Shown here piece by piece: positions 1 to 64,000 of a DNA stretch of 64,000 bases (position 1 is its first letter; every line of letters begins with the position of its first letter). A program made the position numbers and the translations under genes. The DNA lies in contig JAHQWG010000035.1 in the NCBI GenBank assembly GCA_029856045.1, positions 32,001 through 96,000 of the forward strand, read 5' to 3'. Below the pieces are notes generated by a model. It saw nothing but the letters and a program-made list of their open reading frames with translations, had not been told where the DNA came from and searched no databases. Source of the stretch: Promethearchaeia archaeon (GTDB lineage Archaea; Asgardarchaeota; Lokiarchaeia; Sigyniarchaeales; SOKP01).

Positions 1-7
1 TCGGGCT

Positions 8-790
8 ATGGTATTACTAAAAAATATGAGATTTTTGGAGTATATTGAGGGTGATATTAACCATTATTGTATAAAGAAAAGTATCAAAAAACAAATAAAG
101 TCTGATGTGGATATTGAACCTTTAGTAAATAATAATATCACAACTTTAAGAGAAATTGAAAAAGTTCATGAAGAATCAATGAATCCAAAACATGCGGCAA
201 TATCACTTGATGGGGAACCTTTTTTATATCCTTTACTCTCTGATTTTGTGGCAGAATTTAAAAAACAAAAAATGACAACTTTTATTGTTTCAAACGGCAC
301 GTTTCCTGAGAAGATCGAATCAATGGAGTATTATCCCTCTCAATTATATATTTCTTTACCAGCCTCAAATGAAAAAACTTATAAAAAAATTTGCAGACCT
401 ATGCTTAAAAATGGATGGAAAAATATCATGAAAACAATGGATTTATTCAGTTCTATACCGTGTAGAACCGTTTTAAGAATAACTGGAGTTAAAAATTTAA
501 ATCTTAAGCATGAGGCTATAGATGAATATTTGAAAATTATAAAACGAGCAAATCCTAACTTCTTAGATATTAAAGGATTTACACTTCAAGCTAAAGCGTT
601 ATTAATTAAAGAACGTCTAAAATCTTCCAAAGATCTCCAATCCTTCTTTCCAGAATTTGAAGATATAAAAGAATTCGCAGAAAAAATAAGTAATTTAGGA
701 AATTTCTCTATTTTATACAAGAACGAGAGAAGTCGTGATGTGCTTCTTGGAGTTAATTGGAATAAAAAAAAATTAGAAATAAGTAAGTAA
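8..790 (+). CDS. taw1: 4-demethylwyosine synthase Taw1/TYW1 (radical SAM), 5'-truncated by the window edge
   Basis: PKHAAISLDGEP, TTFIVSNGT and SQLYISL motifs. The frame is open to the window start and the CxxxCxxC motif is not in view. Confidence 0.85.
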   Translation: MVLLKNMRFLEYIEGDINHYCIKKSIKKQIKSDVDIEPLVNNNITTLREIEKVHEESMNPKHAAISLDGEPFLYPLLSDFVAEFKKQKMTTFIVSNGTFPEKIESMEYYPSQLYISLPASNEKTYKKICRPMLKNGWKNIMKTMDLFSSIPCRTVLRITGVKNLNLKHEAIDEYLKIIKRANPNFLDIKGFTLQAKALLIKERLKSSKDLQSFFPEFEDIKEFAEKISNLGNFSILYKNERSRDVLLGVNWNKKKLEISK

Positions 791-1072
791 TTTTATTTCC
801 AGCAAATTTAATCCGCTAAGACATGAAATAATTCTAAAATATAAATAGATTATTTTATTATTTTCTCTGATTGTATTATTTTACTATTTTTACTTCAAAA
901 AGAACCAACTACGAATAAGTCAAAAGGTTTAATAAAATTCATTAGTAAAAAATTTTTTGCACTATTTGTATTTGCTTTTTGTTCATTTTAAAAAAAAAAT
1001 GTAAACAAATCTTATTAAACCATATTTTTATATAATCGTTGTAACCAAATATTCAAATTATTAATTAGCAAG

Positions 1073-1204
1073 GTTTGAGGATCATAATATTTTATAGAGA
1101 AAATAATAATGGGTTATAAAGGGGAAATTTGGGTTGAGGATAGTTTTCAAGGGGATTCCTCAAAGGGAAGTAATTTTATCATAACTATTCCAGAGGTTGA
1201 GTAA
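1073..1204 (+). pseudogene. C-terminal remnant of a sensor histidine kinase (HATPase_c tail)
   Basis: Frame 1088-1204 reads YFIEKIIMGYKGEIWVEDSFQGDSSKGSNFIITIPEVE*, like an HK C-terminus. There is a stop at 1085, a degenerate G-box (GLRIII) in another frame, and an overlap with the start of the response regulator. Confidence 0.75.
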
Positions 1205-1568
1205 TATAACTACGATATTTGTTGTCGAAGATGATCTATCATTACAACGTTTATATAGTGAAATTTTAAGTTTGCATGGATTTCACGTTGTTGGTGCTGC
1301 GAAAAATGGAAAAGAAGCAGTTGAGATATTTAAAACGTTTTCAGAAAAACCTGATATTATTCTGATGGATCATAGGATGCCTGTTAAGAATGGAATTCAA
1401 GCAACAAAAGAAATTCTACAGTATGGAGATCAATCAAAAATTATTTTTATTAGTGCAGATATAAGTATTCGAGAAAAAGCGCTTTCAATTGGGGCGATTC
1501 ATTTTATTGAGAAGCCTTTTACTTATGATCAATTGGTTGATCATATCAAAAAAGTATTGCTCATATGA
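1197..1568 (+). CDS. Stand-alone response regulator receiver (CheY-like)
   Basis: VVEDD, DIILMDHRMP (phospho-acceptor Asp), ISA and KPF motifs. Confidence 0.92.
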   Translation: MSNITTIFVVEDDLSLQRLYSEILSLHGFHVVGAAKNGKEAVEIFKTFSEKPDIILMDHRMPVKNGIQATKEILQYGDQSKIIFISADISIREKALSIGAIHFIEKPFTYDQLVDHIKKVLLI

Positions 1569-1613
1569 AATTAAATGAGATTTTCATACAAAAAAAATTT
1601 CTTATCTCTACTA

Positions 1614-2264
1614 TTAAGGAGTAATTTTTTTGAGCTGAGATTCAACTATTTCTTTCAATTCTTTAATGCCAATTTTTTCAAGAGTGGAAGTCATAAGAAC
1701 TGGAAAAACATCACCATCAAAATCTTTAAATTCATTGAATTTAACTAGTTTTAGACCAAATTTTGTAGCACTATTAAGAAAGAATGTTTCTGTTTTTTTT
1801 CTATCAATTGTATTTAATTTATCAATTTTACTTAATACAACTAATACTGGTGTATTAAATTCTTTGAATAGATCAATAAATTCAAACGTTAGTGGTATAG
1901 TCTCCTCACTTTTATAAAACCACTTTTCCAACTCATCCCTAATCCTGAGGACATTTACTACAACGATTCCTAAAAAGAATTCTTTATAATGTTTTTCTAA
2001 ATGGATTATAATCATTTTCTTTATATGTTCTGTTCTTCTTCTACTCGTTTTCTTCATAAACCCGAAACCTGGTAAATCCAAAATGTCAAAAGGCATTAAT
2101 GGGTCTTGTATTTTTTTTAATAATAAAGTAGTACCAGGGATTTTACCAGTTTTCCCCTTAAATTTTTTGGGATTACTAACTAAAAAGCGTGTAAGACTAG
2201 TCTTTCCAACATTAGAATTTCCAATAATTATTAAAACAGGTTTTAATTCTTTCTCTGAAGTCAT
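1614..2264 (-). CDS. engB: EngB/YihA family GTP-binding protein
   Basis: GNSNVGKTS, PGTT, DLPGFG and SKID motifs. Confidence 0.85.
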   Translation of the reverse strand: MTSEKELKPVLIIIGNSNVGKTSLTRFLVSNPKKFKGKTGKIPGTTLLLKKIQDPLMPFDILDLPGFGFMKKTSRRRTEHIKKMIIIHLEKHYKEFFLGIVVVNVLRIRDELEKWFYKSEETIPLTFEFIDLFKEFNTPVLVVLSKIDKLNTIDRKKTETFFLNSATKFGLKLVKFNEFKDFDGDVFPVLMTSTLEKIGIKELKEIVESQLKKITP

Positions 2265-2311
2265 TACTCATCTTAATATATATGCAATTAAAGCAATAAA
2301 TAAATCATTGA

Positions 2312-3208
2312 TTAAATATCATTAAAATCATCTTTTAGAAAGTTAGAAATCATTTTATCCTGTTCTTCTTTTGGTATAATTGGACGTCGGCTTATGGGTT
2401 CTCCATTTTCTTTCAAAATTCTCTTTAAAAGATCTACATTGAGATTAATTTTAAATTTCCCCCCTTTATATCTTATAATATCTTTATCATATAATTTTAA
2501 TCTAAGGAGATAACCTAACCCAAAATAAAATTGCTGTTGGGGAATATTATCAAATGGGCTTTTGCTTGTTACCTCCTTTAAGAGATCATATAATCCTTCT
2601 TTTGAAGCGCTGTGATCTTCCGTCTCGAAAACAAGATGATATAAAGAATGATACCATATTTTATCGCGTTTATCTTTAATATAATTTTGAAAATCCTCAG
2701 CAGTAACTTCTTTCTTTTTTTGAATTTCTTTCCTTTTTTCTAATTCTAATCGGATTTTTTGTTCTAATCCTTCTGAAATAGGTTGTTCTGTTTTTTCTAT
2801 AGATTCTACATCTTTAGCCTCACTTTTCATTGTTGCTATAGCCTCTTTCATGTCCCTTAATTCATCTAAATCAAGTTCTTGAAGATCTGAAAAGTTTTGG
2901 GATAACTGTTCTCTTTCATCTAAATATGTCATTAACTCTGAATTTTCGACAGATATTTCTTCAGAGACTTCTGCTTCCTCTATTTCATCTTCTGAAACTT
3001 CCTCTTTTGATTTTCCTTTCCTAACTTCTTCAACAGCTTCTTTAATATCCTGCAACTCTTCCATATCTAAATCACTTAAATCAGAAAAATCTTCTGAAAG
3101 AATATCAATTTCTTTTATATAGGCTTTAAGATCAGTATCTTGCTGTTCCTCATCCTCAGATTCACCAAATTTTTTATTATTTTGCTCATTTTGCTCTTCA
3201 TCTGACAT
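2312..3208 (-). CDS. Hypothetical protein: acidic N-terminal half with an internal repeat, globular C-terminal domain
   Basis: 298-aa ORF with two copies of an LSx[DN]FSDLxxLDxxELxDxKEA segment. Confidence 0.7.
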   Translation of the reverse strand: MSDEEQNEQNNKKFGESEDEEQQDTDLKAYIKEIDILSEDFSDLSDLDMEELQDIKEAVEEVRKGKSKEEVSEDEIEEAEVSEEISVENSELMTYLDEREQLSQNFSDLQELDLDELRDMKEAIATMKSEAKDVESIEKTEQPISEGLEQKIRLELEKRKEIQKKKEVTAEDFQNYIKDKRDKIWYHSLYHLVFETEDHSASKEGLYDLLKEVTSKSPFDNIPQQQFYFGLGYLLRLKLYDKDIIRYKGGKFKINLNVDLLKRILKENGEPISRRPIIPKEEQDKMISNFLKDDFNDI

Positions 3209-3664
3209 CTAAATATACCATATTCCTTATTTCTTAGATATTTAATTTCTAATTCAAATCAATAAATAATAAGTATATTTTCTTATTGAATATTACTTTA
3301 CAAACTGGATAACTAATAAAAAATTATTAAAAGAAAAAATAAGAATGAGTAGAAAAATCTTAATGAGGGTTGGAAGATTAAAACCAATTTTTGAGGGTAT
3401 TGATGAATTATATGCTAGAATAAATATTAAACTCTAAGAAGTAATTCAAACCTTTAAATAATTAACTTATTTTATTAAATGTTAGAGAAATTTATTAGAG
3501 TTAAAAAAAATAAATATAAAAAATTTTTAATTACTTTCAAGAGATAGGTTGGTATTATCATAAGTAGAAAATTAAAATTCTGTCTATTTGCAATAATTGG
3601 ATTAATTTCTGGGATATATCTTATAATTTATTTAAAAACAGCAAATCGTCTATTAGATTACTTT

Positions 3665-3886
3665 TTGATGCCAATTTTACTAATTGTCGGATCATCGGGG
3701 CCTTTTTTTATTTATGTTGCTCCTCAGAGTCTTAATAACATATTATTGAGCTTGGGGTGGAAGAAAGAAGAAAAGATTAAAAAAAAATGCACTATTTGTA
3801 AAAGAGTTATACCTTCTTTTCAAAATAAGTGTCCCTACTGTACAAAAAAATCTAATCCAATAGAATATAATTATCAACGCTATTAA
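3665..3886 (+). CDS. Small membrane protein with C-terminal zinc ribbon; true start probably near 3554-3560
   Basis: CTIC...CPYC motif. The frame is open from 3548 and encodes an extra hydrophobic helix. Confidence 0.6.
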   Translation: MMPILLIVGSSGPFFIYVAPQSLNNILLSLGWKKEEKIKKKCTICKRVIPSFQNKCPYCTKKSNPIEYNYQRY

Positions 3887-4014
3887 TATTTTAGATTATA
3901 AAAGATAAAATGGTTTCAGCTACTTCTATATTTCTTAAAGTTTTCAATGATTTTTAATATAGTATAGAGATTTAAAATAAATGAAAAATAAGAAATTAAA
4001 AAATTATAAAAAAA

Positions 4015-6258
4015 CTAAGTCTGTTTATAGATGAATCTCTCCCATGGCTTAGGATTCGGTAATTCGACCTTCATGCCTTTTCTTTTTCTAATATTCAAGA
4101 TTAATTCTTCTTGCATTTTGGTCGGAACTCGCTCAAAGGCTTTAAATTCATAACCAAAAAAGGCACGACCTTGTGTAGCACCTCTAAAATCGTCATCAAT
4201 TCCTAGCGTTTCCGAAGCAGGAATTTCGCCATGAACAGTCACATAATCATCATCAGAACTAACATTCACAATTTTTCCTCGATGTTGGTTTAAAATTGAA
4301 ATTATACCCGATTCCGTCCCTGCGGGAGTTTTAATATCTACCCTCTGAATGGGTTCATACATTTGTGGATCACCTTTTAGAAATGCTAATGAAAAACCAG
4401 AAAAAATCATCCCGGCTATTTGATTATACTGAGTATGTCTCGGATCTTCATGGATTACCATATCTGTAAAAATTACTTTTAAACCTAAGGCAGGTTCTTT
4501 AGCTAAAACGCAACTTTGAGTCCAATCGCGAAATGCCGCAACTAAATAAGATTTAACTCTATTAAATCTTTGCAATCCCATTGTTCCATTGATTAGAACA
4601 TTTCCTTTATATATATCTACAATCCTTCTAGCTTCTTTTGTATCCCATCCAGCCTCTTCTCTTAAGATTTTTGCTCTCTCTTTCTCAGGCATATATTCTC
4701 CAATTTTGCCTGACATAATTAGTTCTAAGGAAGTATTATCAAGAGGTTCAATATGCATAAGAAATTTATTGTGAGTATTTGCAGATTTTGTATGAACGTC
4801 AGAAGTTAATTTTTCGATTTTCTCACGATATACAATAATCGGAGCTCCAACTTCGATTGGTACTTGTTTATCAATACGTTTTGTTAAAATATCTATCTGA
4901 AGAGGGTCAATACCAGATAATATATATTCGCCAGATTCTTCATCTAATCTAAATTCGGCAGTAGTATCAGCCATTAACCATTTTTGCACAACCTCTCCTA
5001 ATTTTGCTAAATCTTGATGATCCTTTGGTTTTATACTTCGCGATACTACAGCTTCACAAGCATATTTAATTTGCTCAAATGATGGGATATATTCCCCCTT
5101 ACCTGGTGCCATTTTTGCTGCAATGAAAGTTTCTCCAGTAGGACAAATAAAACCATATATTGCGAAAAGATTACCTGCGGGGATTTTTCCAGTATCTAAA
5201 ATATCGGTTATTTCCATAACACCTAAACGTTTTATCCGTACTTTCTCTTTTTTGCCTAATAAATATATTGAATCTGAAAGATCTAGCGTCCCGGAAAATA
5301 CTCTACCTATTAAAGTTGCACGAAAAGACTTAGGATCAATAAATATTTTCGTTATCATTCCATATAACGGCCCATTTGGATCACAATTTAATAAAGCTTG
5401 GCCTAGTTCTGAATCTAAATCACCTTCAGACCAGATTTTCGGAATTCGATATTTTGATGCTGTTAATGGATCTGGAAGATGATCTACAACCATTCTTAAT
5501 AGAGCCTCATCTAATCTGAGATTTTTTCTCAAATATGCAATATCTCCTTCGTTGTATTTCTCAAAAACAAAGGTTGGTTTAATATTGTTTTCCTTAAGAA
5601 TTTCAAGGGTGAAACCCCAACCATCCTTCGCGGAACCAATTGCAACACTATTATTTGGAAATGAAACTCTCCAATCAATTCCTTTCGGGGAGATCTTTTT
5701 TATTAATTCATTAACCTCATTTTGAATCTTATCTATTCTCTCATAAACCTGCTTGGGACTGAGTTTTAATTCGTTAATTAATCTATCGACTTTATTAATG
5801 AATAAAACGGGCTTACATAATTCTTCTCCAACGCTTAATCTAATATTCGTTTCTGTTTGAGTCATTACTCCTTCTAAAGCATCTACCAAGATTATACAAC
5901 CATCTGAAGCCCTTAATGCACGTGATACTTCGCCAGTAAATGAAATATGTCCGGGAGTATCATTAATTTGAAAGATATAAGGTTCCTTATCGTCTGGGGT
6001 TCTTGAATCATTAAAAGCAAGTAATACAACGCTTGTAAATATCGTAATACCCCTTTCTTGTTCTTCTTCATCCGAGTCAGTAGCAAGGAGTAGGCCTGCA
6101 TCCTCTTCACGCATGAGCCCCGCCCGCTCTAAAAGGTAATCTGTAGTTGTTGTTTTGCCATGATCTATATGAGCAACAATTGAGAAGATCCTTTTCTTCT
6201 CATAAGGTCCACCAATTACAAGATTCCGTATTTCTTCGGGATTTTTTACTTTTACCAT
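4015..6258 (-). CDS. fusA: Translation elongation factor aEF-2 (or paralog) with a non-canonical diphthamide loop
   Basis: AHIDHGKTT, ERGITI, DTPGH and NKVD motifs. Domain IV reads HEDPRHTQYNQ. Confidence 0.92.
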   Translation of the reverse strand: MVKVKNPEEIRNLVIGGPYEKKRIFSIVAHIDHGKTTTTDYLLERAGLMREEDAGLLLATDSDEEEQERGITIFTSVVLLAFNDSRTPDDKEPYIFQINDTPGHISFTGEVSRALRASDGCIILVDALEGVMTQTETNIRLSVGEELCKPVLFINKVDRLINELKLSPKQVYERIDKIQNEVNELIKKISPKGIDWRVSFPNNSVAIGSAKDGWGFTLEILKENNIKPTFVFEKYNEGDIAYLRKNLRLDEALLRMVVDHLPDPLTASKYRIPKIWSEGDLDSELGQALLNCDPNGPLYGMITKIFIDPKSFRATLIGRVFSGTLDLSDSIYLLGKKEKVRIKRLGVMEITDILDTGKIPAGNLFAIYGFICPTGETFIAAKMAPGKGEYIPSFEQIKYACEAVVSRSIKPKDHQDLAKLGEVVQKWLMADTTAEFRLDEESGEYILSGIDPLQIDILTKRIDKQVPIEVGAPIIVYREKIEKLTSDVHTKSANTHNKFLMHIEPLDNTSLELIMSGKIGEYMPEKERAKILREEAGWDTKEARRIVDIYKGNVLINGTMGLQRFNRVKSYLVAAFRDWTQSCVLAKEPALGLKVIFTDMVIHEDPRHTQYNQIAGMIFSGFSLAFLKGDPQMYEPIQRVDIKTPAGTESGIISILNQHRGKIVNVSSDDDYVTVHGEIPASETLGIDDDFRGATQGRAFFGYEFKAFERVPTKMQEELILNIRKRKGMKVELPNPKPWERFIYKQT

Positions 6259-6555
6259 AGTATTTTTTCAATTTATTTATTCATTCATCTAATTAAATTT
6301 TTAAATATGAAGAAAAATAAAAATTTTGCGATTTTTAAAAATAAGAACACTCAAATAATGCTATGCTTTTATATCAACGCGAGTATTCCAAAATAACAAT
6401 TAAAAAATTAAAGTAAAAATTATTTAGATATGATATTTAAACAATTTATAATTTGTAGGTAAAATCCATGTAAATTGATTACCAAGTAAGAATTCAAAAC
6501 AATATTTCTTAAATTTTAGTTAGGTAAAAACTTTGGAAAAAACAAGTTAAATTAA

Positions 6556-8010
6556 TTATTTGATGTAAGGAAGTACCATTTCCTTTAGAATATAGACACA
6601 TCTCTTTCCAACATCGGTTTTTGCATGACAACAATTTGAAACATTAATTAGATCAAACTCTTTCGGCGCTTTATTTTCTGAAATATCATTTAAAAAGTCT
6701 AAAAATTTTATGAATCTTCGCTTCTCTTCTATATAAAGAAAGTTTTCTTTTAGAAGATAATTAGGGTTTTTCTTTTTAAATTGTTTCGCATGTAATTTTT
6801 CCTTAACTGGTGGACCACGCCTAAGAAATTTCTCTGAAATTTTTGGTTTTTCACAAAAAAATGAGATTGCATAAAGATTTTTATCAGTTTCAAAATAAAC
6901 TTCAAAAGTAATTTTTCCAAATCTAGGGTCTTTAGATTTTTCTATTTCGCCACTAATTTTTACCTTTTCTCCAAAAGAATATAATTTATCTCTTAATTCT
7001 GTATAATGAACTTCTAGATTTTCATTTTTGAATTCAATTAAAAAAAGATGGTCAAATATCGCTTCTTTCTTTACCAAATTAAAATCAACAATTGGTAAGG
7101 ATTTAAATTGAAAATATGAAATGTCAGGATCTTTTAAAAATTGCTTAACTTTATCTTTACAATAATAATATGCTTTTTTTGATATTGCAGCTGCTACATT
7201 TCTGTTTTTGTCTGTGGGATCAATTATTATTAGAAAATCATTAATAAATCGAGGCTTTTTTTTTAATTGTTGGGTATTTCTGCCAAAAAAATCGATAGGC
7301 TGATTTTCCAATTCATCAAAATGCTGAAATAAATTTAATAAATTTCTGAAATGATAAATTAATAATTCTGAACTGTATCCTATGAACCCTATCCTTCCAA
7401 CAGGACTTTTATCTCCATAGGAATAACAGCATTTAAAAAATTGTTTTAATAATCTTACTTCATTCTTTTGTTCCTTAGTTAAATTATCTCTAACAAATCG
7501 AGTATGCCAAGGAGTTCTATCAACAGCCGTTATTGGACCATTTTCCAATAAGTATTCCTTAGATAAAGCAAAGCAAAGAACAATATCAATTTCAGTTATT
7601 CCTTCTGAATCAATATATTCCGCAGAGACATAGGGATGTTCTGCATAAAGTAATATAATATTCTTAAAATCGTGCTTTTCTATAGCTTTAATTATCCAAG
7701 TTTCACAGAGTTCTCTAAATTTACTTTTCAATTTTTGTTTTAATTTAGTTTTACTTATTTTTTCTTCCATAAACGATTTAAAATCCATTCCAATAAACAA
7801 ATCAATATCAGATGTGTTTCTCAATTGAGTTTGTTTAATTCCTGTTGAACCTTGAGGCTCAATAAATTTAAAGGTAATTCCCAATTCTTTTGCCTTTTGT
7901 GTTAGTAATTTGGTCAAAAAATCAATAATTTCTTTATGTTTTTCTATTTCTTGCTTTGTAGGAAGAATTTCATTGAGAGCAGCTTTAAATATGTCATCAA
8001 ATTGAGTCAT
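6556..8010 (-). CDS. cca: Archaeal CCA-adding enzyme (class I)
   Basis: GS...DIDLF, YAEHPYV, TAVDRTPWH, VRLLKQF, DPTDKNRNVAAA and RGPP motifs. Confidence 0.93.
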   Translation of the reverse strand: MTQFDDIFKAALNEILPTKQEIEKHKEIIDFLTKLLTQKAKELGITFKFIEPQGSTGIKQTQLRNTSDIDLFIGMDFKSFMEEKISKTKLKQKLKSKFRELCETWIIKAIEKHDFKNIILLYAEHPYVSAEYIDSEGITEIDIVLCFALSKEYLLENGPITAVDRTPWHTRFVRDNLTKEQKNEVRLLKQFFKCCYSYGDKSPVGRIGFIGYSSELLIYHFRNLLNLFQHFDELENQPIDFFGRNTQQLKKKPRFINDFLIIIDPTDKNRNVAAAISKKAYYYCKDKVKQFLKDPDISYFQFKSLPIVDFNLVKKEAIFDHLFLIEFKNENLEVHYTELRDKLYSFGEKVKISGEIEKSKDPRFGKITFEVYFETDKNLYAISFFCEKPKISEKFLRRGPPVKEKLHAKQFKKKNPNYLLKENFLYIEEKRRFIKFLDFLNDISENKAPKEFDLINVSNCCHAKTDVGKRCVYILKEMVLPYIK

Positions 8011-8035
8011 GTGATCCGCCTTTTAGAACTAATTC

Positions 8036-9850
8036 CTACATGCCCCACCAAGGGTTTTTTTCTTTTCGCATTAAGACAATATATTCTCGTAAAATATCTT
8101 TTTGTTCTGAGGTTAATTCTTCCAGAAATTTACCTATTAATTGTCTTACATGAGATTCAGGAACATTTATATAAAGAATCTCATCTTTTTCAAGATCTCT
8201 ACCAATTTCAACACCTTTCATTGAAACTGCTACCTCCATATCTTTAGTTGCTTTTTGAATATTTTGTCCTTTATCTTGAACTTTATTTATACGCCCTATG
8301 TATTTCCCATTATTTTTGATTATAGGAATTTTGGAAACCAAATCACCACCAATTACCCTAACTCCAAAAACAGCAGGATTCGAGTTTCTAAAGATAAATT
8401 CAGGCATCATTTGAAGCTTTCCCGGTAAGATTAATTCACCTAATTCTTTTGCAGTATCTTCTGCTTTTCGAGTTTCCTTATATTCAATATAATCCTCTGT
8501 CAATCTATAAATGACATCATTAGTAAAAATTCTTACATTTTCATTGTATGCCATCTCTTTTGCTTCATCTAAGATATTTACATTAAAGCCAAGAACAACG
8601 GACGAATATAAATCAAAATCTCTCACTACAACTGCACTCAATATATCGGCTTTTTTTATCGGACCTACATCAGCCCGACTAATATCAATACCATTTTCGG
8701 ATAAATGTTTCCCTAATGCCTCTAAAGACCCTAATGTATCCGCTTTTAGGACGATCCCTGCCTTATCTGTATGAATTCTTATACTATTAACTTCATCTTC
8801 AACTTTTTTATAAATTTCTTCTTCTTTCGAATCATCTTCAATTACATAAAGTGGAGCTCCTGCAATAGAATCTTCTAAATCTGATGCTAGGATTTTTATT
8901 CCAGCAGATGCGTGAACTTCATTAACTGAATCAAATTTTTGACGAGGATCCCTAATCTCATCAAGTGGTTTTGGCTGAAAAAGGGCTCGTATTTTTGTAA
9001 CTATTGGTTTATCTAATCCTCCAACAACCATTTTTTGCCCTTTTTTAATAATTCCATCATATATTAAAGTATCAATTGTATATCCGTATCCAGCTTCCTT
9101 TTTAACCTCTAATACTACACCTTTTGCTGGACCTTCAGAATAAAGCAATTTATCTTTTAAAAATTGTTGTGCTAATCCTAATAAAACGATAAGCATTGAA
9201 GATATACCTTCCCCAGTGATCGCACTAGTTGGCACAATAGCTAAGCTTTCAGTAAAATCTTTTATTTTGTCATATCTATCACACCCAGGAAATCCCTCTT
9301 CTAAAAAATCTCCAATAATCTTATATAATCTCTCATTAAAATCTTTTTTAACAAATTCAGTTTGCTTATTATAGGTTTCAACAAAGTCAGCATTTTTATT
9401 TGGTTTCCAACCTGGAATTCTGTCTATTTTATTTGCTGCGATAATGAAGGGGACTTTTCTTTCCCGAAGTATATTTACAGATTCCCAAGTAATAGGCATT
9501 GGCCCATCCATTATATCAATTACTAAAATTGCAATATCTGCAACAGCTCCTCCCCTTTTTCTCAAGTTCATAAATGCTGCGTGCCCTGGAGTATCCACTA
9601 TTAAAATTCCTGGAAGAAAAATATCTAAATCTGCAAATTTTTGGCCGCAAAAATTTTTAATCGCTTCTACTGGAAAATAACTAGCTCCGATATGTTGAGT
9701 TATCCCAGCAGCCTCCCTTTTCTGTACAACCGTTCCTCTCACATAATCTAATAAGCTTGTCTTTCCATGGTCAATGTGGCCGAGTATTGAAGCTATCAAT
9801 TCTCTAGGTTTTTTATCTTTATTGATAGATTGCGTCATTAAAAATCCCAC
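8036..9850 (-). CDS. infB: Translation initiation factor aIF5B/IF-2; probable start ATG at 9838
   Basis: GHIDHGKTS, EAAGITQHIGA, DTPGHAAF, NKID and KADTLGSLEAL motifs. Confidence 0.96.
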   Translation of the reverse strand: MGFLMTQSINKDKKPRELIASILGHIDHGKTSLLDYVRGTVVQKREAAGITQHIGASYFPVEAIKNFCGQKFADLDIFLPGILIVDTPGHAAFMNLRKRGGAVADIAILVIDIMDGPMPITWESVNILRERKVPFIIAANKIDRIPGWKPNKNADFVETYNKQTEFVKKDFNERLYKIIGDFLEEGFPGCDRYDKIKDFTESLAIVPTSAITGEGISSMLIVLLGLAQQFLKDKLLYSEGPAKGVVLEVKKEAGYGYTIDTLIYDGIIKKGQKMVVGGLDKPIVTKIRALFQPKPLDEIRDPRQKFDSVNEVHASAGIKILASDLEDSIAGAPLYVIEDDSKEEEIYKKVEDEVNSIRIHTDKAGIVLKADTLGSLEALGKHLSENGIDISRADVGPIKKADILSAVVVRDFDLYSSVVLGFNVNILDEAKEMAYNENVRIFTNDVIYRLTEDYIEYKETRKAEDTAKELGELILPGKLQMMPEFIFRNSNPAVFGVRVIGGDLVSKIPIIKNNGKYIGRINKVQDKGQNIQKATKDMEVAVSMKGVEIGRDLEKDEILYINVPESHVRQLIGKFLEELTSEQKDILREYIVLMRKEKNPWWGM

Positions 9851-9952
9851 TTTAAATCTATTAAACTTCTTAATTTATAATATTAAAAATAATCTTATAT
9901 TAATTATCATTACGATAAAGTTATAAAAAACTAAAAAGAATTAGAAAACTCA

Positions 9953-12850
9953 TTATTGCAAATATTTCTTTAAAAATTTTCCCGTATATGAATGGACATT
10001 TTGAATGATTTCCTCAGGTGTGCCTTGAACGACTATTTCCCCTCCTTTTTCTCCTCCTTCTGGCCCTAAATCAATAATATAGTCCGTTGATTTAATGATT
10101 TCCATATTATGTTCAATAATTATAACAGTATTTCCTTTATCAGTTAATTTTTGAAGCACATTTATTAATTTTTTAACATCATCAAAGTGTAATCCAGTTG
10201 TTGGTTCATCAAGCAGATATAATGTGTTTCCTGTACTAACCTTTCTTAGTTCTCTTGCAATTTTTAATCGCTGTGCTTCACCTCCACTTAGAGTTGTAGA
10301 GGATTGTCCTAATTCAAGATAACCTAAACCCACATCTATAATTGTTTTGATTGTTCTTTTTAGATTAGGGATATTTTTAAAGACTCTGTAAGCCTTAATG
10401 AATGACATCTTTAAGACGTCTGCAATGGAATATCCTTTAAATTTTATATCTAAAGTTTCTTCATTAAATCTTTTCCCTTTACACACATCACATCTTATAT
10501 ATACATCGGGAAGAAATAACATCTCTTTGAGAATATAACCAGTGCCTTGACATTTTCCACAACGACCTCCTTTAACATTAAAAGAGAAACGTCCTTTTAG
10601 GTATCCTCTTTCTTTTGCTTCTGGTAAATTAGCGTATATTTCTCTAATATAATCTAATGCTTTTGTGTAAGTTGCTGGAATTGAACGTGGAGTTCTCCCT
10701 ATAGGACTTTGATCAATATTAATGATTTTATCAATGTTTTGAAATCCAAAAATATCATCAAAATCTCCAACTTTATAAAATCTCTCTTCGGAACCCATTA
10801 TTTTTTTGAGACCTTTATAAAGGCAATCTACAAAAAGACTCGTTTTTCCGGCTCCTGAAACACCAGTAACACAAACAAAAACTCCTAAGGGTATTTTTAC
10901 ATCAATGTTTTTTAAATTATTCTCTCGAGCACCTTTTATTCTTAAAAATTTATTATTTAATTCCCTTCTTGAAACGGGAAGTGGAATTGTTAATTGACCA
11001 TTTAGATATTTTCCCGTAATTGATTTTTCATTGGAAATTATTGCTTGCAATGGTCCCGCTGCAACTAAATAGCCCCCATTTTCTCCTGCAAATGGTCCTA
11101 AGTCGATTATATGATCCGCATTCCTTATAATACTCTCATCATGTTCAACAACTATGACGGTATTCCCTAAATCTCTTAATTTCTTTAGCATATTTATTAA
11201 TTTTTTAATGTCTCGAGTATGAAGTCCTATAGTTGGTTCATCAAGCACATAAGTAACGCCAACAAGATTAGAACCCAATTGTGTTGCTAGTCTTATTCTT
11301 TCGCTTTCTCCAACTGATAACGTCTGAGCTTTTCTATTTAATGAAATATAATCCAATCCTACATTAATTAAAAAAAATAATCGATCCTTGATTTCTTTTA
11401 AAATGTCTTTAGTGATTTTTTTTTCAGATTCTGTTAATTTTAAATTATTGAAAAATTTTAATGAGTCTTTAACTGCCAAATCACAAATTTCAGCAATGTT
11501 TTTTCCCCCTATTAATACCGATAGACTAAAAGGATTTAACCGTTGTCCTTTGCATTTTGGACATATCACTTCGATCATAAAGTGACTATAAGAAATTCGT
11601 TGCTCCTTAGAAGTTGTTTCGACATATCTCCGATAAAATAATGGAATTAATCCTTCAAAAGCTCTTTTAAATCTCCATTGATAACTTGCATTATTATTTT
11701 TCTCTCTTTTATTAAATTTACTCTCATATTCTTCTTTTCTTAAATCAAATTGTATTTCATCATATCCTGTACCATATAGTATTTTTTCTAACAATTCAGG
11801 ATCAAGATCTTTAATCGGAGTTTTCGTATCAGCTCTATAATGTTTTAAAACTTGCTTTAAGATTTGCCAAGAATAACCATTTGTACTCTTAAATCCTGAA
11901 ATTTTTCTGATATTGCTTTCTTCCAATGTTTTTGTTAAATCTTTTCCAATAATTAAACTTGGAAGGAATTGTAAAGCACTTCCTAGTCCATTACACTTCT
12001 GGCAAGAGCCATGAGGTGTATTAAAGGAAAACATACGCGGCTTTAAATCGGAAAAGGATAATCCACATTCAATACAAGCATAATGTTCAGAAAATGTTTG
12101 TTCTGTGCTACTATCCTCGTCTAAGGTTTCTATTTTAACTATTCCTTCTCCAAGTTTTAGTGAAGTCTCAACTGAATCCGATAATCTTTTTCTAATACCA
12201 TCCGAAATTACTAACCTATCAACAATTACATCTATATTATGTTTTTTATATTTATCAAGGACGATTTCTTCAGAAAGTGAATATTGAATACCATCAATTT
12301 CAACCCTTGCATAACCCTGCCGCTTTAATTTTTCTAGTAAATCTTGGTATAACCCTTTTCTTGCTCTTACAACCGGAGATTTAATAATAATTTTTGAGCC
12401 CTTTTTATGTTGCTTAATTATTTGGGACACTATCTCAGTAGCAGTTTGAGGTGATATTTTTCTTCCACAATTTGGACAATGAGCAATACCGATATTTGCA
12501 TAAAGAACTCTTAAATAATCATAAATTTCAGTAACTGTTCCCACCGTACTTCTTGGATTTCTCGATATCATTTTTTGTTCAATTGCGATAGAAGGGCTGA
12601 GCCCTTCAATAGAATCTACATCTGGCTTTTCCAATTCACCCAAAAATTGTCTCGCATAACTTGATAATGATTCTAAGAACCGTCGTTGGCCTTCAGCAAA
12701 AATTGTATCCATTGCTAAACTTGATTTTCCACTCCCTGACACTCCTGTAATTACAATTAACTTATTATGGGGTATCTTTACATCTATATTTTTAAGATTG
12801 TTCTGACGAGCTCCTTTTACATAAATCATAGTATTACCCATCCTAATCAC
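9953..12850 (-). CDS. uvrA: Excinuclease ABC subunit A; probable start ATG at 12841 after a GGTGA SD
   Basis: Two ABC domains (GVSGSGKSS, GVSGAGKTS, LSGGEAQR), zinc fingers and the EGQRRFLESLS motif. Confidence 0.97.
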   Translation of the reverse strand: MIRMGNTMIYVKGARQNNLKNIDVKIPHNKLIVITGVSGSGKSSLAMDTIFAEGQRRFLESLSSYARQFLGELEKPDVDSIEGLSPSIAIEQKMISRNPRSTVGTVTEIYDYLRVLYANIGIAHCPNCGRKISPQTATEIVSQIIKQHKKGSKIIIKSPVVRARKGLYQDLLEKLKRQGYARVEIDGIQYSLSEEIVLDKYKKHNIDVIVDRLVISDGIRKRLSDSVETSLKLGEGIVKIETLDEDSSTEQTFSEHYACIECGLSFSDLKPRMFSFNTPHGSCQKCNGLGSALQFLPSLIIGKDLTKTLEESNIRKISGFKSTNGYSWQILKQVLKHYRADTKTPIKDLDPELLEKILYGTGYDEIQFDLRKEEYESKFNKREKNNNASYQWRFKRAFEGLIPLFYRRYVETTSKEQRISYSHFMIEVICPKCKGQRLNPFSLSVLIGGKNIAEICDLAVKDSLKFFNNLKLTESEKKITKDILKEIKDRLFFLINVGLDYISLNRKAQTLSVGESERIRLATQLGSNLVGVTYVLDEPTIGLHTRDIKKLINMLKKLRDLGNTVIVVEHDESIIRNADHIIDLGPFAGENGGYLVAAGPLQAIISNEKSITGKYLNGQLTIPLPVSRRELNNKFLRIKGARENNLKNIDVKIPLGVFVCVTGVSGAGKTSLFVDCLYKGLKKIMGSEERFYKVGDFDDIFGFQNIDKIINIDQSPIGRTPRSIPATYTKALDYIREIYANLPEAKERGYLKGRFSFNVKGGRCGKCQGTGYILKEMLFLPDVYIRCDVCKGKRFNEETLDIKFKGYSIADVLKMSFIKAYRVFKNIPNLKRTIKTIIDVGLGYLELGQSSTTLSGGEAQRLKIARELRKVSTGNTLYLLDEPTTGLHFDDVKKLINVLQKLTDKGNTVIIIEHNMEIIKSTDYIIDLGPEGGEKGGEIVVQGTPEEIIQNVHSYTGKFLKKYLQ

Positions 12851-12853
12851 CTT

Positions 12854-14842
12854 TTATTTGATATTATTTTTAAGTTTTAGGTCTTTGATCTGGTCTCTTA
12901 AGTATGCTGCATCTTCAAACCTTAAATCTTGAGCTGCACGATACATCTCACTTTCAAGATATCTTAATAAATCCTTTGTATTTATAGACGCTTCAATTTT
13001 TTCTACAATTTTAAATTTTAATTTTTTAGTTTCTTTTTCTTTCAATTCTTGTTCTTCAGCCAGAGATTCCAAAATTTTCTTATGAATTGTTTTTGGAGTA
13101 ATATTATTTTTTTTATTAAACTCAATTTGTTTTTTTCGTCTACGAGTAGTCTCGTCTACAGCAGCTTTTATTGATCGTGTTATTTTATCAGCGTATAAAA
13201 TAGCCCTTCCATTTATATTTCTAGAAGCTCTTCCAATTGTTTGGATCAAAGAACGAGTGTTTCTAAGAAATCCTTCCTTATCTGCATCAAGGATTGCCAC
13301 GAGAGATACTTCTGGTAAATCTAACCCCTCTCTTAACAAATTTATACCAACTATAACATCAAAAACACCCTCTCTTAAGTTGCGGAGTATTTCAAACCTT
13401 TCTACGGTGTCTATCTCTGAATGCAGGTAAGTTATTTTAAGACCCAATTCATTATAATAATCTGCAATATCTTCTGACATTCTTTTCGTTAGAGTTGTAA
13501 TTAAAACACGTTCATTATTTTTAATTACTTTTCTAATTTCTCCTAAAAGATCATCAATTTGGTTTTTAGTTGGTCTTACTTCAAGGATGGGATCCACAAG
13601 ACCTGTAGGTCTTATGATTTGTTCAGCTACTTTACCATTTGATTTCTCTATTTCATAATCCATTGGAGTGGCACTCATAAAAATGACTTCATTGATCTTT
13701 AGTTCCCATTCTTCAAATTTTAAAGGCCTATTGTCATAAGCGCTTGGGAGTCTGTAGCCAAAGTCAATTAGGTTATTCTTCCGGGATATGTCTCCTCTAA
13801 TCATTCCATGTAGCTGAGGAACGGTTATATGAGATTCGTCTACAATCATCAAAAATTTTTTAGGGAAATAATCAATAATCGTCCTTGGAGGGACCCCAGG
13901 TTCTCTATTGTCCAAATATCTTGAATAATTTTCAATAGCTTTACAAAATCCCATTTCTCGTAACATTTCAAGGTCAAATTTTGTCCGGGATTCAATTCTT
14001 TGTGCTTCAGCATATTTTTTTCCTTTTTTAAAATATGCAACCCTTTCTTGCATCTCTTTTTCAATTTTATCGATTGCAGTGATTTTATTTTCCTCCGGAA
14101 TTATAAATTCACTGGCTGGGAATATTCTACAATTAGGTAAGTTATTTATTGTGTTGATAGAGACAGGGTGAATTTCTTCAATTGATTCAATCTCATCACC
14201 GAATAGAGATATTCTTAGAGCTGTTTCTAAATAAGCAGGGTATATGTCAATAATATCACCCTTGGTTCTAACAGTAGCTCTTTTAAATTCCATGTCCTTA
14301 CGTTCATATCCCATTTCAATGAGCTTTCTGAGAATATTGCTCCTTTTGACTTTCTCTCCCACTTCCAGAACAATAGAAGCATCTTCCCAGTCCTCCGGTC
14401 GTCCCATTCCATAAATACAAGAAACCGTGGCGACAACTATTACATCAGTCCTTGTTCTAAGTGCATGAGCTGTTGCTAATCGATGTCTTTGGATTTCTTC
14501 ATTAACGCTAAAATCCTTTTCTATATATAACCCACTAACTGGAACGTAAGCCTCAGGCTGGTAATAATCATAATATGACACGAAATAACGTACTGCATTA
14601 TTAGGGAATAAATCTTTTAACTCATTGTATAATTGTGCGGCCAATGTTTTATTCGGAGCCATTACAAGTGTTGGTAATTGAATTTCTTGTATAACGTTAG
14701 CTACTGTGAAACTCTTGCCAGTACCCGTAGCACCTAAAAGGGTTTGAAAATGATTTCCTCTTTTGATTCCATCAACTAAAGCATTAATTGCAGTAGGCTG
14801 GTCTCCAGTGGGTGAATATTCACTTTTTAATTCAAATTTCAA
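12854..14842 (-). CDS. uvrB: Excinuclease ABC subunit B
   Basis: GDQP, GATGTGKS, YYDYYQPEAY beta-hairpin, DESH and a C-terminal UVR domain (FEDAAYLRD). Confidence 0.97.
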   Translation of the reverse strand: MKFELKSEYSPTGDQPTAINALVDGIKRGNHFQTLLGATGTGKSFTVANVIQEIQLPTLVMAPNKTLAAQLYNELKDLFPNNAVRYFVSYYDYYQPEAYVPVSGLYIEKDFSVNEEIQRHRLATAHALRTRTDVIVVATVSCIYGMGRPEDWEDASIVLEVGEKVKRSNILRKLIEMGYERKDMEFKRATVRTKGDIIDIYPAYLETALRISLFGDEIESIEEIHPVSINTINNLPNCRIFPASEFIIPEENKITAIDKIEKEMQERVAYFKKGKKYAEAQRIESRTKFDLEMLREMGFCKAIENYSRYLDNREPGVPPRTIIDYFPKKFLMIVDESHITVPQLHGMIRGDISRKNNLIDFGYRLPSAYDNRPLKFEEWELKINEVIFMSATPMDYEIEKSNGKVAEQIIRPTGLVDPILEVRPTKNQIDDLLGEIRKVIKNNERVLITTLTKRMSEDIADYYNELGLKITYLHSEIDTVERFEILRNLREGVFDVIVGINLLREGLDLPEVSLVAILDADKEGFLRNTRSLIQTIGRASRNINGRAILYADKITRSIKAAVDETTRRRKKQIEFNKKNNITPKTIHKKILESLAEEQELKEKETKKLKFKIVEKIEASINTKDLLRYLESEMYRAAQDLRFEDAAYLRDQIKDLKLKNNIK

Positions 14843-15009
14843 GATATCAGACTCACAGATTGCTACTTCTATTTATGAAAAAAACATTATTAATAATTAA
14901 TAAGCAGTGATTTATCGTAAAAATTAATAATTCTTAATTTCTTAAGATTTTTACTGTTATAAATATAAAGGAATAAATGGTAAAAATAAAAATAAAAGTT
15001 TTGAAGATA

Positions 15010-18000
15010 TTAAGCCACAACTGTAATTACGCGAATATCTTCTGCTCCTTCTTCAGTTCTAATTAATATCTCAAGAGTATCATCTATATTAATTGTTCCA
15101 ATTAATAATCCGAGATCTGTTAATGTTATTGTTAATGATATTTCCTCACCTGTTTCGATAGTTAGATCAACACTATCAACAATTGTGATTGTACTCCATG
15201 GAATATATGTATTATTTACATACACTGCATCAACTGTTAGATTATCATCGCCTATGTTTTTAAGATTGAGTGTTAATAGATCTTGACTATCATCTGCTGA
15301 GGATATATCTAAGATATCAATGCTGTATTTCTCCGGATTCGATGCAGGGTTAACTTCAGCTGTAAATGATCGTTTTATTGACATTCCAGATTTAGTAGTT
15401 ATATTTATTTCTACAATATTTGATTGATTTATATTGTATTGAGTTGAATTGAAAGAGAATATTGCTATCTCTTGGAGATCCAACGTTTTAATGTTATGGT
15501 TAAAAATCACATCATCAATAGAGATGCTTTCTGTCCCATTTATTATCACACTATCAAGTTCAATAAGAATATTTCCTGTATTTTTAAGTGCAACCTCTAT
15601 TGTCTCATTAGCCCATACATGTGTTATGTTAAGTTCAGATTCAGAGATAAATCTAAAATTTGCAGAATTTCTAATTGGATACAAGTTTCCTACATCCGTA
15701 GCTGCAATATATCCATCCAAGCCAGATGCTGCGACAATTACTTCAATTTCTTCATTATTCTCAATATCCGGATAATCAATTATTAGATCTTTGATCTCAT
15801 CTTCGGAGAGAAGATAATCATCGTCAACTGAATCATATTTTTCAGGATGACCATTTATATAAACAAAATTAGTTAGTCCAATTAATTTATTTCCAGTATT
15901 TTTTACCTTAATGAAAATTGAGCCATTATCATATGCACAGGCACTATTTATATCTATAGGAATTTGAGTTCTATTTTTACTAGATAATATTTTTGATTCA
16001 TCAGAAAGCACGCGGTCTTCAGGGATTATTGAGATTTTATATTCTTTTTTATTATAAGTAAAAATTGTTTCATCAAATATTCCTTCAGATGCAACAACTC
16101 TTATTGTATCACTTAATTGATCCATTGCATCTCCTAATGTAGATTTATTAACTGGAGATTCAGGAATATAAATCGTTGTTTTTGATCCTGATTCCAGTAA
16201 GGAATTACTTAATTGATAGGTGCTTTGGTTGAATTCAATTCCATTTATATAGGTTGTGTTTAAATTAATATTTCCTTCGCCTGTATTTTCAACTTCTAAA
16301 TAAAAACTTGTATTTAAATTATCTTCATTAATTATTGCAATACTATTTTCTCTATTGATTTTTATTCCATAATTAGGAGCTGGGTCAACCAAAATATTAG
16401 TAGAACTTGCTTCAAAAGTATATTTTGTATCTTCTAAAGCCTCAGCTTCTATACTAACTGAAATATTAACTACATCATTTAATTCAAAGCCTGCATTTTG
16501 GGCATCTATCCAAACGAGTTTTTCCTCTCCTGGTTCAACTTGATAGTCGTTATCTTCAATAGTAAAATCATAAGAATCTTCTTTTATGAAAACATTATCT
16601 AAGGTTACCTCTTTAATTCCTGTATTTATTAATTTAAAATTAGCAAAGCCATTATCATAAACCTTCGGATCGCTAACTTCTACTGAGGAATCTAATGCAG
16701 TATAATCAACTCGAAATAATTTGACTAATCCTTGTGTAGAAAAGAATATAGGCTTAAACACTTTGAAATCATAATAACCATGGTAAGGAATAAATTCAGA
16801 CCATAATCTGCCATCGTCAAGTTTACTAGGTTGGATATTTTGAGAAGAATCACCTGCAACTTTTTGGGCATAATAATATTCAAATTGTGTTGTGACTTCC
16901 TCTAATACAGTTGGTAATCCAGAAAACATTAATCTAACTAATTGACTTTGAAACCATTTTTCTTTATATGCACCCGTAGTTGGATTTTGATATTCAGATT
17001 CATCAAATACACCATTTTCTTTCCAATTATAAGCTTCCCATCCAAATCTTTTATACGTCTGATAATTATCATTACAAATTCTGAGCATCCAAGGCCATTT
17101 TCCCTCATCTCCTCCAAGTTGGGTAAACATCGTAAAATATACGAGAACATAATCAGCTTGCAAGTTACGCAGTATTTTAGCACTCTCTAATTCATCTGTT
17201 TGCATAAATGCCATACCTGTGGCACCTATTCGTGTTTGGTTTATTGTTCCGTTATCATTAATCGTTGTAGCATTACCAATAGGAGTTATCCAATAACCAT
17301 AATCCCACCAGCTTACTACTACAGTCCCGGGAGGTAAATTAGTCCTGATCCAAGTCATACTTTCTTCCCAATCATGAAGAGTACCCCCTGGAGTAATTTG
17401 TGAGTAAGATAAAGAATTAATCGAAATATCTGCTGCGTGAGAGACTTGAGCAAACATTAGAAATCCGATTATGGCATAAATTCCAAAAGATTCCCAACTC
17501 CCAATGGTCGTTTTTACTTGTCTTTTCCTACGTCTGGTTATCATACTCTTTTCTTTACCAATAAAACTCCCGAACAATTTTAAAATACTCGATAACCCGT
17601 AAGAGCCAATTAAAACTACTGCAGGAGCAAATAATAAAATAATTCGAATCATACTACCTGTAAAATAGAATAAAGTGAGAACATAGATTATAATTAAAAA
17701 ATCCTCTTCATTTCCTCTTTTAATACAGAAATAAATCCCTACAGGTACTAATAAACTCGGAATTAATGTATTATAATAAAATACACTCCATGGGCTTGGC
17801 ATATGCTCAGCAACCGAAGCAACTAACTGCAAATCTTGCCTTAACAAAGGAGAAAATACACTTGTAAATCGTGCATCAAATCCAAATGGAATTATATTAG
17901 GAAATAACCATAGAACTATTGCCCCAATTAAAATTACAGGGATTATTGCCCAACGCAAGAAAGTTAATACAGCGTCATAAAATTTTGGATTTATTGTTTT

Positions 18001-18888
18001 TTGTCGATAAAAGAGATGATATATGATTAATACTACTGAAAAGAGAAAAACTGCTAAAAATTCAAAATCGTTAAAAAATCCTTCGGGGGAAAATTTAATA
18101 AATAAGGAGTAAATAAGGATTCCGACCCCTTCAGTTCCCGCATAAGCTATAAATAATCTTGGTGAATATTTATCAACTATAATTAATATCCCTGTTAATA
18201 AAGGAATTATTAATAACGTATAAACATAACCACCCCAACTAAGTGATAAATAACCTAATGATAATCCAGCAAGAATTGCATGATGGATCTTTCCTGTTTT
18301 TACTGCTTTAACAAAAAATAAAAGAGTTAATAATGTTCCGAGAATACCAATAGTTTCATTATCGAAAAATCCAGCAACTGTTCGTTGCATATGTCCAGGA
18401 TTGAATGCTAAGAAAAATGCAGCAAGTAGACCAGTTCGTTTATCTAAAATTTCCTTACCCAAAAAGTACATAATAAAAACTGTTAAAGCTCCAGCAAATG
18501 CAGGAAAATAATAGCAAACATCATATAATTGAATAGGAATTCCAATTCCATTCAATACCCAATAAATTATTGAAACTGTAAATTGTAGTCCTGGTCTCAG
18601 TCTAAAACGATCAATTCCCTCAGGATACCAAGATTTAAAATCATGCCAATGAAAATATTCATAAATCCCGTTTTGACTTAAATATTCTGCCGAATAATAT
18701 TGTATCCAAGGATCGAACGCTTTTATCAAAGGAGGGCCCACAAATATTGGACTTAGCCTTATCAAAAGCGCAACAATCACAATTAAGATTAAAGCAATTA
18801 TAAAAACAAAGTTCTCTTTTTTTACTCTAATTTTTGTTCTAATTTTATCGCGAAAATCTAAAAATCTTGATTTCAATTTTAATTGCAT
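15010..18888 (-). CDS. aglB: Oligosaccharyltransferase AglB/STT3 with a long C-terminal repeat extension
   Basis: FDP, GFFDNE, SVAEH, WWDYG, DNGT and DEGKWPWMLRI motifs; many TM helices. Confidence 0.95.
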   Translation of the reverse strand: MQLKLKSRFLDFRDKIRTKIRVKKENFVFIIALILIVIVALLIRLSPIFVGPPLIKAFDPWIQYYSAEYLSQNGIYEYFHWHDFKSWYPEGIDRFRLRPGLQFTVSIIYWVLNGIGIPIQLYDVCYYFPAFAGALTVFIMYFLGKEILDKRTGLLAAFFLAFNPGHMQRTVAGFFDNETIGILGTLLTLLFFVKAVKTGKIHHAILAGLSLGYLSLSWGGYVYTLLIIPLLTGILIIVDKYSPRLFIAYAGTEGVGILIYSLFIKFSPEGFFNDFEFLAVFLFSVVLIIYHLFYRQKTINPKFYDAVLTFLRWAIIPVILIGAIVLWLFPNIIPFGFDARFTSVFSPLLRQDLQLVASVAEHMPSPWSVFYYNTLIPSLLVPVGIYFCIKRGNEEDFLIIIYVLTLFYFTGSMIRIILLFAPAVVLIGSYGLSSILKLFGSFIGKEKSMITRRRKRQVKTTIGSWESFGIYAIIGFLMFAQVSHAADISINSLSYSQITPGGTLHDWEESMTWIRTNLPPGTVVVSWWDYGYWITPIGNATTINDNGTINQTRIGATGMAFMQTDELESAKILRNLQADYVLVYFTMFTQLGGDEGKWPWMLRICNDNYQTYKRFGWEAYNWKENGVFDESEYQNPTTGAYKEKWFQSQLVRLMFSGLPTVLEEVTTQFEYYYAQKVAGDSSQNIQPSKLDDGRLWSEFIPYHGYYDFKVFKPIFFSTQGLVKLFRVDYTALDSSVEVSDPKVYDNGFANFKLINTGIKEVTLDNVFIKEDSYDFTIEDNDYQVEPGEEKLVWIDAQNAGFELNDVVNISVSIEAEALEDTKYTFEASSTNILVDPAPNYGIKINRENSIAIINEDNLNTSFYLEVENTGEGNINLNTTYINGIEFNQSTYQLSNSLLESGSKTTIYIPESPVNKSTLGDAMDQLSDTIRVVASEGIFDETIFTYNKKEYKISIIPEDRVLSDESKILSSKNRTQIPIDINSACAYDNGSIFIKVKNTGNKLIGLTNFVYINGHPEKYDSVDDDYLLSEDEIKDLIIDYPDIENNEEIEVIVAASGLDGYIAATDVGNLYPIRNSANFRFISESELNITHVWANETIEVALKNTGNILIELDSVIINGTESISIDDVIFNHNIKTLDLQEIAIFSFNSTQYNINQSNIVEINITTKSGMSIKRSFTAEVNPASNPEKYSIDILDISSADDSQDLLTLNLKNIGDDNLTVDAVYVNNTYIPWSTITIVDSVDLTIETGEEISLTITLTDLGLLIGTINIDDTLEILIRTEEGAEDIRVITVVA

Positions 18889-19088
18889 ATATATCTGTCC
18901 AAGCTCTATTTTTTTTGAAGATATTCTATTTCAATATATATATTAATTTTCAATATTCGACTCAGATAAATATGATACCAAGTTCTAATACATCTATATA
19001 TAATATAATTATGAAATTTATATTACTAAAAAACCTTTTCAAGAATTTTAATATCAAACTTAAAATCAAATATTACTTTATATAAACT

Positions 19089-19241
19089 ATGAGTAATGAT
19101 ATAAAACTACTAATTAATGAGAAAGAGATACCTATGAATCCTTTTGTTACAAAAATCATCAGAGATGTTAATTTAGCAATAATTAATCACTTACGAGAAA
19201 TGCCAGATGTGGTTAAAAAAATAACTATTGTTTTAGATTAG
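19089..19241 (+). CDS. 50-aa protein resembling the small C-terminal domain of archaeal MobB-like proteins (not in the ORF track)
   Basis: MSNDIKLLINEKEIPMNPFVTKIIRDVNLAIINHLREMPDVVKKITIVLD*. Clean ATG-to-TAG frame just upstream of truA. Confidence 0.7.
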   Translation: MSNDIKLLINEKEIPMNPFVTKIIRDVNLAIINHLREMPDVVKKITIVLD

Positions 19242-19270
19242 AAATAGTTTAACTAATAAATCAGAGTTCT

Positions 19271-20110
19271 ATGAAATCAGCGCAACGATATTTTATTAAG
19301 ATGTATTATTTGGCTGATCATTATCTCGGATCTCAGCGTCAAAAGGAAGAAAATACCATTGAAGGTATTTTAATAAAGAAACTTATTGATAAATCCTATA
19401 TTGAAAATGAAAGCAAATCTGGTTTTGAAGCAGCAAGTCGAACAGATCGTTTTGTTTCTGCAAGAGGAGCTGTTTTTTCTTTTATAACTCAGAAAAGTTT
19501 TTATCCTGAGGAATTGAATAGTGCTCTCCCGAATGATATAGGAGTCTGGAGTGTTGCAAAAATTCCAATAGATTATAAACCGAGACGGAATGCAATTTGT
19601 CGGCATTATAAATATATTTTTGAGTATCCTATATCCTATCTCGTAAAAAATTCAGAATTTGATATCGATTTAATTAAACAAGGATGTGATTTATTACAAG
19701 GTAGACACGATTTTATTAATTTTACTAAAAAAGAGAAGGATAAAAATACAGTCAGAGATCTGGTGGATATTAAATTATCGATTAAAAATGAATTTCTCGT
19801 TATGGATTTTTATAGCAAAAGTTATTTAAGACAACAGATACGAAAAATGATTAAAAAACTGATTGAACTAGGAACTAGAAAAATAACACTAAAAGAGTTT
19901 AAATTTTTATTTAACCCAATGAAATCATTTTCTTATAAGCCTCACTCTCCTAATGGATTAATTTTATGGGATGTTAAATACCCAAAAGAGGTTAATTTTA
20001 TAGAAAATAAAAAAGGGAAAGAGCGTATGTTTAATTTTTTTGAGGAAAAATTAAACTATAATATTTTTAGATTAAATTTTTTCAACATTTTAAAAGATGG
20101 AAGAGGTTAA
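19271..20110 (+). CDS. truA: tRNA pseudouridine(38-40) synthase
   Basis: GSQRQ, ASRTD (catalytic Asp), LNSALP, GRHDF, YLRQQIRKM and GLILWDV motifs. Confidence 0.92.
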   Translation: MKSAQRYFIKMYYLADHYLGSQRQKEENTIEGILIKKLIDKSYIENESKSGFEAASRTDRFVSARGAVFSFITQKSFYPEELNSALPNDIGVWSVAKIPIDYKPRRNAICRHYKYIFEYPISYLVKNSEFDIDLIKQGCDLLQGRHDFINFTKKEKDKNTVRDLVDIKLSIKNEFLVMDFYSKSYLRQQIRKMIKKLIELGTRKITLKEFKFLFNPMKSFSYKPHSPNGLILWDVKYPKEVNFIENKKGKERMFNFFEEKLNYNIFRLNFFNILKDGRG

Positions 20111-20132
20111 AATGAAATTATTTTTTTCCTCT

Positions 20133-20161
20133 AAAAGATTTTAACCATCCGTTTATAAATA
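20133..20161 (+). repeat. Direct repeat, copy 1 (29 bp, promoter-like)
   Basis: AAAAGATTTTAACCATCCGTTTATAAATA, 26/29 identical to 22310-22338. Confidence 0.8.
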
Positions 20162-20210
20162 TATAAAATGAAGAAAATTCAAAAAGAAGATTATATTATA
20201 TTTAATAATT

Positions 20211-20813
20211 ATGCACATTATCTGTTTTGACCTTGAAGGGGTCTTCACACCAGAAGTTTGGATAAATGTATCTTTAAAAACAGGAATTGATGAGCTCAAA
20301 CTAACTACTCGTGATATTTCTGACTATGACGTTCTTATGAAAAGAAGGTTAGAAATTCTTAAAGAACATAATATTACCTTAAATGAAATCAAAACTGTGA
20401 TCTCAGAGATGGAACTTTTACCAGGAGCCAAAGATTTTTTGGATTGGGTTCGTTCGATAGTACAAGTGATTATAGTTACTGATAGTTTCATCGAATTTGC
20501 TATGCTTTTTATGAAAAAACTCGATTATCCCCTCTTATTATGCCACAATCTTGAAACAGATGAGAAAGGTATAATTACGGATTATAAATTGCGGATTAAT
20601 GATATGAAAAGAGAAACTGTAAAAGCTTTTAAAAATATGAACTATGATGTAATTGCTGTAGGAGATTCATATAATGATACTGCGATGTTGTTGGAAGCAA
20701 AACATGGTATATTATTTCGCCCACCAGAAAAAATAATTAAAGAATTTCCACAATTTCCGGTTGTAACAGAATATGCTGAATTTAAAAAAGTTTTATTAAA
20801 AATTCTTCAATAA
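20211..20813 (+). CDS. thrH: Phosphoserine phosphatase / homoserine phosphotransferase (HAD)
   Basis: FDLEGVFTPEVW, TTRDISDYDVLM and GDSYNDTAML motifs. Confidence 0.92.
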   Translation: MHIICFDLEGVFTPEVWINVSLKTGIDELKLTTRDISDYDVLMKRRLEILKEHNITLNEIKTVISEMELLPGAKDFLDWVRSIVQVIIVTDSFIEFAMLFMKKLDYPLLLCHNLETDEKGIITDYKLRINDMKRETVKAFKNMNYDVIAVGDSYNDTAMLLEAKHGILFRPPEKIIKEFPQFPVVTEYAEFKKVLLKILQ

Positions 20814-22151
20814 ATAACTTTTAAAATCTTCATATTTTTCGATTTCAATAGGATTTGGAAATTCTACTCTGTTTTTAATTGCTTCTAAAGATTTTGGTAT
20901 CTTTGGAGTGATTTCAATTAATGATATTATCTCATCGGGAAACTTCGCGGGATCTGCAGTTTCTAATGAGATTGCTTTAATTTTATAAAATCTAAGGTTA
21001 TCTTTTCGATATTTTTGTAGAGCCGCCCAACCAACCGCTCCATGAGGTTCAATTATTTTATTATATTTCTGATAAAATGATTTAATTGTTCTGCGAGTTG
21101 ATTCATCATTAATAGAAATCGCAAAAATATCCTCTCTTATTTTTTCTAAATCTGGATTTTTATGAATTAAACCTGTCTCATCAATAATGCCCCCATATAA
21201 ATCAATAAGTCGCGCAAAATTAGAAGGATGTCCAACATTCATTGCACTTGATATACAATGCTTTGAGGGTTCAACTTTCTGGTAAATTCCTCTTCTTAAA
21301 TAAAGTGGAAATTCATCATTCTCATTGACAGCAGAAATAAATTTTTTAACAGGTAAACCCATTCTATATGCAATCAATCCACCAATTAAATTTCCGAAAT
21401 TTCCAGAAGGTACAACAAATATTACTTTTTCGTTTATTTCTTTTACTACTCGTGAATATGCCCAGAAATAATATAAAGTTTGAGGTAAGAGTCTTCCAAC
21501 ATTAATTGAATTTGCTGAAGTTAAATTAAGAAATTGTAAATTTTTATCAGCAAACGCAGTCTTTACATAACGTTGGCAGTCATCAAATTTTCCATCTATT
21601 CCAATAGCGATAATATTTTTTCCTAATGTAGTCATTTGTTTTCTCTGCAGATCGCTTATCTCATTTCTAGGATAAAGAATTATTACTTTTATTCGTTTTT
21701 TTTTATAAAATGCAGAAGCAACCGCACCTCCAGTATCTCCACTAGTGGCTGTTAAAATGACCATATCCTTCTCCTCTAAATTTAAAAAATATTCCATTAC
21801 TCTTGCTAACGTTCTAGCCCCAATATCTTTAAAACTACAAGTCGGTCCCCTATCAAGAAACATAATATAATCAAAATTATTGATTTTTTCTACTGGTATT
21901 TTAAAATCTAAGGCATCTGCTATGATTTTTTTTAAATCTGTTTCTGGAATAACTTTTCCAAATAATTTTAAGAGAATAATATTTGATATTTGATTAAATT
22001 TTAAATTAATAAAGGAATGAATTGTGGATTCCGATAAAATAGGAATCGTATTTAGCATATATAAGCCTTTATCGAAAGCTTGTCCCTTAAAAATTGCTTC
22101 TTTTAAGCCCACATCGGGAGTATTATAATTGGTTGAATGAAATAACACCAT
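20796..22151 (-). CDS. thrC: Threonine synthase (bacterial type)
   Basis: GPTCSFKD (PLP Lys), ATSGDTG, SANSINVGRL and VPSGNFGN motifs. Confidence 0.95.
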   Translation of the reverse strand: MVLFHSTNYNTPDVGLKEAIFKGQAFDKGLYMLNTIPILSESTIHSFINLKFNQISNIILLKLFGKVIPETDLKKIIADALDFKIPVEKINNFDYIMFLDRGPTCSFKDIGARTLARVMEYFLNLEEKDMVILTATSGDTGGAVASAFYKKKRIKVIILYPRNEISDLQRKQMTTLGKNIIAIGIDGKFDDCQRYVKTAFADKNLQFLNLTSANSINVGRLLPQTLYYFWAYSRVVKEINEKVIFVVPSGNFGNLIGGLIAYRMGLPVKKFISAVNENDEFPLYLRRGIYQKVEPSKHCISSAMNVGHPSNFARLIDLYGGIIDETGLIHKNPDLEKIREDIFAISINDESTRRTIKSFYQKYNKIIEPHGAVGWAALQKYRKDNLRFYKIKAISLETADPAKFPDEIISLIEITPKIPKSLEAIKNRVEFPNPIEIEKYEDFKSYLLKNF

Positions 22152-22309
22152 TTTAAATTTTTTTAAATCCCCTTTTTTTTATTAACAGAATATAATTATA
22201 AGCAAAATTATTATTATTAAAAAAATATAATGCTTTAAAAAAAATATTACCTAAAATGCAAGAGAAATTAAAAAATAATCCAAAAAGTAATCTTTTTTTT
22301 TTCCCCCAC

Positions 22310-22338
22310 AAAAGATTTTAATCATCTGTTTATAGATA
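22310..22338 (+). repeat. Direct repeat, copy 2 (29 bp)
   Basis: AAAAGATTTTAATCATCTGTTTATAGATA. Confidence 0.8.
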
Positions 22339-22344
22339 GATTAT

Positions 22345-23838
22345 ATGAGTAATACGTCTTTCTCGGAGAAAATTGATTTTGAGAGACTTTTTTTCCCAAG
22401 AGCTGTTGGGATTGTAGGGGCATCACAAAACCCAGCAGGTGGAGGTTATTTTGTAAGAATTTTATTGGGACGATTTCGAGGTTCTATTTATTTGTTTAAT
22501 CCTCGATTAAAAGGGCAAAAATTGTTCGGTATAAAAGTATATGGCTCAATTTTGGAAATTCCTAAATCAGAACCTATTGATTACGTAATTCTTGCAGTTC
22601 CGGCTCGATTATGTCCTAAATTACTAGAAGAAGTTGGCAGAAAAGGAGTTCCATTTGTTACAATATTTTCATCAGGCTTTTCAGAAGTTGGAGACAGAGA
22701 TCTTGAGAAAAATGTATTGGATATCGCAAAAAAATACAAAATAAGAATCCTAGGACCAAATTGTTTGGGAGTATATAATCCAAGCAGCAATCTCTATATT
22801 AACGCTGTGCAATCAAAAAAAGCAGGAAATTTTTCAGCGATTTTTCAATCAGGTGGTCTTTCAGTAAATGTTAGTAATCTTGCTGTTTCCTATGGTTGTT
22901 TCATATCAAAATTAATTTCCCTAGGTAATGCAATAGACTTAACTTATCCAGATTTTTTAGATTATTTTTTAACTGATCCTAAAACAGCAATTATTGGATT
23001 GTATCTTGAAAATCTTAAATCTCAAAAGATTGGTCGTAGATTCTTAAATAGTGTTAAAAATTTAAATTTAAATAGGAAGCCTGTGATATTATGGAAAGTT
23101 GGTTATGGTGAAGCAACAAAAAAAGCAATCATGTCTCACACCGGTGGATTAGCGGGTAATAGTAAAATATTTAAAGCAGTTGCAAAACAAACTGGTTGTA
23201 GTTTAGTAAGTAGTTCAAAAGAACTTGCAGCATTGGCATCCGGATTTAAATTATTAAATTTACCTAAAACTCGTGATCTTGGCGTAATCGGAATAGGTGG
23301 TGGTTCTTGTATCGAATTAGTTGATATATTAGAAAAATTTAATCTTAGAATTCCACAATTAACTCAAAAAACTACAGCAAAGTTAGGGAGATTTCTTCCA
23401 GATGTAAATACGAATCTTACCAATCCAATAGATCTTGGGGCAATGGGAATAATGCCAAATATTTACTATCGAACAATAGTTTCACTCGATAAAGACCCAA
23501 ATATTTCAGCAATTATTTTTGTAAAAGATCCTGAGCGGTTTGGAGGTTTTGAAGAACAAGTTATGGAAGAACATGGTAAACTTGATAAAATCGATTTAAA
23601 TAAAGTTTTCTTAAAGTATATGAGAAAAGTAAGAAAAGTTTGCGAAAAGCCTATAATTTGTATTATGTTAAAAATAAATGAAGGTTTTAATGAATATAAG
23701 AGCAGATATAGATTTAAATTAAGTCTTTTAAATCGGGCTATTCCTGTTTATGAATCAATAGAATTAGCGGGGAAAGTATTAAATTATCTGAATACTTATA
23801 GGGAATTCCTTCAAAATCACAATAGATTTCCAAGGTAA
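22345..23838 (+). CDS. Acyl-CoA synthetase (NDP-forming), alpha-subunit family
   Basis: VGAS, GFSEVG, GPNCLG, QSGG, SLGN, SHTGGLAG (phospho-His) and NPIDL motifs. Confidence 0.9.
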   Translation: MSNTSFSEKIDFERLFFPRAVGIVGASQNPAGGGYFVRILLGRFRGSIYLFNPRLKGQKLFGIKVYGSILEIPKSEPIDYVILAVPARLCPKLLEEVGRKGVPFVTIFSSGFSEVGDRDLEKNVLDIAKKYKIRILGPNCLGVYNPSSNLYINAVQSKKAGNFSAIFQSGGLSVNVSNLAVSYGCFISKLISLGNAIDLTYPDFLDYFLTDPKTAIIGLYLENLKSQKIGRRFLNSVKNLNLNRKPVILWKVGYGEATKKAIMSHTGGLAGNSKIFKAVAKQTGCSLVSSSKELAALASGFKLLNLPKTRDLGVIGIGGGSCIELVDILEKFNLRIPQLTQKTTAKLGRFLPDVNTNLTNPIDLGAMGIMPNIYYRTIVSLDKDPNISAIIFVKDPERFGGFEEQVMEEHGKLDKIDLNKVFLKYMRKVRKVCEKPIICIMLKINEGFNEYKSRYRFKLSLLNRAIPVYESIELAGKVLNYLNTYREFLQNHNRFPR

Positions 23839-23910
23839 ATTAATACAGTCTCTATGTTTAAAAAGAAAATTAAAAATAAAAAAGTTAAATTAATAATTAT
23901 TTAGATTATT

Positions 23911-24780
23911 TTAACCAATCTTTTCTAAAATATCGCTTACTCTAGTTCTATGAAACTTAGTTCCCAACTCATCTGCAGGAATGCCCATTCCAAGAGCGAT
24001 TAATTCAGAAATGTAAAATATTGGGATTTTAAATTCCTCCTCGAATTTCTTAGATAAATCTCTCTGTTTTCCATCAAATTGTTGAAAACATGCAGGACAA
24101 TTGACAACCAAGCAATCAGCTCCTGCTTTTTTCACGGCATCCATCTTTTTCTTCAAGATTGCCATGCCATGATCCTCATACGCATTTGAAACTGATGAGC
24201 CACAACATAATGTTTCTTCTCCATAATCAACTACTGTTGCCCCACAAGCAGCAACAATCTCTTTAAGATCTATTGGATGCATAGGATCGTCAGTTTCCAT
24301 AACCTCAGAAGGACGCATATAGTGACAACCAGGATGACATGCGACTTTTAAACCTGATAATGGTTTCACTGTGGAATTTTTAATCTTTTCTAATTCACCT
24401 TTAAGCACACTAACAAAATGCTTTACATCAATAGTTCCTTTATATTCCTTCCCGATTTTTGATAATTCTTTATTAATTTTGTCCTTTTTCAGATTATCAT
24501 GTTTTAATGTATGATTAACTAGTTTTAATGTATTTGAACAGCCATTACAAAGAGAGATAATATCTTTTCCTTCAGATTCGGCTAATGCCAAATTACGAGC
24601 ACCTATTGCTAACCATCCATCATTATCAAAATTTGCAAAACCGGTTGGGTCAGGACAACACGAGAACGGAGCCTGAGAAGTTGCTATACCTAATTTATCA
24701 AAAATTTTTCTACAAGATGCTTCTATAAAAGGAATCCTATTGCCAATCAAACAACCTTCAAACATTTTATACTCTGCCAT
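23911..24780 (-). CDS. hdrB: Heterodisulfide reductase subunit B
   Basis: Two CCG domains (SCCP...CNGC; HPGCH...CCG...CPAC). Confidence 0.93.
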   Translation of the reverse strand: MAEYKMFEGCLIGNRIPFIEASCRKIFDKLGIATSQAPFSCCPDPTGFANFDNDGWLAIGARNLALAESEGKDIISLCNGCSNTLKLVNHTLKHDNLKKDKINKELSKIGKEYKGTIDVKHFVSVLKGELEKIKNSTVKPLSGLKVACHPGCHYMRPSEVMETDDPMHPIDLKEIVAACGATVVDYGEETLCCGSSVSNAYEDHGMAILKKKMDAVKKAGADCLVVNCPACFQQFDGKQRDLSKKFEEEFKIPIFYISELIALGMGIPADELGTKFHRTRVSDILEKIG

Positions 24781-24786
24781 TTTTCT

Positions 24787-25293
24787 CTACTCTCCTTTCA
24801 ATTTCTTATCAATTCCCATATTCTTCAATAATGTAGAAAGTTCATTTACATCAGGTGCAGCAACCGCTGGTAAACCAAGTTGTTCACGTCGTCTTTCTAT
24901 AGCAGGTTGAGATGGAATTGCTTTAGCATTTTCAAAAATTGTCTTTGCTTGGAGATAATAAAAATCTGGCGCATCTCCATTAGCAACGCTATGATTCTTT
25001 AATAATTTGAAAATCTCGGTTAATTCGATATTCTGTGGGCATACTTCATCGCATGTATCACAAATTGTACAACCCCATATGGCAATTTTTTCTGCTGAAA
25101 ATATTGCATCTTTAAAGCCAAGCAATGCATTTAAAATATTTTGTCTTGGATTGTATGCATTATCAGTAACTTCGGCAACGGGGCAATTATCAGTGCATCG
25201 ATTGCATTGATAACAATATTTGATCACACCACTCATATGCATATCAAGAACTTGCTTTCTAAATTCAAAATCTGTTGCCATTTTTTCACACAC
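24787..25293 (-). CDS. hdrC: Heterodisulfide reductase subunit C; probable start ATG at 25281
   Basis: CYQCNRCTDNCP and WGCTICDTCDEVCPQ motifs. Confidence 0.93.
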   Translation of the reverse strand: MCEKMATDFEFRKQVLDMHMSGVIKYCYQCNRCTDNCPVAEVTDNAYNPRQNILNALLGFKDAIFSAEKIAIWGCTICDTCDEVCPQNIELTEIFKLLKNHSVANGDAPDFYYLQAKTIFENAKAIPSQPAIERRREQLGLPAVAAPDVNELSTLLKNMGIDKKLKGE

Positions 25294-25344
25294 GTTTTTT
25301 TATTTTTTTCCTGTTTTTTTATTTTTATTGGTTTTAACCCATGC

Positions 25345-25390
25345 AAGGGCAGTTATATCTAATCTATTTTTTTTATTAGATATTCATCCT
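25345..25390 (-). promoter_or_regulatory. Candidate SECIS element for vhuU
   Basis: Minus strand reads AUGA-AUAUCUAAU-(AAAAAAAAUAG)-AUUAGAUAU-AA: a perfect 9-bp stem with an A-rich loop. The AUGA contains the vhuU stop codon. Confidence 0.6.
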
Positions 25391-25533
25391 AAACCAACAT
25401 TTAATTCACGTGAGTAAATTTCTTTACCGTCCTCATTCACTACGGTGATGTGGGCGGCACACGATAGTCAACAATCATAACATCGGACTATCATTTCTAA
25501 GAGATTTACCACTCCTTCAGGAATATCTTCCAT
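25384..25533 (-). CDS. vhuU: Selenocysteine-containing hydrogenase small peptide VhuU (not in the ORF track)
   Basis: MEDIPEGVVNLLEMIVRCYDC-U-LSCAAHITVVNEDGKEIYSRELNVGLG*. TGA at 25468-25470 sits in the Ni-ligand position of the L2 motif, which the upstream vhuA lacks. Confidence 0.93.
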
Positions 25534-25595
25534 ATTTTTTTTCACTTTTCTCCATTTATTTTAATTATTTAGAGTAAAAAGATCCTCAATTATTT

Positions 25596-26903
25596 TTATT
25601 TTATCCAAGGGTCTGGCAATTTTAATCCCTCCAATGCATTATCCTCAAATATCTGCTTAGCTACATGCATCAACGACTTCTCAATGCCAGCAATATTATG
25701 ATTTGTTGCGACTAACAGATTCAATTTCTTACAAATCCCATCTGCATCAGACCATATATGATATAACAACAATCCTCGAGGCGCTTCTGTAATTGCAATT
25801 CCTTCTGCTTCTCTTGGTTCAATATCTAATGTTTTACAATCCGGGTTGCATATGTCAGAATCACCAAGTAAACTCCCAACTATTTCTATTGCCTCTACTG
25901 TTTCAATTAATCGAGCCCAATGATATGCAAACGTATGATGAATAAGATCAGTTCCAATTTTAGCTCTCATAGCTTTTAATGCCTCATCCGCTAGTGGAGT
26001 AGCCATTTTATCAACACAATTAATCCTTGCTAAACAATTAGCACGATATATTCCATCTGGATAACCAGCGGGCTTATAATACATATGAGTTGCATATGAA
26101 TGAGCTGGAACATGTTCTCCTAAGGCATCTAAATAGTTATGAACATCATAATCTATTTTTTTACCTTCTAAATCAACTATACGAATATCTCCTTCGTAAA
26201 TATCATGAACTCCATTATTTGTCATCCCAAGATAATAAGTTGGAACGACCCCGACATTTGCTATTACATCCCAATAATCTTCTACTACTTTTAATCCAAT
26301 CTCTACAGTCTTTTTTGTAAATTCAACTTGTTCTGGAATTTGTTTAAGAAACTTTTGTCGAACATCCTCATCCATCGGTTTTTTCATACCTCCGACGATT
26401 GCTGAAATAGGATGTACAGATTTTCCACCAATCTCGGCACATAATTTCTGTCCGAAATCCATCATCTTTAAAGCCATTGCCCCAACATCAGGCATCTTAT
26501 TAATGACATAAACTATATTTCTTAATGCTGGATCTGCAAATGGACCAACTAAAAAGTCAGGTGCAGCTAATGCATAGAAATGCAATAAATGCGAGGAATA
26601 TTGTTTTGCATTTATCAATAATTTTCTCAATTTTAATGCTGGTGTTGGAATTTGAACATTCCATGCATCCTCAACAGCCTTAGTTGGAGTTAAATGATGA
26701 GGTATTGGACAAATACCACAAATTCTAGTAGTTATTCTGGGTACATGCTCACAATATCGCCCTTCACAAAACTTTTCAAAAAATCTAGTTGATGTGACAT
26801 TAAATTGAGCATCTTTAACTTTTCCATCATCTCCAATAACGATCCTGAGTCCTCCGTGTCCCTCAAGCCGAGTTATTGGTTCTACTATTATTTCTTTTAC
26901 CAT
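25596..26903 (-). CDS. vhuA: Group 3c [NiFe(Se)] hydrogenase large subunit, split form lacking the L2 motif
   Basis: EPITRLEGH, RICGICPIPH (L1) and EAPRG motifs; no C-terminal DPCxxCxxH. Confidence 0.93.
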   Translation of the reverse strand: MVKEIIVEPITRLEGHGGLRIVIGDDGKVKDAQFNVTSTRFFEKFCEGRYCEHVPRITTRICGICPIPHHLTPTKAVEDAWNVQIPTPALKLRKLLINAKQYSSHLLHFYALAAPDFLVGPFADPALRNIVYVINKMPDVGAMALKMMDFGQKLCAEIGGKSVHPISAIVGGMKKPMDEDVRQKFLKQIPEQVEFTKKTVEIGLKVVEDYWDVIANVGVVPTYYLGMTNNGVHDIYEGDIRIVDLEGKKIDYDVHNYLDALGEHVPAHSYATHMYYKPAGYPDGIYRANCLARINCVDKMATPLADEALKAMRAKIGTDLIHHTFAYHWARLIETVEAIEIVGSLLGDSDICNPDCKTLDIEPREAEGIAITEAPRGLLLYHIWSDADGICKKLNLLVATNHNIAGIEKSLMHVAKQIFEDNALEGLKLPDPWIK

Positions 26904-26906
26904 TTA

Positions 26907-28223
26907 TTATTCACCTAAATTAAAATCTCGATTTGATGCTAATGTAAATTTATTAAATGTTCCGATTGGGTCCTTTACTTGTATAAAAAATTCTTCCTTA
27001 CTTAATTCTACATTGAAACTCTCTTTAATAGTTTTATAAAATCTTGTAGCTTGATCAATTACCCATTCTGTTTGTCCATAGCATCCTGTGCAAGGTGCAT
27101 TTACTTTGATACATAAACCTCCACAACCAGCTTTAGTTATTGGACCAACACATATATAACCTTGCTCTATAAAGCAATCTTCTTGATTTGGAATCCCCTC
27201 ATAATCTCTTTTTACTTTTGTCATTGTTCCTTTTCCTATTATTCTAGGACATGTTTGACAAACATTTGAGATCTCATGGAATTCGGGATGCATTGCTAAG
27301 AATCCGAGTAAATTCGTTGCGATTTCAGTGGTAATTGAAGGAATAGTTGCTAATGGTGTATCTGGTTTTCCTCTTTTTTTAATTTGCATCATAATATCAC
27401 CTGAGAGGTCAAATCCAGCCATTAATGGTACATTTAAGAATAAGGATAAAAACTCGAATAAATTCTTTTTATTACCAGAGCTGATATAATCAAGAGATTT
27501 TGTCATATCTAGTAGTTTTTGCGCTTTATCTGAAGCGTTTTTTGCTGGACCCATACATCCAACGCAAGGATCACCTTTATTTGTACATTTTAAAGAACAG
27601 CCTATACTAGTAACTGGTCCATAACATAAGACTCCATTATCCAATAAACAACCACTCTCTTTTAATACACAATCCTCACAAAAGGACTTCTCATTCATTG
27701 GAAAACCTTTTTGTCCTAATAAGAATTGAACAACTCCAACTATTTGCTCTGTTCTTGGTGGACAACCTGCAAGAAATGCATCTACTTTGATAACATCATC
27801 AACATTTACGACTTTATCTTCAAAACCAGGAACGTGTTGATCAGGAATTCGTTTAGTAGTTGCTGACTCAACCTCCATAAATTTTCTCATTTGAACTTCA
27901 TCTATGGGCCATTGGTTTGCCAATCCAGGAACATTACCATAACAAGCACAACTTCCAAAAGCAATAATTATTTTTGATTTTTTTCTTATCAATTTTGTGT
28001 TTGCCAAATCTTCTTTGGTCCTTATCATTCCTTCAATAAAGCCAACAACAATTTCTTCATCTTCTCTCGCAACTAAGGAATCATGTTTAAAATCTACAAC
28101 AGCAGGCCAATATACAATATCTAATGCTGGGAGTACTTGAAGTAAACCTAGATGTGCGTTTAATAGGCTCTGGTGACAACCCCAGCACGAACTTAATTGC
28201 ATAAAAGCTACTTTTACTGTCAT
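26907..28223 (-). CDS. vhuG: Group 3c hydrogenase small subunit with a duplicated C-terminal Fe-S domain
   Basis: SSCWGC, GSCACYG and GCPP motifs; two CxxC...C...CxGPxT..GC...C......PCxGCxG blocks. Confidence 0.88.
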   Translation of the reverse strand: MTVKVAFMQLSSCWGCHQSLLNAHLGLLQVLPALDIVYWPAVVDFKHDSLVAREDEEIVVGFIEGMIRTKEDLANTKLIRKKSKIIIAFGSCACYGNVPGLANQWPIDEVQMRKFMEVESATTKRIPDQHVPGFEDKVVNVDDVIKVDAFLAGCPPRTEQIVGVVQFLLGQKGFPMNEKSFCEDCVLKESGCLLDNGVLCYGPVTSIGCSLKCTNKGDPCVGCMGPAKNASDKAQKLLDMTKSLDYISSGNKKNLFEFLSLFLNVPLMAGFDLSGDIMMQIKKRGKPDTPLATIPSITTEIATNLLGFLAMHPEFHEISNVCQTCPRIIGKGTMTKVKRDYEGIPNQEDCFIEQGYICVGPITKAGCGGLCIKVNAPCTGCYGQTEWVIDQATRFYKTIKESFNVELSKEEFFIQVKDPIGTFNKFTLASNRDFNLGE

Positions 28224-28427
28224 TTTTCATCTACTTTTTATATATAGTTTAATTTTATTTTTAATTGTAGATGATTTTATCTATATATAATCTAATATAA
28301 GATTCACGATTATATTGTATTTATGTATATATATTCATAACTTTATTTTAGATATTTAATAAATTCGATTAATAATCTTTAATCTTTAGATTAAATCTTG
28401 TGAAAAGAAGAGGATTTATTTTGAAAA

Positions 28428-29396
28428 TTATAAATTTAATAGAACTATTTTTGCTAAAAGAGCATTTAATTGAATAATTTCAGTTCCTCCCTGGCTTAGT
28501 CTATATTCAATTTCCGCTAAAATCTTTATAATTTCTATCTTCTGCTCTTCAGATATTTTTAAGTTATAGACTTCTCGGTGCATTTGTCTAATCAGATTAC
28601 TTCCAGATAATCCATATTCTCTAATTAATTTATCTAAAGTTAATTTTGAAAGTTGCAATTCCCCTTTTATTGAATAATTTAATATTTTTTTAATTTCTTC
28701 AGAGGGTACTTCTCCAGCTATTCTTAATATGATATCTTCATTAATATCATCAGATAAAGTGCTGCTTGATTGCAGGTAATTTATAGCCCTTCTTAAATCG
28801 CCTATACTTACTTTTATAAGCGCGTTTAAACCGCTTTCGTCAATTTTAATATTTTCTTTAACTACAATAGATTTTAATCTTTCCTTGATATCATTATCAG
28901 ACAATTTTGAAAATCTAAATACAACTGCTCTTGATTGGATAGGGAGGATTATTTTATTTGAGTAATTACAAATCAGAATCATTCGACAATTTCTTGTATA
29001 TTTCTCCATAGTTCTTCTCAATGCCTGTTGAGCTGGTGCAGTCATATTATCCGCTTCATCTAGAATTAGAATTTTAAAAGGGATGTCTAGTGGAGGTTTA
29101 GCTTTCGCAAAATCCTTAATTATTGTTCTAATTACATTAATACCTCTTTCATCACTTGCGTTCAGCTCTAAAAATGTAATATTAGGAGTCATTTTTCTGC
29201 CATATATTTCTCTAACCATTACTAAAGCACATGTAGTTTTACCCGTTCCGGCAGGTCCAGCAAATATTAAATGTGGCATTGCCTTATCTTTAATGAATTG
29301 TTTAAGACGTGAAATGATTTCTGATTGATTTACAACATCGGCCAATTTCATAGGTCTATATTGTTCCACCCAAGGTTTTCGTAATTTTTCAGTCAT
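28428..29396 (-). CDS. rfcS: Replication factor C small subunit
   Basis: PWVEQYRP, GPAGTGKT, ELNASDERG, LDEAD and ALRRTME motifs. Confidence 0.96.
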   Translation of the reverse strand: MTEKLRKPWVEQYRPMKLADVVNQSEIISRLKQFIKDKAMPHLIFAGPAGTGKTTCALVMVREIYGRKMTPNITFLELNASDERGINVIRTIIKDFAKAKPPLDIPFKILILDEADNMTAPAQQALRRTMEKYTRNCRMILICNYSNKIILPIQSRAVVFRFSKLSDNDIKERLKSIVVKENIKIDESGLNALIKVSIGDLRRAINYLQSSSTLSDDINEDIILRIAGEVPSEEIKKILNYSIKGELQLSKLTLDKLIREYGLSGSNLIRQMHREVYNLKISEEQKIEIIKILAEIEYRLSQGGTEIIQLNALLAKIVLLNL

Positions 29397-29520
29397 AATA
29401 GGTCAGATAAATAACTTAGAAAAATTAAATAATAATTATTAAAAATATTAGTTTCGTAGGTTATATTTAATAAATCTTTAAAATTAATATAAAATTTTTT
29501 AATAACAATAAAAAAAAAAT

Positions 29521-30840
29521 TTGAAAGAGAAAAAGATGCCAGAATTTACTATAACAAAAATAAAATCACGCTGGATTTTAGACAGTAGGGGAAACCCAAC
29601 AGTAGAAACAGAAATCTATAGCGGTGATGTTTTTTCTCGTGCTGCAGTTCCATCAGGAGCGTCAACGGGCTCTTCAGAGGCGTTGGAATTAAGAGATGGT
29701 GGTAATGCTTTCTTAGGAAAGGGAGTAAAAACCGCGGTTGCAAATGTTAATGACATTTTAGGGAAAAAAATGATTGGATTTGATGTTAGAGAGCAGAAAA
29801 AAATTGACGAAGAAATGATTAGACTGGATGGAACAGAAAATAAAAGCAAGTTAGGAGCTAATGCAATCTTATCTGTATCTTTAGCAACTGCCAAATTAGC
29901 AGCAACTTTACAAAAAATTCCATTATTCGCACATTTGTATCAAATGAGTCACAATAAATCAACTAATTCTTACTTAATGCCTATTCCTTGTTCTAACATT
30001 ATTAATGGTGGAAAACACGCAGGAAATGCATTGGCAATCCAAGAATTTATGATTTTACCAATCGGTGCGAAAACTTTTGATGAAAGCATACAGTTTTTAG
30101 TTGAAACTTACCACACTATGAAAGACCTTTTAATGAAGGAATATGGAAAAAATTCAATTAATGTGGGGGATGAGGGCGGGTTTGCTCCATCAATGCAAAA
30201 AACAACCGAAGCTTTAGATATTATTGTAGAAGCGATAAATCGAAGTGGATTCACACCTGGAATTGATTTTGTATTAGGGCTTGATGCGGCAGCAAGTGAA
30301 TTTTATAAGGATGGTGCATATCATATTGATGGGAAAGTTTTAGATCCAAATGAAATGATTCAATATTATATTAATCTTGTTGAAGATTATCCAATAAAAT
30401 TGATTGAGGACCCATTTGATGAGAATGCTTTTGATTCTTTTAGGAAATTAACGAAAAATGTTAATGATAACGTGATAATTGTTGATGACGACATAACAGT
30501 AACAAATGTTAAAATCTTAGAGAAAGCCATCGGTATGGAAGCAGGAAGTGCGCTTTTATTAAAAGTTAATCAGATAGGAACACTAACAGAGGCAATTAAC
30601 GCCGCAAAAATGGCTTTTGATAATAATTTCAATGTTGTAGTTTCCCATCGCTCTGGAGAAACTGAAGATACATTCATTGCAGATTTATCTGTAGGTTTAT
30701 GTACTGGCTTGATAAAAACAGGTGCTCCATGTAGAACAGATAGAAATGCTAAATATAATCAACTATTAAGGATTGAAGGAAATAATCCAGATAAAGTAAC
30801 ATATCCAAACTCATTTAATGATTGGAAAAACTTCCAATAA
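29521..30840 (+). CDS. eno: Enolase; probable start ATG at 29536
   Basis: DSRGNPTVE, PSGASTG, GDEGG, LLKVNQIG and SHRSGETED motifs. Confidence 0.97.
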   Translation: MKEKKMPEFTITKIKSRWILDSRGNPTVETEIYSGDVFSRAAVPSGASTGSSEALELRDGGNAFLGKGVKTAVANVNDILGKKMIGFDVREQKKIDEEMIRLDGTENKSKLGANAILSVSLATAKLAATLQKIPLFAHLYQMSHNKSTNSYLMPIPCSNIINGGKHAGNALAIQEFMILPIGAKTFDESIQFLVETYHTMKDLLMKEYGKNSINVGDEGGFAPSMQKTTEALDIIVEAINRSGFTPGIDFVLGLDAAASEFYKDGAYHIDGKVLDPNEMIQYYINLVEDYPIKLIEDPFDENAFDSFRKLTKNVNDNVIIVDDDITVTNVKILEKAIGMEAGSALLLKVNQIGTLTEAINAAKMAFDNNFNVVVSHRSGETEDTFIADLSVGLCTGLIKTGAPCRTDRNAKYNQLLRIEGNNPDKVTYPNSFNDWKNFQ

Positions 30841-31485
30841 TTATTTTGTTTTTATTAATCGATATAAATCAACCAAGATATTTTTTCTTTTTTTAGTGTG
30901 AAATTGAAAAGTTTTCTCTAATATCAAATTTAATGAGAAAATATCATCAACCACCCAATTTCTTTTTTCTATATATGACGTTAGAAATTCTCGAGTGTTT
31001 TTATTTGACAGATGAACCGAATAAATAATATCTGAAATGGTTAAGGCAGTATCTAAAAATAATCTATCTGCCTTTCTCGTTTGAACTCCAAATGGAGGAT
31101 TCATAATAGTTGTGATATTGGCGCTCCCTCGAAAAAGATCATCCCTAAAAGGTAAATGGTTAATATCTGATGCAATTGGATGATTAAGATGATATAGATC
31201 TAATTTATCACAATTATTCTTTAATATAATTAGCGCTAAGGGGTCTATATCAATATTTAATACTAATAACGCTTTAAGATAGGTAGCGGCAATCGATAAC
31301 CTTCCAGTACCAGCTCCTAAATCAAGAACTATCTTGTTTTCAATATCATTATGTTCAAATCCGGCATAGAACATTATATCCACTGCAGAAATTGCATTGA
31401 TACAATATTGTTCTAAAGATAAATTAGGATTAGTAAAATGTTTTGTTTTCTGAATAATGGTAACTAATTCTTTTTTTCTCATCAA
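30841..31485 (-). CDS. METTL5-family N6-adenine RNA methyltransferase
   Basis: LEQY, DLGAGTG, MNPPFG and FH motifs. Confidence 0.88.
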   Translation of the reverse strand: MMRKKELVTIIQKTKHFTNPNLSLEQYCINAISAVDIMFYAGFEHNDIENKIVLDLGAGTGRLSIAATYLKALLVLNIDIDPLALIILKNNCDKLDLYHLNHPIASDINHLPFRDDLFRGSANITTIMNPPFGVQTRKADRLFLDTALTISDIIYSVHLSNKNTREFLTSYIEKRNWVVDDIFSLNLILEKTFQFHTKKRKNILVDLYRLIKTK

Positions 31486-31617
31486 AAATCCAGATAATAT
31501 TTTCTTCCCTTATAAAAAATATTGGAAACCATTATTTATTATAGATCATTTTTAATTGTAATATTAAGAGAGTGTTACTAAGAAAATTAATGAAATAATT
31601 AAAAAAAATTGATTTGA

Positions 31618-32214
31618 ATGACAAATAATACTAAAAACGGGGAATATGCTTCTATTGGGCAGAGATTGGGTGTAGTTGAAGAATATTTACCTGATAAGAA
31701 TTCTACTTATGCAGACAAAGGGGTAATTTATGCGACTAGATCAGGAGCAATACATATTGATTCCCACAAAAAGAAGATCTCTGTTAAAGAACCTGACGAA
31801 AGTAAGAGACAAAAAATGAAAATCGGTGATATTGTTATTGGAATAATAAATTTTGTGAGAAAGTATTCTGTAGGTGTAAAGATATATATAATTAATAATA
31901 ATGTTAAGTTTTTTTCGGGAAATCTAGGAAATGTTCATGTATCTCAAATATCAAGAAATTATGTTGAAAAAATAGAGGATGCTTTTCAAAAAACAGATAT
32001 TCTTAGAGCTAAAGTATCAAAATTAAATTATAATGAAGTTGATTTAGTTACAGATCAACCAAATTTAGGTGTAATATCTGCGGATTGCTCAAGATGTGGA
32101 GGTCCTTTATATTTAATCAAAAGGGATTTATTGAAATGTGAAATTTGTGAAAATATAGAAAAAAGGAAATTAGCAAATGATTATGGTTCAGTAAAAACTC
32201 GATTAATAATATAG
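31618..32214 (+). CDS. csl4: Exosome RNA-binding protein Csl4
   Basis: GQRLGVVEEY, an S1 domain (HVSQ, DILRAKV), LGVI, CSRC...CEIC and EKRK motifs. Confidence 0.92.
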   Translation: MTNNTKNGEYASIGQRLGVVEEYLPDKNSTYADKGVIYATRSGAIHIDSHKKKISVKEPDESKRQKMKIGDIVIGIINFVRKYSVGVKIYIINNNVKFFSGNLGNVHVSQISRNYVEKIEDAFQKTDILRAKVSKLNYNEVDLVTDQPNLGVISADCSRCGGPLYLIKRDLLKCEICENIEKRKLANDYGSVKTRLII

Positions 32215-32279
32215 AAGTTTTTTAATATTTTTATTAATTTGAAGAGGGATCTCTTATTCCTAAAACTAAACGAAAAGTA

Positions 32280-32489
32280 TTGTCTTTTACATATAATAGT
32301 GTAAAACAAGCACTTCAATTTATTGAAGCAATTAAAAAAAAAGTCGTTAATTTAAATATTAATTTGACAATGGATAATGTAAGAATGAAAATAAATGTTG
32401 AATTAAGTGGTCCAAGAGATTTACAACGTTTAGCAACTTTTTTAATTCAAGATTTATCTAAGGAGATCCTTAAAAAGGAGATTTCTTAA
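32280..32489 (+). CDS. Small protein, possibly DUF2067-like; possible ATT start at 32256
   Basis: Lies between csl4 and rpoL, where DUF2067 sits in other archaea; small alpha/beta pattern. Confidence 0.55.
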   Translation: MSFTYNSVKQALQFIEAIKKKVVNLNINLTMDNVRMKINVELSGPRDLQRLATFLIQDLSKEILKKEIS

Positions 32490-32567
32490 GCTATTATTCC
32501 GAACTAATAGTAATAGCGAAAAAAATAAATTATATTACGAATTTTAATCAAATAGGTGTTCTTTTAA

Positions 32568-33044
32568 ATGGCAAAAAAAACAACTACAAGCAAAAAGGAT
32601 AAGACAAAGAATAAAGAATTAGAGGATATAGATGAAGAACTTTTTTCTGATGATGATGAAGAAGAATATCCGGCTACGGAAATTAAAGAAGAGGAAAAAC
32701 CACAAGATGAATTATCAGAAGAGGAAGAAGAAATTCAAAAAATACCAATAAAAGAAGAAAAATTTTATAAATATTTAAATCTAAAACTTAAGAAAATCAG
32801 AGAAAAAGATTATGAACTAAGTATTGAAGGTCAAACTCATGGATTTTGTAATATCTTAGTTAAGTACCTACTAGATATTGAAGGTGTTGAAATAGCTGCT
32901 TATAAGAGCACAACTATTGAGCCATCAAAAGTATTTATTAGACTAAAAAATGGATTTGATATTAAAAAAATTATCTCTAAGGGAGTTTCCCTTCTGGAAG
33001 AAGAAGTAATTAAACTTCAAAAAGTTTTTAATAAAAACTTCTGA
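32568..33044 (+). CDS. rpoL: RNA polymerase subunit Rpo11/L with an acidic N-terminal extension
   Basis: IEGQTHGFCNIL...GVEIAAY motif; csl4 neighbourhood. Confidence 0.85.
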   Translation: MAKKTTTSKKDKTKNKELEDIDEELFSDDDEEEYPATEIKEEEKPQDELSEEEEEIQKIPIKEEKFYKYLNLKLKKIREKDYELSIEGQTHGFCNILVKYLLDIEGVEIAAYKSTTIEPSKVFIRLKNGFDIKKIISKGVSLLEEEVIKLQKVFNKNF

Positions 33045-33050
33045 TTCTTT

Positions 33051-33539
33051 TTGTGTCATATTATGGAAAAAAATAATAATAATAAAAATGAACTAACATA
33101 TCTAATTTCTGATTTAAAAGATAAACCAAAGCTAATTGGAACTGATAAAGGTTTGGCGAAAATCGGAGATGGTATTGTTAATTTAACATATTCTGTAGCA
33201 AAATCGAAATTTTTAACACATTCTAAAAACATTCCTGAATCTCCAATTAGAGAGGGAAAAAAAGTTGATAAACTTATTCTCTCTAATGCTTTAAAAAATG
33301 CAGATATGAGGCAATATGCAAAAAATCGCTCAGATTCCCATGATTTAGCAAATACCTATGAGGGTCTAATTGCATACGTTTGGTTGTCTGGAGAAATAAC
33401 TATTAAACAAATTATATCAATTCTTGCGAGTCAACTTGAAGATGATATCTCCAATTACAAAATTGAAAGAATTGAAGCTATTAAATCGTTTACTCACTTA
33501 TTAAAAAAAGTTAAAAAATTCATTCCTAGGATTGAGTGA
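33051..33539 (+). CDS. Archaeal ribonuclease III-like family protein
   Basis: DKGLAKIGDGIVNLTYSVA and ANTYEGLIAYVWL motifs. Confidence 0.8.
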   Translation: MCHIMEKNNNNKNELTYLISDLKDKPKLIGTDKGLAKIGDGIVNLTYSVAKSKFLTHSKNIPESPIREGKKVDKLILSNALKNADMRQYAKNRSDSHDLANTYEGLIAYVWLSGEITIKQIISILASQLEDDISNYKIERIEAIKSFTHLLKKVKKFIPRIE

Positions 33540-33545
33540 TATAAT

Positions 33546-34112
33546 TTGAAAGATTATCCAATTACTATTGGCTTTGATGATGCTAAATTTCGTTTTGATG
33601 GACAAAAACAAACTACCCCCTTAATCGGTGTTGTATGTCAAGGAACTAGAGTAGTAAAAGTTGTAAAAAAAGAAATATTTATTGATGGAGACGATTCTAC
33701 GGATGCGATTATTGATCTGGTTAGATCGTGCGAAAATAATGTTCAATACATCCTAACACATACAATTACATTTGGTGGTTTCAACATTGCAGATATTGAG
33801 GAGATACACCAAAAACTTAAAACTCCGATAATTGCATTTACTGAACGTATGGTAAACCTTGATGATGTAAAAAAAGCCATTATTAAAAAATTTCCAAATC
33901 AAAACCGTGATAAAATCAATAAAATCATTAAAGCCGGCAATTTATATGAAATGAAAATAAAAACCCATGGTGGATATTCCACAGTTTATTTTCATTCAGT
34001 AGGAATACCTCCTGAGAAAGTTAAGTTTTTAATGGAAAAAGTTTCCATAGATTCGAAACTTCCCGAACCCGTTCGAATTGCTCATTTGATAGGAGCGTCT
34101 TTCGAGATTTAG
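33546..34112 (+). CDS. DUF99 / endonuclease V-like protein
   Basis: IGFDD, DGDDST, TFGGFNI and KLPEPVRIAHLI motifs. Confidence 0.88.
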   Translation: MKDYPITIGFDDAKFRFDGQKQTTPLIGVVCQGTRVVKVVKKEIFIDGDDSTDAIIDLVRSCENNVQYILTHTITFGGFNIADIEEIHQKLKTPIIAFTERMVNLDDVKKAIIKKFPNQNRDKINKIIKAGNLYEMKIKTHGGYSTVYFHSVGIPPEKVKFLMEKVSIDSKLPEPVRIAHLIGASFEI

Positions 34113-34154
34113 CTTTTTCAAAATGAACAAAAATGATAATTACAAAAAATTTTA

Positions 34155-34706
34155 CTAAATTTCGGAAATCTCTTGCCTTAAAATTGCTTGAACTTCTTTT
34201 CTTTTTGCAGGATCTATTGCGCACATCCCATATGTTTTAACACCTAATTTATTAGCAACATTCTGGATATTAATTGCTCCGGGTAAGTCTTGTTTATTTG
34301 CAATTGCGATAACTTTACTCCCTTTAAACCTAGAAAACCTTTCATAAAAACCTTTGGTGAAATTAATATTCTCTTCTGTGGAATCAGTAATTAATACTGT
34401 TAATCCAGCTCCTTTAACAAAATCTTCCCACATGAATTGAAAACGTTCTTGTCCTCCCATATCCCATATGGTTATTTTTTCACCATTATTTAATTTTACT
34501 TGCTCAATAGCAACACCAATTGTGGGATCACGACGTTCCAAAATTTCCTTACCTTGCATTAAAGAAAGAATAGTGGATTTGCCTACGCCACCTTTACCTA
34601 TGAACACAACTTTCTGTTTAATATTACCAACCATTGTTTCTATATTAAAAATTTTTAAAAGGATGAATATCAATTCCCATAAAAATTTCAAAAAATAAAG
34701 TATCAT
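34155..34706 (-). CDS. Arf/Ras-superfamily small GTPase; probable start near 34634
   Basis: GKGGVGKST, PTIG, WDMGGQERF and NKQD motifs. Confidence 0.9.
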   Translation of the reverse strand: MILYFLKFLWELIFILLKIFNIETMVGNIKQKVVFIGKGGVGKSTILSLMQGKEILERRDPTIGVAIEQVKLNNGEKITIWDMGGQERFQFMWEDFVKGAGLTVLITDSTEENINFTKGFYERFSRFKGSKVIAIANKQDLPGAINIQNVANKLGVKTYGMCAIDPAKRKEVQAILRQEISEI

Positions 34707-34939
34707 ACAGATGTTATTGAGTCTTAATCTTAAATTAGGAAAATATTGGCAATAGCGAACAACTTGTTTTAATTTAAAGATTTGCTAAAAAGATGAGTGG
34801 TTGGAATTTCTAAGTGCTTTTTTATGTAGAAAAAAAGTTTATATATTTAACAATTAAACATATTTTTATCCAAGTAATAGTTCTAGCTTCTAACTATAAC
34901 AAAATTTAAATAAAAAATTGAAAATTTGAAGGTGAAATT

Positions 34940-35518
34940 ATGTCAGGCAAAGAAGTTGTTGGAAGTATTTTAATTTCTTTAATCTTAATGAGTGCGATAG
35001 TTTTTTTTGCTTTACCGTTTATTTTTCCAGGTGTCAGTGAGAAAAATATTGTTGTTCAATCTAAATACGCAGAATGGAAAACTACCGCGATGATTTATGA
35101 TAGTGAAACTACAGCATATAAAAAAATAAGCGACACTGAATTAAATATTACTATTCAAGAGAGCTCCTCACTAGCTATTGTTTTTAGCGCCGATGCAATC
35201 TTGCATCTAAGTGATACTTTTACTGTAAAAAATAGCTATTTTTTTTCTGTAGTGATAGAAGGAGTAGGTAATAAAACTTTTTTTATTACCTACTTTGATT
35301 CTAGCGCAGCAACGGGTAGTATTCGAGAATTAACTTACAATCTCTATGTCAATTATGTAACAAACCCTTTACCAGCGGGAACCTATAATGTTGCAGTGTA
35401 CTGGCAGTCGAGATTTGATGCAAATGGCAGTAATTTTCTAAGCTTAGCACATTCTGGATATAATTATTCGCGAAGCTTGTGGATACAAGAATTAAGTATG
35501 GCGTTAATTACGACGTAA
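34940..35518 (+). CDS. Hypothetical membrane-anchored or secreted beta-rich protein
   Basis: N-terminal hydrophobic helix; GGTGA SD; upstream AAAAAGTTTATATA BRE/TATA-like element. Confidence 0.7.
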   Translation: MSGKEVVGSILISLILMSAIVFFALPFIFPGVSEKNIVVQSKYAEWKTTAMIYDSETTAYKKISDTELNITIQESSSLAIVFSADAILHLSDTFTVKNSYFFSVVIEGVGNKTFFITYFDSSAATGSIRELTYNLYVNYVTNPLPAGTYNVAVYWQSRFDANGSNFLSLAHSGYNYSRSLWIQELSMALITT

Positions 35519-35633
35519 ATTTTAAAATTATTATTTTTTTTTTTTAATTGTAATAAATTCAGAAAAATTCAAGAAGATATAATTTTATGGTTTAATAGTA
35601 TCTTTTATATCTATAATTTATAGGTCTGGAAAA

Positions 35634-36425
35634 ATGGAGAAACATAAAGAACTTTATTCAATTAATGAAATTGATGGAGTAACTTCTATCAGTAGCCCCC
35701 ATAAAAAAGAATTAAAGGAAATTGGGGAGAGAAAAGCTAAAACCTTTAGAACACTCACCGAAGAACAACTTAAGAATGCGACAAAAAACATTATCGGAGG
35801 CACACTTGAAAACATAGGGTTGAATGAAGACTGGACAATAACTAAAGTTTTTTTTCCTAATGTCAAAATTCACACAATCTATTTTTATTATGGAGATGAG
35901 TTTGGGTCAAAAGAAATAGATCAATTGAAATTTCTCTTTTCAGGTGAGCGTATAAGGTGGATTCCCGGGGAAGACCTCGCAAATTTTATAGATATAATGA
36001 TGAATTACGCCGAAAGAATGATTATAAAAAAAGAACCATTTAAATCCAGGAAAGAAAAACAATCTGAAATGTTAAAAAATGCTATTGAGGAAAGAAGCCC
36101 CTCGTTCTATTTTATAATTAATGAAGATATTCCAAATATAGCAGAATTGATTGGTGGGAATTTCATAAAACATAAAGATTTCTGGGAACTAAATAAAGAA
36201 ATCTTTCCTGGAATAACAATTAGAATTAAATATACCGAAAAACATGAACTAATCCCCCTTATTTTGGGAGTTAAATCCGATATGCTCGAAAATTACGAGA
36301 AAGATCTTCTTAGAATCCTCACTATCAATCACATCTTGCGATACATAACTATAAAATATGATAAGAGAGACCTCCCCGAAGTCTGCAAAAAGATGTTCGC
36401 ACCTGGTTATCTTAAACAGAAATAA
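35634..36425 (+). CDS. Hypothetical protein with two related alpha/beta halves
   Basis: IIGG...WTITKVFFPNVKI and LIGG...WELNKEIFPGITI segments. Confidence 0.65.
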   Translation: MEKHKELYSINEIDGVTSISSPHKKELKEIGERKAKTFRTLTEEQLKNATKNIIGGTLENIGLNEDWTITKVFFPNVKIHTIYFYYGDEFGSKEIDQLKFLFSGERIRWIPGEDLANFIDIMMNYAERMIIKKEPFKSRKEKQSEMLKNAIEERSPSFYFIINEDIPNIAELIGGNFIKHKDFWELNKEIFPGITIRIKYTEKHELIPLILGVKSDMLENYEKDLLRILTINHILRYITIKYDKRDLPEVCKKMFAPGYLKQK

Positions 36426-36556
36426 TATAGTAAAAAAAAAATTCCTCGAAATAATGAACTACAAAAAAAAAATGAAGAAGAAAACAAAAAAAAATTGAAA
36501 AATTAGACTGCAAAAAAATATAAAGGAATAAAATATATTTAAAAAAAATTATATTT

Positions 36557-37861
36557 TTACTCTGATTGAATTTCTTTGACAATTCCAACAGCGACCGTAC
36601 GTCCCATATCTCGCACCGCAAACCTCCCTAACTCTGGTATCTCTGAGTATTTCTCAATACAGAGTTTCTTGAGAGGTTGTAATTCCACAAATGCGACCTC
36701 ATTTCGTTTTATAAATTTTGGGTTATCTTCAATGACTGCTCCAGTTTTTTGGTCAATTTTTTTGAGCAAATTAACAAATTTGCAAGCTGTTTGTGAGGTA
36801 TGAGCGTGCACTACTGGTGTATAACCTTGTGCGATTGCTGTGGGGTGCCAAATAACCATTAATTGTCCTTTGAAATTTCCTGTTTTTGAGATAACTGTAG
36901 GTGGATCGCTGGGATGACCTAAGACATCTCCACGATGAACATCATTCATAGTTATACCTCGAATACTGAAACCCACATTATCACCTGGTTCCGCCTTATC
37001 GTATCCCTCATGGTGCATCTCGATGCTTCGAACCTCTCCTTTAAATCCAGTAGGCAATATAAGAATTTCTTCTCCAACCTTCATTACACCAGTTTCAACT
37101 CTGCCAACGGGTACAACGCCTGTGCCCTTTATTTTATACGCATCCTGAATTGGGAGTCTAAGAGGTTTATCCAATGGCTTTTCTGGTAATTTAAATTTGT
37201 CCATTGCTTCGAAAAGTGTTGGTCCATCATACCAAGGTGTTTTATCACTTTTCTCAACGATATTATCGCCTGTTATTCCACTAACTGGCACAAAATTAGT
37301 CTCTTTAATGTTGAAGCCAATTCTTTTTAAGAGATTAGAGACTCCATCTTTTACTTCATTGAACCGTTCTTCAGAATAGTTAAATGATGCATCATCGGCT
37401 TTATTAACTGCAACAACCAATTGTTTTATACCTAGAGTTTGGGCAAGATATGCGTGTTCTGTGGTTTGGCCATTAGCAGCTATGCCAGTTTCGAATTCTC
37501 CTTTTTTACCGGAAACTACGAGGACTGCTGCGTCTGCTTGAGAGGCGCCGGTTATCATATTTTTAACAAAATCCGCATGTCCTGGTGCATCAATTATAGT
37601 GAAGTAAAAGTTATTTGTATTGAATCTTCTGAACGCAAGGTCTATTGTAAGGCCACGTTCTCGTTCTTCTTTTAATCTATCAAGTACATAAGCGAATTTC
37701 CAAGATTCACGGTCGAGTTCTTTCGCAAGTTTTTCAAGTTCCCTTGCTTCGCGGTCTGAGATAGCTCCTGCGAGTATTAGCATGTGTCCCATCATGGTTG
37801 ACTTGCCATGGTCGACATGACCGATTATAATCAAGTTTAAGTGTGGTAATTCCTTAGGCAT
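36557..37861 (-). CDS. tuf: Translation elongation factor EF-1 alpha
   Basis: GHVDHGKST, ERERGLTID, DAPGH, NKAD and GRFAVRDMG motifs. Confidence 0.98.
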   Translation of the reverse strand: MPKELPHLNLIIIGHVDHGKSTMMGHMLILAGAISDREARELEKLAKELDRESWKFAYVLDRLKEERERGLTIDLAFRRFNTNNFYFTIIDAPGHADFVKNMITGASQADAAVLVVSGKKGEFETGIAANGQTTEHAYLAQTLGIKQLVVAVNKADDASFNYSEERFNEVKDGVSNLLKRIGFNIKETNFVPVSGITGDNIVEKSDKTPWYDGPTLFEAMDKFKLPEKPLDKPLRLPIQDAYKIKGTGVVPVGRVETGVMKVGEEILILPTGFKGEVRSIEMHHEGYDKAEPGDNVGFSIRGITMNDVHRGDVLGHPSDPPTVISKTGNFKGQLMVIWHPTAIAQGYTPVVHAHTSQTACKFVNLLKKIDQKTGAVIEDNPKFIKRNEVAFVELQPLKKLCIEKYSEIPELGRFAVRDMGRTVAVGIVKEIQSE

Positions 37862-38106
37862 TTATCATCACTTTTTTGTTATTTTATATAGATTTGAAAT
37901 TATATAGATTTAATTAATAAGTCTCCTTATTTTTTAAAGTTTTAAAATTTTTGGATAAATTAATATTTTTTGCTCTTTATTAATTTGGATTTCAACAAAA
38001 AAATTAATGTGATATGAGATAAAAAGCATTGAATTTTAATGAATTTATTGGCAAAAAATGTATAGGAATGCTTTTAAATGTAAAAACGATGAAGGAATAA
38101 ATAGAT

Positions 38107-38241
38107 TTATAGAGCAGATGGTTCTCTCAACCTTGCCCAATGGTCAAGATTAATAGCCAGAATTGTGGATTTTTCAAGTAATTTGAGTCCAGAGTGCTCG
38201 TAAATCGGTAGATTTTTTTCATTATAAACCTTTATTTTTAT
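38107..38241 (-). pseudogene. Probable C-terminal remnant of a GNAT acetyltransferase
   Basis: Reads ...YNEKNLPIYEHSGLKLLEKSTILAINLDHWARLREPSAL*, like the GNAT NxxNxxxYxxxGF...W.M.R tail. No ATG start. Confidence 0.55.
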
Positions 38242-38245
38242 TCCT

Positions 38246-38704
38246 CTACTTTTTCAAATTTTTAATTAATAACACACCCCAATATATAAAAATGCATATG
38301 CTCATTAAAGCAAATAGAAAAATCATATCTTGACCAAAAAATACTCTTAAGGTGATATAAATACCTGAGAAAAAAATTAATATTAAGCCAAAAGGTATAA
38401 AAATTTTAAATATAACATTTTCAAATTCAATGAGATCTTCTTGATCTTGTTTCCTTGAACCTTTTAAATAATCAACGAGCGCGATGATTATATACGGTAT
38501 TGATAATATAAAAATTGATATGGGTAAAACTAATATAATAAGGAAAATTAAGGCTTGGAGAAATCCAAACATTTCAACGTATATTTCTTGGAAAGTCAAT
38601 GCAATAGAACTAGTTATTAAATAAAAAAGAATTATAACGAGATAACCAAGAATCAAACCTAAGACATTCCAAAATAAGATTTTTTCTAACTGTTTTATCT
38701 TCAT
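38246..38704 (-). CDS. Hypothetical 4-TM membrane protein
   Basis: Four hydrophobic segments. Confidence 0.7.
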   Translation of the reverse strand: MKIKQLEKILFWNVLGLILGYLVIILFYLITSSIALTFQEIYVEMFGFLQALIFLIILVLPISIFILSIPYIIIALVDYLKGSRKQDQEDLIEFENVIFKIFIPFGLILIFFSGIYITLRVFFGQDMIFLFALMSICIFIYWGVLLIKNLKK

Positions 38705-38905
38705 TTTTTCATGTATTTATCGTATTAAAATTAAATAGATATACTAAATTATAAAATTTCTTATCTCTGATAATTTGAGAAATAAGATTTAATAAATCTT
38801 TATATTTTATCCCTATCAAAAGAGAATATTTTTTATAATTCTATTAGGAAAAAACTTAAATATTTCTAAAGAATTAACCAACTACCCGATTGCTATTAAA
38901 AATAA

Positions 38906-40081
38906 GTGTTTTTAAAAAATGCGATGAAAAATATGAATGAAGTTAATTTAATAAAAAGTGAGCCAGAAGATTTGGGACAAAGCAAGACTCATTATTTTCA
39001 AGTAGATGCAATGAAAGCGTTAATGATATTTTTAGTTATATTCGACCATACAATACCATGGACGATAAAGGGTGATATGGGAGTTGCGTTTTGGGAAAGA
39101 ATTTCAATTCCTGTTTTTTTGGTGATTATGGGTTTTAACATGGGGAATTCATTTAAACAGAAGGGAAATGCCCCATTGAGGGAGTTATATTCGAAGAGTT
39201 ACTTTAAAAATAAAACCTTACGCTATATAGTTCCTTTTCTAATACTATATATAATATCAACTATTGTTGGCTTGGTTCTTTATAATTTCGATTATAATGC
39301 GATGATTGAAACTCAATTATTGCCTCATTTTGGTGAAGTTAATATGATTATGGGAATTCTTCCATTTTGGGGTCCGGGCAATTGGTTCATTCCAATAATT
39401 TTCGAATCTATCTTAATCATGCCATTACTATATAAAGGTTTTTCAAGCAAACCTATTTGGAGTGTATTAACCCTAATTTCATGTTTTGTTATTGAAATTG
39501 TCGCTCAGTTATTTATCTTTTTTTATTTTGGTACACCTCCATTTCCTTCGTGGGAAATATATTATAGTTATCTTTTTGTAATTTGCAGTGTTTTTATATA
39601 TCTTTCCGCTATTGGGTTGGGTTTGTGGTTTTCTATGGGATATGGTATCACACAGAAGAGGAATTTATTTATTTGGATTTTATTTCCACTTAGTGTCATC
39701 TATCTTATAATGTATCAATTTTTTGATTTTCGATTTGACTTTATTAGGGGAGATTACAATTTATTTGTATTTCCTTATTCTGCTTTCTTATTTCTGATTG
39801 GAGTGAAATTATTACCTGAGAAAGCGGAGAGTAAATTTGCAAAAGCAATTGCTGTGATTGGAAAGGCGACGTATCATATCTTATTAGCACAAATCTTATA
39901 TTTTGGGATTGTTGTTGCCATTTGGGGTGACCATTATTGTGCATCAATTATTGGAATTAACCCTTTTAACTACATTGTTTGTTTTACTTATTTACCGATT
40001 AATTGGGTGATTTGTATCCCCCTTGGTGTCTTATGGTATTTTGTAGAAACCAAAATACGAAAGTATCGATTATATAAGTAA
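38906..40081 (+). CDS. Acyltransferase-3 family membrane protein
   Basis: QVDAMKALMIFLVIFDH, IPVFLVIMGF, WF and IGKATYHILLAQ motifs. Confidence 0.85.
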   Translation: MFLKNAMKNMNEVNLIKSEPEDLGQSKTHYFQVDAMKALMIFLVIFDHTIPWTIKGDMGVAFWERISIPVFLVIMGFNMGNSFKQKGNAPLRELYSKSYFKNKTLRYIVPFLILYIISTIVGLVLYNFDYNAMIETQLLPHFGEVNMIMGILPFWGPGNWFIPIIFESILIMPLLYKGFSSKPIWSVLTLISCFVIEIVAQLFIFFYFGTPPFPSWEIYYSYLFVICSVFIYLSAIGLGLWFSMGYGITQKRNLFIWILFPLSVIYLIMYQFFDFRFDFIRGDYNLFVFPYSAFLFLIGVKLLPEKAESKFAKAIAVIGKATYHILLAQILYFGIVVAIWGDHYCASIIGINPFNYIVCFTYLPINWVICIPLGVLWYFVETKIRKYRLYK

Positions 40082-40086
40082 ATAAA

Positions 40087-40641
40087 TTAAAATTCTTTTT
40101 TTTTTATTTCAAATCTATAATTTAATACATCTAATGTTTTAGGAATTTGATTTACTCTTTTGAAGGACAGTGCTACAATTCCTAATTTGTATCCAATTTC
40201 TGAAGGGAAAATGTATCCATTTAATTTCTTAAACATAAAAGGATATTGTCTATATAATCCTTGGATTTTCGTAATTACAGGAATATTTAAATTTGAATCA
40301 ATTTCGAAGCCCTTTCCTTTTTGGATATTTTTAAAAAGGTAGATAATATCACTAAGATCTTTATAATCTCTGATACTTAATGAAATTTTTTTGATGTGGT
40401 TTTTAGAATAAGTAAAAAATATCGTATTATTTGATATTTTGATATCCATTTTGTTAAGATATTCATTGCTATACTCACAAGCGTAAATAAAAACTGTGAA
40501 TAAAAATATTAATTCACTTCTCGAAAGATCTAGTTTTTGAGATAAATCATTTAGGTTAAAAAACATATCCTCCCTAATCGGGAGTTTTTTTTGTATAAAA
40601 TCCATAAATTTATTCCAATTTTCGAAACTAAACTCTAACAT
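40087..40641 (-). CDS. Hypothetical protein
   Basis: 184-aa ORF 25 bp downstream of the large surface-protein gene. Confidence 0.65.
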   Translation of the reverse strand: MLEFSFENWNKFMDFIQKKLPIREDMFFNLNDLSQKLDLSRSELIFLFTVFIYACEYSNEYLNKMDIKISNNTIFFTYSKNHIKKISLSIRDYKDLSDIIYLFKNIQKGKGFEIDSNLNIPVITKIQGLYRQYPFMFKKLNGYIFPSEIGYKLGIVALSFKRVNQIPKTLDVLNYRFEIKKKEF

Positions 40642-40665
40642 GATGATCCAGAAAAAAGAAAAAAG

Positions 40666-43600
40666 TTAAGGTTTTAAATTCTTATTATCAATTGGAGTGT
40701 TATTATGTTTTTTGTTTTTTATTTTTTTTTTCATATCAGTTATTTGATTTTTCTTTTGCTTTCTTCTTATTACAGTTGATGATACAGTTAAAACAATTGC
40801 AAAACCAAAAATACCTGTTAGAGCAGGCATATTATAATTAGAAACATACTGTTCTTCTGAATCGGTTTCTTCATTGTTTGGGTCAGTCGAATTATCATTA
40901 TCTGAGGGATTATTATCAGGAATCTCAGGTAAAATGCTGATTGAGTAATATATCTGAAATGTTAATTCCTTTTTTCCTATCTCTGGATTAAATATATCGG
41001 GATCTAAGAACGGATGGATCAAGTAAAAATCAAAAATATATGAACCTGAATCTACAAAATCATAAGTTATACTATAATGGTTTTTTGGCCCTACCTGTGA
41101 TGATTCCAAAGTAATATTTTCGTTAAAAGTATCGTTAATAATAATATTTACGTACATACTTGTTCCCGATATTGGGGTATATCCTGAGGATGTATTAACG
41201 GTATAATTAAATTCTACGGTTATAGAATTTGAATTATTAGTATAACAATGCTCAGAAATTATATCTATATTGATATTTATTTCTACGGGATTTTCAATTA
41301 TTTTTTCTATTCCCGAATATACACATAAATTTCCATTTATTTTTGGAAGATAATCAGGATTGAGGTCAAGATAAATATCTTTTTCATATAAATTTTCACC
41401 GTTTCTATCCAGAATAATCGTTCCCAGCATATCGCTCTCAAATTTTACCGTTACTGGCGGTCCCAAACTGTCAAGAATCGGATTAGAAAGGTTTGCTTCT
41501 ATATGGAATGTATGCCCGAGAGTAGCATTATTATCTATTTGATAAAATAATTCGTTAAAATAATATGTCTGAAGCGTCAATTCCTTCTTACCAATTTCAG
41601 GATTATATATCTTGGGATCTAAGAATGGATGGATCACGTAAAAATCAAAAGTATATTGCCCTAGCTCTATAAGACCATAAGTCAGATTAAAATGATTTTT
41701 CTGTCCGACCCGAGATGAGCCCAATGAAACATTTTCTATAAAAGAATCGTTGAGAAATACGCTTGCATACATTTCTATTCCCGATATTAGAGTATATCCC
41801 GAGGATGTATTAACGGTATAATTAAATTCTACGGTTATAGAATTTGAATTATTAGTATAGCAATTTTCCGAAATTATGTCTATATTGGTATTTATTTCTA
41901 CGGGGGTTTCAATTATTTTTTCTATTCCCGAATACACACATATTTTACCGTCTATTTTCGGGAGGTAGTCGGGATTAAGATCAAGATAAATGTTTTTTTC
42001 ATATAAATTCTCACCGTTTTTATCCAAAACAATCGTTCCCAACTTATCGCTCTCAAATTTTACCGTTACCGTCGGTCCAAAACTGTCAAGAATTAGATTA
42101 CATAAACTCGACTCAATTCTAAATGTATATCCGAGGGTGGCATTATCATCTATTTGATAATATAACCTAATGTCATCATTTACTGCAATATCACATATCC
42201 AAAAGACCATATCCGTGTCGATGGTTTCCGAAGTATTTAAGGCAAAATATTCTTTTTCATCCCCAATATATAAACTATGAATTAGAGTCCTAACTTTCTC
42301 AATATCAAGGTCAATGGTAATATTCAAGACTTTTGAAATTTTAAACGTATAATAAACATCCCTAAAATTGGAATAATCCAACTGTGAAAAAATGTAATTT
42401 ATAATTTTTTGGGTATCTAAATTATATCTCCCTACAGATGTTAAGACATAGACCATATAATAAATATCTTTCAAAATATCGCTGAAATCATCGGAATAGT
42501 TGGGGTCATAATAAAGATATTGCGAAGATTCCATAACACCTGCGGAGATAAAGGTGCACAGTGCGTCAATGTCTATCCCGTTATTAGTTATATCCCCGTC
42601 ATCCAAGAATATATCGAGTATTTCTATGCATCTTATGGTAAAATAGGAGTAATGTAAATAAATATGGTCCTCATAATTCTCAGGCGGATATAAAGTATAT
42701 ATATAATCCGGAATAAATCCGCCGTATTTGGTATATCCGGGTTCTAAAAATTGACATGTTATTATATGCTCAAGTAACTCAGTCAGGTTGTTAGCTGAAG
42801 AAAAATCATCCAGTTTATATATAGTGTCTAAAGCGGATAAAGCATAGAAGATATGCTCTACCGAATGAAGGAATCCTATCTCTTGTGAATAAGTGTGTTT
42901 TTTTGTTCCTTTATATTCCAACGGGGCTGTTCTATAATTAACGGAAGTTAAATTTGATGTGGCAGGTCCGTAGAATGTACCTTCACCAAGATTACCGAAA
43001 GTATAATTTTTATGAGCCGATTCTATGAGTTCATATAACTCCTGCAGATTTAAATCGGGGATTCTATAATTTAAATCGAAAGAGCTAACGGTATTCCAGA
43101 CTACCTTTAGAGAAGTATGGTCTCTTGATAGAGATGAGAACCCTTCTATTTGCTGGAATCTTAGGATAAATTGGTAAATTTCTTCTCTTGCTAAATCATC
43201 AAGATAAAAAAGTTTTTCATTCCTTTTGAAATACCTTATAACCTCATAAGTATCAATTAACTCATAGGTCCCCAAAAATTGAGTATTCTCCCAACCTCCG
43301 CCATTCATTCTAATGTTTAACAAAAAATCTGTTGATAATGAATTATTATAGTTATAGCCGATAAGGTCTGCAACCTCCATCGTTAAAGCGGTCGAAAAAA
43401 TATTATAAGTTTTTGTAATTTTGTTAAAATAATTATAATAAAAACAACCCGAATCTATATCGTACAATCCATCGATATACTGTAAGAGATTTTCAATGTT
43501 TATCACGTCCAGCATTTCAAAAGAATCAAGTATAGTAATAGCAAAAAATGTGGATCTCAAGTTAGGATCATATCTTAAAACTGTATCTACTAAATCTTCC

Positions 43601-44409
43601 AAATCATTATTAAACCCACCGTGGGTGTACGAATTATAGGGACTCTGGACTTGAAGTGAATTCAGGAAGGCAATAATTTGGTTTCTCTGAACAAGGTAAT
43701 AATCCCAATTTATGTTAAGGACATTCAATAATTCGACGGCAAAAAATGTATTTTCTGCCGTTGGAATATTTTGCGGGGAACTATCGGGAGAAGGACAACC
43801 AAAAAATCCACCAGTATCCGGATCGTGGCAGCTCCATATATAATCCGTAATATCTTCCTGGTTTAATGCACTTAGCTCATCCAATATAATCAAAGAAAAA
43901 ATGGCATAACAATATGTCAAGAGGGGAGAGTTTTGATAATAAGCTTCCGAGTCTATAAGATCATAAAACCTAAGGGAATAATCATCTTGAAATTCATTGT
44001 TCACAGAATCATAATGAGACATTATATATTGTAAGACTTTTCCCTCATCGATTTGATGTAATTTGCTGATTGCATCCAGAACATACAGAGCAAAATAAGT
44101 ATCCCTGATTGATGGAGAATAATATTCCTGGAAGCATCCATATTGATTATAATCAGATAGTCTGTCATCTAAAAGATCATCGACATTTGATTGGTTTAGA
44201 CCATATTCTGATGAGTCTATACGTTTTATATTTGCCTGGGAAAAATCAATCGAGACCATTTTCTTAGATGATAATAAAGAAATAAATCCAGACATTCCTA
44301 CAATGAATATTATTAGATTTCCAATCAATATTTTTTGTTTAATTTTAATCAATTTAATCAAAAGAAGACTAAAAATATACATATATAAAAAAAAAAAGGT
44401 AATTTTCAA
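40666..44409 (-). CDS. Large membrane-anchored extracellular protein with prenyltransferase/squalene-cyclase-type alpha/alpha repeats and a duplicated beta domain
   Basis: Repeated GGF...T[FY]xA units, N- and C-terminal TM helices, basic tail. Confidence 0.8.
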   Translation of the reverse strand: MKITFFFLYMYIFSLLLIKLIKIKQKILIGNLIIFIVGMSGFISLLSSKKMVSIDFSQANIKRIDSSEYGLNQSNVDDLLDDRLSDYNQYGCFQEYYSPSIRDTYFALYVLDAISKLHQIDEGKVLQYIMSHYDSVNNEFQDDYSLRFYDLIDSEAYYQNSPLLTYCYAIFSLIILDELSALNQEDITDYIWSCHDPDTGGFFGCPSPDSSPQNIPTAENTFFAVELLNVLNINWDYYLVQRNQIIAFLNSLQVQSPYNSYTHGGFNNDLEDLVDTVLRYDPNLRSTFFAITILDSFEMLDVINIENLLQYIDGLYDIDSGCFYYNYFNKITKTYNIFSTALTMEVADLIGYNYNNSLSTDFLLNIRMNGGGWENTQFLGTYELIDTYEVIRYFKRNEKLFYLDDLAREEIYQFILRFQQIEGFSSLSRDHTSLKVVWNTVSSFDLNYRIPDLNLQELYELIESAHKNYTFGNLGEGTFYGPATSNLTSVNYRTAPLEYKGTKKHTYSQEIGFLHSVEHIFYALSALDTIYKLDDFSSANNLTELLEHIITCQFLEPGYTKYGGFIPDYIYTLYPPENYEDHIYLHYSYFTIRCIEILDIFLDDGDITNNGIDIDALCTFISAGVMESSQYLYYDPNYSDDFSDILKDIYYMVYVLTSVGRYNLDTQKIINYIFSQLDYSNFRDVYYTFKISKVLNITIDLDIEKVRTLIHSLYIGDEKEYFALNTSETIDTDMVFWICDIAVNDDIRLYYQIDDNATLGYTFRIESSLCNLILDSFGPTVTVKFESDKLGTIVLDKNGENLYEKNIYLDLNPDYLPKIDGKICVYSGIEKIIETPVEINTNIDIISENCYTNNSNSITVEFNYTVNTSSGYTLISGIEMYASVFLNDSFIENVSLGSSRVGQKNHFNLTYGLIELGQYTFDFYVIHPFLDPKIYNPEIGKKELTLQTYYFNELFYQIDNNATLGHTFHIEANLSNPILDSLGPPVTVKFESDMLGTIILDRNGENLYEKDIYLDLNPDYLPKINGNLCVYSGIEKIIENPVEININIDIISEHCYTNNSNSITVEFNYTVNTSSGYTPISGTSMYVNIIINDTFNENITLESSQVGPKNHYSITYDFVDSGSYIFDFYLIHPFLDPDIFNPEIGKKELTFQIYYSISILPEIPDNNPSDNDNSTDPNNEETDSEEQYVSNYNMPALTGIFGFAIVLTVSSTVIRRKQKKNQITDMKKKIKNKKHNNTPIDNKNLKP
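40945..42165 (-). repeat. Intragenic tandem duplication, period 615 bp (205 aa)
   Basis: TCTATTTGATA occurs at 41534 and 42149; the two copies share long identical runs such as CYTNNSNSITVEFNYTVNTSSGY. Confidence 0.9.
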
Positions 44410-44503
44410 ATTAGAAAGAAATTCATGAAAATTTTTATATATAAATTTAATTAATTAAATAATATAAAAACAAACTTGAAAAAAATTTAAGGGAGTTGTT
44501 TTT

Positions 44504-44932
44504 TTGCCAAGAATGGATAAAAAAATTATAATTAAAGCGTCTTTAAATAAAATTTATGATATTATGAAGGACTATTCAACTTTACCTAGATGGAATATTG
44601 TTATAAATGAAGCTACTGAACTTGAACCCGGTAAATACTTCTTTAAAACAAATGTTGGAGATGTTATAAATACTGAAATAGAAAATATTCCAAATGAGAG
44701 AATGACATCGACACAAGAGGGAAGTCCGATGACTTCAATAGGATACATTTTTAAACCTGTAGATGAAGGAACCGAAGTGACACTTTGGGCAGAATTTGAA
44801 TTAGAGGATCAAAGAAATGTTATGGACATAGCAGGAGATTTATTTTTAAAGAGTTTGAAAGTATATGTTGATTATATTGAAGCTGGTGGAAATCCAGAAG
44901 AATATAAGAAGAAATTTTCAGCAATAAAGTAA
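44504..44932 (+). CDS. SRPBCC/START-fold protein
   Basis: IIIKAS..KIYD...LPRW, GTEVT and C-terminal LKSLKVYV patterns. Confidence 0.8.
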   Translation: MPRMDKKIIIKASLNKIYDIMKDYSTLPRWNIVINEATELEPGKYFFKTNVGDVINTEIENIPNERMTSTQEGSPMTSIGYIFKPVDEGTEVTLWAEFELEDQRNVMDIAGDLFLKSLKVYVDYIEAGGNPEEYKKKFSAIK

Positions 44933-45103
44933 ATTTAAAAATTCCTAAAATTCTTCCTAAATCGTTAATATCTCATGCTTCTTGGAGATATGGAGTGATT
45001 TTAATTATGATAATACCATTTTCCTTTCTTTTTATTATTATAAGTCTTAATAAAAGAAATATCTGGAAAAAATAATATAATAAAAAAAAAAAATTAATTA
45101 TTA

Positions 45104-45616
45104 TTAATCTCTGCCTGCAAAACCCCCAATAAGACCTAAAAAGCCTCCTGCAATTAATACGTATGTCCCAATATCCACTGTGTCAAGTTCTAATATTTTA
45201 AGCGGAATTATTCCATCTATTAATGGCTCGGCATCCCAAAATAAAAATGTATATATACTCAATTCCGTAGGAAGAACCCCAAAACCATATAATAAAATAT
45301 ATATACCTATTAAAATTGGCAATATTGAGCCTATAATCACTAATACGCGACTTTTTACCCCAATTAACTGAAAGATCCCTGAAATCAAGAAAAAAATAAT
45401 AACGACTACAATAATATAAATTGCAAAAGTTGGTAAACTAAATAAAGTCGCATATGAATCAGGATTGGTTAACATCTCTGGGATTTGTTTCATTGAGCCT
45501 ATTCCACCAAGATAAATGGTTACAAAAAAGAATTCAAATGCAAAAAAAGATAAAAAGTATGTTGCTACTATCGTTAAAAGTCCAGCTAATACACTAAAAA
45601 TTTTTCCAGCACCCAT
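45104..45616 (-). CDS. Hypothetical membrane protein
   Basis: About four TM helices; GAGG SD. Confidence 0.7.
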   Translation of the reverse strand: MGAGKIFSVLAGLLTIVATYFLSFFAFEFFFVTIYLGGIGSMKQIPEMLTNPDSYATLFSLPTFAIYIIVVVIIFFLISGIFQLIGVKSRVLVIIGSILPILIGIYILLYGFGVLPTELSIYTFLFWDAEPLIDGIIPLKILELDTVDIGTYVLIAGGFLGLIGGFAGRD

Positions 45617-45780
45617 TTTTTAATAAACCTCTTAAAAAAGATTTCGATTATAAATAATTTAATCACAGAATTATTTATAATTTATGTTATTTCTTTTACG
45701 AAATTGTCTTGTTTTTTATTCAAAAAAAAATAAATTATATATTTAAAGCGATTTTTAAGTGAATAAATATTTTCTTTATT

Positions 45781-46968
45781 GTGATACCACCTTGGCTAAG
45801 CTTTCTTCTGATAATTGCATTAATTATTATTTTTTCTAAAAAAGAATTGAGCATCATTTTGTTTTTTGGGGCTCTAATATTTGGAATTTTAACTCAAGTA
45901 GATGTAATAATTTCGATTATTTCAGTCTTTACGGATCCTTCAATCATCCTATTAGCACTTTCAGTAACATTAATCCCCATTCTCGGTGGTATAATGGAAG
46001 AGTCAGGCCTAATGCTTGAATTGGTTCAAAAAATGAAGGTTTCTAAAAGAGTTGCATTAATGACAGCTCCCGGGCTTTTTGGGCTTTTACCAGTACCGGG
46101 AGGGGCACTTCTCTCCGCTCCAATCATAGATCAAATAGATCCAAACCTTAATCCTAATCGTAAGGTTGGAATCAATGTATGGTATCGTCATGTATTAATT
46201 TTAATTTATCCTCTTTCCTCCACTCTGATTGTAGCCAGCGCCTTATCCGGTATTTTATTATATATCATTATTGCAGCGATGATTATTCCATTTATCATTA
46301 TGATAATTATTGGATACTACACATTACTTCGAACAATTGAAAAAACGGAAGACATAAATACTCGGGATCTTAAAAGAGTGTTCTTTAATATTATCCCCAT
46401 TGTGATAGCACCAATTATTGATTTTATTGGTAGAATTGTTCTAAATCTTACTATTCCAGAGATTTTTTTATTTATTGGATTAGTCTTGAGCATTTGGGTT
46501 GCTTTAAAATTTGCAAAAATGCCGGCATCAAATATAAGAAATATCGCTAAAAAAATGCAAATTTGGAGATTTCCACTTTTGATTATTGCAATGTTCTTAT
46601 TTTTAGATATATTCATAAATTCAGGGGTGCCTGAAGATATTGGAGCATTAGATCTACCGTTTATATTATTAATTTGCATCGGATTTTTACTTGGATTTGC
46701 TTTAGGGCGCGTTATATTACCAATTTCGATTTTAATTCCGATTTATTTAATCCAAAACATCTTAATAATTATGCCTCTACTTGATTTTGTATTTCTATAT
46801 TTTGCTACATTTCTGGGCTATTTAATGACCCCACTTCACCCATGTCTTGCATACAGTATCCAATACTTCAAAACTGTCTATAAAAAAGCTTTCAAAGATA
46901 TAGCAATTCCCACATTTATCTGCTTTGGTTTATTACTAATCGTTTATTTGATTATCAGTTTATTTTAA
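45781..46968 (+). CDS. DUF401-family membrane protein (ion-transporter superfamily-like)
   Basis: PGLFGLLPVPGGALLSAP, INVWYRH and TPLHPCL motifs. Confidence 0.85.
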   Translation: MIPPWLSFLLIIALIIIFSKKELSIILFFGALIFGILTQVDVIISIISVFTDPSIILLALSVTLIPILGGIMEESGLMLELVQKMKVSKRVALMTAPGLFGLLPVPGGALLSAPIIDQIDPNLNPNRKVGINVWYRHVLILIYPLSSTLIVASALSGILLYIIIAAMIIPFIIMIIIGYYTLLRTIEKTEDINTRDLKRVFFNIIPIVIAPIIDFIGRIVLNLTIPEIFLFIGLVLSIWVALKFAKMPASNIRNIAKKMQIWRFPLLIIAMFLFLDIFINSGVPEDIGALDLPFILLICIGFLLGFALGRVILPISILIPIYLIQNILIIMPLLDFVFLYFATFLGYLMTPLHPCLAYSIQYFKTVYKKAFKDIAIPTFICFGLLLIVYLIISLF

Positions 46969-47047
46969 ACCTTTCACACGTTTTTAGAGCGTGGAGGAAC
47001 TTTAAAAAAATTTATTAAAAGGAGAGAAAAAAGGAAGTAATTAAAAC

Positions 47048-48304
47048 TTATATAGGAGGGCCTTTTTCCGGATGCCTTTTATTTAATTTTAAAATTTGAA
47101 AATCGCTCCTATTTATTATATTTGTATAGTTCTCTAAAAGATTAAGTGGATAAGTATTTATGGTAAATTTGAGTGGATCTGAATGCAAATTATGAGGAAC
47201 TATATCTCGAAAATCTTCCAGACTTACATTAAAATGATGTTCCTTTTCATTTTTTAGGTCAATAATTACAATTTCACTTTCATCTGATTCTTCAATTTCT
47301 TTCCCAACTGAGATATCTTGAACAATATCAGACTTAATTATTAGCGCATCAAACACAACACCTTCAATTACTTCTTTTATCAATTTTGATGAGTTTACTA
47401 AACTTTTGAATCCTGAAATTCTCTTTTTACCGAAAATATGATTTTTAACCTGATAATTAATTGTGCTCATTTTAATTCCAATCTTATCACAAATGCTTGA
47501 GATCGAAACGGAATTAATATTTTTAGCAGTTATTGTTAAGGTGGTCACCACACCTGCGATTACATCATCTTTTGTATTCTTGATAAATGGCCAAAATTTC
47601 AGCAGTATAATATTTGCAATTTTAATGAAATCATTGTTAAAATTAAAGGATAAACAAATTTCATTTATTTTTTTAAGGATCAATTGTTTTCTATCTCTCC
47701 TAGCGTAAGCTGGATAATAGCGAGATGCTTCCATTAAAATCTCTTTAAAATCGCTTTTACTTACGTTTAAAATGTTTATAAAATGTGGAATTTCGAAATT
47801 AATTGCTTTTACTTTTGAAACCATAAAGAGAATAACGGGTACTAACTTCTCTGGTGCCCTTCCTTTAGTTCCTTTTTTTAAATTTTTCCAAACATTCTTA
47901 AAAACGAAGATACAATCAGATTTTAACGAGATAGGAAGATGTAGAGCAGTTATAATACGATTAAATTCGGAATCAGCTATTTGAAGTACAAAATTTCTAT
48001 ATCCATTAGAAATCCTTTGCATCTTTGACATTCGCTCTAACTCATATGAGCGTGAATTTGCTCTCCTTTCTAAATTAGTCCCTAATTTTGTTGTTTTCTT
48101 AAGTTCATTAGAATAAACTTGAATTGAATCTTGATTATAGGGAGAGTTATATCGAAAGATCGGTAAATCTAATGTTAATCCACAATTTCTACAAACATAA
48201 ACACCACCAGACTCGATAATGTCTTCTGATCTACAGCCGTCACAGAAAAATCCAATCGTTTTTTCCGGTAAATCAAATATTTGAAGGTTTTTATTAAACA
48301 TCAT
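47048..48304 (-). CDS. Divergent TFB/TFIIB paralog (zinc ribbon, cyclin-like repeats, C-terminal extension)
   Basis: CDGC...GVYVCRNCG; EFNRIITALHLP...KGRAPEKLV cyclin-box pattern. Confidence 0.75.
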   Translation of the reverse strand: MMFNKNLQIFDLPEKTIGFFCDGCRSEDIIESGGVYVCRNCGLTLDLPIFRYNSPYNQDSIQVYSNELKKTTKLGTNLERRANSRSYELERMSKMQRISNGYRNFVLQIADSEFNRIITALHLPISLKSDCIFVFKNVWKNLKKGTKGRAPEKLVPVILFMVSKVKAINFEIPHFINILNVSKSDFKEILMEASRYYPAYARRDRKQLILKKINEICLSFNFNNDFIKIANIILLKFWPFIKNTKDDVIAGVVTTLTITAKNINSVSISSICDKIGIKMSTINYQVKNHIFGKKRISGFKSLVNSSKLIKEVIEGVVFDALIIKSDIVQDISVGKEIEESDESEIVIIDLKNEKEHHFNVSLEDFRDIVPHNLHSDPLKFTINTYPLNLLENYTNIINRSDFQILKLNKRHPEKGPPI

Positions 48305-48687
48305 TTTTTATAGATCCGAAATTTAATTATCACTTGAATATGATAGGGTAGGAGTTTTAATTTTAAAGATTACGATTACCCTCTAGAAATGGCTTCTATC
48401 ATATTTTAAATGGAATAAAATTGAATAAAATTGAATTCTTAAGGAATAATCTAAGATCTAGTATTCTTCATCAAAAATCTAAGACCCTTTAAATTATTTA
48501 AAAAACGTCTCTGATAAAAATATAAAAAGGTACTGCAATTATATTTAAAAATTAATAAGTTTATGGTGTCAAAGGTTCTTAAATTATTAAAAAATTATTT
48601 ATGTATAAAAAACTAAAAATTAATTTTTATCTAAAAATATTAGCCTAAATCTATTAGGGTGCGTTATTTGATATGTTTCATAAAAAT

Positions 48688-49431
48688 TTACTCTAAATTT
48701 AATAATTTATTTAATTTTGGGATAATTTCATCAGAAAAATCATAATATTGAAGAAAAAGATCCAAAAATTCATCGTAATCATTTTCATTTAAATTAAAAT
48801 TTTGAAATATCAGGTTGCGCGAAATATCAGAAAGAGGAGTATTACTTATCCAATTTAAAAACTTACTAAAAAAATCGCCATTACCAGTTAAAATATAACC
48901 TAAATTAATCCAAACTTTATCAGGAACAAGTCCCTCATTATTAAATAATGTTTTTTCGATAATCCTCAAACTTTCTTTATTATTTTTTATTTTCTGTAAT
49001 GCTTTAAAATTGGTCCCATTACTTATTTTAAAGCTTTCAATGAATAGCTTTTGAGCTTCTATTTTATTCCCTGCAATTTCTTCAATCAATCCCAAGTAAT
49101 AATAATTTACATCAAAAAATTGATTGATTTTTATAGAAGCAATGAACATTTTTTTTGCAGTTTTATATTTCTTTTGCTTGAATTTTATTTTTCCTAAAAG
49201 ATATCTTGATTCGAAATCTTCAGGATCGTTCAGTATTGCTTTATTGAGAAAATCTTCACTTTCTACAAATTTTCTTAACTTATAAAGAACCTTTGCCATA
49301 AAACCATAAGCAGTACTATAATTAATATTAATTTCAAATATGTTTTTCAGAAGATTGTATGCTTCTTCAATATTATTCTCGCTATATTGAAATTCCGCTT
49401 CCAACATTAGGTTTTCTAATTTAGAATTCAT
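48688..49431 (-). CDS. TPR-repeat protein
   Basis: About four TPR units in the N-terminal half. Confidence 0.8.
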   Translation of the reverse strand: MNSKLENLMLEAEFQYSENNIEEAYNLLKNIFEININYSTAYGFMAKVLYKLRKFVESEDFLNKAILNDPEDFESRYLLGKIKFKQKKYKTAKKMFIASIKINQFFDVNYYYLGLIEEIAGNKIEAQKLFIESFKISNGTNFKALQKIKNNKESLRIIEKTLFNNEGLVPDKVWINLGYILTGNGDFFSKFLNWISNTPLSDISRNLIFQNFNLNENDYDEFLDLFLQYYDFSDEIIPKLNKLLNLE

Positions 49432-49574
49432 CTATAAATGAACTCAAGAATTTTTTTATCCAATATGGTTAAATAAATCTTTATTATGATTTTATAATAA
49501 TTTATCTGTATTTTTTGTTAATACTAATTTTTTTTTTATTGAATTCAAAAAATTTGATGATTTTTCTTTTTATA

Positions 49575-52106
49575 TCATGCTAATGTATTAAACCCCTCAA
49601 ATTCTTTTATTTTGCTTTTATTTTTTCTTGATTTTGTTGATATTATTATTGATTTACAGATTGTTAAGTTTAATCCTGTTTTATGTCGCAATATATGAGG
49701 ATTTTCAGAAAGAACTTTTGATGCAATATGATATCCAGCATTATACAAAATCCGACCCCTGACTCTTCCCACATTCCTCAACCTTAAAACTAAATCAAAT
49801 AATTCTTCACGAATTCCGTGTGTAATTCGGATTATTAATGTTTCACATAAATTTGCAATTTTATCATCATCTAAATAAGAAGCAATTATTCCAATAAATT
49901 TGATAATTCTGATAACGTTTTCTTTAATTGAAAATAAATCCCCGGCATAAATTTTGAATTCATCCAATATATTTTGTAAAGGTTCTTCATCTGCCCACCA
50001 AATGAGTGGTTTCATCATCTTCATATTTCTGATTCTTGATTCAGATTTTAATACAATAAAAGCACACTTAATTAAACTTTTATAATCATTAACTTCACCG
50101 TTTTCTAACATTTTTCTAATTTTTACACCGCTTGACGGATACAGATATAATTTAACTATTAATTTGCCAAAATTGGAGCAAATTAATCCATTCCTTTCCT
50201 TTAATAAAAGCCCTTTCTCAATTAAATAATCTAAGATATATTCTCCCTTCACACTTTTAGGGATTATATCATTTACGTATTTTATTATTCTTACATCGGT
50301 CTGAGAAACCAAAAATAAAAGAAAACTACTTATGTGATTACAAAAAATGAAGTTACAAGAATTTTGTCCTAGTAAATCTTCTCCAACTCTATTATTAAAA
50401 TTACAACTACATGTAATTCCGCTATCCATATCAAATCTTACATGAAAGACTCCAAAATCTGTTTTAACTATCCCTTCAATTGAATCCTTTTTTATATTTG
50501 TAATTTTTGTTTGAAAGTTAGACCTTTTAATTTTTTCTAAAACTTCTGGATTTGAATGCAATTTCAATATATTCTCTGTTGTTATTTCTTTAATTCGTAA
50601 GAATTGATCTATGGGAATTATTTTATCCTTTATGCAATTCCAATAATATGTTTTTTCAAAAAAATTTTTCAATTTATTAAATGAAATGGATTCTTGCTCA
50701 AAAACCCTTAATAATACTTGTTCTCTTAAAGTTTCAGTTGAATTTATAGCAGATTGAATAGAATTATATATAGGAACCAATCGTTTTCCATCCTCTCCTA
50801 TTTGAAAATATTGATCCTCCACCCATATTTTTTCTTCAATGTTTTTAACAAGTATTATTCCAAAACCTTTAAGATCTAAACCTGGTCTACCAGCTCTGCC
50901 CAGCATTTGGAAAATTTGATTTCTTGAAAAAGGTTCAAAATAAGTAAATCCATTGCCAAAATCTTCATAAAATTTAGAAAAATCGGTAATGTTATCAACA
51001 CTTGTTTGATATCTTTTAAAATCCTTAATAATTACCATTCGAGCTGGCGTGTTTATTCCTGCGGAGAGAGTTGTTGTGGAACAAATAACTTTTAAAATTC
51101 TCTTATTAAAATATTCTTCAATTATTTGTCGTTCTTTTGAGAGAAGTCCTGCATGATGGAAAACCACACCTCCTTTTATGCAGCTCTTTAATTCAGTAAT
51201 TCCACCCTTAATGTTTTCTAATTGCTGTGATAATTTTTTACAGATTGATAGTTCTTGAGGATCCAACTTTTTCTTTATAAAATTTTTAAGGTATAGAGCA
51301 AGCTTCTGCGCTTCCTTCCTTTTATTCACAAATATTATAATTTGGCCTTTTTTCTTTAAAATTTCATTTACATAATGTTTGATGGTTGAATCTTTATTTT
51401 GAGACACTTTGATATCATATTTTAATGGTACTGGCCTTTCATTAGAAATTATTAAGATAAATTCTTGCCCAAGTGACGATAACCAGTTGCAAAAAAATTC
51501 AGGATTTGCTACTGTGGCAGATAAAGCAATAATTTGAGGATTAATCAAAAATTCATTCAATCTAACAATTAATGATTCTAACCGCGGACCTCTGTCTCTC
51601 TCTCCAACACAATGTATTTCATCTATAATAATTGTCGTAATTTCATTAATCCATTTTTCTTCTTTATAATTTCTTAATATTGAGTCCATCTTCTCATATG
51701 TAGTTATAATTATATTAGCTTTTTGAAGTTCCTTATCGTCAATGACAATATCCCCGATTGATAATTCTATTTTTATTCCGTATTTACTGTAATTTTTCGA
51801 GAAATATTGATACTTCTCGGAAGCCAAAGCTTTAAATGGTACTAAGTAAATTGCCTTTCCATCGTTTTTGAAAATATTATTAACAATACACAGTTCACCA
51901 ATCAATGTTTTTCCGCTACCGGAGGGTGCAACAATTAAAAAAGATTTATTAAAATAGAGTCCCTTAATAATTGCTTCTTTTTGGATATCTCGTAAATTAT
52001 AAATGTTATTTTTTAATAAGATTCTAATTATTCTCTCATCGTCTACATATTGATTAAATTCTGAGATTATTTCCTCCGGTGATTTTTCAAAATTAGTCGT
52101 TGTCAT
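49575..52106 (-). CDS. Ski2/Hel308-like SF2 helicase with an inserted SWIM-type zinc finger
   Basis: APSGSGKT, DEIH, SAT, FHHAGL, TLSAGINTPA and QMLGRAGRPG motifs; CSC...CNH insert; HhH (VGRVRGRILYNAG). Confidence 0.9.
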   Translation of the reverse strand: MTTTNFEKSPEEIISEFNQYVDDERIIRILLKNNIYNLRDIQKEAIIKGLYFNKSFLIVAPSGSGKTLIGELCIVNNIFKNDGKAIYLVPFKALASEKYQYFSKNYSKYGIKIELSIGDIVIDDKELQKANIIITTYEKMDSILRNYKEEKWINEITTIIIDEIHCVGERDRGPRLESLIVRLNEFLINPQIIALSATVANPEFFCNWLSSLGQEFILIISNERPVPLKYDIKVSQNKDSTIKHYVNEILKKKGQIIIFVNKRKEAQKLALYLKNFIKKKLDPQELSICKKLSQQLENIKGGITELKSCIKGGVVFHHAGLLSKERQIIEEYFNKRILKVICSTTTLSAGINTPARMVIIKDFKRYQTSVDNITDFSKFYEDFGNGFTYFEPFSRNQIFQMLGRAGRPGLDLKGFGIILVKNIEEKIWVEDQYFQIGEDGKRLVPIYNSIQSAINSTETLREQVLLRVFEQESISFNKLKNFFEKTYYWNCIKDKIIPIDQFLRIKEITTENILKLHSNPEVLEKIKRSNFQTKITNIKKDSIEGIVKTDFGVFHVRFDMDSGITCSCNFNNRVGEDLLGQNSCNFIFCNHISSFLLFLVSQTDVRIIKYVNDIIPKSVKGEYILDYLIEKGLLLKERNGLICSNFGKLIVKLYLYPSSGVKIRKMLENGEVNDYKSLIKCAFIVLKSESRIRNMKMMKPLIWWADEEPLQNILDEFKIYAGDLFSIKENVIRIIKFIGIIASYLDDDKIANLCETLIIRITHGIREELFDLVLRLRNVGRVRGRILYNAGYHIASKVLSENPHILRHKTGLNLTICKSIIISTKSRKNKSKIKEFEGFNTLA

Positions 52107-52291
52107 TTTTTCTTTAGAGGGTCTTTAATTAATCTGGATTGAACTTTTTTTAAATTAGTTAAATATTACTAAAATTGCAATTTATAAAGAAAAAATCTCA
52201 ATTAAATTACAAGTATCTCAATTAAAACCATTTATTACTTTTTTTTCTCACTTCTTTTATTTAAATAGTTTGATTTTATACATCTACTAAT

Positions 52292-52717
52292 ATGGATAAA
52301 AGATTATTTGATCCAAACGACATAAAAATTTCACGCTCTGGAATATGGAAAATAGAAAGAGACCATGGAATTTTATATTTTGGGGTTAATTTAGACAATA
52401 AATCAGATTTTAATATTTATAATCTCAAATTTTTCTTACACAAAATTCCCATAAATATGAAATTAGAGCCAAAACAAATTCATAGAATTCCAAATTTGAA
52501 TCCAAAAACGAATATCTCAGTTTATTTCAGGTTAATTCCCGAAAAAGATTATATTTTTGATACTGTAGAAGGATTTATTTCATATTATGATTTACGAGAA
52601 AAAATATATATTAGAGATATAGAGCCGTATAAGATCGAATTTCAAAGAGAATTATATACACCGAATAAAATTTTCATAAGGAATTTGAATCAAAAAGTTA
52701 AGTCTTCTTCTATTTAA
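52292..52717 (+). CDS. Small beta-sandwich (Ig/adaptin-ear-like) protein
   Basis: Alternating beta pattern GVNLDNKSDFNIYNLKF...LNPK...VYFRLIP. Confidence 0.55.
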   Translation: MDKRLFDPNDIKISRSGIWKIERDHGILYFGVNLDNKSDFNIYNLKFFLHKIPINMKLEPKQIHRIPNLNPKTNISVYFRLIPEKDYIFDTVEGFISYYDLREKIYIRDIEPYKIEFQRELYTPNKIFIRNLNQKVKSSSI

Positions 52718-52784
52718 GCGTTTTCACTGATATAAAAAAAACTTTGGAGTTTTTTTTATTTAAATATACTTATTTGAACATCTA

Positions 52785-55175
52785 TTGGATATTATGGATA
52801 ATTACTTATATCAAAGTGATACGACATTAGATACCCCAGATAGAACAGATTATAAATATCATTATAATGAAGCAGAGAAATTGGAGAAAGAAGGAACTCT
52901 AGAAAGCCTTGAGTCCGCTATTGTTCATATTGAGATGGCAATCAATAATTTAAACATGAAAAAAGAAATATTGCCAGAGAAATCATTAGATTCAGAGTTA
53001 AAAAAATTCGCTGAACATCAATTAACGATTAAAACAAATTATCATGAGAAACGAATTAATAAATTGTTAGAAGAGGTAAAAAATGAGGAGAATTCAAAAA
53101 ACTATAAAAAATCGGTAAATATTTATAAGAAAATAAGAGATTCAATGAATTTTTTATATAAATTAGGAGATAAAGGCATAAACATTAATGAAATAAATAA
53201 AGTAAAAGAGAAAATTAGTAAATTAACTAAAAAGATATTAAATGAGAATTTATCAATCTCTTTGAACAGAAAATCAAGTAAAACTGAGCAAAAGCCATAT
53301 TCAGATGAATTTAAAGAAATTAATGCAGAATTTGAGGAAATAAATTTTGATACAAATGATCAAATTCCTTTACAGAATCATGATACTGAAGGAGAAATAA
53401 AAATACCGATTGAGGTTGAATCCAAGGTAATGGATCAAGATGAATTAGCTCAATCAGAAATGATATTATTAGAGGATAATGAAGTGGAGGAGGATAACAT
53501 AGATTTACTTGATAGACCTAACAAAATTAATATCTTAGATCAAATTAAAGTGATTTCAAATATCCCTGAAACTAAAGAATATTGCATGGAAAACGAAATT
53601 TTGGATAAAAAATCAGTCAAATTGTTATTAGCTCAGTTAAGAAAAGCATTAATTGCTAATAATTACCAAATTTTTCCTAATGATGACATTGATTTTCAAG
53701 AATTATATAATAAGATTGATTTTCTTGCAATAAAGATCTTCCATATTAATGAATTTTTAGATATATGCCATATTTTACCACTAAAACTTGCTAAACTATA
53801 CGGTTTATTACTTGTCTCAGAAAAAAAGATCGATTATAATAGCAATAATACAAATTTATCTCAGATTGAGCGTAAAAATCTAATACAGCCACTAAAAGAA
53901 GACATAAATGATGTCGTTCGTACTTTATCAAATGAACTTGGAAATGAAGGCCCGATCGCTAAAAATTTCATTTCGTATATTAATGATGATATATCCTTAG
54001 AAAAAAGCAGAATAGCAAGTAAAGGCTATTTTTATTGTAGAGGCCGAATGCAATACAATTTTATAGTTCAGCCCATTATCATTTCCCAAAATAAAATTGG
54101 ATTTTTAGAGAGGAATATACCATATGCATTCCAACAATCTTCTGATTTATATGTTGTTAATATTAACGATTTAAATGATTTATTAAGCTACTTGGAACAG
54201 AAAAAAAGTTCAATTGAAAAAATTTGTATCAAAAAGCAGCCACTTAATTTATTTATAGATAATAAAATAAAATTAAGCAATGCTTTAAGGTTAATAAGCA
54301 TCTTATTAGGAGTATTTGGGGTTTCTTACTTAATTTCATTGTTTTTAAATGATAAAATTTTTGTCAGTGTGTTTCAAGTATTACAAATTCCTTTTATAAT
54401 AGGGATAATACTTCTATTAGGTTTCTTTATATACATATATAAAAAAAACCAAGATGAGATCATTCAAAAATATAATAGACCATTCGGCTTCGACCATCCG
54501 GACTTTTCTGGACAAAATTTATCTATTGCTTTGAATCAAATTAATCCTCCTGAAAGAGAGCAATTCCTATATGAGATATATAACAAGCGTCCAATTCCTA
54601 TTGAGTTATTGCAAAAGATCCAAAATCCTCACATTTTTTCAGAATTTGTTGAATTATTTGAATCAAACATAGTAAATATCACATTAAATAATGAGAATTT
54701 AACTAGATTAAAACAGTCTTTTAAATATTTTAAACAAAAACATAATTTCTACAAAGCATATTGTATTCTTCGGGCAATTCTTGTGTTGAAATTACGAGAT
54801 TTTATAAGACATCGCTTGAATAAATCAGCCGATGATATCCATAATATCTCTTCCCTGCTAGATATAATATGCGCTGAATGTAATATCCTATTTAACAATA
54901 AGTCGGTAGAAGCGATAAAGAAAATAGAGGGAATTAGAGAACTGAAGGGACTTATAAATCAGAATTTTTTTACTCAAATTGTAAATATAGTATATGATAT
55001 TATCGAAATAATTCAGAAGAATACCAAATTGACTGAAGATCTTAAAGAATTTAATAATTTTCATGAAGAAAATGTTCAGAAATTTGAAGAGAATGCTGTA
55101 TTTGAAAAAAGCATTGGCTATACGGGAGGAGACCCTCCAGAAAATATATTTAAAGATTTCTTAAAGGATGATTAA
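52785..55175 (+). CDS. Multidomain membrane protein (helical TPR/MIT-like N-terminus, acidic linker, alpha/beta domain, 2 TM, helical C-terminus)
   Basis: 796-aa ORF with two TM helices near aa 500-550; overlaps the next gene by 8 bp. Confidence 0.75.
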   Translation: MDIMDNYLYQSDTTLDTPDRTDYKYHYNEAEKLEKEGTLESLESAIVHIEMAINNLNMKKEILPEKSLDSELKKFAEHQLTIKTNYHEKRINKLLEEVKNEENSKNYKKSVNIYKKIRDSMNFLYKLGDKGININEINKVKEKISKLTKKILNENLSISLNRKSSKTEQKPYSDEFKEINAEFEEINFDTNDQIPLQNHDTEGEIKIPIEVESKVMDQDELAQSEMILLEDNEVEEDNIDLLDRPNKINILDQIKVISNIPETKEYCMENEILDKKSVKLLLAQLRKALIANNYQIFPNDDIDFQELYNKIDFLAIKIFHINEFLDICHILPLKLAKLYGLLLVSEKKIDYNSNNTNLSQIERKNLIQPLKEDINDVVRTLSNELGNEGPIAKNFISYINDDISLEKSRIASKGYFYCRGRMQYNFIVQPIIISQNKIGFLERNIPYAFQQSSDLYVVNINDLNDLLSYLEQKKSSIEKICIKKQPLNLFIDNKIKLSNALRLISILLGVFGVSYLISLFLNDKIFVSVFQVLQIPFIIGIILLLGFFIYIYKKNQDEIIQKYNRPFGFDHPDFSGQNLSIALNQINPPEREQFLYEIYNKRPIPIELLQKIQNPHIFSEFVELFESNIVNITLNNENLTRLKQSFKYFKQKHNFYKAYCILRAILVLKLRDFIRHRLNKSADDIHNISSLLDIICAECNILFNNKSVEAIKKIEGIRELKGLINQNFFTQIVNIVYDIIEIIQKNTKLTEDLKEFNNFHEENVQKFEENAVFEKSIGYTGGDPPENIFKDFLKDD

Positions 55176-55917
55176 AATGATTGAGAATAGTGAGAAGATT
55201 GTAAGATGTTTTAAAATTTTCTATATCATAGGGATCGGACTGGTTATTGCATCCTTTTTCTCTGAGTGGTATTATTACGCTTATATCATCAATAGAATTA
55301 CAATGATTTGGGGATATAACATAATTGCAGGATGGAACTGTATTACTAATAATTCTATAAATTATCCTATATCAATCGAGATTGATCTTATGTTATTTTT
55401 ACTATATGTATTTATTTTTTTTTTAGCATTAATATCATTTATTTATATTTCACTTGAGCGTCCACTTTTTAGCAAGAAAAATTTTTATAATAAGGTAAAA
55501 ACTTTAAATTACATTTTTCCTGTATATCTTGGATTTAACCTTATAATATTGGCATTATTTTTATTTAATTTATTCCAGGCTAATTTCTATTTTCCATTTT
55601 TGAAGCTTTATATTGTTTCCGAAGATTCTGAAACTCTTTACTGGCTTGGTCCGGGATGTATTTTGCATATGATATCTTTTATTTTTATGTTTCCCTTTTC
55701 TGCTATAGTTTTACAGATCCCTCGAAAATTTAAATTAAAGGAGAATAAAATTGAAATTAATAAATTAATTGAAGTAAGTTCTAAAAATATAGATTTTGAG
55801 AAAATTATAATGAAAGAGAGGATAAAGAAAGATAAGACATTCAATCAATCTTCTAACGGAAAACTACAAAAAGGAAAATTTAATCTGGATAATATACGCT
55901 TGGAGAGTGAATCATAA
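55168..55917 (+). CDS. 4-TM membrane protein
   Basis: Four hydrophobic helices; FFSEWY and YWLGPG turns. Confidence 0.75.
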   Translation: MIKMIENSEKIVRCFKIFYIIGIGLVIASFFSEWYYYAYIINRITMIWGYNIIAGWNCITNNSINYPISIEIDLMLFLLYVFIFFLALISFIYISLERPLFSKKNFYNKVKTLNYIFPVYLGFNLIILALFLFNLFQANFYFPFLKLYIVSEDSETLYWLGPGCILHMISFIFMFPFSAIVLQIPRKFKLKENKIEINKLIEVSSKNIDFEKIIMKERIKKDKTFNQSSNGKLQKGKFNLDNIRLESES

Positions 55918-56796
55918 GTGTCAAAATTATTAGAAGCCACTAAATTGTTATTGAATAATCAAAATTACAATGACCTGTATGAATTATATTTGGATTTGAT
56001 TTATAACGCGGTCAATGAAATTGGTGTAAAATTAAATATTACAACACTTAAATCCAACGAAAAAATTTATGATTATATGATAATAATCGATAAATTCCTC
56101 TTTAATAATATCAATATTGTATTATTTGGAGAACATATTCAGAAAGTAGTTAATTTTCACACTATATATGATAAAATTAAAAATACTTCAGAAAACCTAA
56201 AACTAGATCAGTATGATATAAAAGAATTAATTGAAGAATACTATGAACTTAAAGCCCTAGCTGTCCCTAATGTTTTTCAAGATATTGAAAGTTATAAGAC
56301 AAGTAAATATGCCAATTTTCAAACACTCAAAGCGTGTAATTTAGTTTTTGGAAAAAAAAATAAGAATTATGATAATACCAACATTGAAGATGCATTGTAT
56401 GAGATGATCTCCAATCGTATTCAAAATGATTCTGATAAAATCAGGAGAGATTATGTGAAAGGAAAACTAGCTTTTGATAAAAGTTTCAGAAAATTAGCAA
56501 CCTTAGATTCAATCCAAAAAACAATAGAGTCGTCAAAGAAAAAATTCAGCCAAATAGAGATCAGTGGAACCTTATCTGACAATTTAGAATATAAAATCTA
56601 TACATTACGGATGCCGGGATATCTTATATTATCTTTTGGAATTATTTCAGCGATATTATTAGGTTTTATATTTATGGAGATATTTTCAGTGCCAATACTG
56701 GCTGTATCATTATATCCTAGTGCTATATTTTCTGGATTAATTTGTTTTATTTGTTTTTATATCTTTATTAAATTCTTTATTAGAGGAAAAAAATGA
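55918..56796 (+). CDS. Helical protein with two C-terminal TM helices
   Basis: Abuts the previous stop codon (TAAGTG) and has an ATGA overlap with the next gene. Confidence 0.75.
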   Translation: MSKLLEATKLLLNNQNYNDLYELYLDLIYNAVNEIGVKLNITTLKSNEKIYDYMIIIDKFLFNNINIVLFGEHIQKVVNFHTIYDKIKNTSENLKLDQYDIKELIEEYYELKALAVPNVFQDIESYKTSKYANFQTLKACNLVFGKKNKNYDNTNIEDALYEMISNRIQNDSDKIRRDYVKGKLAFDKSFRKLATLDSIQKTIESSKKKFSQIEISGTLSDNLEYKIYTLRMPGYLILSFGIISAILLGFIFMEIFSVPILAVSLYPSAIFSGLICFICFYIFIKFFIRGKK

Positions 56797-59700
56797 GTAA
56801 AACACCAACAGAAATCACAACAAGTTTGAGTCCTTCAGAGAAAGAGGATTTAAATAGATTTGGAGCCGTTGCTGACATTAACATTTGGAATGAACGACCT
56901 GCATTCAAAGACGTGAATAAATTTTGTATTTATTTAAAAAGTGGTTTTATCATTGGTATATTTTTAATATTTACTTTATTGTTATATTATTGTAGTGGGG
57001 CGTTGATACCTTCGTTCTTATTCCCGAGTTTGATAATTTTCTTTTTTGTGTTAATATTTTTCCAAGATATTTTTTATTATTTTCCTAAATTCAGATATTC
57101 TGGAATTAAAAGAATCGAATTATTTAAGAATTGTTCATTTAGGATTAAAGATAAGAATTCTGATACTTTATTTATTTTCAATAGAAAAGAGAATTTAGTT
57201 ACTGGTATAAAGTTATTTAAAATAGACATATTACCTGAAACGATTGAAGGTAACGTTTATCGATTCTTAAGTTCTCTCGATCGAACTGGAATTCCTTATG
57301 TTTATCAAATAATTCAGACTTCAAATATTCAGTTAATAAAGAGATCTTCAGATTTTTCTGATAAAAAAGAAAAAATGAGAGTTAGGAACACTCTACAAAA
57401 TTCACAGACATCTTTTAATATTAGTTTATTCTTGGCAACTTCTTATTGTAATATGAATAAAATAATTTCTGTTGCATTGGATGAAATACAAAATTCTTTA
57501 AATCGTTATGGTAAAGGTATCATTTCCTCCTTTATTGCCTGTTTTCCTCATCATCATTTAACAGAACTAAAAGGTTTGGAATTAATAAATGGGTTATATA
57601 CTTTATTTTTTAAGACAGAAGTAGAACCAAGAAAAGATAATGAAAAATCATTTAAAAATAGAAATTGGAGATCCACAATAATCAGAATTGTTTATCTATT
57701 TATTTTTATTAGTTTTGAGGCATTCTTATTATTTTCTGTAGGCATTAGTGTTGATTTTAATATATTGGTTAATCTAATTGTTTTGATTGGAATTCTTTTC
57801 ATCTATTGGAGAGAAATATTTAGCTCTTTGACAGATAAATTCATCTTTAGGGATTTTCTTAGATTAAATCTTTTTAACGATTATAAATTTTTTATGAGAG
57901 CTGGTATTCCGGATTCTGTTTTTGTTTGGAATGAAGAATTGAAATTATTGATTGGAATTAAGTTATTTGCAGTTAGAAATATTATGACCCGTGGTTATTG
58001 TAATCCCGATAAGTTTATTAGAGCAATCTCGCCTTTTAAATTGTCATATTCTTATACAACGATCCAGGCTGCTCTTTCTCAATTTGATTTGGAAAAAGAT
58101 TATATGAAATACCTGAAAAGTAAAATCATTTACAGCATGCAGAAATATTATAATAATGAGGAGAAACTTTTAAAATGGCTTTCTATGAGAGCCGGTATTT
58201 GGCGATTTATGTTTCTTATTTCTATAAATTCCTACAAATTTACATCCTATATTTCAACTGAAATTATTGATAATTTAGAGTTGGAATTACAGGAGAGATT
58301 TGAAACCATTCACCTTGCGTTTCAGGAGACATATAGTGATTATGTGCCATTAGTATTAAGAAATCGACGATTAATTTTAGGAATTAAGGTAATTCTTTTA
58401 AAAAACAAGTTTATCCGTCGTGGAGGCACATATATACCCTATTCTCTTATTCAAGGTAAAATTTTAAAAGAAGTTAACAAAATAATGAATGAATTAAAGA
58501 AGGGAATTAAAACTCAAGTGGCTGTGGAGTTTAATACACCCTTAAGCTTAAAAAATGAAATTTTAATTGGTAATACAATAAATACTGAATTTTTTAGGGA
58601 GGAAATACCTTTTGGTTTATTATTTAATCAGATTAATAATTTAATCATTAGTGGTGGAACACACAGGCAAAGAGAAGATATTTGTATGAAAATAATAACG
58701 GAATTGGTTAAAAACAAAATCCCTTCAATAATATTTGATTTTAATGGAAAATATAGTAGGCTTATTGAAATTTTCTCTAAGACACAATTTTATCGTGATT
58801 TCTATTATTTTAAACTGGGTCAAAGTTTTAATATCGAGTTATTGAATTCGGGAATAAAAAATGATCCCAAGAATTTAGAATATTTGGATTATATCTGTGA
58901 AGCGATTGGATGTATAAAAAAATTAAATGACAAAGAAATACAAACGATTAGGGATTTGATATCAAAAGTCCCAATGGATTCTAAATCTATAACTATGGAT
59001 ATGGAAATGGAAGATAAGTGGAAAAAAAATAAAAATTATAATGAAAAATATATTGCTTCAGTATTTAATGATTATACTCAACAAACTAGAAATACAATCA
59101 GTGCAATAGGCATTGTGGAGGAAAATATTAATTCAAATGATTTTCTAAAAGATGATAAAACTGTAATTATTGATTTAAGCATTTTAAGCCCCCCGCTTAA
59201 TATATTTGCAATGTTTGTGTTGATTTCGAGAATAATTCATTATACCCAAGAAGGTAAAGATTATATTCCTAAGTTGTTAGTAATGCCTAACGTCGAATAT
59301 TTTTTCGATAAATTTTATCTTGATAAATTTATTAAGCCTTATACAATTGATAGATTCCTTAATCCATTGAAAGAAAAAGGATTTGGATTTATGTTTTTAG
59401 TCAATGAAGTAAATAAATTACATCCAACATTTTTTGATTATATTCAAAATTTTATGGCTCTAAAAACGGTGCAACCGGCAGATTTAATGGTTTTAAAAAA
59501 TCTTCTTAACTTGCAAGAAATTCAAGGTCAAGGATATTATACAAAATCACGAAAAAATACATATCATATAGATTTTTTGAAACAATTAAGGAATAATAAT
59601 GCCATAGTCTTAAGAGATGATATTGACCAACCCTTTCCCGTTAAAATCGATATTGATTCTCTTGCAGCGATACCTATTCCAAAATATTTGGAATTAAGCG

Positions 59701-60650
59701 AATATATGAAAGAATTTGGGTATAATTTTCAAAAAACCGAAGAGCAAATCTTGAATTCAATTGAAAAAACAATATTTGAAAAAGATTTTCAACAATATCT
59801 CTTTCTTTTAGACGATATTATTAATTTTCTTAGAGCCTTAAATCGAATAGACACAATTGGTAATATTTATGAGTTTAAAATCAAAGAACAACTTTTTAAG
59901 TTTATACATAAAAAATTAGTAGCTAAAGACTACAAGAGAAAACAAATTAGTAAAATTAGAGATGATTTGTTCAATGTATTAATTTCCCATCAATATTTGG
60001 TTGAAAATCACCCAAGAGAAGCTGGAGGCTCTCAATCGATGAGAACATCATATTCTGTAGGACATCAATTTGTGAAAGCATTGGATGATCATTATGATTC
60101 AAAAAAAAAAATCAATGATCAGGTTGATTTACAGCTTATCGAGAAGAGAAAGATTAATGTAAATGAAATTATCCCTAAAAAGGAAGAGATTTTCGAATAT
60201 TTCGTTCCACCAGATAGTGATCAGAATAAGCAACAAGTGATAATAAAAACCAAAAAAAAGATTAGTAATTCAAAAAATATATTGGCAAGTCTTATAGGAG
60301 CACTTTTAGTCAATGGAACTATAAGGGCTGGTAAAGAATTAAGAAGAAATCAATACAAAGATACAATCTTAAAAGTGAGAGATGTTTTATCTAAATTTTT
60401 ATATAAATTATATGATTTTAAATTTGATGAAAAAAGCAATGCAAAAATCCACAGTGATGTACTATTAGAAGCGGTAGATTTTATTGCTGAATCTAATATC
60501 ATTCCTTTCAATAGGCAAGAATTATATGATATTCTCAAAATGATTAATATTATTAAAATTAAAAGTGGAGAGTTAGAAAATACTGCAAAAAATCATTATG
60601 AAATGCTTTATGATTTTACACAAAAAATTTTGATAGGGGTCATGGATTAG
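56793..60650 (+). CDS. Membrane-anchored VirB4/HerA/FtsK-like pseudo-ATPase
   Basis: NLIISGGTHRQRE...IPSIIFDFNGKY, VIIDLS, LLVMPNVE and KEKGFGFMFLVN follow the HerA/VirB4 motif order but with the catalytic residues lost. Confidence 0.75.
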   Translation: MSKTPTEITTSLSPSEKEDLNRFGAVADINIWNERPAFKDVNKFCIYLKSGFIIGIFLIFTLLLYYCSGALIPSFLFPSLIIFFFVLIFFQDIFYYFPKFRYSGIKRIELFKNCSFRIKDKNSDTLFIFNRKENLVTGIKLFKIDILPETIEGNVYRFLSSLDRTGIPYVYQIIQTSNIQLIKRSSDFSDKKEKMRVRNTLQNSQTSFNISLFLATSYCNMNKIISVALDEIQNSLNRYGKGIISSFIACFPHHHLTELKGLELINGLYTLFFKTEVEPRKDNEKSFKNRNWRSTIIRIVYLFIFISFEAFLLFSVGISVDFNILVNLIVLIGILFIYWREIFSSLTDKFIFRDFLRLNLFNDYKFFMRAGIPDSVFVWNEELKLLIGIKLFAVRNIMTRGYCNPDKFIRAISPFKLSYSYTTIQAALSQFDLEKDYMKYLKSKIIYSMQKYYNNEEKLLKWLSMRAGIWRFMFLISINSYKFTSYISTEIIDNLELELQERFETIHLAFQETYSDYVPLVLRNRRLILGIKVILLKNKFIRRGGTYIPYSLIQGKILKEVNKIMNELKKGIKTQVAVEFNTPLSLKNEILIGNTINTEFFREEIPFGLLFNQINNLIISGGTHRQREDICMKIITELVKNKIPSIIFDFNGKYSRLIEIFSKTQFYRDFYYFKLGQSFNIELLNSGIKNDPKNLEYLDYICEAIGCIKKLNDKEIQTIRDLISKVPMDSKSITMDMEMEDKWKKNKNYNEKYIASVFNDYTQQTRNTISAIGIVEENINSNDFLKDDKTVIIDLSILSPPLNIFAMFVLISRIIHYTQEGKDYIPKLLVMPNVEYFFDKFYLDKFIKPYTIDRFLNPLKEKGFGFMFLVNEVNKLHPTFFDYIQNFMALKTVQPADLMVLKNLLNLQEIQGQGYYTKSRKNTYHIDFLKQLRNNNAIVLRDDIDQPFPVKIDIDSLAAIPIPKYLELSEYMKEFGYNFQKTEEQILNSIEKTIFEKDFQQYLFLLDDIINFLRALNRIDTIGNIYEFKIKEQLFKFIHKKLVAKDYKRKQISKIRDDLFNVLISHQYLVENHPREAGGSQSMRTSYSVGHQFVKALDDHYDSKKKINDQVDLQLIEKRKINVNEIIPKKEEIFEYFVPPDSDQNKQQVIIKTKKKISNSKNILASLIGALLVNGTIRAGKELRRNQYKDTILKVRDVLSKFLYKLYDFKFDEKSNAKIHSDVLLEAVDFIAESNIIPFNRQELYDILKMINIIKIKSGELENTAKNHYEMLYDFTQKILIGVMD

Positions 60651-60744
60651 ATGATCTAATTTTACTACTACTCATAAACGTCAATTAAGGCTACAGAGTC
60701 TAAAAAAAAAGAGATTAATTGAATTTTTATTTTTAAGATTTTTC

Positions 60745-61059
60745 TTATTCTTTTATTTTTTTACCAAGTTTCATTAAAATTGGAAGCAATTTAATCAATT
60801 CCATAGCAGGCGTAGTTTTTATGAATTTAAAAACACCTGGTTTGGCGATTCTCCATACTGCTGTGCCTTGTGCCATTTGTTCTTCGGTATCCGCTTCTGT
60901 TATTGATATGCCCTAAAAATCAGAGGTGCTGATATACCTAGCAATTGTCTTTGTGCCTTCAACTGGATAGAGTTTCTTGTTAAGGATTGTTTGTGCCATC
61001 TCCGATAATTCTGATGGGTCAAAATCTGTATTTAACTCCCAATACGAAATAAATATCAT
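60745..61059 (-). pseudogene. 104-codon gene (DUF3303-like dimeric alpha/beta barrel?) interrupted by an in-frame TAG
   Basis: AGGTGG SD, ATG at 61059, TAG at 60913-60915, and the frame continues 55 codons to TAA. Confidence 0.75.
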
Positions 61060-61340
61060 TCTTTTTTACCACCTTTTGTATTTTAATTGGATTCAATAAA
61101 GGTATAGTTTTCAAAACTATATACCATTTTTTCCTTCTATTTTTGATTATTTATAAATTGCCATTATAAATTATTAATTATTTTAGGAGTATTATCAGTT
61201 ATGGGATGATCTAATTACATTTTAAAAAATTGAGATAAAACCATTAAGTATATTATTATAAATACAAGAAAAGAGTAATTATTGAAAAGAAAATTTCATA
61301 ATAAAAAATCTAAAAAAAAATTTTATTAAAGTGAGAAGTA

Positions 61341-61775
61341 ATGAGAATTAAAAAAAAACAGATGAATAATTATTTCTTAATTACGTTTGGATTAAATCTT
61401 GCCACTATGGTGATGGGAATTCTCTATTTCGTGATTGGACCTGATTTAATATTTGGATTTTTATTTGGTATTATTTTGGTCATCTCATGGCTTCTTGACA
61501 TCGGTTTAGTTTTATTAGATGATTTCAAACTCGCAAAAAACAATGCAACTGGAAAAATTCTTAATCGACTTGGTTATTGTTTTGTTTTTTTCCAGATATT
61601 TGGGGTGTTTTGCATGGTAGGTGGATTATTCCTTTTGAATGCAGATTGGACATCGGCTTTAGTTCACTATTCATTGATATTTATTAGCTTTTTTGGCTTT
61701 TTTCTTTTTGGTAGCATCTTGGCTTACTTGAATATAAAAAAATTAGATATTCCGGAGGCATGGAACTTTGAATAA
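61341..61775 (+). CDS. 4-TM membrane protein
   Basis: Hydrophobic helices; overlaps the hydrolase gene. Confidence 0.7.
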   Translation: MRIKKKQMNNYFLITFGLNLATMVMGILYFVIGPDLIFGFLFGIILVISWLLDIGLVLLDDFKLAKNNATGKILNRLGYCFVFFQIFGVFCMVGGLFLLNADWTSALVHYSLIFISFFGFFLFGSILAYLNIKKLDIPEAWNFE

Positions 61776-63039
61776 ACTCAAGATTTTCAAGCTGTTATTG
61801 GTAATTTTCTGCATCATAATCTTAGTTTGGGGTTGCTTGTGGATATATTTATTATTTGTCGGAGGTAGACAATTACGGGGTGTTATGATATTATTAGAGG
61901 AATTTGTCGCGCAAAGTGCGACTTTGATGGTTGGTCTTTGCGTTTCAGCCACAATTTTATTGTTGAAACTCTTTTCTTCTAAAAGAATTCGTCATCCAAA
62001 ACAATATTATGCTCTCGCTATTATTGGTTTTACAATTGCTGGATTGAATTCTATGTCCTTACTAGCCACCCCATTCACAATATTGCACGCCAATGTTGAA
62101 TTCGATGAAGTTTTTGGGCCTAATTGGGAAAACTCCATCCCTAAAGATGTTAAACAACATTTCCTCCAAACTCCTTATATTCTTCCTACGCATATTCTAA
62201 CAATTCCCGAAAAACCAATTCTTGTAGAAAAAGATGTTTTATTTTATGAAGGAGAAAATATCACGCTATATTTTGATGTATATATACCTGCCCGGCCATC
62301 ATCGGAATTGCCTGGTAATGGAAGTATTATTATTAATCTTCACCCAGGCGCTTGGTGTTCTGGAGGAAAAGGCACATGGAATATGATTTCAACTAGTAAA
62401 TACTTGGCAGGTCAGGGTTATGTTGTATTCGATATTGAATACGGATTGATAGAATGGTTCCATTATTATGCTGCAGCTCCAGATACTCCTGTGCATGTAA
62501 TGGGTAATTTTACCATAGAGGATCAAATCAGACATATAGGAATTTTCACAAAGAGACTTGAAAATGAATTTGCAGCGACTTACGGGGCCAATTTGGATTC
62601 CGTTTATTTTATGGGTAGATCTGCTGGAGCACACCTTGCAGGTGTATCGGGATTGGGATATAATGAAGAATTCCATAATGGTACTTTTAGTTCGAAAATG
62701 AAAGTGAAAGGGATTATACCATTATATACCCCTTCAGCAGCTCCTGATGCATTTTTGAAAGAAGACCAAGAAACAAATCCCGAATTATTTGATGCTTATG
62801 CATTTGAAAAACTCTCTGACCCACAAGATCCACCTGCACTTTTCTTTCAAGGAACTAGTGATGGTCAAGTATCGAGCACAAGTGTTGAAACTTTAGAATC
62901 AGAGATGGAATTGAAAGGGGTTCAATGCTGTCTTTTAATATTCCCATTCGCAGGCCATGCTAATGATTTCGTTTTAAGTACGAACATTGGTCAAGTATGG
63001 GTTTATTATTTAGAACGTTTTCTATATTTAACACAATAA
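61768..63039 (+). CDS. Membrane-anchored alpha/beta hydrolase (esterase/lipase)
   Basis: HPGAW oxyanion motif, GRSAGAHL nucleophile, GTSD and AGH; three N-terminal TM helices. Confidence 0.88.
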   Translation: MNKLKIFKLLLVIFCIIILVWGCLWIYLLFVGGRQLRGVMILLEEFVAQSATLMVGLCVSATILLLKLFSSKRIRHPKQYYALAIIGFTIAGLNSMSLLATPFTILHANVEFDEVFGPNWENSIPKDVKQHFLQTPYILPTHILTIPEKPILVEKDVLFYEGENITLYFDVYIPARPSSELPGNGSIIINLHPGAWCSGGKGTWNMISTSKYLAGQGYVVFDIEYGLIEWFHYYAAAPDTPVHVMGNFTIEDQIRHIGIFTKRLENEFAATYGANLDSVYFMGRSAGAHLAGVSGLGYNEEFHNGTFSSKMKVKGIIPLYTPSAAPDAFLKEDQETNPELFDAYAFEKLSDPQDPPALFFQGTSDGQVSSTSVETLESEMELKGVQCCLLIFPFAGHANDFVLSTNIGQVWVYYLERFLYLTQ

Positions 63040-63301
63040 TTTACTTCGAGATATCTTATATCCACAATGATAAAGAATATGGATTTGAATCAATATAATT
63101 TAAATAACTTCCCTTTTTTTTAATTTCTATTTTTAATATAAATTCATTTTATTATCTGATTAATAACCTAGTTAAAATGGAGGATCTTTCAAAATATATT
63201 GTAAATAATAAATCATTAAGCCGGGAGTCTTTTTTTATTTAAATAGTTACTTTTGAAACTGATGATAACGCATCCCATAATTAAAAATTGATTTTATAAA
63301 A

Positions 63302-63694
63302 ATGGAAGCAGAATCGAGAGCAAACAGAAAATTTGGTTCCATAAACTTCTTTTTGGATGAAGATTTCATCAATACATTTAAGTGGAAGCAACCAAAATGG
63401 GATGAGTTTGAATATCAAATTTTTAAAAGGTATTATGCTCATTATATTGAAGAGGAAGATCGCCTTGAAGAATTTTGGGAAACCTTAAAAAGAGTGATTG
63501 AAGGCTGTTTTGGTATTCAAAAGGAACATTGTATGAATTTAGGAATACCATGGGATGAACAAGACGCTCAAAGATCAAGCCAATTAATGTTCCAAAAAAT
63601 GTGGCATTTTAAATTTCTAGAGCCTGGTAGATATATGCTAAAATTTTCTGAAACTCTTTTAAAATATTCTAACTCAGTTAAGAAATATAGATAA
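63302..63694 (+). pseudogene. N-terminal fragment of a class II (B12-dependent) ribonucleotide reductase
   Basis: FKRYY...EEFWETLKRVIEG...AQRSSQLMFQKMWHFKFLEPGR matches the RTPR/NrdJ N-terminus. The frame ends about 20 aa later. Confidence 0.65.
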
Positions 63695-63733
63695 TAATTT
63701 TAAAAAAAAGTTTATTATTTCAGCGCAATTTGT

Positions 63734-64000
63734 TCAAGTAATTCCTGCACCAAATAATTTCTGAGATTCTAATAATTTATTTTCATACTGTTTTGATTTA
63801 ATCATAGCCCGAAACAATGAAATATCTAATTTTAATTCAAAAATTCCATTTTTACTTACAAAATCATCTAATTTATCTAATAACCAGTTTGATTCGATTA
63901 TTTGATTTTTACTAAGGTAAATGTGTACAATTTCTAACAAGTTTTTTATTCGTTTTATTTGACTTTTTTTGGCTTTCTTCATATCTGTTCTCAAAATTAA
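63734..64000 (-). CDS. Hypothetical protein, 5' end probably outside the window
   Basis: The frame is open to the window edge. Confidence 0.45.
   Translation of the reverse strand, partial: LILRTDMKKAKKSQIKRIKNLLEIVHIYLSKNQIIESNWLLDKLDDFVSKNGIFELKLDISLFRAMIKSKQYENKLLESQKLFGAGIT

Follow-up and report, generated by a model that had tools for sequence, protein, structure and literature searches.

The window analysed here, a stretch of DNA of 64,000 nucleotides, comes from an organism that we judged from named homologs to be a Promethearchaeota (Loki-type) Asgard archaeon. It contains the gene of a VirB4-like membrane pseudo-ATPase, present in a single copy in its own genome. The features considered below are listed with window coordinates, except for the last one, which lies on another contig.

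49575..52106, minus strand: Hel308-type helicase with a SWIM-like zinc finger and intact motifs, a conserved neighbour
52785..55175, plus strand: operon gene 1, 796-aa 2-TM protein; helix-hairpin-helix (HhH) DNA-binding domain in the family, undetected in this copy
55168..55917, plus strand: operon gene 2, 249-aa 4-TM protein of no known family
55918..56796, plus strand: operon gene 3, 292-aa protein with a TM hairpin at its C-terminus; overlaps the pseudo-ATPase gene in an ATGA
56793..60650, plus strand: VirB4-like membrane pseudo-ATPase, whole gene, 1285 aa, one open frame without stops
56919..57647, plus strand: module 1, TM hairpin (residues 43-91) and first VirB4 N-domain lobe (structure model, fold searches)
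57666..58472, plus strand: module 2, second TM hairpin (residues 292-337) and second lobe (HH comparison)
58515..59672, plus strand: HerA/VirB4/TrwB ATPase fold with dead catalytic site, residues 575-960 (model, fold search, dN/dS)
58650..58676, plus strand: degenerate Walker A position, residues 620-628; the Lys column commonly has Arg and the Ser/Thr column Glu
58719..58754, plus strand: IPSIIFDFNGKY motif, residues 643-654
59163..59180, plus strand: VIIDLS motif, residues 791-796
59274..59297, plus strand: degenerate Walker B position, residues 828-835; 54 of 55 homologs have Pro where the Asp would be
59370..59405, plus strand: arginine-finger/Gln-sensor stretch, residues 860-871, not conserved as R / Q
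59535..59567, plus strand: family-specific inserted loop with invariant Arg920 (alignment, column conservation)
59745..60107, plus strand: probable winged-helix domain behind the ATPase fold (model, weak HTH matches)
G000:C27:180245-183001: CedD-like 3-TM ATPase, unlinked to the pseudo-ATPase

Because the query protein had no significant sequence match in Pfam, NCBIfam or PDB, its domain assignment needed testing. An AF2 model of the ATPase half (residues 545-1110, pLDDT 78.8) matched HerA (Foldseek E 5e-11) and VirB4. Structural comparison over ~320-350 residues gave Z scores of 24.0 with the C-domain of DndH, 23.9 with VirB4 (rmsd 3.8, 324 aligned), 23.7 with HerA and 22.0 with TrwB, and the RecA-like P-loop core with a helical insertion seen in the model places the protein by fold in the FtsK/HerA superfamily. 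In agreement with this, weak DUF87 matches were detected in 10 of 55 homologs. The HerA/VirB4-like domain that the earlier note had guessed from the motif pattern was thus confirmed, and the alternative that the fold is not a P-loop failed. A prediction of a homodimer of residues 569-969 scored 0.00, which is not evidence either way on the oligomer.

The model of the N-terminal half (residues 1-560, pLDDT 82.7) had TrwK/VirB4 of R388 as its sole significant match (E 4e-10; Z 24.7, rmsd 4.7, 328 aligned), the next family reaching a Z of only 9.5, and its matches in the Atlas were VirB4/TraG clusters with a TM of about 0.5. The pseudo-ATPase therefore has the two-lobed N-terminal domain fused to an ATPase that is a hallmark of VirB4. 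Module 2 is a tandem duplicate of module 1 (HH probability 99.1%, E 1e-18, 230 columns), and the hairpin of module 1 occupies the place of a VirB3/PrgI-like unit. The second-best folds for residues 1-560 were chains of the mycobacterial ESX-3 and ESX-5 membrane complexes (Z 9.5 and 8.4); they may point to a module that a type VII subunit shares with the lobes of the VirB4 N-domain. Behind the ATPase fold, the winged helix is supported by a homolog (P0189) that matches wHTH regulators, and there is in addition an extra helical tail. In terms of fold, the models predict a full VirB4-like chain whose membrane anchors are built in and which includes an ATPase fold; the winged helix is likely.

The earlier note had also claimed that the catalytic motifs are degenerate within one intact reading frame. 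This claim held, since all five motifs were found at their places and the frame has no stops. Alignment to intact paralogs showed H, Q, R and E in the query at the G4, G6, K and T positions of Walker A, P and N at the D and E of Walker B, K at the arginine finger and N at the Gln sensor. No in-register GK[ST] was present in any of 55 close homologs (35-100% identity); two of them contained out-of-register GKS strings, both still with Arg in the Lys column. One refinement was needed, namely that the Lys column of the degenerate Walker A is not random, being occupied by Arg in 47 of the 55 close homologs and in 45 of 57 members of a wider set. The Ser/Thr column is Glu or Asp in 49/55 close homologs. 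Among the wide members the first Gly of Walker A was retained in 43 of 57, while the G4 and G6 glycines were lost throughout, G6 often being replaced by Glu or Asp. The arginine finger was R in all 19 intact proteins, compared with 5 of 57 Walker-less ones. Since deep-branching members often keep the acidic residues of Walker B, it is possible, as an inference, that Walker A and the arginine finger were lost first. In the model of the ATPase half, a helix extends into the Walker A loop. The best conserved parts of the domain were the linker 575-600 and the inserted loop 909-929 with its invariant Arg, above the Walker regions (column conservation 0.73 for the inserted loop, 0.56-0.61 for the Walker regions); this loop is short or absent in most intact relatives.

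The dead ATPase domain evolved with a dN/dS of 0.15-0.21 in four genome pairs, and the VirB4 N-domain with 0.13-0.35. Walker motifs were missing from all orthologs, both those with 35-90% identity and the distant ones with ~20%. These results show that the dead domain is under purifying selection and that the loss of its motifs is not recent decay, the alternative that the earlier note had left open. A profile search of 1.8 billion representatives returned 210 matches; of the distant matches, those examined that were at least 400 aa long all lacked a canonical Walker A, and every one of the best 150 that carries a name is Asgard. The cluster names were Helarchaeota, Baldrarchaeia, Freyarchaeota, Thorarchaeota, Borrarchaeum, Asgardarchaeum, Heimdallarchaeota and Promethearchaeum syntrophicum, and the cultured P. 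syntrophicum carries a homolog (DSAG12_02162). When 301 genomes of the phylum were searched, 51 of the 68 genomes of the organism's own family had the full domain, and genes related to it turned up in many of the other families. Members from 15 Asgard families were examined and all were without Walker A, the groups with a Walker-less form being Loki, Hel, Thor, Baldr, Freyr, Sif and Heimdall. A plasmid origin was rejected, with one weak match only among 72,556 plasmids.

In a maximum-likelihood tree, 57 Walker-less domains fell on one side of a branch and 19 intact ones on the other (SH-aLRT 96). This was a quick tree with long branches, built without bacterial VirB4 or Ced outgroups from members gathered by the family's own profile. 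The tree is compatible with a single loss of catalysis early in Asgard history, which we regard as likely within the limits of a tree without outgroups. Some genomes have deleted or fragmentary copies: in G004 the syntenic copy (L225:13628-13828, contig C5) is internally deleted beside intact partner genes, a second, 52%-identical copy surviving on another contig, and the single-contig genome G032 has only a fragment. The deleted copy and the fragment indicate that the system is dispensable in some lineages. The forms of the families f9 and f22 have no predicted TM helix. In f9 (L187, L188) a 1050-aa TM-less dead form lies between a small nuclease-like gene and Hel308, and an upstream 220-aa 4-TM gene resembles a membrane protease without the HExxH motif.

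The order 2-TM, 4-TM, 2-TM and pseudo-ATPase gene, usually followed by a small gene of 120 aa, is kept within the family, and the four-gene operon was found in ~15 loci. Its membrane proteins are mainly TM hairpins with little predicted outside domain, and Atlas searches with operon genes 1 and 2 returned no named family. The family consensus of gene 1 has a middle domain that by eye resembles a PD-(D/E)xK nuclease, with Pro replacing the second acidic residue. A HEPN-like domain common to the three operon proteins was considered and rejected for want of a significant profile match (best E 0.01, probability 4%). A 141-aa gene located before the operon (window 52292-52717) was seen in the same genus only, among the loci read. 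Profile comparison did not detect homology between the Loki partner proteins and the membrane neighbours in Thor or f9.

The helicase Hel308 lies divergently beside the operon in 13 of 24 family loci, directly downstream of the dead gene in 9/9 Thor and 2/2 f9 loci, and nearby in loci of f13, f16, f19, f23, f30 and Hel. The SWIM-like zinc finger was present in all 25 Asgard copies of this neighbour that were examined. The possibility that Hel308 is a dedicated paralog was excluded, as the genome has no other close homolog of Hel308. In other lineages separate genes encode the N-modules, and the neighbours include a RadA paralog, RadB-like ATPases, XPD, FEN1, an HExxH membrane protease and a small protein with a PD-(D/E)xK pattern (by eye). 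In the organism's own genome, a RadA paralog, a FEN1 paralog, a Hef-like helicase, a protease and a small 2-TM gene were found 4-25 kb downstream, beyond the window. At G000:C35:112643-114201 (L223:11644-13202), ~20 kb beyond the pseudo-ATPase, an 85-aa 2-TM gene is directly upstream of a RadA paralog; its family was matched in 17/24 related genomes, often with an HExxH membrane protease.

The earlier note had proposed that an active ATPase is encoded elsewhere, and the search for one in the genome was positive. The top paralog match (E 2.5e-18) was a 919-aa 3-TM ATPase with intact Walker A; further relatives with intact Walker A were a 570-aa protein and a 1032-aa 5-TM protein. The gene of the CedD-like 3-TM ATPase adjoins a thermosome gene and an Obg-like GTPase gene, and its Walker B reads IIEDA in most of its family. 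The active paralog family, to which the 919-aa protein belongs, was matched in 168 of the 301 genomes, among them the majority of those from Loki, Thor, Baldr, Freyr and Sif; at E 1e-25 it had no match in f9 (0/28), f14 and f22, which have the dead protein. Among NCBIfam models, CedD matched both the dead and the live Asgard forms best, reaching 50-97 bits in the active paralogs against a cut-off of 600, and the match to CedB was only 25 bits against a cut-off of 700. By fold the pseudo-ATPase is thus a member of VirB4, by its motifs it is not an active ATPase, and by family thresholds it is not a Ced member. At the metagenomic locus L053 a member of the active clade lies two genes behind the dead gene in one operon. 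The 1032-aa type is patchy in distribution and adjoins a second dead copy in G014. At G000:C27:76923-83729 a small 2-TM gene is followed by a 1032-aa membrane ATPase with intact motifs and by a 1129-aa acidic protein, an arrangement that is patchy in relatives and could represent a mobile transfer module.

Active ATPases in Thor, Baldr and the organism's own genome are adjoined by a family of 75-90 aa 2-TM proteins that is also present in the wider cluster of the dead gene and has the size and 2-TM pattern of the CedA1/TedC pilins. Two Baldr-type members gave a weak TrbC/VirB2 Pfam match (E about 0.05) without PDB or NCBIfam support, and the possible pilin likeness is only a lead. Searches of the genome for other parts of a transfer machine gave no match for the CedA channel with the single query NF041796 and none for VirB6 (PF04610). 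ComEC (PF03772), the channel of natural competence of the bacterial type, had no match in a 100%-complete genome; DprA is present. The parts of Ced and Ted have themselves diverged too far to be picked up by sequence search (PMC9905601).

The reading that we favour, with a probability of roughly 0.5, is that the pseudo-ATPase is the non-catalytic scaffold of a domesticated Ced/T4SS-like DNA-exchange machine. The fold, the loss of motifs, selection, spread in Asgard and gene linkage are shown; the scaffold role, the oligomer and the partner are inferred. In this view, a membrane subunit of VirB4/CedB type would have lost catalysis once, early in Asgard history, and would then have been kept as a scaffold. 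Judging from gene coupling, it would most probably make up, together with the three operon membrane proteins, the platform on the cytoplasmic side of a chromosomally encoded machine that resembles Ced/Ted and stems from type IV secretion. Energy would come from the unlinked CedD-like ATPase and/or from Hel308 pulling single-stranded DNA, and the DNA would pass by the winged helix, the conserved basic loop and the HhH partner to the RadA/RadB paralogs, FEN1 and nucleases for recombination repair; both the energy source and this hand-over are inferred from neighbours and analogy. Several observations on known systems are relevant here: VirB4 mutated in its active site is still able to stabilise VirB3 and VirB8 (PMC2653234), in R388 the outer copies of VirB4 seem to be structural (PMC12857230), CedB and CedD each have one half of the VirB4 N-domain (PMC11868833), and DNA import needs both of them (PMC11868833, PMC11823120). 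Against this reading, the gene of the active paralog is not linked to the dead gene and has housekeeping genes on both sides, CedA and VirB6 found no match, the pilin likeness of the small protein is weak, f9, f14 and f22 have the dead protein without a match for the active family at E 1e-25, the f9 and f22 forms have no predicted TM helix, and there are no experiments or expression data. Of the claims of the earlier note, the selected pseudo-enzyme is supported, with purifying selection upheld by dN/dS; the ring scaffold and the binding to an active paralog remain unproven inferences, as does a total inability of the protein to bind nucleotide.

A possible alternative is that the protein descends from a transfer machine and now serves as a purely intracellular, membrane-tethered platform for repair and recombination that docks Hel308, RadA paralogs and nucleases without passing DNA across a membrane. 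The most stable neighbours are repair genes, f9 and f22 have TM-less forms, the CedA and VirB6 searches revealed no channel, and the hairpin-rich operon proteins expose little, all of which would fit. What speaks against such a platform is that the VirB4 N-domain, which contacts membrane subunits in T4SS, is under selection, and that a small 2-TM protein, a membrane protease and an active membrane ATPase recur as a module. Another explanation, that the site has been rebuilt into an allosteric switch which binds nucleotide or DNA phosphate without hydrolysis, appears unlikely. The prevalence of Arg in the Lys column, the retained first Gly and the acidic Walker B residues of many deep-branching members are in its favour. 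However, the G4 and G6 glycines and the Ser/Thr are lost, G6 often being acidic, Walker B is Pro-x in the organism's own family, the helix of the model runs into the loop, and the Arg in the Lys column may be structural.

We likewise consider it improbable that the protein is the scaffold of a T4SS- or T7SS-like machine for protein secretion or cell contact that is not related to DNA. T4SS move proteins too, the N-terminal half has ESX-3/ESX-5 chains as second-best folds, and a membrane protease recurs nearby; the HhH domain in the partner family, the winged helix and the persistent linkage to recombination genes argue against it. That the protein is a recently decayed ATPase heading for loss can be practically excluded: the deleted or fragmentary copies in G004 and G032 would agree with decay, but the frame is intact in 51 of 68 family genomes, dN/dS is ~0.2 and the same loss is seen in 15 families. 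A bolder version of the scaffold reading, towards which we remain slightly sceptical, is that of an ancestral chromosomal Asgard machine for cell-to-cell DNA exchange, derived from type IV secretion, with an obligate pair of dead and active VirB4-like ATPases wired to Hel308 and RadA paralogs, a counterpart of Ced/Ted. If true, it would be relevant to DNA exchange and recombination in the ancestors of eukaryotes and could be tested in Promethearchaeum syntrophicum.

We found no description of this protein in the literature searched. In our analysis the forms from Loki, Hel, Thor, Baldr, Freyr, Sif and Heimdall come together in a single dead lineage, and an active ATPase family that matches it and a pilin-sized protein co-occur with it; these points are new, as is the presence of the dead protein in a cultured strain. 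To our knowledge, from the literature searched, there is no account of DNA exchange in Asgard archaea, a process that touches on what preceded sex and recombination in eukaryotes. A VirB4 pseudo-enzyme that is found across the phylum, is under selection and has genes for Hel308 and RadA paralogs linked to it is a concrete candidate, available in a cultured strain. On the favoured scaffold reading, it would offer a natural test of the idea that VirB4 has a structural role independent of ATP, and a deep-rooted example of pairing between dead and active subunits in the lineage to which eukaryotes are closest.

Compared with known systems, the protein resembles VirB4/TrwK of R388 (PDB 7o42, 4ag6) in combining a two-lobed N-domain and a HerA/FtsK-type ATPase fold with a helical insertion in one chain. 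It differs in having no catalytic motif at all, two integral TM hairpins, an extra winged helix and a helical tail, and in being encoded on the chromosome beside Hel308, in an operon without VirB6/8/9/10/11 or a relaxase. With the crenarchaeal CedB/CedD and TedB/TedD (PMC11868833, PMC11823120, PMC9905601) it shares an archaeal, chromosomal location, modules of TM helices plus half a VirB4 N-domain, two ATPase paralogs and a link to DNA repair. In contrast to Ced/Ted, the Asgard proteins score far under the cut-offs, one of the paralogs has lost catalysis, the two N-domain halves either belong to the dead chain itself or are encoded as separate genes, the genome has no CedA match and the partner proteins differ. 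In Rickettsia, too, a full-length VirB4 paralog whose NTP-binding residues are substituted (VirB4b; PMC2653234) is conserved alongside an intact one, and has been proposed to be structural; it is, however, a bacterial duplicate with seven substitutions in a canonical T4SS, whereas the Asgard loss is complete, phylum-deep and accompanied by unrelated partners. Finally, the HerA proteins (archaeal HerA-NurA; defence HerA, DndH and TdpA) have the same ATPase fold (Z 20-24), and HerA genes whose Walker A is intact exist separately in the organism's own genome; unlike HerA, the Asgard protein carries, instead of the HAS barrel, a VirB4 N-domain and TM helices.
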